Shown: piece by piece, positions 1 to 38,253 of the stretch
How positions within the stretch are numbered: the first letter of the stretch is position 1
Layout of the letters: every line of letters starts with the position of its first letter
From: a virus
Lineage: Duplodnaviria > Caudoviricetes
Reading direction: 5' to 3' (one strand)
Virus record (IMG/VR): IMGVR_UViG_3300020042_000436
Span: 1-38,253 of that record
DNA length: 38,253 bases
Notes under the pieces: generated by a model
The model's input: only the letters and a program-made list of their open reading frames with translations
Databases searched by the model: none
What the model was told of the DNA's origin: nothing
Made by a program: the position numbers and the translations under genes

Positions 1-698
1 AGGAAGCATGGACTGCCCGATACAACCACGAAACCATTGCTTTGGGTTTCTCGCTGACCGAAGAGGCCATCGAGGACAACTTGTACGACAGCTTGTCTGC
101 TCGTTACACCAAAGCTCTGGCGCGTGCTATGGCTTACACCAAGCAAGTTAAAGCTGCTGCTGTTCTAAACAACGGTTTCAGTTCAGCTTTTCCCGGTGGT
201 GATGGTGTTGCTCTTTTTAGCAATGCACACCCATTGGTGTCTGGCGGTACCAACAGCAACGTCCCATCTACCCCAGCCGATTTGAACGAGACTTCCTTGG
301 AAGCCGCCGTCATTCAAATTTCTCTGTGGACAGATGAGCGCGGTCTGTTGATTGCTTCTAAACCTAGCAAGCTAGTGGTTCCACCTTCATTGCAGTTCGT
401 TGCAACTCGTTTGCTGGAAACTGAACTCCGCGTTAGCACTGCTGACAACGATATCAATGCGTTGAAGAACAATGGTTCAATCCCCGGTGGATATACCATT
501 AACCACTTCTTGACCGACACTAACGCTTGGTTCCTCTGCACTGACGTGCCTAACGGTATGAAGCACTTTGTGCGTTCGCCGCTGGCTCAGTCGATGGATG
601 GTGATTTTGACACGGGCAACGTCCGCTACAAGTCTCGTGAGCGTTACAGCTTTGGCTTCTCAGACCCGCTGGGTATGTTTGGCTCTGCTGGTGCTTAA
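1..698 (+). CDS. Major capsid protein (Mu gpT-like, HK97 fold), 5'-truncated by the window edge
   Basis: The frame is open from base 3 (EAWTARYNHETIALGFSLTEEAIEDNLYD...). It contains GGDGVALF..HP, 'LVVPPSL', 'NHFLTDTNAWF' and C-terminal 'DFDTGNVRYKSRERYSFGFSDP', which are typical of this capsid family. A strong terminator follows. Confidence 0.9.
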   Translation, partial: EAWTARYNHETIALGFSLTEEAIEDNLYDSLSARYTKALARAMAYTKQVKAAAVLNNGFSSAFPGGDGVALFSNAHPLVSGGTNSNVPSTPADLNETSLEAAVIQISLWTDERGLLIASKPSKLVVPPSLQFVATRLLETELRVSTADNDINALKNNGSIPGGYTINHFLTDTNAWFLCTDVPNGMKHFVRSPLAQSMDGDFDTGNVRYKSRERYSFGFSDPLGMFGSAGA

Positions 699-767
699 TA
701 GGACAGTCGCTTAACTGTGCGCGACTTTAAAGGACTGAAACAGCGAGGGGGTGAGAAACCCCCTACT

Positions 768-795
768 AAGGCTCCTTCGGGAGCCTTTTTTATTT
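768..795 (+). terminator. Rho-independent terminator after the capsid gene
   Basis: AAGGCTCC-TTCG-GGAGCCTT (8-bp stem, C(UUCG)G loop) followed by TTTTATTT. Confidence 0.9.
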
Positions 796-796
796 G

Positions 797-825
797 TTGC
801 ATACCCCCAAAAGTTGTGCTATATT
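797..825 (+). promoter_or_regulatory. Sigma70-type promoter with extended -10
   Basis: TTGCAT (797-802), 17-nt spacer, TG at 817-818, TATATT (820-825), directly after the terminator. Confidence 0.6.
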
Positions 826-830
826 GCTTT

Positions 831-907
831 TACTCCGGGCTTTCCGGTGCATTAGACAGCCCCGGCTGACGACATACAGACTAATGCACTTCACTTGTAT
901 GTAAGGA
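831..907 (+). ncRNA. Pseudoknotted structured RNA downstream of the capsid gene (possibly the Mu-gpT-DE motif)
   Basis: Three interleaved pairings: CCGGG 835-839/CCCGG 861-865, GTGCATTAG 847-855/CTAATGCAC 881-889 and ACATACA 872-878/TGTATGT 896-902. The location fits the described Mu-gpT downstream element; the identity is not verified. Confidence 0.6.
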
Positions 908-913
908 AAAATC

Positions 914-1375
914 ATGGCATCAACCACCTTCTCCGGCCCGGTTACGTCTACCAACGGCTTTATTGGCGCTCTTACGGGCAATGTTACGGGCAACATTGCA
1001 GGAACTGGCAGCACCACGCACGCTACGACCTCCGCAATCAACGCCACTGCAACAGCCACCGCTGCTGAAGTTGCTACTGGCTACATCACCTCCACCTCTG
1101 TTGGAACAGTCTCCATCACGCTGCCAACCGGCACGTTGCTTGGCGCAGCACTGGGAGCGGCTAAAGGCACAATTTTTGACCTGTACATTGACAACACTGG
1201 CGGCGCAAGCTCGGTGAGTATTGTCGCGGCGGTTAATGGTATCTTGTCTACAGCAGGCGTTGACACCCCCGGCTCATTTGGTGACTTGACGATTGCTGCT
1301 GGTGTGACAGGCTTGGCCCGTTTCACGCTGATGTTCTCTAGCGCAACAGCCTACGTGTTTACACGCACAGCTTAA
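914..1375 (+). CDS. Virion structural protein, probable capsid decoration/cement protein
   Basis: RBS AAGGA; 153 aa, Thr/Ala/Gly-rich and beta-like; N-terminal 'TTFSGPV' is common in genes following this capsid type. Confidence 0.6.
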   Translation: MASTTFSGPVTSTNGFIGALTGNVTGNIAGTGSTTHATTSAINATATATAAEVATGYITSTSVGTVSITLPTGTLLGAALGAAKGTIFDLYIDNTGGASSVSIVAAVNGILSTAGVDTPGSFGDLTIAAGVTGLARFTLMFSSATAYVFTRTA

Positions 1376-1409
1376 TCTTCGGGGGCAACCCCACAACTGG
1401 AGATTGACT

Positions 1410-1688
1410 ATGATGCAAACAGACGTAAAAAGCGGCGCGGCGGCAGCTAGTGCAACTACCACTATTTTTGCTGGCCCAGCCCGTATCAAGGGTTTGACCA
1501 TTAGCTACCCATCAGGCGGGACAGTTGTTCTCAATGATGGTACAGGCGGCACTGCTAGGTTCTCCTTTACTGCGCCAGCCGCAATTGGATCAATCTATGT
1601 TGCGATTCCCGGAGAAGGTATTAGGTGCGATGTAAATATTTCAGCAGTTTGTGCTGCGTCTACAACCGCAGTAGTGTTTTATGGCTAG
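1410..1688 (+). CDS. Small virion structural protein (hypothetical)
   Basis: RBS GGAG at 1399-1402 favours ATG 1410; beta-rich, ends 'IPGEGIRC...VVFYG'. Confidence 0.7.
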   Translation: MMQTDVKSGAAAASATTTIFAGPARIKGLTISYPSGGTVVLNDGTGGTARFSFTAPAAIGSIYVAIPGEGIRCDVNISAVCAASTTAVVFYG

Positions 1689-1923
1689 CGCAGCATGGAC
1701 ACGCAAAGAAGGCAAGAATCCAGAGGGCGGCTTGAACGCCAAGGGTCGGGCCTCCGCGAAAGCACAAGGCATGAATTTGAAACGGCCCCAGCCCGAGGGC
1801 GGCTCCCGGCGCGACTCTTTTTGCGCAAGGATGTCTGGAATGAAGAAAAAGCTAACATCCGCAAAAACAGCGAACGACCCAAATTCACGGATTAATAAAT
1901 CTTTGAGATCATGGAACTGTTGA
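1681..1923 (+). CDS. Small basic conserved phage protein (DUF6321-like)
   Basis: 'WTRKEGKNPEGGLNAKGRAS...RRDSFCARM...DPNSRINKSLRSWNC' is a recurring phage protein pattern; overlaps the upstream stop. Confidence 0.7.
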   Translation: MASAAWTRKEGKNPEGGLNAKGRASAKAQGMNLKRPQPEGGSRRDSFCARMSGMKKKLTSAKTANDPNSRINKSLRSWNC

Positions 1924-1924
1924 C

Positions 1925-2173
1925 ATGGACGAAAAAGATATCATGACCGCCCGTGAATTAGCTACGCATGCGTCTGACATCAGGCACTTGCAGGATGATA
2001 TGGACAAGATGCTGGAGAACATGAAAGCTATGCAGGCAACGCTGACCGCGATTGATAAAACGCTGTCTGAGGCCCGTGGTGGCTGGAAGGCTTTAATGCT
2101 GGTTGGCGGGGCCAGTAGCGTTGTAGGCGCAGGCTTAGTTCAACTTATTAATTGGTACGCAGGGGGCAAGTGA
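1925..2173 (+). CDS. Coiled-coil protein with a C-terminal TM helix (XhlA/holin-like membrane protein)
   Basis: Heptad-rich N-terminus followed by hydrophobic 'WKALMLVGGASSVVGAGLVQLINW'. Confidence 0.55.
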   Translation: MDEKDIMTARELATHASDIRHLQDDMDKMLENMKAMQATLTAIDKTLSEARGGWKALMLVGGASSVVGAGLVQLINWYAGGK

Positions 2174-2559
2174 TGCCCAGTACGAGCAAGAAACAGCACA
2201 ATTTCATGGCAGCAATTGCGAATAACCCCGCATTTGCCAAAAAAGTAGGAGTCCCACAGTCTGTGGGAAAAGATTTTAACGAGGCCGACAAAGGCCGTAA
2301 ATTTTCAAAAGGTGGTGATACTATGATGTCAAAAATGGGTAAACCTGTGATGAAAAAAGGTATGAGCACGGCTAAAGATGGCATGAAGAAGCCTACGCCT
2401 ATGGCTGATACCGCAATGATGAAAAAAGGTGGCATGCCTATGAAAATGAAAGACGGCAAGAAAGTGCCTATCTTCATGGCTAAAGGCGGCGGCATTGAAG
2501 CCAAGGGTAAAACCAAAGGCAAGATGATCACGATGAAGAGTGGCGGCAGAACCTGCTAA
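2173..2559 (+). CDS. Small Lys/Met-rich protein, putative internal virion protein
   Basis: ATG overlaps the upstream TGA (TGATG); MPSTSKKQHNFMAA...; four xxxGG motifs. Confidence 0.75.
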   Translation: MPSTSKKQHNFMAAIANNPAFAKKVGVPQSVGKDFNEADKGRKFSKGGDTMMSKMGKPVMKKGMSTAKDGMKKPTPMADTAMMKKGGMPMKMKDGKKVPIFMAKGGGIEAKGKTKGKMITMKSGGRTC

Positions 2560-2568
2560 GGAGCTACT

Positions 2569-2793
2569 ATGGCTGCTGTTAAATACCCCGACTACACCCC
2601 GGTGGACGAGCCTACCTCTAAGGCAAAGCCTACCCCAAAGCCGAAGCCAGCACCGCCCCCTAAACCAGCTACTGATAAGTCAATATACCCTGACTCAGTT
2701 CCGGTTGATGAGCCAGTTAAAAAAATGGCGTCCGGTGGTTCCGCGTCTAGTCGCGCCGATGGCTGCGCCCAGCGTGGTAAAACGAGGGCTTAA
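2569..2793 (+). CDS. Small Pro/Lys-rich protein, putative internal virion protein
   Basis: RBS AAGGAG; internal repeat YPD..PVDEP (x2); C-terminal MASGG..DGCAQRGKTRA. Confidence 0.75.
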   Translation: MAAVKYPDYTPVDEPTSKAKPTPKPKPAPPPKPATDKSIYPDSVPVDEPVKKMASGGSASSRADGCAQRGKTRA

Positions 2794-2795
2794 TC

Positions 2796-3071
2796 ATGCT
2801 TGCTAGTCGTGGTATGGGCGACATCAGCCCCTCAAAAATGCCCGGTGCTAAGAAAAAAGCGCGGCGGGATGACACCGACTTTACGCAGTTCAAAGACGGC
2901 GGCAAGGTCAACGTGGCTGGCAATTACACCAAGCCCGGTCTGCGCAAGCGGGTCGTGAGCCAAGTCAAAGCGGCTGCAACGCAGGGAACCGGAGCAGGCC
3001 AGTGGTCAGCCCGTAAAGCCCAGCTTGTTGCCAAGAAGTACAAAGCAGCCGGAGGAGGCTATCGTGGTTAA
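2796..3071 (+). CDS. Small basic protein with GQWSARKAQ motif (N-terminal half of a DUF5872-like protein)
   Basis: 'NYTKPGLRKR...GQWSARKAQLVAKKYKAAGGGY'. Confidence 0.7.
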   Translation: MLASRGMGDISPSKMPGAKKKARRDDTDFTQFKDGGKVNVAGNYTKPGLRKRVVSQVKAAATQGTGAGQWSARKAQLVAKKYKAAGGGYRG

Positions 3072-3462
3072 AGCAACAGCAGGCGAAAAAAGATTAAATA
3101 AACAGCGGGAGCTTGAATCTGAGAACTTGGACATTGATCAGTTGTCCAAGCAAAACAGTTACCGCTTCAATCTTCCCCGTAAACTGATGCAAGCAGCTAC
3201 GGGCGAGTCCGACTACGGCACTGAACTAAGCCCTGCTGCGGAAAAAGCACGTCAGACCGCGACTCGTGAAAAGTTCCCAAACTACCCTTTGTCGAGCAAA
3301 GGCTACACCAGACAGGATGAGGATGTTCTTCGTGCTGGACGCGAAGCCGCCGCTGAAGAGCGTCGTGAAGCGCGGGGCATGAAAAAAGGCGGCGTGGTTT
3401 CAGCATCCAAACGTGGGGACGGTATTGCCCAGCGCGGTAAGACCAAAGGTCGGATGGTGTAA
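3064..3462 (+). CDS. Small basic protein, putative internal virion protein
   Basis: RBS GGAGG ahead of GTG 3064; C-terminal MKKGG..DGIAQRGKTKGRMV resembles the 2569 protein. Confidence 0.7.
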   Translation: MVKATAGEKRLNKQRELESENLDIDQLSKQNSYRFNLPRKLMQAATGESDYGTELSPAAEKARQTATREKFPNYPLSSKGYTRQDEDVLRAGREAAAEERREARGMKKGGVVSASKRGDGIAQRGKTKGRMV

Positions 3463-3695
3463 TGAAAGCGCCGCAGCAGTCCCTGAAAAACTGGGGCAAA
3501 CAGGATTGGGGAACCAAAAGTGGTAAAAAATCTTCTGATACTGGTGAGCGATACCTTCCAAAAGCTGCGATTAAAAGTCTCAGCCCTGCTGAGTACGCTG
3601 CGACAACGAAAGCCAAACGAGCAGGAAAAGCCGCCGGGAAGCAATTTGTAGCCCAACCTAAAACGATTGCAAAGAAAACGGCAGGATTTAGATAA
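3462..3695 (+). CDS. Small basic protein (C-terminal half of a DUF5872-like protein)
   Basis: 'QSLKNWGKQDWGTKSG...GERYLPKAAIKSLS..EYAATTKAKR'; TAATG coupling at both ends. Confidence 0.7.
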   Translation: MKAPQQSLKNWGKQDWGTKSGKKSSDTGERYLPKAAIKSLSPAEYAATTKAKRAGKAAGKQFVAQPKTIAKKTAGFR

Positions 3696-4627
3696 TGGCT
3701 AAGACCACTGGCACCTCGGCCTTTAACCTTGACATGAACGACCTCATTGAAGAGGCGTTTGAGCGTTGCGGCCAAGAACTTCGCACGGGCTACAACTTCC
3801 GTACTGCGCGGCGTTCGTTGAACCTGCTGACGATTGAGTGGGCAAACCGTGGGCTGAACTTCTGGACTGTAGAGCAAGGCCAGATTCCAATGGTGACGGG
3901 TCAAGCCATCTACCCCATGCCTACGGACACTATCAACCTCCTAGACATGGTAATTCGTCAGAGCAACGGTACGTCAAACCAGATTGATATCAACATCAGC
4001 GATATCTCTGAACCCACGTACATGAGCATTCCAAACAAGTTGGCACAAGGTCGTCCAATCCAAGTTTGGTACAACCGTCAGTCGGGGCAAGAAAATCTTT
4101 CTACAGCCACCCTTAACGGGACGATTACATCTACAGTGACCACAATTACGGTGTCCAACGTAGCGAATTTGACCACATCAGGGTTTATAAAAATTGATAA
4201 CGAGACAATCAGTTATCCCAATGTAGACCCGGTAAACAACCAGTTGATCAACTGTGCCCGTGGACAGAACGGCACAACTGCCGCAGCGCATACTACTGGT
4301 GCGGCTATAACCGTGCAGAACCTGCCAGCAATTAATGTGTGGCCCACCCCGAGTGCTCCCGGCAATCAGTACATGTTTGTGTACTACCGCATGCGCCGTA
4401 TTCAGGACGCTGGCACGGGTGTGACCGTGCAAGATATTCCATTCCGTTTTATCCCCTGCATGGTGGCAGGGTTGGCTTATTTGTTGAGCATGAAGCTACC
4501 AGACATTGACCCTAACCGCGTGGTGGGCCTGAAGGCTGAGTACGAGCAGCAGTGGAGCTTGGCAGAAGCAGGAGACCGGGATACGGCACCATTGAGGTTT
4601 GTGCCAAGGAATCTCTTCTATGCCTAG
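3695..4627 (+). CDS. Head-tail adaptor/connector-type virion protein
   Basis: 'LIEEAFERCG...ARRSLNLLTIEWANRGLNFW' and a helical C-terminus 'IPFRFIPCMVAGLAYLL', as in podovirus adaptor-like proteins; carries a beta-rich insert. Confidence 0.6.
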   Translation: MAKTTGTSAFNLDMNDLIEEAFERCGQELRTGYNFRTARRSLNLLTIEWANRGLNFWTVEQGQIPMVTGQAIYPMPTDTINLLDMVIRQSNGTSNQIDINISDISEPTYMSIPNKLAQGRPIQVWYNRQSGQENLSTATLNGTITSTVTTITVSNVANLTTSGFIKIDNETISYPNVDPVNNQLINCARGQNGTTAAAHTTGAAITVQNLPAINVWPTPSAPGNQYMFVYYRMRRIQDAGTGVTVQDIPFRFIPCMVAGLAYLLSMKLPDIDPNRVVGLKAEYEQQWSLAEAGDRDTAPLRFVPRNLFYA

Positions 4628-5048
4628 TAAATTTGCCTCTGGTAAATATGCAATTGCTGAGTGTGATCGGTGTAGTTTTCGCTTCAAGCTGAAGGAGCTA
4701 AGAACCGAAACAGTTAAGACCAAGCCTTTTAAAATTAAGGTTTGTAGATCGTGTTGGAACCCGGATCAGCCGCAGTTGCAATTGGGTATGTACCCAGTTA
4801 ATGATCCGCAAGCTGTACGTGATCCGCGTCCTGATGTGAGCTACCAAGTTTCTGGTCAGAATGGTCTACAGATTTTGGCTATTGACAGCACGGCCCCAGA
4901 TGGATTTGGGTACCCAGAAGCAGGTAGCCGGGTCTTCCAGTGGGGGTACAAGCCTGTTGGTGGGGCCAGTGGGTTCGACACGTTTTTAACACCAAATAAT
5001 CTGGTGTTGGCGGTAGAATTAGGCACAGTAACGGTAAGCGTAACTTAG
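4620..5048 (+). CDS. Zinc-ribbon virion-associated protein
   Basis: Start MPSKFASGK overlaps the upstream stop; CDRC...CRSC; 'DPQAVRDPRPD'. Confidence 0.7.
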   Translation: MPSKFASGKYAIAECDRCSFRFKLKELRTETVKTKPFKIKVCRSCWNPDQPQLQLGMYPVNDPQAVRDPRPDVSYQVSGQNGLQILAIDSTAPDGFGYPEAGSRVFQWGYKPVGGASGFDTFLTPNNLVLAVELGTVTVSVT

Positions 5049-5057
5049 GAGCTTGAA

Positions 5058-5240
5058 ATGCACAAAGCGGATTTAAAACAGGACAAGAAAATGATGGCTG
5101 GAGCCGTGCATAAGCACGAGAAGAAGCTGCACCCCGGCCAGCCTATGACCAAGCTGGCTAAAGGTGGCAAGACAAATGCCCAGATGAAAGCTCTGGGTCG
5201 TGGTTTGGCTAAAGTAGCTAACCAGAAAAAGAAAGGTTGA
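5058..5240 (+). CDS. Small Lys/His-rich protein
   Basis: RBS AGGAG; 'AVHKHEKKLHPG..LAKGG'. Confidence 0.75.
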   Translation: MHKADLKQDKKMMAGAVHKHEKKLHPGQPMTKLAKGGKTNAQMKALGRGLAKVANQKKKG

Positions 5241-5241
5241 T

Positions 5242-5508
5242 ATGGCTACCTTCAGCAAAAAAGTAATGGGCAAAGAAGTTGGCGATGCCAGCGTCTATGC
5301 GCCACCCCACAATATGAAGGGTGAAGCGGGTGTGGACATCAAGAACAATGGCTATAACGGCGGCAACCGCCTGACTGCTAATGATGTCAATATGTCTGTT
5401 GGCAATATCAGCCGTGACCCGTACAAAGAACCGAAGACAACTGGTATCAAGATTCGCGGTACTGGCGCAGCTATCAAAGGTGTGATGGCTCGGGGGCCAA
5501 TGGCTTGA
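5242..5508 (+). CDS. Small basic protein
   Basis: Tightly packed in the operon; C-terminal 'GIKIRGTGAAIKGVMARGPMA'. Confidence 0.75.
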   Translation: MATFSKKVMGKEVGDASVYAPPHNMKGEAGVDIKNNGYNGGNRLTANDVNMSVGNISRDPYKEPKTTGIKIRGTGAAIKGVMARGPMA

Positions 5509-5509
5509 T

Positions 5510-6208
5510 ATGAATTACGCGCAACTGTTCGATACTATTCAGTCGTATACGGAAAATAATTTTCCAGACTTTATCCTTGCCAGTGGCGGGACAGAGACGA
5601 CTACTGAACAGGTTAACCGTTTTATTCAACAGGCAGAACAGCGTGTATACAACACGGTGCAGTTTCCGTTCTTGCGTAAAAACATGACGGGTAATGTCCA
5701 GTCAGGCAACAAATATCTTCAGGCTCCAAACGACTATCTTGCTAGCTATTCTCTGGCTGTGATAGATGCGTCTGGTAATTACGAGTACCTGTTAAACAAA
5801 GACGTGAACTTCATTCGTCAGGCGTACCCAAACCCCACCACTGATGTAGGGATTCCCAAATACTATGCGTTATTTGGCCCCGCTATTGTTAGTAGCGTAA
5901 TCACGACTGAACTGACGTTTATTCTTGGCCCAACACCTGATGCGGCGTACACAGTCGAGCTTCACTTTTACTACTACCCCGAGTCCATCACGACTGCGGG
6001 TACTTCATGGCTGGGTGATAACTTTGATACGGTGCTGCTGTACGGCTCACTGGTTGAAGCGTACACGTACATGAAAGGCGAAACAGATATGCTTGCTTTG
6101 TACGATGGCAAGTACAAAGAAGCCCTCATGCAAGCTAAACGTCTTGGCGACGGTATGGAGCGGCAGGATGCTTATCGTTCTGGTCAATATAGACAGGCGG
6201 TGACTTAA
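5510..6208 (+). CDS. Adaptor / tail tubular protein A-like
   Basis: 'MNYAQL..IQSYTEN...FIQQAEQRVYN...GIPKYYA...GPTPDAAYTVELHFYYYP...LLYGSLVEAY' pattern of podovirus adaptor proteins. Confidence 0.65.
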   Translation: MNYAQLFDTIQSYTENNFPDFILASGGTETTTEQVNRFIQQAEQRVYNTVQFPFLRKNMTGNVQSGNKYLQAPNDYLASYSLAVIDASGNYEYLLNKDVNFIRQAYPNPTTDVGIPKYYALFGPAIVSSVITTELTFILGPTPDAAYTVELHFYYYPESITTAGTSWLGDNFDTVLLYGSLVEAYTYMKGETDMLALYDGKYKEALMQAKRLGDGMERQDAYRSGQYRQAVT

Positions 6209-6633
6209 TGTCGTTTACGGGTAATTTTTCCTGCAATACGCTACGTGTAGGCATGACTACAGGCACTATCAACTTTGCAACGGACTCGTTCAAATTAGCA
6301 CTGTACACAAACGCGGCAGCACTCGATGAAACCACCGCCACATACACGGCTGTCGGGGAAACATCGGGCGGCAATTACGTAGCTACAGGTCAAGCGGTGA
6401 CTGCTACGGTCAATTACGCGCTAACCGTCAACGGTAGCGTTGCGTATGTTTCGTTCTCTGCTCCTTCATGGACTGGTTCAATCACTGCTCGTGGTGCATT
6501 AATTTATAAAAATGGCGGTACAAATCCCGCTATTTGTGTATTGGATTTTGGCAGCGACAAGATATCTACCAGTACTTTCGCCGTCACAATGCCTGCTGAC
6601 ACGAGTACATCTGCGCTCATTAGACTTGTATAG
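6208..6633 (+). CDS. Tail-associated structural protein (paralog 1)
   Basis: 'DSFKLALYT...GETSGGNYVATG...ITARGALIY...VLDFGSDK...ALIRL'. Confidence 0.7.
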   Translation: MSFTGNFSCNTLRVGMTTGTINFATDSFKLALYTNAAALDETTATYTAVGETSGGNYVATGQAVTATVNYALTVNGSVAYVSFSAPSWTGSITARGALIYKNGGTNPAICVLDFGSDKISTSTFAVTMPADTSTSALIRLV

Positions 6634-6641
6634 GAAAAAAT

Positions 6642-6833
6642 ATGGCACTAGTCACAACCACCAAAGGCGATATGGACGAAGCTCTTCTTGAGAAAAAAGA
6701 AGGCTCAGTTGATAACGACAACGAGTACACAACTTGGGTTGAGTATTGGTTGAAGGGCGAGTTAGTACATCGGTCAGCACATGTTAAATTAAAAAAAGCA
6801 GTAATGCTTTCAAGTTCAGTGGCATCTTTTTAA
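6642..6833 (+). CDS. Small conserved hypothetical phage protein
   Basis: RBS AGGA; 63 aa 'TTTKGDMDEALLEK...WVEYWLKGELVHRS'. Confidence 0.7.
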   Translation: MALVTTTKGDMDEALLEKKEGSVDNDNEYTTWVEYWLKGELVHRSAHVKLKKAVMLSSSVASF

Positions 6834-6842
6834 GGAACTATC

Positions 6843-7334
6843 ATGGCAAATACACAATCAATGTGCACTTCGTTTATGCAACAGCTTATGGTGGGGGAGC
6901 ATCAGCTTGGCACCGCAACGCTTGTTTCGCGCACCAGTTTGACTGCACCAACTACAGATACGCTCAAAGCGGCTTTGTATCTAACAACTGCTACTGTTAA
7001 TGCGGCTACCACTGCATATTCAGCAAGCAATGAAGTGTCTGGTACAGGCTATGTTGCGGGGGGTGTGACGGTAACTAATGCAACAGCGCCTAATTCAACA
7101 AATACAACGGCAACGGCAGGTGTGGCATTTTTTACCCCATCTGCTTCAATCACATATACCACCGTAACTTTGGCTACGGCGTTTGATGCAGTGTTGATTT
7201 ACAACTCTACGCAATCAAACAAGGCAATTAGTGTTCACACCTTTGGATCACAGACTGTGACTGCTGGTACGTTCACGTTGACCATGCCTAGTAATACCAC
7301 CTCTACTGCTCTAATCCGCTTGGCTACAACCTAA
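6843..7334 (+). CDS. Tail-associated structural protein (paralog 2)
   Basis: RBS AAGGA; 'DTLKAALYL...NEVSGTGYVAGG...AVLIYN...FGS...ALIRL', similar to 6208..6633. Confidence 0.7.
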   Translation: MANTQSMCTSFMQQLMVGEHQLGTATLVSRTSLTAPTTDTLKAALYLTTATVNAATTAYSASNEVSGTGYVAGGVTVTNATAPNSTNTTATAGVAFFTPSASITYTTVTLATAFDAVLIYNSTQSNKAISVHTFGSQTVTAGTFTLTMPSNTTSTALIRLATT

Positions 7335-7358
7335 TAGGCTTCGTAAAGGAGCCGGATT

Positions 7359-7958
7359 ATGGCAACCGGATGGGGCGTAGATGGTTGGGGTGATAACACT
7401 TGGGGCGGTTTTCCATTAGAGATAACCGGGAATAGTGCCGCTGGTGCCGTAGGCACAGTGACTGCATCCGGGGGAAATCTTTTTCCCATTACAGGGGTAA
7501 ACGCTTCTGGTGCAGTGGGGTCGGTAAGTATGGGTGCGCGAACCGTGGCACTTACTGGCGTGGCTGCATCCGGTGATGTGGGTACGGTGGATTTTCAGTA
7601 TGTTGCTTTTTTAGCTGGTGTAGAGGCTTTAGGCAACGTAGGCAATATGCTTGCTGCGCCAATTGGAACAAGCGTAAGCGCCGGGGGTCAGGTAGGGACG
7701 GTAGATTTGATTCGCACAGTTACCCTTACTGGTGTTAATGCGGTGGGTGCGGTGGGCACTGCAATTCCCGGAGTAGGCCCAATAGAAGACAGTGTGTTGG
7801 CAATAGGTAGTGTAGGCTCTATTGCAGCTACAAGCAGGACAATAGCACTTACTGGCGTTTCTGCGCAGGGGCAGGTAGGTATCGCAAACTATTTTTATTG
7901 GTCGTTGATTGATGACAATCAAACACCAAACTGGCAAAATGTGCCAATGACTGTGTAA
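7359..7958 (+). CDS. Tail/fibre-associated repeat protein
   Basis: N-terminal GWG-x3-WG-x3-WG, then repeated (L/I)TGVxAxGxVG units. Confidence 0.7.
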   Translation: MATGWGVDGWGDNTWGGFPLEITGNSAAGAVGTVTASGGNLFPITGVNASGAVGSVSMGARTVALTGVAASGDVGTVDFQYVAFLAGVEALGNVGNMLAAPIGTSVSAGGQVGTVDLIRTVTLTGVNAVGAVGTAIPGVGPIEDSVLAIGSVGSIAATSRTIALTGVSAQGQVGIANYFYWSLIDDNQTPNWQNVPMTV

Positions 7959-7969
7959 AGGATGATGAT

Positions 7970-9799
7970 ATGGCAGTAACTAATTTTACCCCCCTCCTTG
8001 GTCTGGCACTCCCTACCACGGGCGATCTGCAAGGCACATGGGGCGCTACGGTCAACACTGCAATCACTGATTTGCTTGATGATGCCGTTGCGGGTACGGT
8101 CACGCTTACAACGGACGCGGATGTCACGCTAACCACAACTAACGGCGCGGATAATCAAGCGCGTAACGCGATCATCCTGTGTACCGGGGCAAGGACGGCA
8201 ATCAGAACAATTACGGCCCCGGCGCAATCAAAAATATACGTCGTTATCAATGCAACCACTGGCGGGTTTGGTGTCAAGATTGTTGGTGCAGGCCCAACCA
8301 CAGGTATTACGGTGCTTGCGGGTACACGGGCTATTTTGGCTTGGAATGGGACAGATTTTGTTGTCTCAACGGGCGATTTGGTCGGCCCCTCATCTGCGAC
8401 TGACAATGCCATTACCCGGTTTGACTCAACAACAGGCAAGTTGGTACAAAACAGCTTGGTGACTGTGGCCGATGACGGAGCGATTGTTGCACCCCAAGTC
8501 GGGTCAATCATCCCGTTCTACTATGCCAACCAAGCAGCGTTTCCGTCAGCCGCTACTTATCATGGTGCTTTAGCCCACAGTCATGCTGATGGAGCGATGT
8601 ACTTTGCTCACAGCAGTGTATGGGTCAGGATATTAGATAACGGTGGGCCATTAGGAACACCCTCTAGTGGTACAGCAACTAATTTGACAGGTCTTCCTTT
8701 AACAACAGGTGTAACAGGTATTCTTCCTGTAGCCAACGGCGGTACAGCTACTGCTACTCCGGGACTTGTTCAGGGCAGCAATATCACAATTACAGGTACT
8801 TGGCCTAATCAAACCATTGCTGCCGCAGCACCCGGCTCAGGTACAGTGACAAGCGTTGCCGCAACAGTTCCAAGCCTTCTTAGTGTTTCTGGTAGCCCAA
8901 TCACCAGCAGCGGTACGCTTGCTTTTACCTACTCTGGTACGGCACTGCCCGTTGCCAACGGCGGTACAAGCCTGACGACCCTGACAGCCAACAACGTGAT
9001 TCTTGGCAACGGCACATCAGCGCCTTTGTTCGTAGCGCCAAGCACCAGTGGCAACGTGCTGACCAGCAACGGCACGACTTGGGCAAGTACGGCTCCAGCA
9101 ACGGGCGGTACGGTGACCAGCGCAAGTGTGGTGTCTGCCAATGGCTTTGCAGGCACAGTTGCAACCGCAACCACAACACCTGCAATCACACTCACAACGT
9201 CCATTACAGGCGTTCTAAAGGGCAATGGTACGGCGATATCTGCCGCTACTGCTGGTACTGACTATGTAACCCCAGCGGGCACAGAGACACTCACCAACAA
9301 AACAATTGCTTTTGGTAGCAACACCCTATCTGATGTGGCAAGCCTGTCTACAGCCCAAACCTTTACAAGCACAAAGACATTTGCTGGCTCATCTTCAGTG
9401 CTGGCAGAAATCCTGACTAACGCGGCAGAGGTAGCAACAATATCGGCTACAGCAGCTACCGGCACGATCAACTATGACATTACCACGCAGTCAGTCCTGT
9501 ACTACACCAGCAACGCATCAGCAAACTGGACTGTCAACTTCAGAGCGTCGAGTGGCACATCATTGAACACTGCCATGACGACTGGTCAGTCTGTGACTGC
9601 TGCCTTCCTTGTAACGCAAGGCGCTACGGCCTATTACAACAACGTGGTTCAGGTAGATGGTTCAACTGTGACCCCTAAATACCAGGGCGGCACAGCACCA
9701 GCGGCTGGTAATGCTTCAGTTGATGTGTATATGTACACCATCGTTAAGACGGGCAGTGCGGCGTTTACTGTCTTTGCTTCACAGACCAAGTTTGCATAA
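7970..9799 (+). CDS. Tail fibre protein
   Basis: N-terminal 'LGLALPTTGDLQGTWGATVN' attachment region; LPVANGGT and GTVTS repeats; Thr/Ala/Gly-rich. Confidence 0.85.
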   Translation: MAVTNFTPLLGLALPTTGDLQGTWGATVNTAITDLLDDAVAGTVTLTTDADVTLTTTNGADNQARNAIILCTGARTAIRTITAPAQSKIYVVINATTGGFGVKIVGAGPTTGITVLAGTRAILAWNGTDFVVSTGDLVGPSSATDNAITRFDSTTGKLVQNSLVTVADDGAIVAPQVGSIIPFYYANQAAFPSAATYHGALAHSHADGAMYFAHSSVWVRILDNGGPLGTPSSGTATNLTGLPLTTGVTGILPVANGGTATATPGLVQGSNITITGTWPNQTIAAAAPGSGTVTSVAATVPSLLSVSGSPITSSGTLAFTYSGTALPVANGGTSLTTLTANNVILGNGTSAPLFVAPSTSGNVLTSNGTTWASTAPATGGTVTSASVVSANGFAGTVATATTTPAITLTTSITGVLKGNGTAISAATAGTDYVTPAGTETLTNKTIAFGSNTLSDVASLSTAQTFTSTKTFAGSSSVLAEILTNAAEVATISATAATGTINYDITTQSVLYYTSNASANWTVNFRASSGTSLNTAMTTGQSVTAAFLVTQGATAYYNNVVQVDGSTVTPKYQGGTAPAAGNASVDVYMYTIVKTGSAAFTVFASQTKFA

Positions 9800-9808
9800 G
9801 GGACAACC

Positions 9809-11794
9809 ATGCCGTTAGTACAAACAAGAGGTGCGGCATCAGCCCAAGGTTTTGGTGAGTTTGCACAGGCTGCTGCTGTGCCCATCTACATTGAGGACGT
9901 GTTCAGCACGTTTCTTTATACGGGTACTGGCGCAACATTAACAATCACCAATAATATTGACTTGTCTACTAAAGGCGGTTTGACTTGGATAAAAGGTAGA
10001 AGCGGCGGAACTGACCACAAATTAACAGACACTGCTCGTGGTGCAACCAAAGCGTTAAAAAGCAATTCGACAGCAGCACAAACAACAGATACAACTGGTT
10101 TAACAGCATTTGGGACAACGGGATTTACGATTGGTGCTGATGCTGACTACAACACAAGCGCGGCTACCTACGTCTCATGGACATTCCGAGAGCAGCCAAA
10201 GTTCTTTGATGTTGTGACGTATACGGGGACGGGTTCTAATACAACAATTGCCCACAGCCTTGGCTCTGTTCCGGGAAGTATTTTTGTCAAGCGCACAGAC
10301 ACAACGGCAGCTTGGGCTGTTTACCACCGCAGCCTTGCAAACACGCAATACCTTGTTTTAAACACCGATGCCGGAGTAGCCACAGGCGCAACTTGGTGGA
10401 ATAGCACAACCCCCACATCCTCAGTCTTTAGCGTAGGCACTGACGCAAGCGTTAACGCATCAGGGGGCACATATGTGGCATATATCTTCGCCCATGACGC
10501 AGGAGGCTTTGGCCTGACGGGTACGGACAATGTGATTTCGTGTGGGACGTTTACTACTGATGGTAGTAGTGAAGCAACTGTAAATTTAGGTTATGAACCA
10601 CAATGGCTTTTAATTAAAACTCCGAACTCCGGTGGATATTATTGGCAGATAGTTGACAATATGAGAAATATGTCAAATGCGGGAAATTCTGTTTTATATC
10701 CAAATCTTAATAGCGCAGAAACAGTCTATACATCAGGTGGTATTGTCCCGACAGCGACTGGATTTAAGGGAGTAAGTGGGGGTGGAAATTGGTTGTCTGC
10801 TTCTACACCTTACATCTACATAGCAATTCGCAGAGGCCCGATGAAAGTGCCTACCGTTGGTACGACCGTGTTTGCGCCTAACGCAAGAGTAGGCACAGGA
10901 GCCGCCAGCGCACAAGTTACCAACATTAGCTTTCCTCCCGACATGAGCTTGACAAAGGTTTTGAACGCAACCAACAAGGCTGTTTGGTTTGACCGAATCA
11001 GAGGGCCACTAAAAGCTCTTAATCCTTCTGATACAGATGCCGAGGCTTCTATTTCCGGAACTTTACTTTCATTCAACATGAATGGAATAAGCATAGGTAA
11101 TACGGGTGAGTCAACTTATGACATGAACTACACAAGGAACTACGTTGATTGGTTCTTCCGCCGCGCCCCCGGCTTCTTTGATGAGGTTTGCTATACGGGT
11201 TCTTTGCCAAGTTTAACTGTTCCTCATAACTTACAAGCTGTACCAGAACTGATTATTGTTAAGGGACGTAGTGCAGTATTTCCGGCTTCTGGCTATAGGT
11301 GGACGGTATATAGCGCAACACTTGGCACGTCAAATGCTGTGTTTTTAAATACAAATGAAGCAAGCAGTTCTGTGGGTAGTACGTGGGACAGTACCACACC
11401 AACTTCAACAAATTTTTATGTGGGTAATCAAGGCCCAGTAAATTACACAGGGGAGCCGTTAATTGCCTATCTCTTCGCAACCTGCGCTGGTGTTTCTAAA
11501 GTCGGCTCTTACACAGGCAACGGCTCTACACAGACCATCAACTGTGGATTCACAGGCGGGGCGAGGTTTGTTGTTATCAAGCGTACAGACTCAACTGGTG
11601 ATTGGTACGTTTGGGACAGCGCAAGGGGCATTGTGGCTGGCAATGACTCACATTTAAGTTTAAACACCACAGCGCCTGAAGTTACATCAGACGATAGCGT
11701 AGATACCGATAACACGGGATTTATTGTTAATCAAGATTCAGCGACAAATATCAACGTCACATCAGCAACCTACATTTTTCTTTCGGTGGCTTAA
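9809..11794 (+). CDS. Tail fibre / receptor-binding protein with repeated YTG-containing beta domains
   Basis: Repeated 'YTG(T/N)G...(I/V)K(R/G)...W...D..RG' units; internal duplication FFDVVTYTG / FFDEVCYTG; followed by a chaperone gene. Confidence 0.8.
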   Translation: MPLVQTRGAASAQGFGEFAQAAAVPIYIEDVFSTFLYTGTGATLTITNNIDLSTKGGLTWIKGRSGGTDHKLTDTARGATKALKSNSTAAQTTDTTGLTAFGTTGFTIGADADYNTSAATYVSWTFREQPKFFDVVTYTGTGSNTTIAHSLGSVPGSIFVKRTDTTAAWAVYHRSLANTQYLVLNTDAGVATGATWWNSTTPTSSVFSVGTDASVNASGGTYVAYIFAHDAGGFGLTGTDNVISCGTFTTDGSSEATVNLGYEPQWLLIKTPNSGGYYWQIVDNMRNMSNAGNSVLYPNLNSAETVYTSGGIVPTATGFKGVSGGGNWLSASTPYIYIAIRRGPMKVPTVGTTVFAPNARVGTGAASAQVTNISFPPDMSLTKVLNATNKAVWFDRIRGPLKALNPSDTDAEASISGTLLSFNMNGISIGNTGESTYDMNYTRNYVDWFFRRAPGFFDEVCYTGSLPSLTVPHNLQAVPELIIVKGRSAVFPASGYRWTVYSATLGTSNAVFLNTNEASSSVGSTWDSTTPTSTNFYVGNQGPVNYTGEPLIAYLFATCAGVSKVGSYTGNGSTQTINCGFTGGARFVVIKRTDSTGDWYVWDSARGIVAGNDSHLSLNTTAPEVTSDDSVDTDNTGFIVNQDSATNINVTSATYIFLSVA

Positions 11795-11804
11795 AGGACA
11801 CACT

Positions 11805-12302
11805 ATGCAAATCAGAACATCAACAGGCGCAGTCATGTACGAAGCAGAGTTTCGCGCATACACAAAAGCCAATGGCGGCCCTACATGGGACACAACAACA
11901 GATGAAGTCTTAACGGCTCTAGGGGCTGATGTAGTCTTTGAAGGCCCACAAGCCACAGGCGGCACGGTCTATCAGTACAGCCAACGCAGCGGAGTAGAGC
12001 AACTCGACGGCAAGTGGTACACCAAGTACATCGCTGGCCCAGTCTTCACTGACCGCCCTGCGACTGACACCGAGCCTGCCCAAACCGCTGCCGAGCAAGA
12101 GGCCGCGTACAAGGCTATGAAGGACACCGAGCAGGCCAAGTCTGTACGCACCTCACGCGACGACAAGCTCAAAGAAACCGACTGGCGCTATCGCCGTGAC
12201 CAGACCACAACGCCTGAATGGGACGCATACTGCCAAGCCCTGCGCGACATACCAGCACAAGCTGGTTTCCCTTGGACTGTTGACTGGCCTGTGCAGCCGT
12301 AA
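11805..12302 (+). CDS. Tail fibre assembly chaperone
   Basis: RBS AAGGA before ATG 11805; C-terminal 'VRTSRDDKLKETDW...WDAYCQALRDIPAQAGFPWTVDWP' signature. Confidence 0.8.
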   Translation: MQIRTSTGAVMYEAEFRAYTKANGGPTWDTTTDEVLTALGADVVFEGPQATGGTVYQYSQRSGVEQLDGKWYTKYIAGPVFTDRPATDTEPAQTAAEQEAAYKAMKDTEQAKSVRTSRDDKLKETDWRYRRDQTTTPEWDAYCQALRDIPAQAGFPWTVDWPVQP

Positions 12303-12757
12303 TGCTTGACCTCACCAAAGCCATTGGAGCCGTTGCCGCTAGTGTCGCCGCACTGGGGGGCAGTTACACGCTTGCTGATAAGTTTGGTTGGTTTGACAGA
12401 GCTATCCTTGAGTGGTCACCAGAGAATTTTAAAATTGTGGCTGAAGCAGGCAAACCCATCAACGTCACAGTAGCCAGAATTAAAAAGCGTGATGATTGCT
12501 CAGTGGAGAGTTTTACCCCAAGCATCAGGGATGCCGCAGGTATGGTGCATCAAGCAACAACAACCGCAAGCAAGTTCAGCGGCCCAGCGGGGCCAGATAT
12601 TGACACGTTCACATACCAGCTTACGATGGTAAACAAAGAGAAAATTGCCAGCGGTAAGGCAACTTTACTGGCGACCATCAAGTACAAATGCCCCGAGGGT
12701 GAGCGCGTTGTGCAGTACCCCCGCCATACCAATCTGAGTTTTGAGTTGAAGGGGTGA
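12302..12757 (+). CDS. Membrane-anchored protein in the lysis cassette (function unknown)
   Basis: N-terminal Ala/Gly-rich hydrophobic helix; soluble domain with two Cys; directly upstream of the endolysin. Confidence 0.6.
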   Translation: MLDLTKAIGAVAASVAALGGSYTLADKFGWFDRAILEWSPENFKIVAEAGKPINVTVARIKKRDDCSVESFTPSIRDAAGMVHQATTTASKFSGPAGPDIDTFTYQLTMVNKEKIASGKATLLATIKYKCPEGERVVQYPRHTNLSFELKG

Positions 12758-12761
12758 AGTA

Positions 12762-13277
12762 ATGGCTCAGTTTGAACCCGCCTTTGAACAGATGATGCGC
12801 GACGAGGGCGGCTACGTCCTCCACGAAGTTCCCGGTGATACCGGGGGTATGACTTACGCTGGCATTGCCAGAAACAAGAACCCGCAGTGGCCCGGTTGGG
12901 CGCTCGTAGATAAGCAAGAGTTTGGCGGCTCCCTCACTCCAATGGTGCGTGAGTTTTACCGCGCTGAGTTCTGGGACAAGATGCGCGGCAACGAGATTTC
13001 AAACCAAGACGTAGCCAACACCATCTTTAATTTTGGCGTAAATGCTGGTATGGGCATGGCTGTGAAGCTGGCGCAACTCGTTGTAGGTACTACTCCTGAC
13101 GGCGGCATTGGCCCGAAGACGGTTGAAAAACTCAACCAGATACCTGACGGTCAGCGGTTTAAAGAGTCCTACGCCTTGGCAAAAATTGCACGGTACGTTG
13201 AAATATGCAACAAGAACCCTGTGCAAGTTAAATTCCTCAAGGGTTGGATTAACCGCACGTTGAAAGGTCTAGCATGA
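12762..13277 (+). CDS. Endolysin, glycoside hydrolase family 108 with C-terminal peptidoglycan-binding domain
   Basis: EGGY...D.GG.T..GI motif, 'FYRAEFWD', 'FNFGVNAG', 'DGGIGPKT', 'FLKGWINR'. Confidence 0.9.
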   Translation: MAQFEPAFEQMMRDEGGYVLHEVPGDTGGMTYAGIARNKNPQWPGWALVDKQEFGGSLTPMVREFYRAEFWDKMRGNEISNQDVANTIFNFGVNAGMGMAVKLAQLVVGTTPDGGIGPKTVEKLNQIPDGQRFKESYALAKIARYVEICNKNPVQVKFLKGWINRTLKGLA

Positions 13278-13693
13278 GCTTACTTGGCATTGGGTCAATT
13301 ATTGAAGCTGTGGGCAAGGTTGCTGGCGACCTCATTACCACTGACAAAGAGCGGTTGGAAATGGCGATTGAGCAGCGCAAACTTGACCTTGAAGAGAAGA
13401 AGCTCGACATGGCCGGGGACATGGCTCAGATTGAGGTCAACAAAGAAGAAGCCAAAAGCAGCAGCTTTTTTGTTTCTGGATGGCGACCTTTTATCGGTTG
13501 GGGCTGCGGTATTGCGTTTATCTACTCCGCACTAATTGAGCCAATCTCCCGCTTTGTTGCAACCACTATTTTCACGTATGGCGGTACTTTCCCGACCATT
13601 GACACTGACTTGACCATGCAGGTGATGTTGGGTATGCTTGGCCTCGGCGCAATGCGTTCATATGAGAAGAAAAGTGGCGTTGCCAGCAAATAA
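13274..13693 (+). CDS. Holin (3TM, GTA-holin type)
   Basis: 'QIEVNKEEAKS..FFVSGWRPFIGW' and 'LGMLGLGAMRSYEK' signatures; hydrophobic segments. Confidence 0.85.
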   Translation: MSLLGIGSIIEAVGKVAGDLITTDKERLEMAIEQRKLDLEEKKLDMAGDMAQIEVNKEEAKSSSFFVSGWRPFIGWGCGIAFIYSALIEPISRFVATTIFTYGGTFPTIDTDLTMQVMLGMLGLGAMRSYEKKSGVASK

Positions 13694-13702
13694 AGGTGAC
13701 CC

Positions 13703-15802
13703 ATGCCATTACAAAAGATTCTGTTCAAACCGGGTGTGAACAAAGAAAATACCAGATACACCACTGAGGGTGGCTGGTATGACTGCGACAAGGTTCGTTT
13801 TCGCCAAGGTACTCCCGAGAAAATCGGTGGCTGGACTGGCTTTGCAAGCGGTGTGTTTCTTGGCATCTGCCGTTCGCTGGGAAACTGGATTACCCTTGCA
13901 TCGCTTAACCTAATTGGTGTCGGTACAAACCTAAAGTTCTATATCTTGAGCGGTGGTAACTACTACGACATCACCCCAATCCGAAAAACAATCGCACTAA
14001 CAAACCCGTTCACGGCCACTAACGGTTCAGCAGTTATTGCTGTTTTTGAGACAAACCACGGCTGTGTGCAGGGTGATTTTGTGACGTACAGCGGTGCAGG
14101 TATTACGGGGCTTGGTGGGAACATCACGGCGGCGGTACTTGCAAACACATTCCAGATTGTTTTTATTGACGACAATAACTACACCATCACAGTATCAGCC
14201 ACTGCAAATGCTACGGACGCTGCTGGTTCCCCCGGTGGCGGTACAGTCGTAACGCAATACGAAACCAATACTGGCCCGTCTTACCAGATACCACTTGTCG
14301 GCTGGGGTGCTGGCACGTGGGGCGGTGGTACTTGGGGGAATGGGTCAAGCACTTCTAGTTCCTTGCAGTTGTGGAACCAGCAGAACTTTGGTGAAGATTT
14401 AATCTACGGCCCCCGTGGGCAAGGTGTTTACTACTGGAGCGCTAACGTAGGCTTCTCCCCCATTCAGATTACCATCAGTATTGCAGCCCCCGGTGTTATC
14501 ACGCTACCCGCAGGGTTTTCGTTCCCAGACGGTACGACAATCTCGCTCACGTCTACAGGCGCTCTGCCAACTGGGTTGACCGTGGGTCAGGTTTACTTTG
14601 TAGTGAACTCCACAGGTGGTACGTTTAACGTATCTACCACTATTCAAGGTACACCAATCACCACGTCAGGCGGTCAATCAGGCATCCAGCGTATTTCTCA
14701 ACGTGGCATTGACTTGGCTGATGCTGGTGATGCAGATACCCCGCTGTACCAGAACTACGTCTTAGTGTCTGATGCGTTTCGTTTTGTAATTGTATTTGGT
14801 ACAAACGACTATGGTAGTAGCGTATTGAACCCGATGTTAATTCGTTGGTCAGACCAAGAAGACCCGTTTACATGGACTCCACAAGCTACAAACCAAGCAG
14901 GTAGTTTGCAACTATCCCACGGTTCTGAAATTATTACCGCTATCCAATCTCGCCAAGAAATTGTAGTATTTACAGACTCTTCAATCTATTCATACCAGTA
15001 CGTAGGCCCGCCTTTTGTATGGACTGCCCAACTGATTGCAGATAACGTATCCATTATTGGCCCTAACGCTGCTGTTATTGCTTCCGGTGCGGTGTACTGG
15101 ATGGGTATTGATAAGTTCTACAAATACGACGGTCGTGTACAGACATTGAAATGCGACTTACGCCGTCATATTTTTAGTGACTTCAATGTGCTGCAAACCC
15201 AGCAGATTTATGCAGGTACGAACGAAGGTTTCAATGAAATCTGGTGGTTCTACTGTTCGGCAAACGCAACTTCAAGTGACCGTTATGTAATCTACAACTA
15301 CATAGAGGATATATGGTACTACGGTGACTTGGGGCGTTCGGCTTGGCTGGACTCTGGCCTGTTGCCATTGCCTGTTGCTGCTACATATGACAGTGAACTT
15401 GTACAGCACGAAGACGGTGTAGATTCCTACGTACTAGGTACGCCTACCGCTATAGCTGCCAACATCTCTTCTTCTGAATTTGACATTGGCGACGGCCACA
15501 ACTTCGGTTATGTGTGGCGCGTATTGCCTGACTTGACATTCACAGGCTCGTCTTCCAGTCCCACCCCTACGGTGACCATGACTCTTTTCCCAATGCAGAA
15601 CTCAGGGTCTGGTACTGGGAACTCGGCTGCGGCAAACGTGACCAAAGGCTCCAACTACGTTATTACCGAAGAGTTTACGGGGCAGATATACACCCGCGCT
15701 CGTGGTCGTCAGATGATTTTTAAAATCTCATCAGATCAACTTGGTACGACATGGCAACTGGGCGCACCCCGAATTGATATTCGTCCTGATGGACGTAGGT
15801 GA
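13703..15802 (+). CDS. Tail nozzle / DNA-stabilisation protein (tubular protein B or P22 gp10-like beta-propeller)
   Basis: 699 aa; 'KPGVNKENTRY...DCDKVRFRQGTPEKIGGW', 'LIRWSDQED', 'FNEIWWFYCS', C-terminal 'PRIDIRPDGRR'; precedes the internal-protein genes. Confidence 0.7.
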   Translation: MPLQKILFKPGVNKENTRYTTEGGWYDCDKVRFRQGTPEKIGGWTGFASGVFLGICRSLGNWITLASLNLIGVGTNLKFYILSGGNYYDITPIRKTIALTNPFTATNGSAVIAVFETNHGCVQGDFVTYSGAGITGLGGNITAAVLANTFQIVFIDDNNYTITVSATANATDAAGSPGGGTVVTQYETNTGPSYQIPLVGWGAGTWGGGTWGNGSSTSSSLQLWNQQNFGEDLIYGPRGQGVYYWSANVGFSPIQITISIAAPGVITLPAGFSFPDGTTISLTSTGALPTGLTVGQVYFVVNSTGGTFNVSTTIQGTPITTSGGQSGIQRISQRGIDLADAGDADTPLYQNYVLVSDAFRFVIVFGTNDYGSSVLNPMLIRWSDQEDPFTWTPQATNQAGSLQLSHGSEIITAIQSRQEIVVFTDSSIYSYQYVGPPFVWTAQLIADNVSIIGPNAAVIASGAVYWMGIDKFYKYDGRVQTLKCDLRRHIFSDFNVLQTQQIYAGTNEGFNEIWWFYCSANATSSDRYVIYNYIEDIWYYGDLGRSAWLDSGLLPLPVAATYDSELVQHEDGVDSYVLGTPTAIAANISSSEFDIGDGHNFGYVWRVLPDLTFTGSSSSPTPTVTMTLFPMQNSGSGTGNSAAANVTKGSNYVITEEFTGQIYTRARGRQMIFKISSDQLGTTWQLGAPRIDIRPDGRR

Positions 15803-15805
15803 CCT

Positions 15806-16201
15806 ATGTCAATGCTCCAAAACCGTTCGTCGCCTAATATTCCGCAAGCCCCTGCGGAGTACGATGTTGCGTACATGAATGCGTTTAGTAATGTCATCCG
15901 TTTGTTTTTTAACACGATCAATACTGTCCAGCAGTTAAATTTAGCAAGTTTAAATTTAGATTTAAAGACGTTACCTACAGATGAAGACCTACAAAACTTG
16001 CGGCTTGGTGATGTCTACAGAGACACGCAAGGCGGCACGCTGCAAACAGGTACAAACATCTTGCGGATTAAGGTGCCCATTGAACTGCTTGGTGTGCAGG
16101 CTACGGGAGCGGTAGGCAGTGTTGGGCCTGTTGGGGGCACAATCACTAGAAATTTAACTGGTGTTCAGGCGACTGGTGCAGTTGGCACAGTGACCCCTTA
16201 A
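15806..16201 (+). CDS. Virion protein following the nozzle (hypothetical)
   Basis: 'P.AP.EYD..YMN.F..VIRLFFN' N-terminus; C-terminal GVQATGAVG repeated twice. Confidence 0.7.
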   Translation: MSMLQNRSSPNIPQAPAEYDVAYMNAFSNVIRLFFNTINTVQQLNLASLNLDLKTLPTDEDLQNLRLGDVYRDTQGGTLQTGTNILRIKVPIELLGVQATGAVGSVGPVGGTITRNLTGVQATGAVGTVTP

Positions 16202-16210
16202 TACTAAAAT
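16182..16210 (+). promoter_or_regulatory. Possible sigma70 promoter for the internal-protein module
   Basis: TTGGCA (16182-16187), 17 nt, TAAAAT (16205-16210), upstream of RBS GAGGAG and ATG 16234. Confidence 0.4.
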
Positions 16211-16233
16211 GCACGATAACTGAGGAGAACATT

Positions 16234-17316
16234 ATGGCTGGTGGTGGAATTGGTGAAGCAATGCTGCTTGGTGCAGCAATGGGTGGTGGCGCTGCTGCTA
16301 TAACTGGTGGCGATCCGCTAAAAGGTGCTCTCCTCGGAGGCTTGACTGGCGGTGTCGGCTCGGGTATTGGTGGCGCTTTGGCGGGTGGGGCAGAAGCTGC
16401 TACTTTGGCTACTGCGGGTACTGAAGTAGCCGCTCAAACTGCTGCCCAAGCTGCTGGTCAAACTGCTGCTCAAACTGGAACAGGGGCGGTTATTGGTACT
16501 GGTGCGCCAACAATTGCCAATGCTCAAGGAATTGCAAGTTTGTCTAGCGGTGCGCCAACTGTAGCTAATGCAGCGGCGGCTAATACCGCAGCAACTGCCT
16601 CTGGGGCATCGGGGCTTAACAGCATGTTCCCATCCCCAATTGAAATGTACCAATCCGCAATTCCATCTGCTAGTACAGCCCCACTGTATACACCCCCTCC
16701 TTCTGCTGCTGCCGCCTTCCCTGCTACTGGTGGGACATTTACCCAAGGTATGGCAAGGTTTGCCGATAACCCGCTGGCTTCTATTAATGCTAATCGTTTT
16801 ACCGCTGGGGCTTCAGCTTTAGCGGGTGCTACTGGTGGTAGAGAAGAATTTGAACCCCCAGACCAAACTTATAGGGGGCCGTTAAGCCGTTATAGATTTG
16901 ATCCAGACGTATACCGCTCTGCTTTTGCTAACGGTGGTATTGCTTCATTGGCTTCTGGTGGATATGACCGAGTGGTTGGTGAACAACCTATGTATTCCTC
17001 TAACATGGCACGAGGTGGTATCTCTGATTTGGGTGGCTACTCTGATTACGCACGGGGTGGCCGCATGCTGCGTGGCCCCGGTGATGGGATGAGCGACAGC
17101 ATTCCTGCATCTATTGAGGGTAAGCGCCCTGCGCGTCTGGCTAATGAAGAGTTTGTGGTTCCTGCTGATGTAGTCTCCCACCTTGGTAATGGCTCTTCTG
17201 ATGCGGGTGCCAAACAACTCTACGCCATGATGGACAAAGTTCGCACCGCCCGTACAGGCCGTAAGTCTCAAGGCCGAGAGATTAATCCCAGCAAGTACAT
17301 GCCTGCTTACGCATAG
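16234..17316 (+). CDS. Internal virion (ejection) protein with glycine-zipper N-terminus
   Basis: MAGGG start; GxxxG-rich hydrophobic N-terminus; C-terminal 'GPGDGMSDSIPA...RLANEEFVVPADVV' domain seen in phage virion proteins. Confidence 0.7.
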   Translation: MAGGGIGEAMLLGAAMGGGAAAITGGDPLKGALLGGLTGGVGSGIGGALAGGAEAATLATAGTEVAAQTAAQAAGQTAAQTGTGAVIGTGAPTIANAQGIASLSSGAPTVANAAAANTAATASGASGLNSMFPSPIEMYQSAIPSASTAPLYTPPPSAAAAFPATGGTFTQGMARFADNPLASINANRFTAGASALAGATGGREEFEPPDQTYRGPLSRYRFDPDVYRSAFANGGIASLASGGYDRVVGEQPMYSSNMARGGISDLGGYSDYARGGRMLRGPGDGMSDSIPASIEGKRPARLANEEFVVPADVVSHLGNGSSDAGAKQLYAMMDKVRTARTGRKSQGREINPSKYMPAYA

Positions 17317-17325
17317 GGGGATGTA

Positions 17326-18300
17326 ATGATTATTCCAAACAAACACAGCGGCTATCAAGCGGGTATCCGCAAGTATTACATGGGGGGTGGTGGTAGCGGG
17401 TTTGCACCTGCTCCACAAGCTGATCCATATACGTCTGCGAACCGTCCCGGCTATGTGCCATACGGTACAAACGGGCAGTTCAACCAGCCAATTTATCAGC
17501 CAAAGTATGAAAACTACAATACTGGTAATTCAATGAATGTAAGCCAGTACGGTCAACAACCTTCCTATGGCGATAATTTTGGTGGTTACCCTGACGGTAT
17601 GTACCGTACTCAAACGGCTATGCCCCAGCAATCCCAGCAACCCCAGCAACAAACTTCTATGTTTGGTGGTCAGATGCAAGGGGGAGGTTACGGTCAGTTT
17701 GGCACCAATAACCCGTATAGCCCATATTCAAACACGTTTTTGAATATAAACCAGAATGCCAATCTTGGTACCAACGCAGATAAAATTAGCACATATAAAA
17801 ACTCCCTCGGAAGAGGATTTAACGATCAACAGATACAAAATCAAGTAGCTGGGTTGTTTGGCCAACAATCTCAAAGTTTTATGGATTATCTGTCAAGCCA
17901 AGCGCGACTCCCCGTACAACCACAGCAACAACAAATGCAGCCTTCATTTAACTATCAGCAACCTGCATATGGCGGGGGTAATTTTATTGCCGACCCTGCG
18001 TTGCCTGAAGGTATGGTAGGCACGATGGGTGGTTTTGGATACGACCCAGCGACAGGTAGAGTGGATTTGGGAACGGCTGGTGGAAGTGGACAATTTACCT
18101 CGCAAACAATGCAGCCCCCACAGAGTTTTACCAATACAAATTATTTGCAAAGTCAAGCGCGACCCCCCGTACAACCTGCGCAAACTAACTACGGGCCAAG
18201 CCGGGCAATTGTGGGAAGGTCTGCTCAAATGCGCGGCACCCCAAACGTCATGCGCCGTGCCGAAGGTGGGATTGCTTCTTTGACGAGCAATATTGAATGA
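17326..18300 (+). CDS. Gln/Gly/Asn/Tyr-rich low-complexity protein, putative internal virion protein
   Basis: RBS AGGGGG; N-terminal leader shared with the 18725 gene; ends RAEGGIASL. Confidence 0.7.
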   Translation: MIIPNKHSGYQAGIRKYYMGGGGSGFAPAPQADPYTSANRPGYVPYGTNGQFNQPIYQPKYENYNTGNSMNVSQYGQQPSYGDNFGGYPDGMYRTQTAMPQQSQQPQQQTSMFGGQMQGGGYGQFGTNNPYSPYSNTFLNINQNANLGTNADKISTYKNSLGRGFNDQQIQNQVAGLFGQQSQSFMDYLSSQARLPVQPQQQQMQPSFNYQQPAYGGGNFIADPALPEGMVGTMGGFGYDPATGRVDLGTAGGSGQFTSQTMQPPQSFTNTNYLQSQARPPVQPAQTNYGPSRAIVGRSAQMRGTPNVMRRAEGGIASLTSNIE

Positions 18301-18728
18301 GCCTAACTGTTCGCCCTGTTGACGTTAACCATGTTCAGCAAGTCTGGCCTATGGTGCGAAGTCATATCCAAGAGTCTTTTGATAAAGGTGGGGACTTTCC
18401 TGATTGGGCGGCTGGGTACACCAGTTCGCATGTGCAGTCGTTTTTGACTTCAGGACAGTGGCTGCTTTTGGTGGCAGTGGATGAAGAAGACGCAATTCAT
18501 GGGGCTATGACAATTTCGTTCGTTAACTACCCCCTACACAGAGTGGCGTTTGTAACCACTACAGGCGGTAAATTCATCGCAAATCCAGAACTTCTAACAC
18601 AGCTAAAAGTGTTGGTAAAAGCTCATGGCGCGACTAAAATACAAGCATTCTGCCGGGAATCTATGGTACGCCTTCTATCACGTGCTGGTTTTGAACCGCG
18701 CAATACTTTAGTAGAGGTTCTTGTATGA
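18297..18728 (+). CDS. GNAT-fold acyltransferase-like protein
   Basis: 143 aa with GNAT-like pattern (WLLLVAV...HGAMTI...AFVTTTGG...AHGATKIQAF...RLLSRAGF); the canonical R/QxxGxG motif is degenerate; ATGA overlaps at both ends. Confidence 0.55.
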   Translation: MSLTVRPVDVNHVQQVWPMVRSHIQESFDKGGDFPDWAAGYTSSHVQSFLTSGQWLLLVAVDEEDAIHGAMTISFVNYPLHRVAFVTTTGGKFIANPELLTQLKVLVKAHGATKIQAFCRESMVRLLSRAGFEPRNTLVEVLV

Positions 18729-21463
18729 TAATTTTAAACAAACACAGCGGCTATTCCCGTGACGGCATCCGTAAATATTACGTGGGTGGTGGCGGTGGTG
18801 GCCCATCAACTACAACAGTTAACCAATCCAACATCCCTGACTACTTGCGTCCGCAAGTTGAGTCGTTGCTTGGCGGTGCCACCCAAGAGCTATTTAATGT
18901 AAGAACAAATGCTGACGGTACATTTAGCCCCACGGGTACAAAGGCGTTCACGCCGTATAGCACCAACGTAAAAGACTATGTAGCAGGCTTTAGCCCACTA
19001 CAGCAGCAGGTTCAGAAAAACGCGGCCAACTTGCAAATGCCCGGTCAGTTCAACCAAGCTACAGGGTTTGCAAATGCCGCAGGGCAAGGTGCTATGAACT
19101 CTGCCGCCCAAGGCGCAGGTTATGGCAATGCAGGTTTCCAGTCTGGTCAGGCAGGACAGGCTATGGGGTCACTTGCCGCACAAGATGCGTATAACCGCGC
19201 TAATGCGGCGACTAGTATGGCGAACCAATCTGGTGCTCAAGGTACACAGTCTGGCCTTATGGGCCAAAGTATTGGCACTCAAGGCGGCGCAATGTTCGGA
19301 GGTATGGGTGCTCAAGCTGGTTTACAGGGGCAGCAGTCTGGTTTAGCGGGTCAACAAGTGGGCATGCAAGCGGCTCAACAAGCCGCCGCTGACGCTGCGC
19401 AAGGTAAAGCTGCTGGTTATGGCTATGGCGCTATGGGCGCTCAAGCGGGTGCTCAAGGTCAACAGTCTGGTTTAGCGGGTCAAAATATCGGTACCCAAGG
19501 CGGCGCAATGTACGGGGGTATGGGTGCTGGTTATGGCTCCCAAGCTGCTGATTTATCTAACCAATCATTAGGGTACGGTCAGGCCGGGTACGGTTCAGGA
19601 CAAATAGGACAGCAACTCGCCCTTGCTGCTGCTAATCGTTATGGTGATATGGGCGCGGGTTATGGGCAGCAGGGCGCTCAACTTGGTACGTTGGCGGGGC
19701 AATATTATGGCGGTCAAGGTGCTAACTACGGTCAGCAAGCTGCGGCACTTTCGCCGCAAGCACAAGCGTATGGTAACCAAGGCGCAGGGTATGGACAACA
19801 AGCCGCTCAATTAGCTGGCGGTGCGTTAGGGTACGGACAAAGTGCCGCCGATATTGGCCGTATGGGACTCCGCGCTGAAGCACTAGGGCAAGATATTACG
19901 GGGCAGGCGCGGGGATACGCGGCTCAAGCCGCCGCTGCTGGACAACAGTACGCTAATCAAGCCACCAACCCAAACTCTGTACAAGCGTACATGAGTCCGT
20001 ATCAGTCCGCTGTAACTGATGTCCAATTGCAGGCGCTACAACGCCAAGCTGATATTGCTCGCACACAACGTAGTTCGCAAGCTGCTCGTGCTGGTGCTTT
20101 TGGCGGTGCTCGTCAGGCTATTGAAAACGCGGAAGCTGACCGCGCTTTGGCTTCTCAAATGGATGCAGCGCGTGCTCTAGGCCAACAGTCTGCTTATGAC
20201 AAAGCTATACAGAGCATGCAGTATGGTTCAAATCTTGGCCTTCAGGGGTTTCAAGGCGCACAGCAAGGTCTGGGTACGGCACTGCAAGGTGGTCAGTTGG
20301 GCTTGTCGGGTATTGGGCAGGCTATGGCGGGGCAGCAAGCAGGTATGCAAGGGGTAGGACAAGCTGGTTCAATGTATGGTCTTGGAATGCAAGGCGCACA
20401 GTCTGGCTTGGCTGGACTTAATGCGGCTAATCAGTTCTATCAAACTGGTATGCAGGGGTCGGGTTTAGGGCTACAAGGTCTAAATGCTCAACTGGCTGGT
20501 ACTGCCCAAGGTATGCAAGGCGCTGGCATGGGACTCCAAGCTGCGCAAACAGGACTTCAAGGCACGGCTCAAGGTATGCAGGGCGCACAAGCAGGTTTGT
20601 CAGGTGTCAATGCTGCCAATCAAGCGTTCCAAACTGGCATTCAAGGTGCGGGCATGGGCTTGCAAGGGGTTAACGCCCAGCTTGCGGGTACTGCGCAAGG
20701 TATCCAAGGCTCACAAGCAGCTATGCAAGGGGCGGGTGTTGGTTTGGCTGGCGCAGATCGGGCAAATGCTGCATCACAACTTGCTTTGTCAGGCGCAGAC
20801 CGCGCACTGGCAGGTACTGCTCAGGGTATCCAAGGCTCACAAGCAGCTATGCAGGGTGCTGGAGTTGGTTTGTCTGGTTTAGACCGCCAATTGGCAGGTA
20901 CTGCTCAAGGTATGCAGGGTGCACAAATTGGTCTTTCTGCCGCAGACCGCACAATTGCCGCAGGTCAGCTTGCGCAGCAAGGAGCCAATACGAGTTTGGC
21001 GGGTACTGCACAGGGCATGCAAGGCGCGGGTGTAGGTTTGACTGGTGTCGGCGCACAGCAAGCTGGGTATGGGTTGGCTAATCAAACGGCATCCAATCTA
21101 GCTAATATTGGTACGCAACAACTGGCTGGACAGACTAGCATCTTGGGATTACAAAACCAGATTGGTGGACAACAGCAGTCACAAGAACAACAGTACATCA
21201 ACCAAGCAATCCAGAACTACTCTAACGCGCAGAATGCGCCGATGGATAAATTGCAACAGTACAACGCTTTGTTGCGTGGCTACGCAATCCCCGGCACAAC
21301 CACAACCCAGTATCAGGCACAGCCTACACTTGGCAATCAGTTAGCAGGTTATGGTACAGCCGGGATTGGCCTTTCGCAATTAGCGAATATAGGAGGCAAG
21401 AAAAAAGGTGGTACTGTGCGTTCGGGCATTTCCAACTTGGCTTTGTACAACGCAACGCGCTAA
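18725..21463 (+). CDS. Ejection/DNA pilot-like internal protein with long Gly/Gln/Ala heptad arms
   Basis: 'GGGGGPSTTTVNQSNIPDY', 'VAGFSPLQQQ', central 'YMSPYQSAV...AGAFGGARQAI', extensive repeats. Confidence 0.75.
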   Translation: MIILNKHSGYSRDGIRKYYVGGGGGGPSTTTVNQSNIPDYLRPQVESLLGGATQELFNVRTNADGTFSPTGTKAFTPYSTNVKDYVAGFSPLQQQVQKNAANLQMPGQFNQATGFANAAGQGAMNSAAQGAGYGNAGFQSGQAGQAMGSLAAQDAYNRANAATSMANQSGAQGTQSGLMGQSIGTQGGAMFGGMGAQAGLQGQQSGLAGQQVGMQAAQQAAADAAQGKAAGYGYGAMGAQAGAQGQQSGLAGQNIGTQGGAMYGGMGAGYGSQAADLSNQSLGYGQAGYGSGQIGQQLALAAANRYGDMGAGYGQQGAQLGTLAGQYYGGQGANYGQQAAALSPQAQAYGNQGAGYGQQAAQLAGGALGYGQSAADIGRMGLRAEALGQDITGQARGYAAQAAAAGQQYANQATNPNSVQAYMSPYQSAVTDVQLQALQRQADIARTQRSSQAARAGAFGGARQAIENAEADRALASQMDAARALGQQSAYDKAIQSMQYGSNLGLQGFQGAQQGLGTALQGGQLGLSGIGQAMAGQQAGMQGVGQAGSMYGLGMQGAQSGLAGLNAANQFYQTGMQGSGLGLQGLNAQLAGTAQGMQGAGMGLQAAQTGLQGTAQGMQGAQAGLSGVNAANQAFQTGIQGAGMGLQGVNAQLAGTAQGIQGSQAAMQGAGVGLAGADRANAASQLALSGADRALAGTAQGIQGSQAAMQGAGVGLSGLDRQLAGTAQGMQGAQIGLSAADRTIAAGQLAQQGANTSLAGTAQGMQGAGVGLTGVGAQQAGYGLANQTASNLANIGTQQLAGQTSILGLQNQIGGQQQSQEQQYINQAIQNYSNAQNAPMDKLQQYNALLRGYAIPGTTTTQYQAQPTLGNQLAGYGTAGIGLSQLANIGGKKKGGTVRSGISNLALYNATR

Positions 21464-21472
21464 GGAATATTT

Positions 21473-23254
21473 ATGAGCCTCAATAGCCTACAAGACAATA
21501 TGTCCCGCCGTGCTGCATCAATGGCGGCGATGGCTAAACGCGCCAGTAATCCCCAAGATATTCAAGCCATACAGAAGAATCTTATTGAGGGTGTTCAGAA
21601 CGGTTCGATTCAACCCTACGTTGGTATCCCCCTGATCCAAGACCTGACCAATAAGTTGGCAGAGGCTAAAGCCCAGATGGCGCAAGGCATGGCGGGTGCT
21701 GGAATGCAGCAAGGCCCACAAGGTGTTCCTATTGCCCAGCAGGTGATGCAGCAAGCCGCTCAAGAAAGCCAAGGGGTTGAAGCCCTGCCGTCAAACCTGC
21801 CGCAAGAGTATGCAGGCGGCGGCATTATTGCGTTTGAGAATGGTGGCCCTGTTGAGCGTTATCAAAACACTGGGTTTACGGGCGGCACGGGTGAAAGAAA
21901 ACGCGCTGAAGAAGCACTGGCCAAGTTACGCACCTATGGTTTGCGCCAACGCCAACAAGACCCCCAAGGGTACGCCGCCGCAGAACAGGAAAGTAAACAA
22001 GCACAAGATATTTTATCCAACATGGAACGCGCAATAACTGGTGGCCCTGTTGGAGTAATGGGTCAACCTATGGGGTTTGCCGCGTCTCCTGCTGTTACAC
22101 CCCCTGCTACCCCTGCGGCAAACGGCCCTATTGTTCCTTATGGCCGAAGCGAAGCTCCTCCTAATTTCCTTAGTGGCGCAAAAGCGCCTTCCGCAACTCC
22201 CGGTGGCGCTCCCCGTATTGGTGGCGGTAGTAATTTTAAACCCCCTGCTTTGCAGACATACACGCCAACCATTGCGACTATGCCAGAACGCACAATGGGG
22301 GACTTAACCGACCTTGGTGCAATTACCAAAAATTTAAGCGCGGATAAGAAAAAAGCAATAAGCGATGCTGTTACAGAAGCGCAAAATAAATATGAAGGTT
22401 TTGACGAACCCGGTAACAAAGCCCGAGAAGAGAAATTTGGCAAGCGTGAAGCCGCACAAGAAAAAGACTCAGCGATGACTCGCGCTTTAAACCTAATGAA
22501 TCTTGGGTTTGGTATTGCTGGCAGTAAAGAACGTACCCTTGCAGGTGCTTTGGGTAACGAAGGTCGTCAAGGTATTCAAGGTCTTATCCAAGGCGAAGCC
22601 GCAAGCCGCGCTGCCAAGGACAGGCTGGAAGATGCACGTGACAACTTTGAGCAACAAAAAGTTGCGGCTAAGAAAGGCAACTATCAAGCTGCTCAAGCTG
22701 CGGGTAGAGATGCGGGTAGAGATGTGCAAGAAGCTACTCAAATGGCGTTGGCCGCTGCTCAAGCAGGTAATGCTCAAGGTATCAGCCTGTACAACACCCT
22801 TACGCAGAGAGATATTGGGGCGGCGGGGGTATCTAATCAGGGGCAGCAGTTACAACTTTCAGCAGTTGACCAACAGAACCGTAGTGCGTTGGGTCTTGCG
22901 GGATTAGATATAGAAAGCAAAAAACTTGCGCAACAGGCCGCATCCGCCAACGCACAGCTTAAATTAGGCCAAGAAAAACTCAACCTGATTAAAGGTCAGA
23001 TTGCGGCGGGAGATAAACGCGCACAGGCCGCTTTGGCAAATGTGGAACGCCAAGCCTACGCCGCTTTTGAAACTAGCCAACAATTCCGACAAGCGCAAGA
23101 GCAAGCCAAAAAAATGGCACCAACTGAAGCTCAACGGTTTATGCAACAAGAATGGACAAAATACAGCGCAAACGCAATGCCTTCGTTGCTTGCTGGTCAA
23201 GGTGGCGGGGCTAATGTTCCTTCGTTTACGGAATTAATGAAGGCTATGGAGTAA
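21473..23254 (+). CDS. Internal virion (ejection) protein, helical/coiled-coil
   Basis: RBS AAGGA; 593 aa Ala/Gln-rich; lies between the pilot-like and giant internal protein genes. Confidence 0.7.
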   Translation: MSLNSLQDNMSRRAASMAAMAKRASNPQDIQAIQKNLIEGVQNGSIQPYVGIPLIQDLTNKLAEAKAQMAQGMAGAGMQQGPQGVPIAQQVMQQAAQESQGVEALPSNLPQEYAGGGIIAFENGGPVERYQNTGFTGGTGERKRAEEALAKLRTYGLRQRQQDPQGYAAAEQESKQAQDILSNMERAITGGPVGVMGQPMGFAASPAVTPPATPAANGPIVPYGRSEAPPNFLSGAKAPSATPGGAPRIGGGSNFKPPALQTYTPTIATMPERTMGDLTDLGAITKNLSADKKKAISDAVTEAQNKYEGFDEPGNKAREEKFGKREAAQEKDSAMTRALNLMNLGFGIAGSKERTLAGALGNEGRQGIQGLIQGEAASRAAKDRLEDARDNFEQQKVAAKKGNYQAAQAAGRDAGRDVQEATQMALAAAQAGNAQGISLYNTLTQRDIGAAGVSNQGQQLQLSAVDQQNRSALGLAGLDIESKKLAQQAASANAQLKLGQEKLNLIKGQIAAGDKRAQAALANVERQAYAAFETSQQFRQAQEQAKKMAPTEAQRFMQQEWTKYSANAMPSLLAGQGGGANVPSFTELMKAME

Positions 23255-23260
23255 CTCGTA

Positions 23261-26200
23261 ATGATCCTTACCCTACCTAAAGTTGGCTTGGTTCGCTTTG
23301 ACGACAATATCTCTACCGAGGAATTAAACAAACAAGTAGGGCTTCTTGCGCAAAAGTATGATTTCAAAGTTCCCAAACGGGACGTAGGAATTGGCACCCT
23401 CTTGAAAGAGGGCTTCATGCGGGGCATGGGAGAAACAGGTATCGCTTTGGGTGACACGCTCCCGGCTATGGCTGGGTCTGCGCTTGGTTTTGATGAGTAC
23501 GCACAACGTCAGATGGGTGAAGCCGCTACTTCACGTGCTGAGTTAGAACGCAAGTACCCCACACAGTTCAAGTCGTACACTGAAGTTGAAAGTCCGTATG
23601 AGGGCGCACAATATATTGCGGAAACCTTGGGTGAACTTGGCCCAACAGCACTGACCGCAATGATCCCCGGTGTGGGCGCAGGTGCTTTGGGTAGCAGACT
23701 GGCCGCTCGTGGGGCTATGGGTGCCGCTTTGGAAGCTGGCCCCCTGTCGATGGCTGGCCGTGCCGCCGCTGAGACTGCTGCTAAACAAGCGGGACAAGTT
23801 GCAGGTAAACGCGCAATGTATGGGGGTGTGTACCTTGGCTCGTTTGCGCAAAACGCACCTGAAGTGTTTGAAAGTATCTACCGCGAAACTGACAAGATGG
23901 AGCCGGGTATTGCCGCGCTTGCTGGTGGCTTGTCTTCTGTCTTGGATGCCATCGTCCCCGGCAAACTACTGGGTGAGTTGGGTGGTTACGGCAAGATGAA
24001 AGTCATCGAGAAGGTGGCTAAAGATTCTGGTGCCGCACCAAAGGTGTGGAAGTACATTGCTAAGGAAGCCGCTAAGACCGCAGGGGCTGAAGGTTTAACC
24101 GAGGCTGCGCAAGAGTCTATCAATGCCGCAGCAGAACAAGTTGCAGGTAGTACAAAGGAGATGTTCGGCCCTGAGAACATCCAGCGTTTCAAAGAATCGT
24201 TTGTCAAAGGCGCGATTGGCGGCGGCGCATTTGGTACTGTAGGTGGCACGTCACAAGGTTTTACTGCAAAGAAAGAGTTTGCCACTGCCAAAGAAGCCGA
24301 GGCGTACGTCAACCAACTACGCGCCCAAGAAGAAGCTGCGGGTACGCTCACACCAGAAAAAGCTGCTGAGTACGATGCACAGATTGCGAATGACCGTGCC
24401 CAGCGTGAAGCTGGTTTAGCGGCTGCGTTTGCCCAAATGCCTGAAGATGTAGGCGCGGTATCTATTGCAGCCCTTATGGAACGTGCAGATAACATAAAAG
24501 AATTTAACCCCGGCGCGTATGAACGTATTTACGGGGATATAGATGCCGCTATTGCGGCTAACAAAGCCAAAATTGCTGAAGATGAAACTAAAGCAAAGGC
24601 GCAAGCACAAGCCGAACTTAATAAGGTTGAAGCTGAGTACGACAAAGGTTTGCGTAATAAACAGGCGGGGGCAGCGTTTGCTAAAGCGGAACCTACCCCC
24701 GGTACTGGCGGTATGTTCAAACCCGCGCTGGAACAAGAGCGTGCAAACAAACAAGCTGCTACACGCCAGTTTGCTTTTGGCGATGCCCCTATTGATCCCG
24801 CCAATATGCCGGGTGATCCTGTCACAGTTGACACCCTGAAAAACCTTAAAGTGTCTGACCGTTCAGAGGTTGGCCTGAGTTTGCTGGGTACAGACCTTGA
24901 GACCGTTGATGGTCGCCGCAAACTCATTCAAACGCTAGAAAAACCTAGCTTCACAGGCAAGATTGATGAAGACGCATACGATGCCTTGATCAGCACTTTT
25001 GACCAGCAAGAAGTCAAAGCCGCACGTGCCGAGATGAATGCTGAAACGCTTTCCCCTACCAAACAAAAACAGCAAGCGCAGACCCGAGCCTTTGCATTTG
25101 GAGCACCTGATGCTACAAGACCTGACACACCCGCAGGTGGAGGAAGCCCTAGCGTGGTTAGCGAACCCATCTCCGATGACGCTACCAGAACCGATGAAGC
25201 AACTGTCGGAGATAGAGATGTTTCTACTCAGCAGGATGCTGGAGACGCTACTGCACGAGAAGGACAACAGCCCACTGCACTAGAGCGTGATTACGCCGAA
25301 CAAGTATTTGCTCGATATGACAGCCTACCTGAAGACCAACGAGAAGCGGCGGCGCAACGGCTTGGATTAACCCGTCCTGAATTTATTGAATCAGAAGCCG
25401 CATTTACACGCACCAAAGAAGTTGACGATGCAATTACAGCAGTAACAACCCAAATCCGTAAAAGCAAAAAGGCAACCAATGGCACTACGCCCCCTGAAGC
25501 CCAGCAAGCAGAACCGCAAGAACAAAAAGCAGCAGCAGCCCCAGCAGCAGTAGCTCCCGCACGCGGCACATCAATGCGCCCCGACTTGTCTGGGGAAAAG
25601 CCTGTTGTCGATGCAAAGCTAGGCCAGCGCGGAGTTAAGCTCGATGAACAGTCCAAGGATGCCCGTGCCTACTTTGGCAAGATAACCCCTGCGATGGCGC
25701 TTGATGCGATTGCCAATGACTTGGTGTACCAGCCGACTGCCTACCGCAACTCAAAGATGACGTTGCCTAGCGTGTCAAAACCGGGGACGTTTGCCGCAAC
25801 ACCAGAGCCAACATTTGGCAATGAAAAAGAAGCCACGTTTTTTAAAGGTCAAGGCGGTATCCACGCTAAAAATGCCGAGGCATGGGCACGTTCAAATCTG
25901 TCTCCTGAAGCCGTCTCGTTTTTAGACCAGAAGGTTGCGCAGTACAAGAAAGAAAAAACAAATTCCGATACCATTCGTCGCCGTCAAGAAGCGCAGACCA
26001 AGGTGGGTAAAGCTACCAAAGTGCAAGTGGCTGAAGAAGCCGCCGCCGCTGAAGCGCAGGGTGAGTACGCCCCTACAGAAGAAGAGATTGCAGACGCTAA
26101 AGGTACGAAGACTGAGGCTGGTAAACGTAAAGCTCAAATGCAACGTCTTGCACGTGAGTTGGCAAAAGAATCAAAACAATCATTCAACGAAGATGTTTTT

Positions 26201-29200
26201 GGTGACTTAGATGATATTGCCGACACTGACACCAGCGGTTTGTTTGCTGATGCAGACTTTGCTGCGGTGCATTCGCAGGCTCACCCGGTAGTGCTGAACC
26301 AGTTGGAGAACAACAACTTGTCAGGTGCACTGCAAGCACTGGCGGACAGCGGCTCGTCTAAGACAGCAGAACTCTTTGCAGATAACTTGTCCAAGCTGGT
26401 TGGCAATGTGAACCTCGTGTACGGTGCTGAGAAGTCCATGTACGACCCTGCAACCAACACGGTCTACTTGCGTGATGGCGCTACCGAGTACGAGATTTTG
26501 CATGAGTCTTCACATGCCACCATGTCTCACACGCTGGACAATCCATCGCACCCAGTCACCCGTCAGGTAACCAACATCTTCAACCAAATGAAGCAGGGCA
26601 CTGAAGGAACTTATGGTGCGCAAGATATACAAGAGTTTACAGCCGAAGCGTGGAGCAATGATGCGTTCCGTAATCGCCTGAAAGAATTCAAACCCACTGG
26701 TGAAAAGCTCACGGGTTGGGAGCGTTTGGTAAACGCTGTGCGTCAGTTGCTGCGTTTGTCTCCTAAGACCGGGACTGCGTTAGATGCAGTTGACCGCATG
26801 CTGAACGACATCATCAGCCCACCACCCGAGACACGCACGGGTGAAACTTTGTACGCGCAATCTTTAAACAACCCCAATATTGCTCAAGAAATATTTACGA
26901 AGGTGGGTGACACTATTCGTAGGCAACCCATCATGAACAGCGAACGTGCTGTTGGGTTCTGGAAAGCCGCAGGGGCAATTGGCGCAACGGGTCGCCAGTT
27001 AATGTACAAGGCGTTGAACTTGTCTGCCTTGGGTGACGTTGGCGGTAAATACCTTGGCGATTCGGCTACTCGTTTTGCTCGCACCGTTGAAGAGATGGCG
27101 GGTTACCAAGAAAAACTTCTTGAGGCCATGTCCCCGCTGCATAAGCGGCTGGCCAAGTTCCGGCAAAACCCGGAGTATCAAACATGGTCTACTTTGGTGA
27201 ACGACTCTACCCGTGTGGACGTGAACCCCGAAGCGAAGTTGGACAAGTACAAAGGTAGTCCTGAAAAGGAAGCCGATTGGAAACAACTTCATGGGCGGTT
27301 TATCAAACTTACAGACGAGGGCAAGAAGTTATACCGCGATCTATTTGCCACCTACAAAGAACTCGACGGGGAGTTTTTAAAATCTTTGGAGCGCAACATC
27401 AACTCTATGGTGAGTGATAAAGCGCAGGCCGTGTCTGCCTATCAGAAGATTTTATTTGAGTTGAGCACTGTGCGCATTGACCACTACGCACCGCTGTTCC
27501 GTGAAGGCACGTTCTGGATGCAGTACGACATCAACGGTGAGAATAAGAAAGAGACTTTTGAGTCCGAGGCTGAACGTAACTTTGCGCGTAAACAACTGGA
27601 AGCCAAAGGTGCCACGAACATTGACGTTTACTCACGTGCAGACCAACTGACGACTAAGACAGTACCGTCTGGCACTATGTTGGCCGACATCATGAAGATC
27701 ATGAAAGACAACCAAGTTGGTGATACCGCAATTGATGACTTAATACAACTTGTTGTCAAGGCCATGCCAGAGGCCAGCATCTTGAAGAGCCGCCAGAAAA
27801 GAACAGGTATTGGTGGCTACATTGATAACGCCGCATTTGTGTTTGACCGTGTGAGCAGCAACACTTCACGTCAGTTGGCCCGGATGCAGTATGGCCCCGA
27901 ATTACAGCGCATTATGGGAGAAATGGAAGCGACGGTTACCGCTGCCCGAGGTGACGTTAATACCTACGGTGGTGAACTTATCAAAGAGTTTGAGGGTCGC
28001 CGTGGTTTTGTAATGAAGCCTACTATTAGTTCGCTTGCTCAGTTTGCGAGTTCTTCCGCGTTCTACTACAACCTCGCGGGTAATGTTTCTTCCGCTGTAA
28101 TCAACACCCTGCAAACTCCTTTGGTCGTCTTCCCGCAACTCGGTGGTGAGTATGGGTTTAAAAACTCGTACGCGGCGTTGAAGAACGCCATGAAGTTCTA
28201 CACGAGCAGTGGTTACTCAAGAGATATTACTGAGTTGACAGGTGAGGTTAGCAATCAAAAGGCCATGCTCTCTATTGAGAACTCGGTCAACAACGGGAAA
28301 GCCCCTCAATACGCTGGACTCATCGGGGCTATGAAAGACCGTGGGCTGTTGACTACCTCCACTGCGCGTGACGCATTAAGTTCTGAGAACGACAATACAT
28401 CGAGCTACGGCAGCACAAACAAACTTGCACGCCAAACTGCGTTGGTGGGTTCTTTTATGTTTCATCATGCCGAGCGCATGAACCGTGAGATCACAGCCGT
28501 TGCCGCCTATGATTTGGAAATGGGCAAGCTCAAGAACTCTAACTTGAGTGAAGCTGAGAAACAAACCAAAGCAATTAATAAAGCCCTTGCATTTGTGGAG
28601 TACGCGCACGGTGCAGGTAGTACGCTCTCCGGGCCAAGCCTCGGTCAGGGTGACATAGGAAAAGTTTTGATGGTGTTCAAGCGGTTTGCGTTCAGCATGT
28701 ACTACATGTTGTTTGACACCATGATGCGTTCGCTCCCTATCAAAAACGCAACAGGCGAAGAACGTATAGCAATTAAAGCGGCCCAACGTCAACTTGTTGG
28801 CGTGTACGGTATGGCTGCAATCTTTGCGGGTATTAAAGGTATACCTCTGTACTGGGTTGCTGAGTTAGCCTACAACATGTTCCAAGACAAAGACGATGAC
28901 GATTTTGATACCGTTATGCGTGGGTTCCTTGGCGATCTGCCGTTCAAAGGCCCGGTCAATTACCTTACCAACCTGAGTATTGCTGACCGTGTGGGCTGGA
29001 CAGATTTATTGTGGCGTGAACAAAAAGGTAGCAAGGCTGATGCAAGTGCGGTTGCCCAATTTTTAGAAACGCTTGGGGGTGCGCCAGTCTCTATTATTGA
29101 CAGCATCTTGCGGGGTAAAGACCTGATTGCCGAAGGCCAGTATGAACGTGGCATTGAGGCTGTGTTACCTATCGGTCTCCGCAATGTTTTGAAAGGCTAC

Positions 29201-29614
29201 CGTTATGCTACCGAAGGCGCAAACACTCTACGTGGTGATACCGTTGGAGACGTGAATGGCGCTAACGCCGCTATGCAAGTACTTGGCTTTGCACCTGCTG
29301 ACTTGATGAAGCAGTACGAAGAAAATGCGTACATGACCGAGAAGGGTAAGGCCATCAACGATATAAAGAAAAACTCGCTCAAGAAATACTACGCAGCGAT
29401 GCGTGAAGGCGACTATGACGGCATGATGGATGCACGTGAGAAGTTGTTTGAGCTTGGTGCTAAGTACCCTGACCTGAAGATCAGTGAAAACACAATCTCG
29501 CAGTCGGTGAAAGCTCGTGACCGTATCTCAAAAGAGATGCACCACGGCGTGTCGCTTGACCGTAAGCTGGCTCCCTACCTGAAGCAAGCCGCCGCAGAGT
29601 CGTACGGCGATTAA
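23261..29614 (+). CDS. Giant internal virion / large polyvalent protein with a zincin-like HExxH domain
   Basis: 2117 aa, last late gene; glycine-zipper hydrophobic N-terminal region; 'YDPATNTVYL...EILHESSHA...QEFTAEAWSN' metallopeptidase-like motif; helical C-terminal region. Confidence 0.75.
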   Translation: MILTLPKVGLVRFDDNISTEELNKQVGLLAQKYDFKVPKRDVGIGTLLKEGFMRGMGETGIALGDTLPAMAGSALGFDEYAQRQMGEAATSRAELERKYPTQFKSYTEVESPYEGAQYIAETLGELGPTALTAMIPGVGAGALGSRLAARGAMGAALEAGPLSMAGRAAAETAAKQAGQVAGKRAMYGGVYLGSFAQNAPEVFESIYRETDKMEPGIAALAGGLSSVLDAIVPGKLLGELGGYGKMKVIEKVAKDSGAAPKVWKYIAKEAAKTAGAEGLTEAAQESINAAAEQVAGSTKEMFGPENIQRFKESFVKGAIGGGAFGTVGGTSQGFTAKKEFATAKEAEAYVNQLRAQEEAAGTLTPEKAAEYDAQIANDRAQREAGLAAAFAQMPEDVGAVSIAALMERADNIKEFNPGAYERIYGDIDAAIAANKAKIAEDETKAKAQAQAELNKVEAEYDKGLRNKQAGAAFAKAEPTPGTGGMFKPALEQERANKQAATRQFAFGDAPIDPANMPGDPVTVDTLKNLKVSDRSEVGLSLLGTDLETVDGRRKLIQTLEKPSFTGKIDEDAYDALISTFDQQEVKAARAEMNAETLSPTKQKQQAQTRAFAFGAPDATRPDTPAGGGSPSVVSEPISDDATRTDEATVGDRDVSTQQDAGDATAREGQQPTALERDYAEQVFARYDSLPEDQREAAAQRLGLTRPEFIESEAAFTRTKEVDDAITAVTTQIRKSKKATNGTTPPEAQQAEPQEQKAAAAPAAVAPARGTSMRPDLSGEKPVVDAKLGQRGVKLDEQSKDARAYFGKITPAMALDAIANDLVYQPTAYRNSKMTLPSVSKPGTFAATPEPTFGNEKEATFFKGQGGIHAKNAEAWARSNLSPEAVSFLDQKVAQYKKEKTNSDTIRRRQEAQTKVGKATKVQVAEEAAAAEAQGEYAPTEEEIADAKGTKTEAGKRKAQMQRLARELAKESKQSFNEDVFGDLDDIADTDTSGLFADADFAAVHSQAHPVVLNQLENNNLSGALQALADSGSSKTAELFADNLSKLVGNVNLVYGAEKSMYDPATNTVYLRDGATEYEILHESSHATMSHTLDNPSHPVTRQVTNIFNQMKQGTEGTYGAQDIQEFTAEAWSNDAFRNRLKEFKPTGEKLTGWERLVNAVRQLLRLSPKTGTALDAVDRMLNDIISPPPETRTGETLYAQSLNNPNIAQEIFTKVGDTIRRQPIMNSERAVGFWKAAGAIGATGRQLMYKALNLSALGDVGGKYLGDSATRFARTVEEMAGYQEKLLEAMSPLHKRLAKFRQNPEYQTWSTLVNDSTRVDVNPEAKLDKYKGSPEKEADWKQLHGRFIKLTDEGKKLYRDLFATYKELDGEFLKSLERNINSMVSDKAQAVSAYQKILFELSTVRIDHYAPLFREGTFWMQYDINGENKKETFESEAERNFARKQLEAKGATNIDVYSRADQLTTKTVPSGTMLADIMKIMKDNQVGDTAIDDLIQLVVKAMPEASILKSRQKRTGIGGYIDNAAFVFDRVSSNTSRQLARMQYGPELQRIMGEMEATVTAARGDVNTYGGELIKEFEGRRGFVMKPTISSLAQFASSSAFYYNLAGNVSSAVINTLQTPLVVFPQLGGEYGFKNSYAALKNAMKFYTSSGYSRDITELTGEVSNQKAMLSIENSVNNGKAPQYAGLIGAMKDRGLLTTSTARDALSSENDNTSSYGSTNKLARQTALVGSFMFHHAERMNREITAVAAYDLEMGKLKNSNLSEAEKQTKAINKALAFVEYAHGAGSTLSGPSLGQGDIGKVLMVFKRFAFSMYYMLFDTMMRSLPIKNATGEERIAIKAAQRQLVGVYGMAAIFAGIKGIPLYWVAELAYNMFQDKDDDDFDTVMRGFLGDLPFKGPVNYLTNLSIADRVGWTDLLWREQKGSKADASAVAQFLETLGGAPVSIIDSILRGKDLIAEGQYERGIEAVLPIGLRNVLKGYRYATEGANTLRGDTVGDVNGANAAMQVLGFAPADLMKQYEENAYMTEKGKAINDIKKNSLKKYYAAMREGDYDGMMDAREKLFELGAKYPDLKISENTISQSVKARDRISKEMHHGVSLDRKLAPYLKQAAAESYGD

Positions 29615-29641
29615 AAAAAGACCCCGACCTAGGCCGGGGTT
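29613..29641 (-). terminator. Rho-independent terminator for leftward transcription
   Basis: Minus strand ACCCCGGC-CTAG-GTCGGGGT (one G-U pair) then CTTTTTTT; lies at the convergence point. Confidence 0.85.
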
Positions 29642-29683
29642 CAAGGGAGATAGCAACCAAAGGAGAGAATAACAAGTTGCTAG
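29613..29683 (-). ncRNA. Candidate small RNA with anti-Shine-Dalgarno loop
   Basis: Extended -10 (TGTGCTAGAGT, 29699-29689) upstream; 7-bp stem TAGCAAC/GTTGCTA around loop TTGTTATTCTCTCCTTTG; ends in the terminator. Confidence 0.5.
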
Positions 29684-29702
29684 GGCGAACTCTAGCACAT
29701 TG

Positions 29703-29906
29703 TTAAGTGATTCGCCAGAACCTCACACCTTGGGTGCCATTCTCCAAAACAAAACGGAGCTTGATGTTCATACCGCGCCCTTTGGCATAGGCAACTACTT
29801 GATCTGCAATACCCTGACGATCTAGGCACGGTATATAGAAGGAACTACCTACTATAAACTTGTGCCATTCTATAGCGACTGGTACAGTATTAGCCGTTAT
29901 TGTCAT
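29703..29906 (-). CDS. Small hypothetical protein
   Basis: 67 aa overlapping the primase end; 'IEW..F.VGSSFYIPC...GVRFWR' is a pattern seen after primases in related phages. Confidence 0.7.
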   Translation of the reverse strand: MTITANTVPVAIEWHKFIVGSSFYIPCLDRQGIADQVVAYAKGRGMNIKLRFVLENGTQGVRFWRIT

Positions 29907-32733
29907 GTTTAGGGGTATCTACTTCTGGATCAAGTTCAGTAGCAACCGTGCAGTCAATCATCAGTGCGTACACTGACGGCGTAGTAATGTCTGAACCTTT
30001 AGACAAACTCTTTTTGAGTACGCCCGTGGCGACCTTGCTCTTCAACAAGTCCTCGCACAACATCTTGTAGGATATCTGGTTCTCACTGCACCATTCACGC
30101 AGTGCTTTGGTAGAGATGAAAAGCGTCTTCTTATCGGGTTCATACCGGGTCATCAGTTCTCCACGGGGTTCCCGTATTGGCGCTTGGAACAACCCCGAGC
30201 GTTTGTCCACGCTGCTGTTGACGATCAGCATGTTGTTGTTCTTCTCGTTCAAGAACATACCAATCCGGCTCAATGGTGTCATGCTATCAGAGCGCACTTC
30301 GACCCGCATACGGCTCAAGGTTTCAACCGCCCATTTATAGACTGCGGACACGTCGATGTCGTGCAAGCCCAGCTTCTTGGTGATGATGCCCGATGTCAGG
30401 GCACATGCTGCTGTCGCAGACCAGAAACGCTCACGCTGTGTGAACCCTGCGGCCTTGTCGAACTTACGCTGTATGTTAGCAAGTAGGCGTTGCACGTCAG
30501 GTAGATTGGCAATCACATAGCGAATGAATATTTCTCCCGCCACACCGTAGTTCTCGTACATGGGGTTGAACATCGCGTCAGACTCGGCCTTGGTCAAGCT
30601 GTCGTTCTTGGCAACTGCAAACTCCAGTACCCGCATCAGTTCGCCCTCTGGAAAATCTTTGAGGTTATACAACTGGTCGTACAAACTCTTGTTGCCTGAC
30701 GTGATTGCAATCAAATACCAGCGCAGTGAATTGCTACGTTCAGCGTTGGACTGTGACTGCATACGGTTGCGACCCCGGCCATGCGTGATAGCGTAGGCCA
30801 TCGCACTGACTTCCTCATCACCCATATTGGTCAACTCATCAATGGTAGGGGGTAGGTTGCCCAGCACTGAGATACGGTGCATACGCGCCAAGTACTTATC
30901 CTCTTGGTTCATCAGCGGTTCAACTGGCCTACCCCAGATGCTGTTGACCATTAACTGCACGGTGGTCTTGCCTACACCCGAGCCATTGTTTGTCAGGTGG
31001 ATGATAGCGCCGTTGAGTTTTGTAAACTTAAACAAGGTTGACCCAAACCCTGCAAAAAGCGTGAAGGCACGTACCTCGTTGCCCGGTGCTGCATAGATGT
31101 TGGCAACTTTCTTCCACTCAGAAGCCACACCCTTCTTGGTGTAGAAACTGGCAATCTCTGAGGTGGCGTTTGATGACGGGCTATAGTTCACGCCCGTTGC
31201 CGTGATCTCCCGGTTACCCAAAATAAACTTGGTGTCGTCTTCATGCCAGCCAAATTGCTGACGTGCTTTTTCTGCTTCTGTCAGGTGCTGAAGTTCTTGC
31301 ACCCACTTGGTGATGTATCCCATAAGTAAATCCAGTCTTTTGTTGTAGGCAGTTACGCCCTGAAATGCCAATATTTCCCGCAGTCTGTCTTTGGATAAGA
31401 CACTTGAAAGCGGAGCGGAGAACTCACGTATGCCGTCCTTAGGCATGTGCAAACGCATCCACAAAGATTCTCCTGTGTCTGGGTCGTTCAACCGTTTGAC
31501 CACATAAAAATCGTACTCATAGATTAGTTCGTCTTTGTTGTCTTCACCCTTGTCGTCCTTGCCCCAACCCCGCTTGTACACCCCGCCGTTCTTACCGCGA
31601 AAGTATGGGAATGGATACTCAGGAATTTCTACCGTGACTACCTCTTCCAGCACAGCGTTGCGCATGACAACAATGTTGTCCTCTGCCTTAGCCTCTGCAA
31701 TGCGTGAGCCAATCTGAATGGGTGAAGTAATTTTGCCCTTGTGTGGGCAGTCTTGGCAGGGTGCGGCGTTGATGCTTAAAAACGTAGCACACTTGTACGG
31801 CTTTTCCAGCAAGTTGTGCGCCTTGTTGAACGTCTCTTGTGGGTCGTACTCGGGGTGCTGATTGCTGATCTTGTGAATCGCTTTCTCACCGTCTTCGCAG
31901 TTGATGGCAATGGACAGTCCTGCTCTCCACAGCGGCTCTTCTACGGTATCTTGCTCTTTGTATATGCGCAAGAGTTGTGCGCATCCTTCCCCCTCGGCGC
32001 TCTTGCGCATGATCGTTGCAAACTTTGAGATGCTGTTACCCATCAAAGCGCGAGACGTTGCATCTATTGGGCGGCGTGGTGGTGCGTCACCGCCAAACAG
32101 GCTTTGCGGTTCGTCCTCCTCATCTTCTATGCCTATCAACGTCTTGAAGCGTGCGAACTCCACAGGCGGCGACTCAACCAATATAGATACTGGCTTTGGC
32201 GGGTTATCCTTAAAATTCAGCGTCTCGGGGATACGCAGTATCCGGGCAGCGTCGGCTGTGACAGAAGGGTCAGCAGACAGGTTGTATGTGGCACAGAATT
32301 TCTTCAATGCCTCGGCTGTTGGCTTCCAATCGTTGTACCCAATAGTCTCTTTAAGTATCCAGTAGACGTGCAAGCCACGTCCTGAGTTGATGACGGTGGG
32401 TCGAGGTAGTCCGGTTGCTTTAACAAATAGTCTGAGTGCATTCAGTGCGGATGCTTGCGTGTCGTAGGGTTTATTGTCCCCGCAGTCTAGGTCAAGCCAG
32501 AAAGCCTTAAACCATTTTGCGTTCTTTGCGGTACGGCCTTCGGTTTCTAAAAGGTATTTGGCACACCCAAAATATGTGTCATACCCCTGCGAAATAAGCC
32601 CCTCTACGACTCCATCAATCTCAACAAGTGTCTCTACAAACGTCTGCCTCGGCGCACCTTTCTTCAATCCAACCACACAGTACAAGCCTTCAGGGGCAAG
32701 CACCGATGTGAGAAAGGTATTCCGTATTGTCAT
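29890..32733 (-). CDS. Primase-helicase (AEP/RepB-like primase domain, Cys-rich linker, DUF927, P-loop helicase)
   Basis: 'FWLDLDCG', 'VINSGRGLHVYW', 'DAARILRIP', C...C..CPH, Walker A 'GSGVGKTT', Walker B 'TIDELT'. Confidence 0.85.
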   Translation of the reverse strand: MTIRNTFLTSVLAPEGLYCVVGLKKGAPRQTFVETLVEIDGVVEGLISQGYDTYFGCAKYLLETEGRTAKNAKWFKAFWLDLDCGDNKPYDTQASALNALRLFVKATGLPRPTVINSGRGLHVYWILKETIGYNDWKPTAEALKKFCATYNLSADPSVTADAARILRIPETLNFKDNPPKPVSILVESPPVEFARFKTLIGIEDEEDEPQSLFGGDAPPRRPIDATSRALMGNSISKFATIMRKSAEGEGCAQLLRIYKEQDTVEEPLWRAGLSIAINCEDGEKAIHKISNQHPEYDPQETFNKAHNLLEKPYKCATFLSINAAPCQDCPHKGKITSPIQIGSRIAEAKAEDNIVVMRNAVLEEVVTVEIPEYPFPYFRGKNGGVYKRGWGKDDKGEDNKDELIYEYDFYVVKRLNDPDTGESLWMRLHMPKDGIREFSAPLSSVLSKDRLREILAFQGVTAYNKRLDLLMGYITKWVQELQHLTEAEKARQQFGWHEDDTKFILGNREITATGVNYSPSSNATSEIASFYTKKGVASEWKKVANIYAAPGNEVRAFTLFAGFGSTLFKFTKLNGAIIHLTNNGSGVGKTTVQLMVNSIWGRPVEPLMNQEDKYLARMHRISVLGNLPPTIDELTNMGDEEVSAMAYAITHGRGRNRMQSQSNAERSNSLRWYLIAITSGNKSLYDQLYNLKDFPEGELMRVLEFAVAKNDSLTKAESDAMFNPMYENYGVAGEIFIRYVIANLPDVQRLLANIQRKFDKAAGFTQRERFWSATAACALTSGIITKKLGLHDIDVSAVYKWAVETLSRMRVEVRSDSMTPLSRIGMFLNEKNNNMLIVNSSVDKRSGLFQAPIREPRGELMTRYEPDKKTLFISTKALREWCSENQISYKMLCEDLLKSKVATGVLKKSLSKGSDITTPSVYALMIDCTVATELDPEVDTPKHDNNG

Positions 32734-32796
32734 TATTTTCTCTTTTACAGACAGGTATGCCTTCAGGTCTACTGGCGATAGACCCTAAGCAAAAAA

Positions 32797-33045
32797 TCAG
32801 GCGGCGGTGACTGCCGACAGGCGGTTCAGCAATCCCCATAATAGTTCTCGTTTTCTCGGTTGAGGTTTTGTCTTCCCCAAGAACCACAAGTACACCGACT
32901 GCCGTGATACGTTTAAATAATCCGCAACATCTTGCACAGGAATGTCGCGTTGAATGCAGATACGCCCAAGTTGCACACCCACATGAAATGGGTCTGCCTT
33001 GATGTTGGCATCCACAAATTTACGGGAATAGCCTTTGTTGTCCAT
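32797..33045 (-). CDS. Cro/CI-type helix-turn-helix protein
   Basis: Probable start MDNKGYS at 33045; 'VQDVADYLNVSRQSVYLWFLGKTKP'. Confidence 0.75.
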   Translation of the reverse strand: MDNKGYSRKFVDANIKADPFHVGVQLGRICIQRDIPVQDVADYLNVSRQSVYLWFLGKTKPQPRKRELLWGLLNRLSAVTAA

Positions 33046-33502
33046 ATTTGCCCATGACTTCTTCGTAATCGAATACTTCTTTAAAGCATTCGTTAATGCT
33101 AACTTCTTCGGGGCTTGTACCTTCAACATTGCCCCGGTATGTGAATACTTTTTTGGGTACCCGAACTTCACCTTGGGCAAACTCTCTACCTAATTGCGTA
33201 GACCGCCAAATGCCTGAAAACTTCGCTTTGTGCGTTTTGTCTTTGCTTTTGCGTTCTACGAGACCCCACCAGTGCAGAGTAGCTAATTGGTTTGACCGTA
33301 CCAACCATTGAGGCGCAGATGTCGGCACGTCTACCCAACCGTCTTTGTCCCCAGTTTGTCGGCATAACCATATCAATGCACTTGCCATAGTATTGTTGAT
33401 ACCACGGGCATACACACGACCCCAGCGGTCACACACAGGGCAGTGCCCACCTTCGTCATCAATGGTATGCCGCCACTGATCTCTCAGTTCTTGCTTGTCC
33501 AT
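33020..33502 (-). CDS. Hypothetical protein (CPVC motif, possible winged helix)
   Basis: Strong RBS AAAGGAGAG; 160 aa. Confidence 0.7.
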   Translation of the reverse strand: MDKQELRDQWRHTIDDEGGHCPVCDRWGRVYARGINNTMASALIWLCRQTGDKDGWVDVPTSAPQWLVRSNQLATLHWWGLVERKSKDKTHKAKFSGIWRSTQLGREFAQGEVRVPKKVFTYRGNVEGTSPEEVSINECFKEVFDYEEVMGKYGQQRLFP

Positions 33503-33544
33503 AACGCTCTCCTTTGATGGGCGGGAGTTACCCCGCCCGTTTAA

Positions 33545-34486
33545 TTATTCAGTCCAGTCGTCCAAAATGTCAGCCACGTCTTTTGGTGCAGCTTTTTTGG
33601 TGATGCGCTTGGTTGGCTCTGATGGCTCTTCAGCGGGTGCAGCCTGTGCATCACGTTGCTCTTTGCGGCCAGAGCCAATTGCATGCGCCATTTCAGGAGT
33701 CACGGTAATACCCGTAACATCATCTTCAACAACAGGGGTGCGTTCAACACTTGCTCTCGTCACGCCATCAAGCTGCGCAGCAGTCCCGGCAATAGCGGCC
33801 TTGGCTTCAGCAGACTGACCCTTCTCGACTGTCAATGCCAACTCTTCTTCAGTTAGAGGGCGCACTGCCTTAAAGGTCAAGCGTGGGGTTGCGCTTGCGG
33901 TATCAAAACGCATTTCAGTGACAACAGCCGTGACGGGCAAACCATGACTGCCTAAGAACTTTGCGTATGCTTGCAGAGGCATTTTTCCGTTCTCAACCGC
34001 ACCAAAGATTGACTGAGCGGGAAGCGTCAGTTGATATACGTCTCCACGAATATCGTTCTCCAAGAGGACGGCAAGGCGCTGGCTAAATCGGCACGCACGG
34101 GAATCACCTTGACCAGAGCCTTTGATGTTCTGTGGGCAGGTAGCGCACTTGCTGGCCTGTGGTTCGTCTGATTTGATGTCGGGGGTAACGCCATCGTTTG
34201 ACCAGCAGGACGGGGCGGCAGCTTGTCCTTCTTGATAGGCACCTGCATAGTAAGTTCTCGATACGTTGGGGTTTGCTGCCGTGATGATGATAGGCATTGC
34301 ACGGTCTTCATTTTGGGCAATCTCTTTGCCATCGACCATCATGCGAAACACGTTGCCGCGAATCGAGATGCGCTTACCGCCACCACCGCTGCCCATTAGG
34401 GCTTTTGTAGTTGCGTCAAGTTGCAGATTCTTCAGGTGGGCTGGCAGTGTATTGCCACCCTTGGAAAACAAAGTCATTTCACTCAT
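33545..34486 (-). CDS. Putative single-stranded DNA-binding/annealing protein
   Basis: 313 aa; 'RISIRGNVFR', 'PSCWSNDG..P', 'CATCPQN.KGSG...RACR'; acidic/aromatic C-terminal tail 'ADILDDWTE'; replication-module position. Confidence 0.6.
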   Translation of the reverse strand: MSEMTLFSKGGNTLPAHLKNLQLDATTKALMGSGGGGKRISIRGNVFRMMVDGKEIAQNEDRAMPIIITAANPNVSRTYYAGAYQEGQAAAPSCWSNDGVTPDIKSDEPQASKCATCPQNIKGSGQGDSRACRFSQRLAVLLENDIRGDVYQLTLPAQSIFGAVENGKMPLQAYAKFLGSHGLPVTAVVTEMRFDTASATPRLTFKAVRPLTEEELALTVEKGQSAEAKAAIAGTAAQLDGVTRASVERTPVVEDDVTGITVTPEMAHAIGSGRKEQRDAQAAPAEEPSEPTKRITKKAAPKDVADILDDWTE

Positions 34487-34674
34487 TTTTTCTCTCCAGT
34501 AGTTACGGGTTTTGCTTGCATTAAAGTAAGAATGTCGGCACGGTTAAAACGCACCTTGCTACCTACACGAAAATGAGGAATCGCTCCCTCCTTAATCAAG
34601 TTGTAGATTGTCTGACGCGACATGCGCATCAGCTTTGCTACTTCTTGAACTGTCAGTGACGCTTCAAGTTCCAC
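34483..34674 (-). CDS. Excisionase-family (MerR-like) helix-turn-helix protein
   Basis: GTG start with RBS AAGGAG; 'LTVQEVAKLMRMSRQTIYNLIKEGAIPHFRVGSKVRF'. Confidence 0.85.
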   Translation of the reverse strand: MELEASLTVQEVAKLMRMSRQTIYNLIKEGAIPHFRVGSKVRFNRADILTLMQAKPVTTGEKK

Positions 34675-35071
34675 TTGTGGTTCTCCTTATGGTTACGCTA
34701 TATTTACTATCAGTGTTCAAACCTATAGGCATAAGCTCAGGTTTGTCTTCCAATAGCTGTTTTATAGTAGCTTGACTGATACGCCGCTCAAGCAGTTCGG
34801 GCATCTTGTGTTCCAAGATGAACTTGTGCATGGACTCCCAGTCGCTTGTCCAGTAGCGTGTCTTCACCGTACGCATGACCGTACCGTGAGTGCTACCGAG
34901 ACGATCAACACCGATCTCTTTGCAGATTTCCAATAGCTTGGACTCCACAACTTCCATCTGTGTCTTCACAGTGCTGTCAGCTTCCTCGTAGTCACGAAGA
35001 ATTTCGGCACGTTTGTCGCGCATCTTGATGTAGACGGCGACGAGTTTGTCAACCGATATTGTCTCGGTCAT
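34664..35071 (-). CDS. Conserved phage replication-module protein (hypothetical)
   Basis: RBS AAAGGAGAG; N-terminal coiled coil, 'GTVMR...DWESMHKFI...ELLERRISQ'. Confidence 0.75.
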   Translation of the reverse strand: MTETISVDKLVAVYIKMRDKRAEILRDYEEADSTVKTQMEVVESKLLEICKEIGVDRLGSTHGTVMRTVKTRYWTSDWESMHKFILEHKMPELLERRISQATIKQLLEDKPELMPIGLNTDSKYSVTIRRTTSGT

Positions 35072-35096
35072 AGCTCTCTCCTTTGTTTGTCTATGG

Positions 35097-35124
35097 ATAA
35101 TACACTAAAATTTTACATTGTCTA
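35097..35124 (-). promoter_or_regulatory. Putative sigma70 promoter with a palindrome in the spacer
   Basis: TAGACA (35124-35119), 16 nt, TATTAT (35102-35097); palindrome TAAAATTTTA at 35106-35115. Confidence 0.5.
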
Positions 35125-35130
35125 ATCTAT

Positions 35131-36681
35131 TTATCTAAGTATTTCCCCGTATAAGTCGATGAGTCGGTTGTGGATATCTACCTTGTTACCCAGCATTTTG
35201 TACATCCGGCGTTCTACCCCGCTGCCTTGCAGGTGCACCACCACAGAGGGGTTTTTCTGCCCTGCTCGGTGAACACGCGCATTGGCCTGTAGGTAGGTTT
35301 CGACGGACATCACTGGACTCCAGTAGACGATGGTATTGGCGGCGTGCAGAGTTACCCCGTGCGATGCCGCTTGTGGTTGGATGACCAGCACCTGCAAGTC
35401 ATCCTTTGTTTGGAACCGCTCAAAGATTTCTGAGCGTTTCCCCGCTGACACACCACCGTGGATGACGGCTGTCAGGTACCCATGCTTGCGTAAGTCTTCT
35501 GCAACCACCTCAATGGCGTGCCTGTACGGTACAAACACGAGCACCTTATGGCTGGACTCTTCAATGACCTCACGCAATACCGCAAGCCGATTGCTTGCAT
35601 CGAAATGGACGACTTCACCTGTGTCTGAATACACCGCACCACCAGACAGTTGCAGGAGTTTGTTCAGGTTGGCAGCGGCGTTGATTGTTGTGATCTCCTC
35701 CCCTGCTGCTCTCACGATAAGTTGCTTGCGTAGAAGCTCGTAGTATTTCTCTTGCTGGGCAGTAAGAGGTACATCTCGCGTTACGTAAGTCATCTCAGGT
35801 AAGTCTAAACATTGTTCTTTAGTAAAGCGTATCGCGGGTTGTAGCGCCTTGTGTACAACTTGTTCTGACTCTACCTTGGGTACCCACTTGAACTGCGTCA
35901 GCTTGTGCATGACCTGATCGCGGAATCTACCAAAGAAACGCGGTACACCCTCGGGGTTCACCAGCTTGGCGATGCCATACGCATCCATTGGTGACTGCGA
36001 TGCCGGGGTACCTGTTAGCAGCCACAGCCACGTGCGAGGTTTGATGAGGTTATTCAGCACCTTCCAACGTCTTGTGGAGGGGTTCTTATAGGCGTTCGCC
36101 TCGTCAATTACAATGAGATCAAAGTTGCCCTTGATGATGGCGTTTGCAACAATCTCTACCCCGTCATAGTTGATGATGACGTACTCGGCATCTCCGGTGA
36201 TGATCGCCCTGCGCTTCTCGGGTTTGCCGTAGGCAACGTCTACCCTGCGGTGCATTGCCAGCTTGAACAAGTCATTGCGCCATGCTGAGTCCATGATGGA
36301 TAGCGGACAAATAACCAGCACCCGCTTGATAACGCCCTTTGACATCAGGTAGTCCGATGCCCAAATGACCGAACCCGTCTTGCCCGTTCCTTGCTCGTTA
36401 AAACAGAACGACTTGCGGTTCATCGTCAGGAAGGACGCTGTAACTTTTTGGTGTGCGAACGGTTTATACAGGCCCGGCCACTTGTACGTAGCATTAATGG
36501 GCGAGGGTACATCTTTGATCTTGAGGTTCTTCAAGACAATTGACTCCTCCAAATCCCAGTTCACCAGCACTTCGGCAACCTCACCATCATCTGACAAAAC
36601 TTTGCTCTTTGGAATCACCGTAGTGATCCGGTCAGGGTTGCGTACCTTCAACAGTAGCGCCCTGTTCTCAATGATTTCCAT
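35131..36681 (-). CDS. SNF2-family (SF2) helicase
   Basis: RBS GGAG before ATG 36681; motif I 'NEQGTGKT', II 'VIDEAN', III 'LLTGTP', VI 'QANARVHRAGQ'. Confidence 0.9.
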   Translation of the reverse strand: MEIIENRALLLKVRNPDRITTVIPKSKVLSDDGEVAEVLVNWDLEESIVLKNLKIKDVPSPINATYKWPGLYKPFAHQKVTASFLTMNRKSFCFNEQGTGKTGSVIWASDYLMSKGVIKRVLVICPLSIMDSAWRNDLFKLAMHRRVDVAYGKPEKRRAIITGDAEYVIINYDGVEIVANAIIKGNFDLIVIDEANAYKNPSTRRWKVLNNLIKPRTWLWLLTGTPASQSPMDAYGIAKLVNPEGVPRFFGRFRDQVMHKLTQFKWVPKVESEQVVHKALQPAIRFTKEQCLDLPEMTYVTRDVPLTAQQEKYYELLRKQLIVRAAGEEITTINAAANLNKLLQLSGGAVYSDTGEVVHFDASNRLAVLREVIEESSHKVLVFVPYRHAIEVVAEDLRKHGYLTAVIHGGVSAGKRSEIFERFQTKDDLQVLVIQPQAASHGVTLHAANTIVYWSPVMSVETYLQANARVHRAGQKNPSVVVHLQGSGVERRMYKMLGNKVDIHNRLIDLYGEILR

Positions 36682-36890
36682 GCAATCTCCAATAGGTAAG
36701 CCCCGCAAATGCGGTCTGTGTTTTTATAGGTTCGGGGCTTCCACCCGACCCCTCTTCGCTTTTACGTCTGCGAGTCCAAGACGATCAGTTCCCCACAGAA
36801 AGCAAGTGGTGCTGACTGGTACGGTTATGTGAGGCAACCCTCTGTCTGCTACTACTCGTACCTTACCTCGCAGACGAACGCAAACCTATT
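36682..36890 (-). ncRNA. Candidate structured cis-regulatory RNA in the helicase leader
   Basis: 10-bp perfect stem 36765-36774/36867-36876, nested stems, a T-loop-like hairpin and alternative pairings (see findings). Confidence 0.55.
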
Positions 36891-37206
36891 TTTTCTTGCG
36901 CTCTTTCGCACTTGTTTCGGACACCACCTTGTGATTCGACCCGCGCTTAAACGATCTGTTTGTCGAGGCACTTTCAACACGCACCCCGTTCTTGTTGCTA
37001 CCGCCTTTAGACAGTGCCTTCACATGGGCAACATCTTTGCCTTCACGCAAGTCGGCCTTACCATTGCCGTTGGTATCTTTGCCTTCCTTGTCCAGCTTAC
37101 GCCTTGCACGCTGTCGCTCCATTCGCGCTTCGTGCGCCCCAGCGCGTTGCTGTTCTAAATCGTACTCGCGCTTGATATTACGATCAGCGGGGTTCTTGTA
37201 TGGCAT
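36886..37206 (-). CDS. HNH-like endonuclease
   Basis: Start MPYKNP at 37206 (RBS GGAAGGA); 'GKDVAHVKALSKGGSNKNGVRVESASTNRS' beta-beta-alpha motif. Confidence 0.7.
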   Translation of the reverse strand: MPYKNPADRNIKREYDLEQQRAGAHEARMERQRARRKLDKEGKDTNGNGKADLREGKDVAHVKALSKGGSNKNGVRVESASTNRSFKRGSNHKVVSETSAKERKKK

Positions 37207-37207
37207 G

Positions 37208-37891
37208 TCAATTCCTTCCGTTATGACCACATTCTGATACAGGGCACCATGCTTTGCAAGTGAAGTTTTTCTTTGGGTTGAACACCCCGGTCTCGTATGC
37301 TGTTTCACGTGAAACAAGGGCGTTGTCCAGCTTGGTGAAGATGTCAAATCGGTTCTGTACGTTGAAGTCCACAGGGATAAAGTCTTTGCAGACTACAAAC
37401 AATAATCCTGACCGCACCAGTTCAATCTCCGGGTAGTGCACGAACACGCACGCTGCCATCAGCGCCAGTTGCTTAGGGTCTGCGTAGCGGCTGCTCTTGC
37501 CTGTCTTGTAGTCGATGACTCGGGCTTCCTTCTTCTCACGGTTGATGATTAGCAAGTCGGCTATACCCCTGTACCAAACATCTTTGTCAAAGAACCCACA
37601 AGGCGCAAAACGCCCGTCCACCTTCTTGATGCCCATCTTCAACTCACAAATCTTTTCCCCCTCTATCTTCATGAGCTTCTGCAACATTGGCTCTATGTAC
37701 TTGTACTGCTCGGGTATAGGCTTCGCGTCTCGCACGTACTCTTCAGCAGCGGTATGTACAGCAGTGCCGTATAGCATCGCCTCGCTCTCAGGCTCTTTGA
37801 TGTCCTTCGCCACACGCATGTGGTAATACTTCTTTGGGCACTGGTCAAACAATGTGATGCTTGAGTAACTCCATGCGGGTGCTTTGTTCAT
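37208..37891 (-). CDS. Cas4/RecB-like PD-(D/E)XK exonuclease
   Basis: 'WSYSS...QCPKKY', 'GTAVH', 'RGIADLL', 'IDYKTGKS', 'QLALMA', C-terminal C..WC....C. Confidence 0.85.
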   Translation of the reverse strand: MNKAPAWSYSSITLFDQCPKKYYHMRVAKDIKEPESEAMLYGTAVHTAAEEYVRDAKPIPEQYKYIEPMLQKLMKIEGEKICELKMGIKKVDGRFAPCGFFDKDVWYRGIADLLIINREKKEARVIDYKTGKSSRYADPKQLALMAACVFVHYPEIELVRSGLLFVVCKDFIPVDFNVQNRFDIFTKLDNALVSRETAYETGVFNPKKNFTCKAWCPVSECGHNGRN

Positions 37892-38139
37892 GTGTTCTTC
37901 TGCTTTAGTTTGTTGTTAATGTTCTCGTAGGTTGCTCGTAACGATACTTCATGGCTGGCTACAAACTTCACACCGTCCTTGTTGATGTAGGGCGGGTCAT
38001 AGTCAAAGTGTTTAAACACCGCGCATCCCAGCAACTCCTCGTTTGTCAGACCTACCCACGGCCGCACGTAGTTTTGAATGTCATCGTCCTCGGTTAGCTT
38101 TGCTTGCGCTGCGGCTTGTTTACTTTTAAACCCGGTCAT
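37888..38139 (-). CDS. Small hypothetical protein (WVGLTxEE family)
   Basis: RBS AAGGAG; 'RPWVGLTNEE...KLKQKNT'; ATGA coupling at both ends. Confidence 0.7.
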   Translation of the reverse strand: MTGFKSKQAAAQAKLTEDDDIQNYVRPWVGLTNEELLGCAVFKHFDYDPPYINKDGVKFVASHEVSLRATYENINNKLKQKNT

Positions 38140-38253
38140 GTGTTCTCCTTGAGCGGCTTGATTACCCTCTTTAAAGATTTCTCTGTTTGTGTCTCAGCCG
38201 CCTTCATGTCAGCAAGCAGCTTCTCAATTTCTTCAATCGAGTACAAACCTTCG
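38136..38253 (-). CDS. Hypothetical protein, 3' end only
   Basis: Open frame EGLYSIEEIEKLLADMKAAETQTEKSLKRVIKPLKENT-stop; its TGA overlaps the next ATG. Confidence 0.55.
   Translation of the reverse strand, partial: EGLYSIEEIEKLLADMKAAETQTEKSLKRVIKPLKENT

Follow-up and report, generated by a model that had tools for sequence, protein, structure and literature searches.

The gene at 18297 of the window, the whole 38,253-nt stretch of Caudoviricetes DNA analysed here, probably encodes a GNAT-fold protein that matures ejection proteins before they are packaged. On the same reading, the leaders that head two neighbouring proteins are likely optional, swappable pro-peptides that do not steer this protein and are cut by a host peptidase, and the locus is likely a podovirus-type ejection-protein cassette (Table 1).

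Table 1 Genes and sequence elements of the cassette, with window coordinates.
Feature	Position	Strand	Basis or remark
Likely internal virion protein, 360 aa, Gly/Ala-rich	16234..17316	+	Some orthologues bear the leader
RBS-like AGGGGGA, 5' of gene 17326	17315..17321	+	Seen in the sequence
Likely internal virion protein, 324 aa, Gln/Pro/Gly-rich, leader-bearing	17326..18300	+	Highly variable among relatives
Leader A, 19 residues, followed by Gly4 (17383-17394)	17326..17382	+	Sequence
19-nt exact repeat, copy 1	17337..17355	+	Sequence and shuffle test
Predicted single-domain GNAT, 143 aa, IVP-A slot	18297..18728	+	Lacks the canonical CoA motif; ATGA overlap at each end
RBS-like GAGGT for 18725, within the GNAT gene	18714..18718	+	Seen in the sequence
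Repeat-expanded ejection protein, IVP-B type, 912 aa	18725..21463	+	Matches to phrog_4287 'DNA ejection protein' among its shorter orthologues
Leader B, 20 residues; next come Gly6 (18785-18802) and a segment of the conserved PTxTTVNQSNIPxWLRPQVE type	18725..18784	+	Sequence
19-nt exact repeat, copy 2	18736..18754	+	Sequence and shuffle test
Likely IVP-C-type ejection protein, 593 aa	21473..23254	+	Position and synteny only
Likely IVP-D-type large ejection protein, 2117 aa, with LPD39	23261..29614	+	Pfam/PHROG search

The reading frames, leaders, Gly runs and RBS-like stretches described in the original prediction were all found, the run of 18725 being six Gly, and ATGA overlaps at 18297-18300 and 18725-18728 couple the GNAT gene to both neighbours. 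Searches of Pfam and PHROGs gave zero matches for 16234, 17326, 18297, 18725 and 21473. The ejection-protein context proposed earlier is borne out by the phrog_4287 matches of 18725 orthologues. In two related loci (L051 and L063), members of the 18297 family lie between a gene of phrog_578 (head closure Hc3, an annotation that P22 gene 10 also carries) and one of phrog_598, to which P22 gp7 belongs. Being directly 5' of an IVP-B-type ejection gene, the predicted acetyltransferase-fold gene occupies the IVP-A slot, the place of T7 gp13 and P22 gp14. None of the 136 family members matched PF11090 or PF11039, and hhalign of the family profile against the single P22 gp14 and T7 gp13 sequences, a weak test, found nothing. 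None of 18 ejection-protein orthologues matched Pfam P22_gp7, and pairwise comparison of the L051 orthologue with P22 gp7 gave a marginal E of 0.013.

Acetyltransferase-type genes beside ejection genes are already known across podoviruses. A GNAT adjoins the IVPs of a cobavirus. T7 IVP-A and its syntenic genes have been termed acetyltransferases, T7 IVP-A has been described as a non-structural assembly protein, and in phiRIO-1 an unrelated third family (gp39) stands in for IVP-A (Hardies et al. 2016). As in the window, the T7 pair IVP-A (gp13, PF11090) and IVP-B (gp14) places an acetyltransferase-type, non-structural gene at the opening of the IVP block, where another family can replace it. 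However, neither a leader nor a Gly run is present in T7 gp14, 18297 has no sequence match to gp13, and the substitute among relatives of the window is a DDxxD protein, phrog_21390. In the literature searched, no paper assigns a substrate or a chemistry to the podovirus acetyltransferase-type gene.

Leaders A and B have 15 of 20 residues in common, and no other significant similarity was found between proteins 17326 and 18725. The 19 nt reported as identical are an exact match and the longest between the two; in the window, this pattern occurs twice when up to two mismatches are allowed, compared with no occurrence in 100 shuffles. The leader codons differ by four synonymous changes (ATT/ATA, GGT/GGC, CGC/CGT and AAG/AAA), four non-synonymous codons and one inserted codon. 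The synonymous differences had been taken as a sign of selection on the peptide; all four are real, but by themselves they are weak evidence of it, and the family data are stronger. In two leader families, pN/pS was 0.13/0.56 and 0.05/0.71 (codons outside the search motif only), and selection was weak over the latter half of the window-type leader (0.38/0.67). These codon patterns indicate that the leader is translated and under purifying selection, weakly so in that latter half. Of 69 leaders, the one closest to leader A is leader B, a sign of probable local copying atop an old family. A one-off recent duplication is ruled out by the presence of the leader in 63 distinct viral copies. The possible starts directly before the Gly runs (ATG 17380 and GTG 18782), from which short isoforms had been proposed, exist in the sequence; only 3 of 50 family members have a start-like codon ahead of GG, the window itself supplying two of the three, and no SD-like stretch was found upstream of either codon. 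Short isoforms are therefore unlikely, and we rejected them.

The co-occurrence expected from the original prediction was confirmed among relatives, with the GNAT present at 50 of the 63 distinct leader loci and at 34 of the 37 with complete flanks. A cultured relative, Methylophilales phage Venkman, has the GNAT as gp47 and its candidate substrate as gp46. A Gly stretch follows the leader in 55 of the 63 copies; the leader also precedes DP.., TG.. and KG.. starts, and as many as three distinct genes for internal proteins can bear the same leader. Protein 16234 does begin with MAGGG, as described earlier, but this start is not kept in its orthologues, which begin with MAMGG, MADGG, MDGG, MGTG or a leader (the last in L016, L029, L032 and L038). 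Leader length ranges from 16 to 33 residues across 76 distinct leaders (19 and 20 in the window), and the last leader residue is hydrophobic in all 76 (shuffle mean 53.7, maximum 64); unrelated leader families all show the hydrophobic residue and then the Gly stretch. The leader is absent from the 18725 orthologue in 18 of 49 distinct N-termini, and the second residue of these leaderless forms is Ser in 12, Gly in 4, Asp in 1 and Ala in 1. A larger N-terminal module of relatives, GRxGDT...GTINPxTGLxE, was considered as a further Gly-exposing leader and rejected, with GG following in only 6 of 63.

The AF2 model of 18297 (pLDDT 92) supports the predicted alpha/beta GNAT fold. Its best Foldseek matches in the PDB are all single GNATs (top E 8e-9), VIA gave Z 12.2 over 129 residues, and the solved structures closest in fold are acetyltransferases that act on small molecules or on N-termini. 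At the sequence level, 6 of the 136 family members match PF00583 and 18 match phrog_1249; a GNAT-profile search of the PDB gave only matches with E>=0.16, and a locus search with a distant homologue found nothing. The canonical CoA pyrophosphate motif R/Q-x-x-G-x-G/A after the putative strand 4 occurs in none of the 136 member sequences, which carry GG[KR] instead, and in a weak HMM alignment this region is about five residues shorter than in 1vkc. The missing motif would also fit a non-catalytic protein. G91 and R125 are near-invariant and R120 and S122 frequent, and all four lie where GNAT folds bind the donor. According to published work, HlyC-type toxin-activating acyltransferases (acyl-ACP donor) and Leu/Phe-tRNA transferases (charged tRNA donor) are also GNAT folds without the canonical CoA loop. 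The likeness is confined to this common absence: neither is among the best structural matches listed for 18297, and HlyC acylates internal lysines.

In some relatives, among them L021 and L241, the place of the GNAT is held by the prenyl-synthase-like DDxxD protein, and the two are either/or in 16 near-complete genomes. Its WDDxxD.D cluster is invariant in 54 sequences, a pattern typical of metal-binding enzymes. The fold match is weak, with nothing in Foldseek at E<=0.001 and VIA Z of at most 7.5; among the VIA matches listed, all 28 with at least 120 aligned residues are isoprenoid-synthase folds. In Bacillus ComQ/ComX, an isoprenoid-synthase-fold enzyme is encoded beside its leader-bearing substrate. 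That pair may serve as a model for the DDxxD variant of relatives, not for the window, and the junction here has no conserved Trp.

The GNAT-fold protein might instead be a non-catalytic assembly chaperone that loads the ejection protein into proheads, with the DDxxD protein as an alternative binder, a reading that we regard as rather unlikely. The absent CoA motif, the non-structural assembly role of T7 IVP-A, its unrelated stand-in in phiRIO-1 (Hardies et al. 2016) and the reportedly unblocked P22 gp7 would all fit it, whereas the conserved residues near the donor site and the invariant cluster of the DDxxD protein argue against it, and two enzyme folds in one slot would be odd for a mere binder. 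A conventional short-chain acetyl- or aminoacyl-transferase without a lipid role, whose targets would be Ser, Gly or Ala N-termini or lysines in proteins of the virion or the host, is unlikely as well. The nearest folds point to such an enzyme, the Ser-start orthologues would suit N-terminal acetylation, and tRNA-using GNATs reportedly lack the CoA loop too; however, the missing CoA motif speaks against it, and replacement by an isoprenoid-synthase-like fold would be left unexplained.

N-myristoyltransferase is a tandem-GNAT, Gly-specific and CoA-dependent enzyme that acts on picornavirus VP4. The original prediction amounts to a RiPP-like scheme in which the leader recruits the GNAT and is removed, the exposed Gly then being fatty-acylated as by N-myristoyltransferase. 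The association of leader, Gly stretch and GNAT fold is consistent with this, and 18297 resembles that enzyme in superfamily and in a possible modification at a processing-exposed N-terminus. However, the 'leader-directed' part was largely refuted. The GNAT tree requires at least 12 changes of leader state (for the window-type leader, 5 changes among its 5 rows), near-identical GNATs have differing leader states (L013/L014 and L004/L007/L011) or stand beside unrelated leaders, and the leader also occurs at DDxxD loci that have no 18297-family GNAT. The leader is neither required nor tied to the enzyme. Nor are the predicted substrates strictly N-terminal Gly, with most leaderless starts being Ser and the leader also preceding non-Gly starts. 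Furthermore, 18297 is modelled as one 143-aa domain and not as a tandem GNAT, and lacks the CoA motif, and the mature end of P22 gp7 could reportedly be sequenced; we consider the scheme very unlikely. Similarly improbable is that the leader is a capsid-targeting signal of the T4 internal-protein type, removed in head maturation with the GNAT being separate: its occurrence on several internal-protein genes and the ten N-terminal residues that reportedly suffice for packaging of T4 IpIII favour this, but leaderless orthologues are common, several unrelated leaders serve, no protease-like gene was recognised between the terminase and capsid genes (head module) of relative G002, and P22 gp7 is described as packaged via residues 21-154, after cleavage.

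Maturation by the GNAT-fold protein, with a removable pro-peptide, has its closest parallel in P22. Published P22 work describes a 20-residue gp7 leader that is cut after Glu by host OpdA (oligopeptidase A) and is nearly dispensable (60% burst upon deletion). N-terminal sequencing of the mature protein gave KGGKG, which means that some of it, at least, is unblocked. In P22 as in the window, a small acetyltransferase-type gene (gene 14; gp14, DUF2824) lies directly 5' of the first ejection gene (gene 7), and a nearly dispensable leader of about 20 residues precedes a Gly-rich start. Differences are that the window-family leader is found on several genes and swapped among unrelated leader families, and that the junction is hydrophobic-then-Gly. 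The 18297 family has no detectable sequence link to P22 gp14 or T7 gp13, the leaders have no sequence in common with that of gp7, and the P22 cut comes after Glu and not after a hydrophobic residue, all of which counts against our reading.

Given the P22 precedent and the constant junction, the removal of the leader proposed originally is plausible; cutting by a host enzyme agrees with the absence of a recognised protease-like gene from the head module of G002. The cut would quite probably fall directly behind the hydrophobic residue or immediately beyond that point, and the small residue then exposed (Gly, Ser, Ala or Asp) would match the one that leaderless orthologues should expose upon Met removal. 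It is an even question whether the GNAT would then be catalytic and modify the IVP-B-type protein in its N-terminal region, reading the mature part and not the leader. More tentatively, the group might be an acyl chain of hydrophobic character, taken from acyl-ACP or another donor that is not CoA, or prenyl where the DDxxD protein is in the slot. Transfer of some hydrophobic group is favoured by the missing CoA motif and by the exchange of GNAT for DDxxD protein, whereas the sequenceable end of P22 gp7, and the pores that recombinant T7 gp14 and N4 gp52 make in bilayers, speak against any need for an N-acyl anchor. The hydrophobic junction, the absent CoA motif and the DDxxD replacement keep a lipid tag alive.

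If there is no lipid tag, the locus would be an ordinary P22-like module with mobile leaders. Relatives provide natural experiments in which one and the same GNAT is found with the leader, with another leader or with none, and in which a prenyl-synthase-like protein takes the place of the GNAT 5' of an unchanged substrate gene, and these make the function of IVP-A directly testable. It is possible, though doubtful, that in short-tailed phages the first ejection protein receives a lipid tag once its leader has been trimmed, with a fatty acyl group (GNAT) or a prenyl group (mini DDxxD enzyme) near the new N-terminus. If true, a kind of protein modification new to phages would act at entry, and T7 gp13 and P22 gp14 would gain their long-missing function.

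The block of five genes resembling internal proteins lies in a 38,253-base virus record annotated by Pfam and PHROG as carrying capsid, SU10-type adaptors, tail fibres and lysis genes. The window contains the two leaders heading the proteins 17326 and 18725 (ORFs are named by start coordinate), the 19 nt identical between them, the RBS-like sites and the ATGA overlaps, all as originally described. The 19-nt repeat occurred twice in the window and in none of 100 shuffles, and the two proteins showed no relationship beyond the leader. The 18725 ejection protein reached 912 aa via Gln/Gly/Ala repeat expansion, and its orthologues ranged from 324 (L037) to 1723 aa (L006). A motif related to [FYML][AKSE]xGG (table), AxGG(I/T)xS(L), was found at the ends of 17326 and 18725 and was conserved in orthologues. 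Internal proteins might share such short GG motifs as a signal for packaging or processing.

Features of the window and of related loci (L); copy numbers refer to [FYML][AKSE]xGG, a motif picked after inspecting sequences
Feature	Position	Remarks
ORF 2170	2170-2559	4 copies vs 0.14 expected
Four small post-capsid ORFs	2569-2793, 2796-3071, 3025-3462, 5058-5240	1 copy each
16-nt identity	6483 and 10030	
Two proteins	7359-7958, 15806-16201	similar LxGVxAxGxVGxV repeats in both
16234	16234-17316 (+)	5 copies vs 0.5 expected
17326	17326-18300 (+)	leader, Gly4
18297	18297-18728 (+)	GNAT
18725	18725-21463 (+)	leader, Gly6
21473	21473-23254 (+)	2 copies vs 0.36 expected
DDxxD prenyl-synthase-like protein (phrog_21390)	L021:4563-5018; L019, L081, L117, L247, L290, L234-L313	directly upstream of ejection gene, with or without GNAT
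Metal-dependent hydrolase (PF10118, E 1e-37)	L049:4701-5396; L050	after GNAT; Gly-start ejection-like gene before GNAT
Terminase large subunit, relative G002	L153:2752-5190	apparent intein-like insertion containing second ORF
GroES-like gene (PF00166, E 0.0014), G002	L153:8398-8826	adjoins portal
Module GRxGDTxLAHxN...GTINPxTGLxE	L066:7405-8313 (Venkman gp46); L007, L014, L154-L233	larger N-terminal module

The call of 18297 as GNAT-like was borne out by its predicted fold. The protein itself had no match in Pfam or PHROG, and its homologues numbered 729 in one search and 318 representatives in another; among 136 aligned members, PF00583 matched 6 and phrog_1249 'acetyltransferase' 18. The best Foldseek matches of the AlphaFold model (mean pLDDT 92) in the PDB were single-domain GNATs (top E 8e-9), and VIA gave Z 12.2 with rmsd 2.7 across 129 residues. 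G91, G111, T113, R125 and L126 were near-invariant, and the canonical CoA motif R/Q-x-x-G-x-G/A was found in 0/136 members, with GG[KR] instead. Since GNATs that use charged tRNA or acyl-ACP (HlyC) also lack the canonical loop, according to the available part of a review, 18297 may use a donor other than CoA or be non-catalytic.

An acetyltransferase-like gene slot ahead of IVP-B, the T7 gp14/P22 gp7-type ejection protein, is already known. Hardies et al. 2016 (PMC4819975) characterise T7 IVP-A as acetyltransferase-like and non-structural, and likewise its syntenic counterparts in P22, epsilon15 and most phiRIO-1-like phages; these genes lie immediately upstream of IVP-B (P22 gp7), and phiRIO-1 has an alternative family in this position. 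Such GNATs were also reported in cobaviruses and pelagiphages, their function not being tested in the accessible portions of those papers (PMC6775973, PMC8477408). Shorter 18725 orthologues matched phrog_4287 'DNA ejection protein' in 6 of the first 9 tested. In L051, L060 and L063, an 18297 homologue (38-40% identity) precedes a phrog_598 protein (P22 gp7 family); the gene before this homologue in L051 and L063 belongs to phrog_578, which has the label of P22 gene 10. The 18297 family and P22 gp14/T7 gp13 occupy an equivalent slot, but sequence similarity between them was undetectable. The feature is real, and the window cassette is a variant of the known IVP-A/IVP-B arrangement.

A DNA pattern covering only the first ten codons of the leader gave 82 matches, 63 of them distinct, with GG at residues 16-32 in 55. 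Co-occurrence with the GNAT was found at 50/63 distinct loci, and at 34/37 where 3.5 kb was available on both sides. In the three loci that had the leader and full flanks but lacked the GNAT, a 150-170-residue protein of phrog_21390 (PHROG function unknown; 1286 homologues) with an invariant WDDxxD.D cluster was instead located immediately upstream of the ejection gene. The GNAT was also in the locus in 7/69 distinct DDxxD cases. In genome-wide searches whose positive controls were detected, no 18297-family match was found anywhere in 8 near-complete DDxxD genomes, picked from loci without GNAT, five of which also lacked PF00583, and no DDxxD match was found in 8 GNAT genomes at least 90% complete or in the window; one genome carries both. 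The ejection protein had a leader in 49/50 DDxxD cases versus 46/63 GNAT-only cases (Fisher p 2e-4, cases not independent). The phrog_21390 model was all-alpha (pLDDT 91.6) without a significant Foldseek match; its VIA scores (Z <=7.5) were under the tool's trust level, but 28/28 listed matches aligning at least 120 residues were isoprenoid-synthase folds; its atlas neighbours serve as leads only.

This alternation of an acyltransferase fold with a prenyltransferase-like fold before one substrate is the best, though indirect, argument for a hydrophobic tag. The mature P22 gp7 N-terminus was sequenceable (PMC8402733), T7 gp14 had pore activity in vitro (PMC8954989) and recombinant N4 gp52 formed bilayer channels (PMC13434306), all of which argue against a required lipid anchor. 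We regard lipid tagging as doubtful. The literature searched, which lacked most subscription journals, yielded no article describing phage ejection proteins that are acylated or prenylated.

As an optional and mobile module, the leader is borne by orthologues of 16234, 17326 or 18725 depending on the phage. Among 49 distinct N-termini of 18725 orthologues at GNAT loci, counted where the orthologue motif follows the GNAT, 18 were leaderless, 5 had the window-type leader and 26 had four other types. Leader state switched at least 12 times across a GNAT tree of 47 rows, and GNATs that are nearly identical were paired with differing leader states. Leaderless forms began with Ser (12), Gly (4), Asp (1) or Ala (1), leaders also preceded non-Gly starts, and a start-like codon immediately before GG was found in 3/50. 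Because the leader is optional and swapped, and Ser and other non-Gly starts occur, neither the leader-directed nor the Gly-specific part of the proposed acylation holds, and Gly acylation directed by the leader is very improbable. The leaders are translated and under constraint: the predicted selection on the peptide held for two leader families (pN/pS outside the search motif 0.13/0.56 and 0.05/0.71) but was weaker for the second half of the window-type leader (0.38/0.67), pairs not being independent in either case. The larger GRxGDTxLAHxN module was very widespread (499 viral matches), usually with two aromatic residues at its end; in the cultured Methylophilales phage Venkman it lies ahead of a Gly run in the ejection protein downstream of the GNAT.

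In 76/76 distinct leaders of 16-33 residues from several unrelated families, the residue before the Gly-rich stretch was hydrophobic (shuffles: mean 53.7, maximum 64; kinship uncontrolled), a junction that would suit a common cleavage site. P22 gp7 offers a precedent: host OpdA removes 20 residues, the mature end was sequenced as KGGKG, and leader deletion still allowed a burst of about 60% (PMC8402733, PMC4992974). KGG/KGA starts resembling that of mature P22 gp7 come after the window-type leader in L079, L086 and L122. Between the terminase and capsid genes of G002, no gene was recognised as protease-like, which favours leader removal by a host enzyme. The best reading, which we hold somewhat more readily than not, is that the leader is optional and probably trimmed by a host enzyme, and that an IVP-A-type GNAT would mature the ejection protein by recognising its mature form.

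What the first reader, a model, noticed from the sequence alone, without database searches (positions are those of the whole stretch)
29613..29699. Candidate anti-Shine-Dalgarno small RNA at the strand switch, complementary to the RBSs of the phage's own replication genes
Seen (minus strand): an extended -10 TGTGCTAGAGT (same TGTGCTA as the promoter at 815-825), then stem TAGCAAC(29682-29676)/GTTGCTA(29657-29651) presenting the loop UUGUUAUUCUCUCCUUUG, a second pyrimidine tract UCUCCCUUG, and an intrinsic terminator, about 70 nt in all. The loop matches leftward RBSs: 11/11 nt for gene 35071 (35075-35085), 10/10 for gene 33502 (33507-33516), 8/8 for the SSB-like gene (34490-34497), 7/7 for the excisionase-like and 38139 genes, and 12/14 for the primase (32733-32746). 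Inference: a trans-acting sRNA (or processed 3' UTR) that shuts down replication-gene translation at the early-to-late switch or in a carrier state, and perhaps also host AGGAGA mRNAs. I know of no description of this element. Alternative: the + strand GGA-in-loop sequence acts as a CsrA/RsmA sponge.
Basis: partly seen in the sequence, partly recalled or inferred. Interest (0 to 1): 0.85.

Follow-up and report, generated by a model that had tools for sequence, protein, structure and literature searches.

The report
Phage RNA brake on replication operon
At the far end of this uncultured phage's DNA-replication gene cluster lies a conserved hairpin-and-terminator sequence whose loop matches, and across related phages changes together with, the ribosome-binding site of the first gene of the same cluster, so it is likely a small RNA that would damp translation of the phage's own replication genes, though no RNA has yet been observed.

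Summary
It follows the same 67-aa gene in 112 of 119 related loci; 4 more carry a shorter variant and 3 are cut off. Promoter signature, stem, CU-rich loop and a leftward-only terminator are kept. The regulon claim narrows. Of nine leftward genes, only the RBS of gene 35071 clearly co-varies with the loop (14 of 16 informative independent pairs, p=0.002). That gene opens its own sigma70 unit (45 of 48), which likely ends at this element. The two clades that lost the pairing hide that SD in a hairpin of their own. A second co-varying helix pairs the promoter sequence with the RNA's 5' end and is predicted to refold the read-through copy. Best reading: a promoter-driven ~69-nt anti-SD sRNA giving negative feedback on the first gene of its own operon, like Vibrio CarZ but built like Burkholderia/Neisseria anti-SD sRNAs. 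It is not an Rfam member. CsrA-sponge and relic-RBS readings fail. There are no expression data, and timing and host are unknown. The scan found this element before on another genome (e1-9792667).

The parts
29613..29681 (-). Predicted 69-nt small RNA (start inferred at the purine 5-7 nt after the -10 box; 59-81 nt in relatives)
29689..29699 (-). Extended -10 promoter signature TGTGC-TAGAGT, with a poor -35 (TGGCGA, 29717-29712)
   Evidence: TG, T(-12), A(-11) and T(-7) invariant in 49 rows, even where unpaired; divergent clade has TTGCGT-17-TAGAAT
29651..29682 (-). Stem B (29682-29676 with 29657-29651), which presents the anti-SD loop in the short RNA
   Evidence: 91.8% of cells paired but little two-sided change; predicted in 44 of 47 short RNAs
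29658..29675 (-). Anti-SD loop (seed)
   Evidence: UCUCC or CUCCU in 47 of 48; co-varies with the RBS of gene 35071
29642..29650 (-). Second CU-rich tract
   Evidence: 43 of 48
29613..29641 (-). Intrinsic terminator that works on the leftward strand only
   Evidence: 5-8 U in the 9 nt after the hairpin on the minus strand versus 0-4 on the plus strand, 48 rows
29670..29705 (-). Helix A: stop codon, promoter spacer and -10 (29705-29692) pair with the RNA's 5' end (29683-29670); possible only in read-through RNA
   Evidence: 30 cells with two-sided change, 0 of 500 shuffles; 10 of 11 informative independent pairs; G-U 14 vs A-C 4
29712..29723 (-). Constrained 3' codons of the 67-aa gene (Arg codon always AGR), predicted to pair with the RNA body in read-through transcripts
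   Evidence: AGR in 39 of 39 versus 15% background
29703..29906 (-). 67-aa gene, last of the leftward unit; function unknown
   Evidence: (DUF7303 lead at score 0.85)
35072..35092 (-). Target: the A-rich ~20-nt leader and RBS of gene 35071 (11-nt exact complement at 35075-35085)
   Evidence: rank 1 of 58 window ORFs
35097..35124 (-). Sigma70 promoter of gene 35071 (TAGACA-16-TATTAT; TTGACA in most relatives)
   Evidence: 45 of 48
34664..35071 (-). 135-aa first gene of the replication unit; fold resembles Gp157 and host-nuclease-inhibitor (Gam-like) viral proteins; function inferred
   Evidence: E 1.2e-4 and 2.5e-3; no Pfam hit
29890..34674 (-). Downstream genes of the unit: HTH_17/xis-like, 313-aa, 160-aa, HTH, DUF927 primase-helicase
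33507..33516 (-). 10-nt match in the RBS of the accessory gene 33502; possible lineage-specific second target

Best explanation
The element is likely a ~69-nt small RNA, predicted to be made from its own weak extended -10 promoter at the 3' end of the phage's replication unit, whose loop is complementary to the RBS of gene 35071, the first gene of that unit, and would block ribosome loading there. Shown from sequence: conservation, the terminator on the leftward strand only, complementarity, loop/RBS co-variation, and a promoter signature before both the RNA and the target. Inferred: the RNA exists; it represses translation; silencing the first cistron also lowers the downstream genes through decay or polarity, as CarZ does for carAB; and the copy at the end of the long mRNA refolds (helix A plus pairing with the 67-aa gene's last codons) into a less active form, so that the short RNA is the working regulator. 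The net effect would be a threshold or negative-feedback brake on a strong sigma70 promoter that drives a Gp157/Gam-like protein and the primase-helicase.
For: Co-variation: 14 better, 2 worse and 1 tie of 17 independent pairs, p=0.0021 (0.019 after correcting for nine genes). All 200 random pairings gave p<0.05. Cognate duplexes average -19.1 versus -14.8 kcal/mol for non-cognate (35 distinct loops, p=1e-4). Matched changes are visible: ACAGG, GGGAG, AAATGAG, GAGTGAC. Longest complement is 9 nt or more in 31 of 40 rows, versus 0-3 for four other genes. The target ranks 1-3 among 58-168 ORFs in 10 of 11 genomes. The target has its own promoter in 45 of 48 rows. The 7 rows (2 clades) that lost the extended match are the 7 of 48 with the most occluded SD (3.5-4.3 versus a median 0.2 kcal/mol). 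Seed opening costs 3.0 kcal/mol in the short RNA, 9.0 in read-through RNA and 4.4 with shuffled upstream sequence (21 of 23 above the shuffled mean). Precedent: CarZ (PMC7398697, abstract and passages).
Against: No RNA, expression or reporter evidence exists. Without the cis-occluded clades and L051 the pair test falls to 11/3, p=0.029 uncorrected. The cognate loop was best or tied for only 4 of 27 targets by energy. In G004 the target ranks 9 of 100. Stem B shows no covariation above shuffles (214 of 500), whereas helix A does, which fits a longer processed RNA equally well. An RNA starting just before the stop codon keeps the seed almost as open as the short one (median 3.0 versus 2.2 kcal/mol). 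The window's own read-through fold depends on where it is cut. The -35 box is poor. One transcript from 35090 to 29613 is assumed; a weak hairpin with a U-run follows the HTH gene near 32796.
Confidence: 0.6

Rival explanations
1. Same target and effect, but the active species is the mRNA's own 3' end. Either a ~93-nt processed RNA has helix A as a protective 5' hairpin (CarZ-like release), or the intact mRNA pairs 3'-to-5' (icaR-like), possibly only when ribosomes finishing the 67-aa gene unmask the seed.
For: Helix A has the strongest covariation. The form starting just before the stop codon folds helix A in 32 of 47 rows with an open seed. Element and target lie at the two ends of one predicted unit.
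Against: The promoter bases are invariant even where unpaired or mispaired (A18-C29 in 11 of 49 rows). A divergent clade has a canonical -35/-10 pair. Stem B, needed only by the short RNA, is kept in 44 of 47.
Confidence: 0.22
2. A broad anti-SD RNA that damps many early phage genes and host AGGAGA mRNAs, with gene 35071 only the best site.
For: The loop pairs better with early than late RBSs in 9 of 11 genomes (p<0.05). There are lineage-specific long matches, e.g. the 360-aa early gene of G001 at -28.4 kcal/mol. Burkholderia double-hairpin RNAs and NmsR act on many RBSs (PMC5688073, PMC5362039; passages).
Against: No clear co-variation for 8 of 9 genes: primase 10/3 (p=0.046) with duplexes of only about -8 kcal/mol, helicase 9/3 (p=0.07), the rest null. 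A generic anti-SD probe also prefers early RBSs in 7 of 11 genomes. The G001 match is absent from 8 of 8 other orthologues.
Confidence: 0.12
3. The inverted repeat is a DNA operator over a promoter, and the loop/RBS similarity reflects shared AG-repeat composition with no RNA-RNA pairing.
For: The repeat is centred between -10 and +1, and two HTH genes lie in the unit.
Against: G-U outnumbers A-C 14:4 on one strand (p=0.015). Non-repeat substitutions are matched on both sides. Control genes show no such effect.
Confidence: 0.04
4. The plus-strand GGA loop is a CsrA/RsmA sponge, or a relic RBS of a lost rightward gene.
For: The plus strand has two GGA motifs, and late transcripts may read into the region because no rightward U-tract exists.
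Against: Stem B does not form in the plus-strand folds, and its 22 G-U cells become A-C mismatches there. Putative rightward ORFs are mostly 4-10 codons with TTG or GTG starts, and absent in 8 of 48 rows.
Confidence: 0.02

Closest known systems
CarZ (and OppZ) autoregulatory 3'-end sRNAs of Vibrio cholerae (PMC7398697; abstract and passages seen)
   Same: An sRNA at the 3' end of an operon, sharing its terminator, base-pairs with the translation start of the first gene of the same operon.
   Different: CarZ is chromosomal, released by RNase E, has no promoter of its own and needs Hfq. This element is phage-encoded, has its own promoter signature, shows an alternative co-varying fold in read-through RNA, and has no sequence relationship shown.
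Burkholderia double-hairpin 'toxic' sRNAs, Rfam RF02278 (PMC5688073, PMC4603805; passages seen)
   Same: About 60-70 nt, one hairpin plus terminator, CU-rich unpaired tracts complementary to RBSs; best Rfam hit.
   Different: 21.1 bits versus a gathering score of 50, with the first hairpin not aligned. Those are multi-copy host genes with many predicted targets; this is single-copy per phage genome with one co-evolving target.
NmsR-A/B (RcoF1/2) of Neisseria, RF02877 (PMC5362039; passages seen)
   Same: Two UC-rich anti-SD motifs, one in a loop and one in a linker; reporter-proven translational repression.
   Different: 17 bits versus 52; three stem-loops, tandem siblings, TCA-cycle targets.
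icaR 5'-3' UTR pairing of Staphylococcus aureus (PMC3868564; abstract seen)
   Same: An anti-SD motif in the 3' UTR pairs with the SD of the same mRNA.
   Different: icaR is one gene; here 5.5 kb and about six genes separate the sites, and a promoter signature precedes the motif.
c4 antisense RNA of phages P1/P7, RF01695 (search listing only; properties recalled)
   Same: A phage RNA acting on sites in its own operon.
   Different: Not among the 14 Rfam matches at E<=10. Recalled to lie upstream of its targets and to be RNase P-processed; this element lies downstream and ends in a terminator.

Membership tests
RF02278 Betaproteobacteria toxic/double-hairpin sRNA | Covariance-model score at or above gathering (50 bits) | tested here: not met
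   21.1 bits, E 0.04, terminator and CU tract only
RF02278 Betaproteobacteria toxic/double-hairpin sRNA | Two hairpins with CU-rich unpaired tracts complementary to RBSs | tested here: met
RF02278 Betaproteobacteria toxic/double-hairpin sRNA | Growth inhibition on expression in E. coli | not testable with these tools
   needs an experiment
NmsR (RF02877) | Model score at or above gathering; tandem siblings | tested here: not met
   17 versus 52 bits; one copy in each of 11 genomes
Autoregulatory 3'-end sRNAs (CarZ/OppZ type) | Encoded at the 3' end of the operon whose translation start it complements | tested here: met
   continuity of the transcript is inferred
Autoregulatory 3'-end sRNAs (CarZ/OppZ type) | Released by RNase E from the mRNA, no promoter of its own | tested here: inconclusive
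   promoter signature present, but helix A allows a processed form
Autoregulatory 3'-end sRNAs (CarZ/OppZ type) | Hfq dependence and demonstrated repression | not testable with these tools
   needs an experiment
CsrA/RsmA sponge RNAs | Multiple GGA motifs in short hairpin loops (recalled) | tested here: not met
   two GGA motifs, and no stem around the loop on the plus strand
C4 antisense RNA (RF01695) | Covariance-model match | tested here: not met
   not listed at E<=10

The most novel reading that the evidence does not exclude
A two-state RNA switch closes a feedback loop over a whole phage replication operon. The same 70 nt is a free repressor when made from its own promoter and is folded away in the read-through mRNA by helix A and the last codons of the 67-aa gene. 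Ribosomes finishing that gene, which overlaps the primase end, would unmask it, so completed primase translation shuts the operon's first RBS. Late read-through from the opposite strand, which meets no U-tract here, could then cancel it as a perfect antisense.
Probability: 0.2. Interest if true: 0.88.

Novelty: new variant of a known kind. Interest (0 to 1): 0.68.

Why it matters
Few sRNAs of lytic phages have a known target (PMC8244752, passages; PMC12197685, parts 1-2 of 6). Here natural compensatory evolution names the target and points to feedback on the first gene of a phage replication operon, a design that I found described only for chromosomal Vibrio sRNAs. The relatives supply ready-made matched and mismatched RNA/RBS pairs, and two clades that appear to have swapped trans repression for a cis hairpin, so the model can be tested in E. 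coli without culturing the phage. It would also show why a Gp157/Gam-like protein needs tight dosage control.

Tried and rejected
Rfam at gathering: 0 hits in the window. Pattern scan of viral contigs: 90 stretches; complete elements were seen only behind the 67-aa gene, and the rest looked like chance. Pattern scan of 185,579 prokaryote genomes: 41 matches, none followed by a GC hairpin and U-run. My covariance model in 151 Burkholderiales genomes: 4 weak hits (29-32 bits), promoter plus terminator without the loop. No model hit in Rollin, RHph_TM3_14A or Xp15 loci or in 32 kb of DSL-LC04. Gene 35071 relatives in genome contigs: none confirmed; 1 of 401 Burkholderiales genomes had a distant one. 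Sequencing runs: no RNA holder listed. PDB searches for gene 35071 gave only generic coiled-coil or weak hits, and the 67-aa protein gave no match at E<=0.001. The control search for RF02278 rang nowhere and is uninformative. The 360-aa early gene as a conserved second target was rejected. The primase as a conserved target was rejected. Literature: nine searches listed no description of this element. The tables of the IMG/VR structured-RNA survey PMC10690425 hold no match to the motifs tried, but its alignment archives could not be read, so it may be listed there unnamed. Kimelman 2012 was not held.

Full report
Context. The window is 61% of a linear virus record. Rightward genes encode capsid, tail, lysis and a 2117-aa protein; leftward genes encode an exonuclease, an SNF2 helicase and a DUF927 primase-helicase. 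Near-complete relatives are 60-74 kb. Cultured phages are distant: the primase is 31% identical to that of Pseudomonas phage Rollin. The host is not determined. A betaproteobacterium is a weak guess from a distant homologue of gene 35071 in a Methylopumilus bin and the same extended -10 type in Burkholderiales DNA.

Observation. Outside the element, the loop has only two exact complements of 10 nt or more in the window, and both are leftward RBSs (35071 and 33502).

Conservation. The 67-aa gene fetched 56 viral and 63 metagenome loci, many of them repeat records of the same phage. The element parsed in 112 of 119. Four carry a shorter variant (L051-L053, L362) and three are cut by contig ends. 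There are 59 distinct RNA sequences, and one copy in each of 11 genomes searched. The U-tract lies on the leftward strand only.

Promoter. Among 113 elements the -10 box is TAGAGT 90, TACAGT 18, TAAAGT 3 and TAAATT 2, preceded by TGC, TGT or TGA, with a purine 5-7 nt downstream. The fixed positions are those that matter in a sigma70 extended -10 (established knowledge), and they stay fixed where pairing is broken. The divergent clade has TTGCGT-17-TAGAAT at the same place. The phage's early promoters are TTGACA plus TGYTA-type boxes, so this looks like a weaker promoter of the same class. That gives no support for late-specific timing.

Target. I kept 48 distinct loop/RBS combinations that had the element, gene 35071 and a primase over 800 aa (80 rows had both the element and gene 35071), and built a primase tree. 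For independent sister pairs I compared cognate with swapped duplexes. Gene 35071 gave 14 better, 2 worse and 1 tie (p=0.0021). The others gave xis-like 7/7, 313-aa 8/6, helicase 9/3, gene 37206 7/7, primase 10/3, HTH 8/7, 67-aa 6/9 and exonuclease 7/6. The result held over 200 random pairings but weakened to 11/3 (p=0.029) without two special clades and L051. The primase signal (p=0.046) rests on duplexes near -8 kcal/mol and does not survive correction. In a crude ORF-level scan, with genes at 20-kb borders possibly lost, gene 35071 ranked 1, 2, 3, 2, 9, 2, 1, 1, 1, 2, 1 in 11 genomes. Among gene clusters shared by 4 or more of 10 genomes it had the best mean; a 75-aa early gene (6 genomes) came second and was not tested further.

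Operon logic. Gene 35071 has its own promoter in 45 of 48 rows, with a 17-26-nt leader. Two of the three misses show TTGACA with a shorter spacer. The element thus sits at the end of the unit whose first RBS it complements, the CarZ arrangement (PMC7398697). In two clades the extended match is lost (6-7 nt), and exactly those 7 rows have an occluded SD, in five of them through a CU-rich leader hairpin. This is two events only, but it fits a need to restrain this gene. The protein model (pLDDT 85) matches uncharacterised phage proteins, a Gp157 entry and a host-nuclease inhibitor in BFVD. A DNA-end-binding role is an inference.

Second fold. The stretch from the stop codon of the 67-aa gene through the -10 box pairs with the RNA's first nucleotides. 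Evidence: 30 two-sided changes (0 of 500 shuffles), 10 better and 1 worse of 13 pairs, and G-U over A-C by 14:4 in 27 distinct outer helices. The divergent clade keeps an equivalent helix. Predicted folds: stem B in 44 of 47 short RNAs, and helix A in 31-32 of 47 longer ones. The seed is harder to open in read-through RNA than with shuffled upstream sequence (23 of the 48 rows used). An Arg codon near the gene's end is AGR in 39 of 39 rows against a 15% background. Against: stem B itself shows no excess covariation, and the window's long fold changes with the cut point.

Mechanism. I commit to a promoter-driven anti-SD sRNA repressing translation of the operon's first gene (0.6). A processed or in-cis form with the same target takes 0.22 and a broad regulon 0.12. 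So pairing with the 35071 RBS as the core function is about 0.8-0.85. Existence of the RNA, repression, polarity and timing are all untested.

Comparison. It works like CarZ and is built like RF02278/NmsR, but scores far below their thresholds. No bacterial homologue was found in the genomes searched. Nine literature searches listed no description, and the alignment files of PMC10690425 could not be read. The scan has noted this element on another genome and similar anti-RBS tails in unrelated phages, which suggests a recurring design; those are unchecked notes. Verdict: a real, conserved, undescribed phage RNA, a new variant of a known kind, interest 0.68.

Noticed in passing
window 797-913 (+): A sigma70 promoter (TTGCAT-17-TATATT) is followed by an ~80-nt three-helix pseudoknotted leader ending at the SD of gene 914. 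It is present with visible compensatory changes in 10 of 10 relatives, with no Rfam match over threshold. The scan noted it earlier (e1-6271948, e1-6240359).
   Followed up: partly
L187:4740-4762 (G001): The RBS of a 360-aa early gene matches the G001 loop region over about 19 of 20 nt (-28.4 kcal/mol), but 8 orthologues lack the match: a possible recent recruitment of a target.
   Followed up: yes
window 29614-29641 (+): No U-tract follows the hairpin on the late strand in 48 rows, so late transcripts may run through as a perfect antisense to the small RNA.
   Followed up: partly
window 33516-33541: A strong GC hairpin lies between the 313-aa gene and gene 33502, directly 5' of the second-best RBS match, without a U-tract on the coding strand.
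   Followed up: no
L032, L036, L038, L046, L354, L049, L359 (leader of the 35071 orthologue): The SD is occluded in cis in the clades that lost the long match to the loop.
   Followed up: partly
L411:6-359 (G011 contig C24): A 39%-identical homologue of gene 35071 sits at a contig end beside housekeeping genes in a Methylopumilus bin, a possible prophage edge.
   Followed up: partly
window 34664-35071: The PHROG label 'minor head protein' (phrog_13900) looks doubtful: the gene lies in the replication cluster here and in Xp15, and its fold resembles Gp157/Gam-like proteins.
   Followed up: partly
window 35108-35122 (-), promoter spacer of gene 35071: The spacer after TTGACA keeps a TGT-AAA-TTT-like core in most of 48 rows, a possible operator for one of the HTH proteins.
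   Followed up: no
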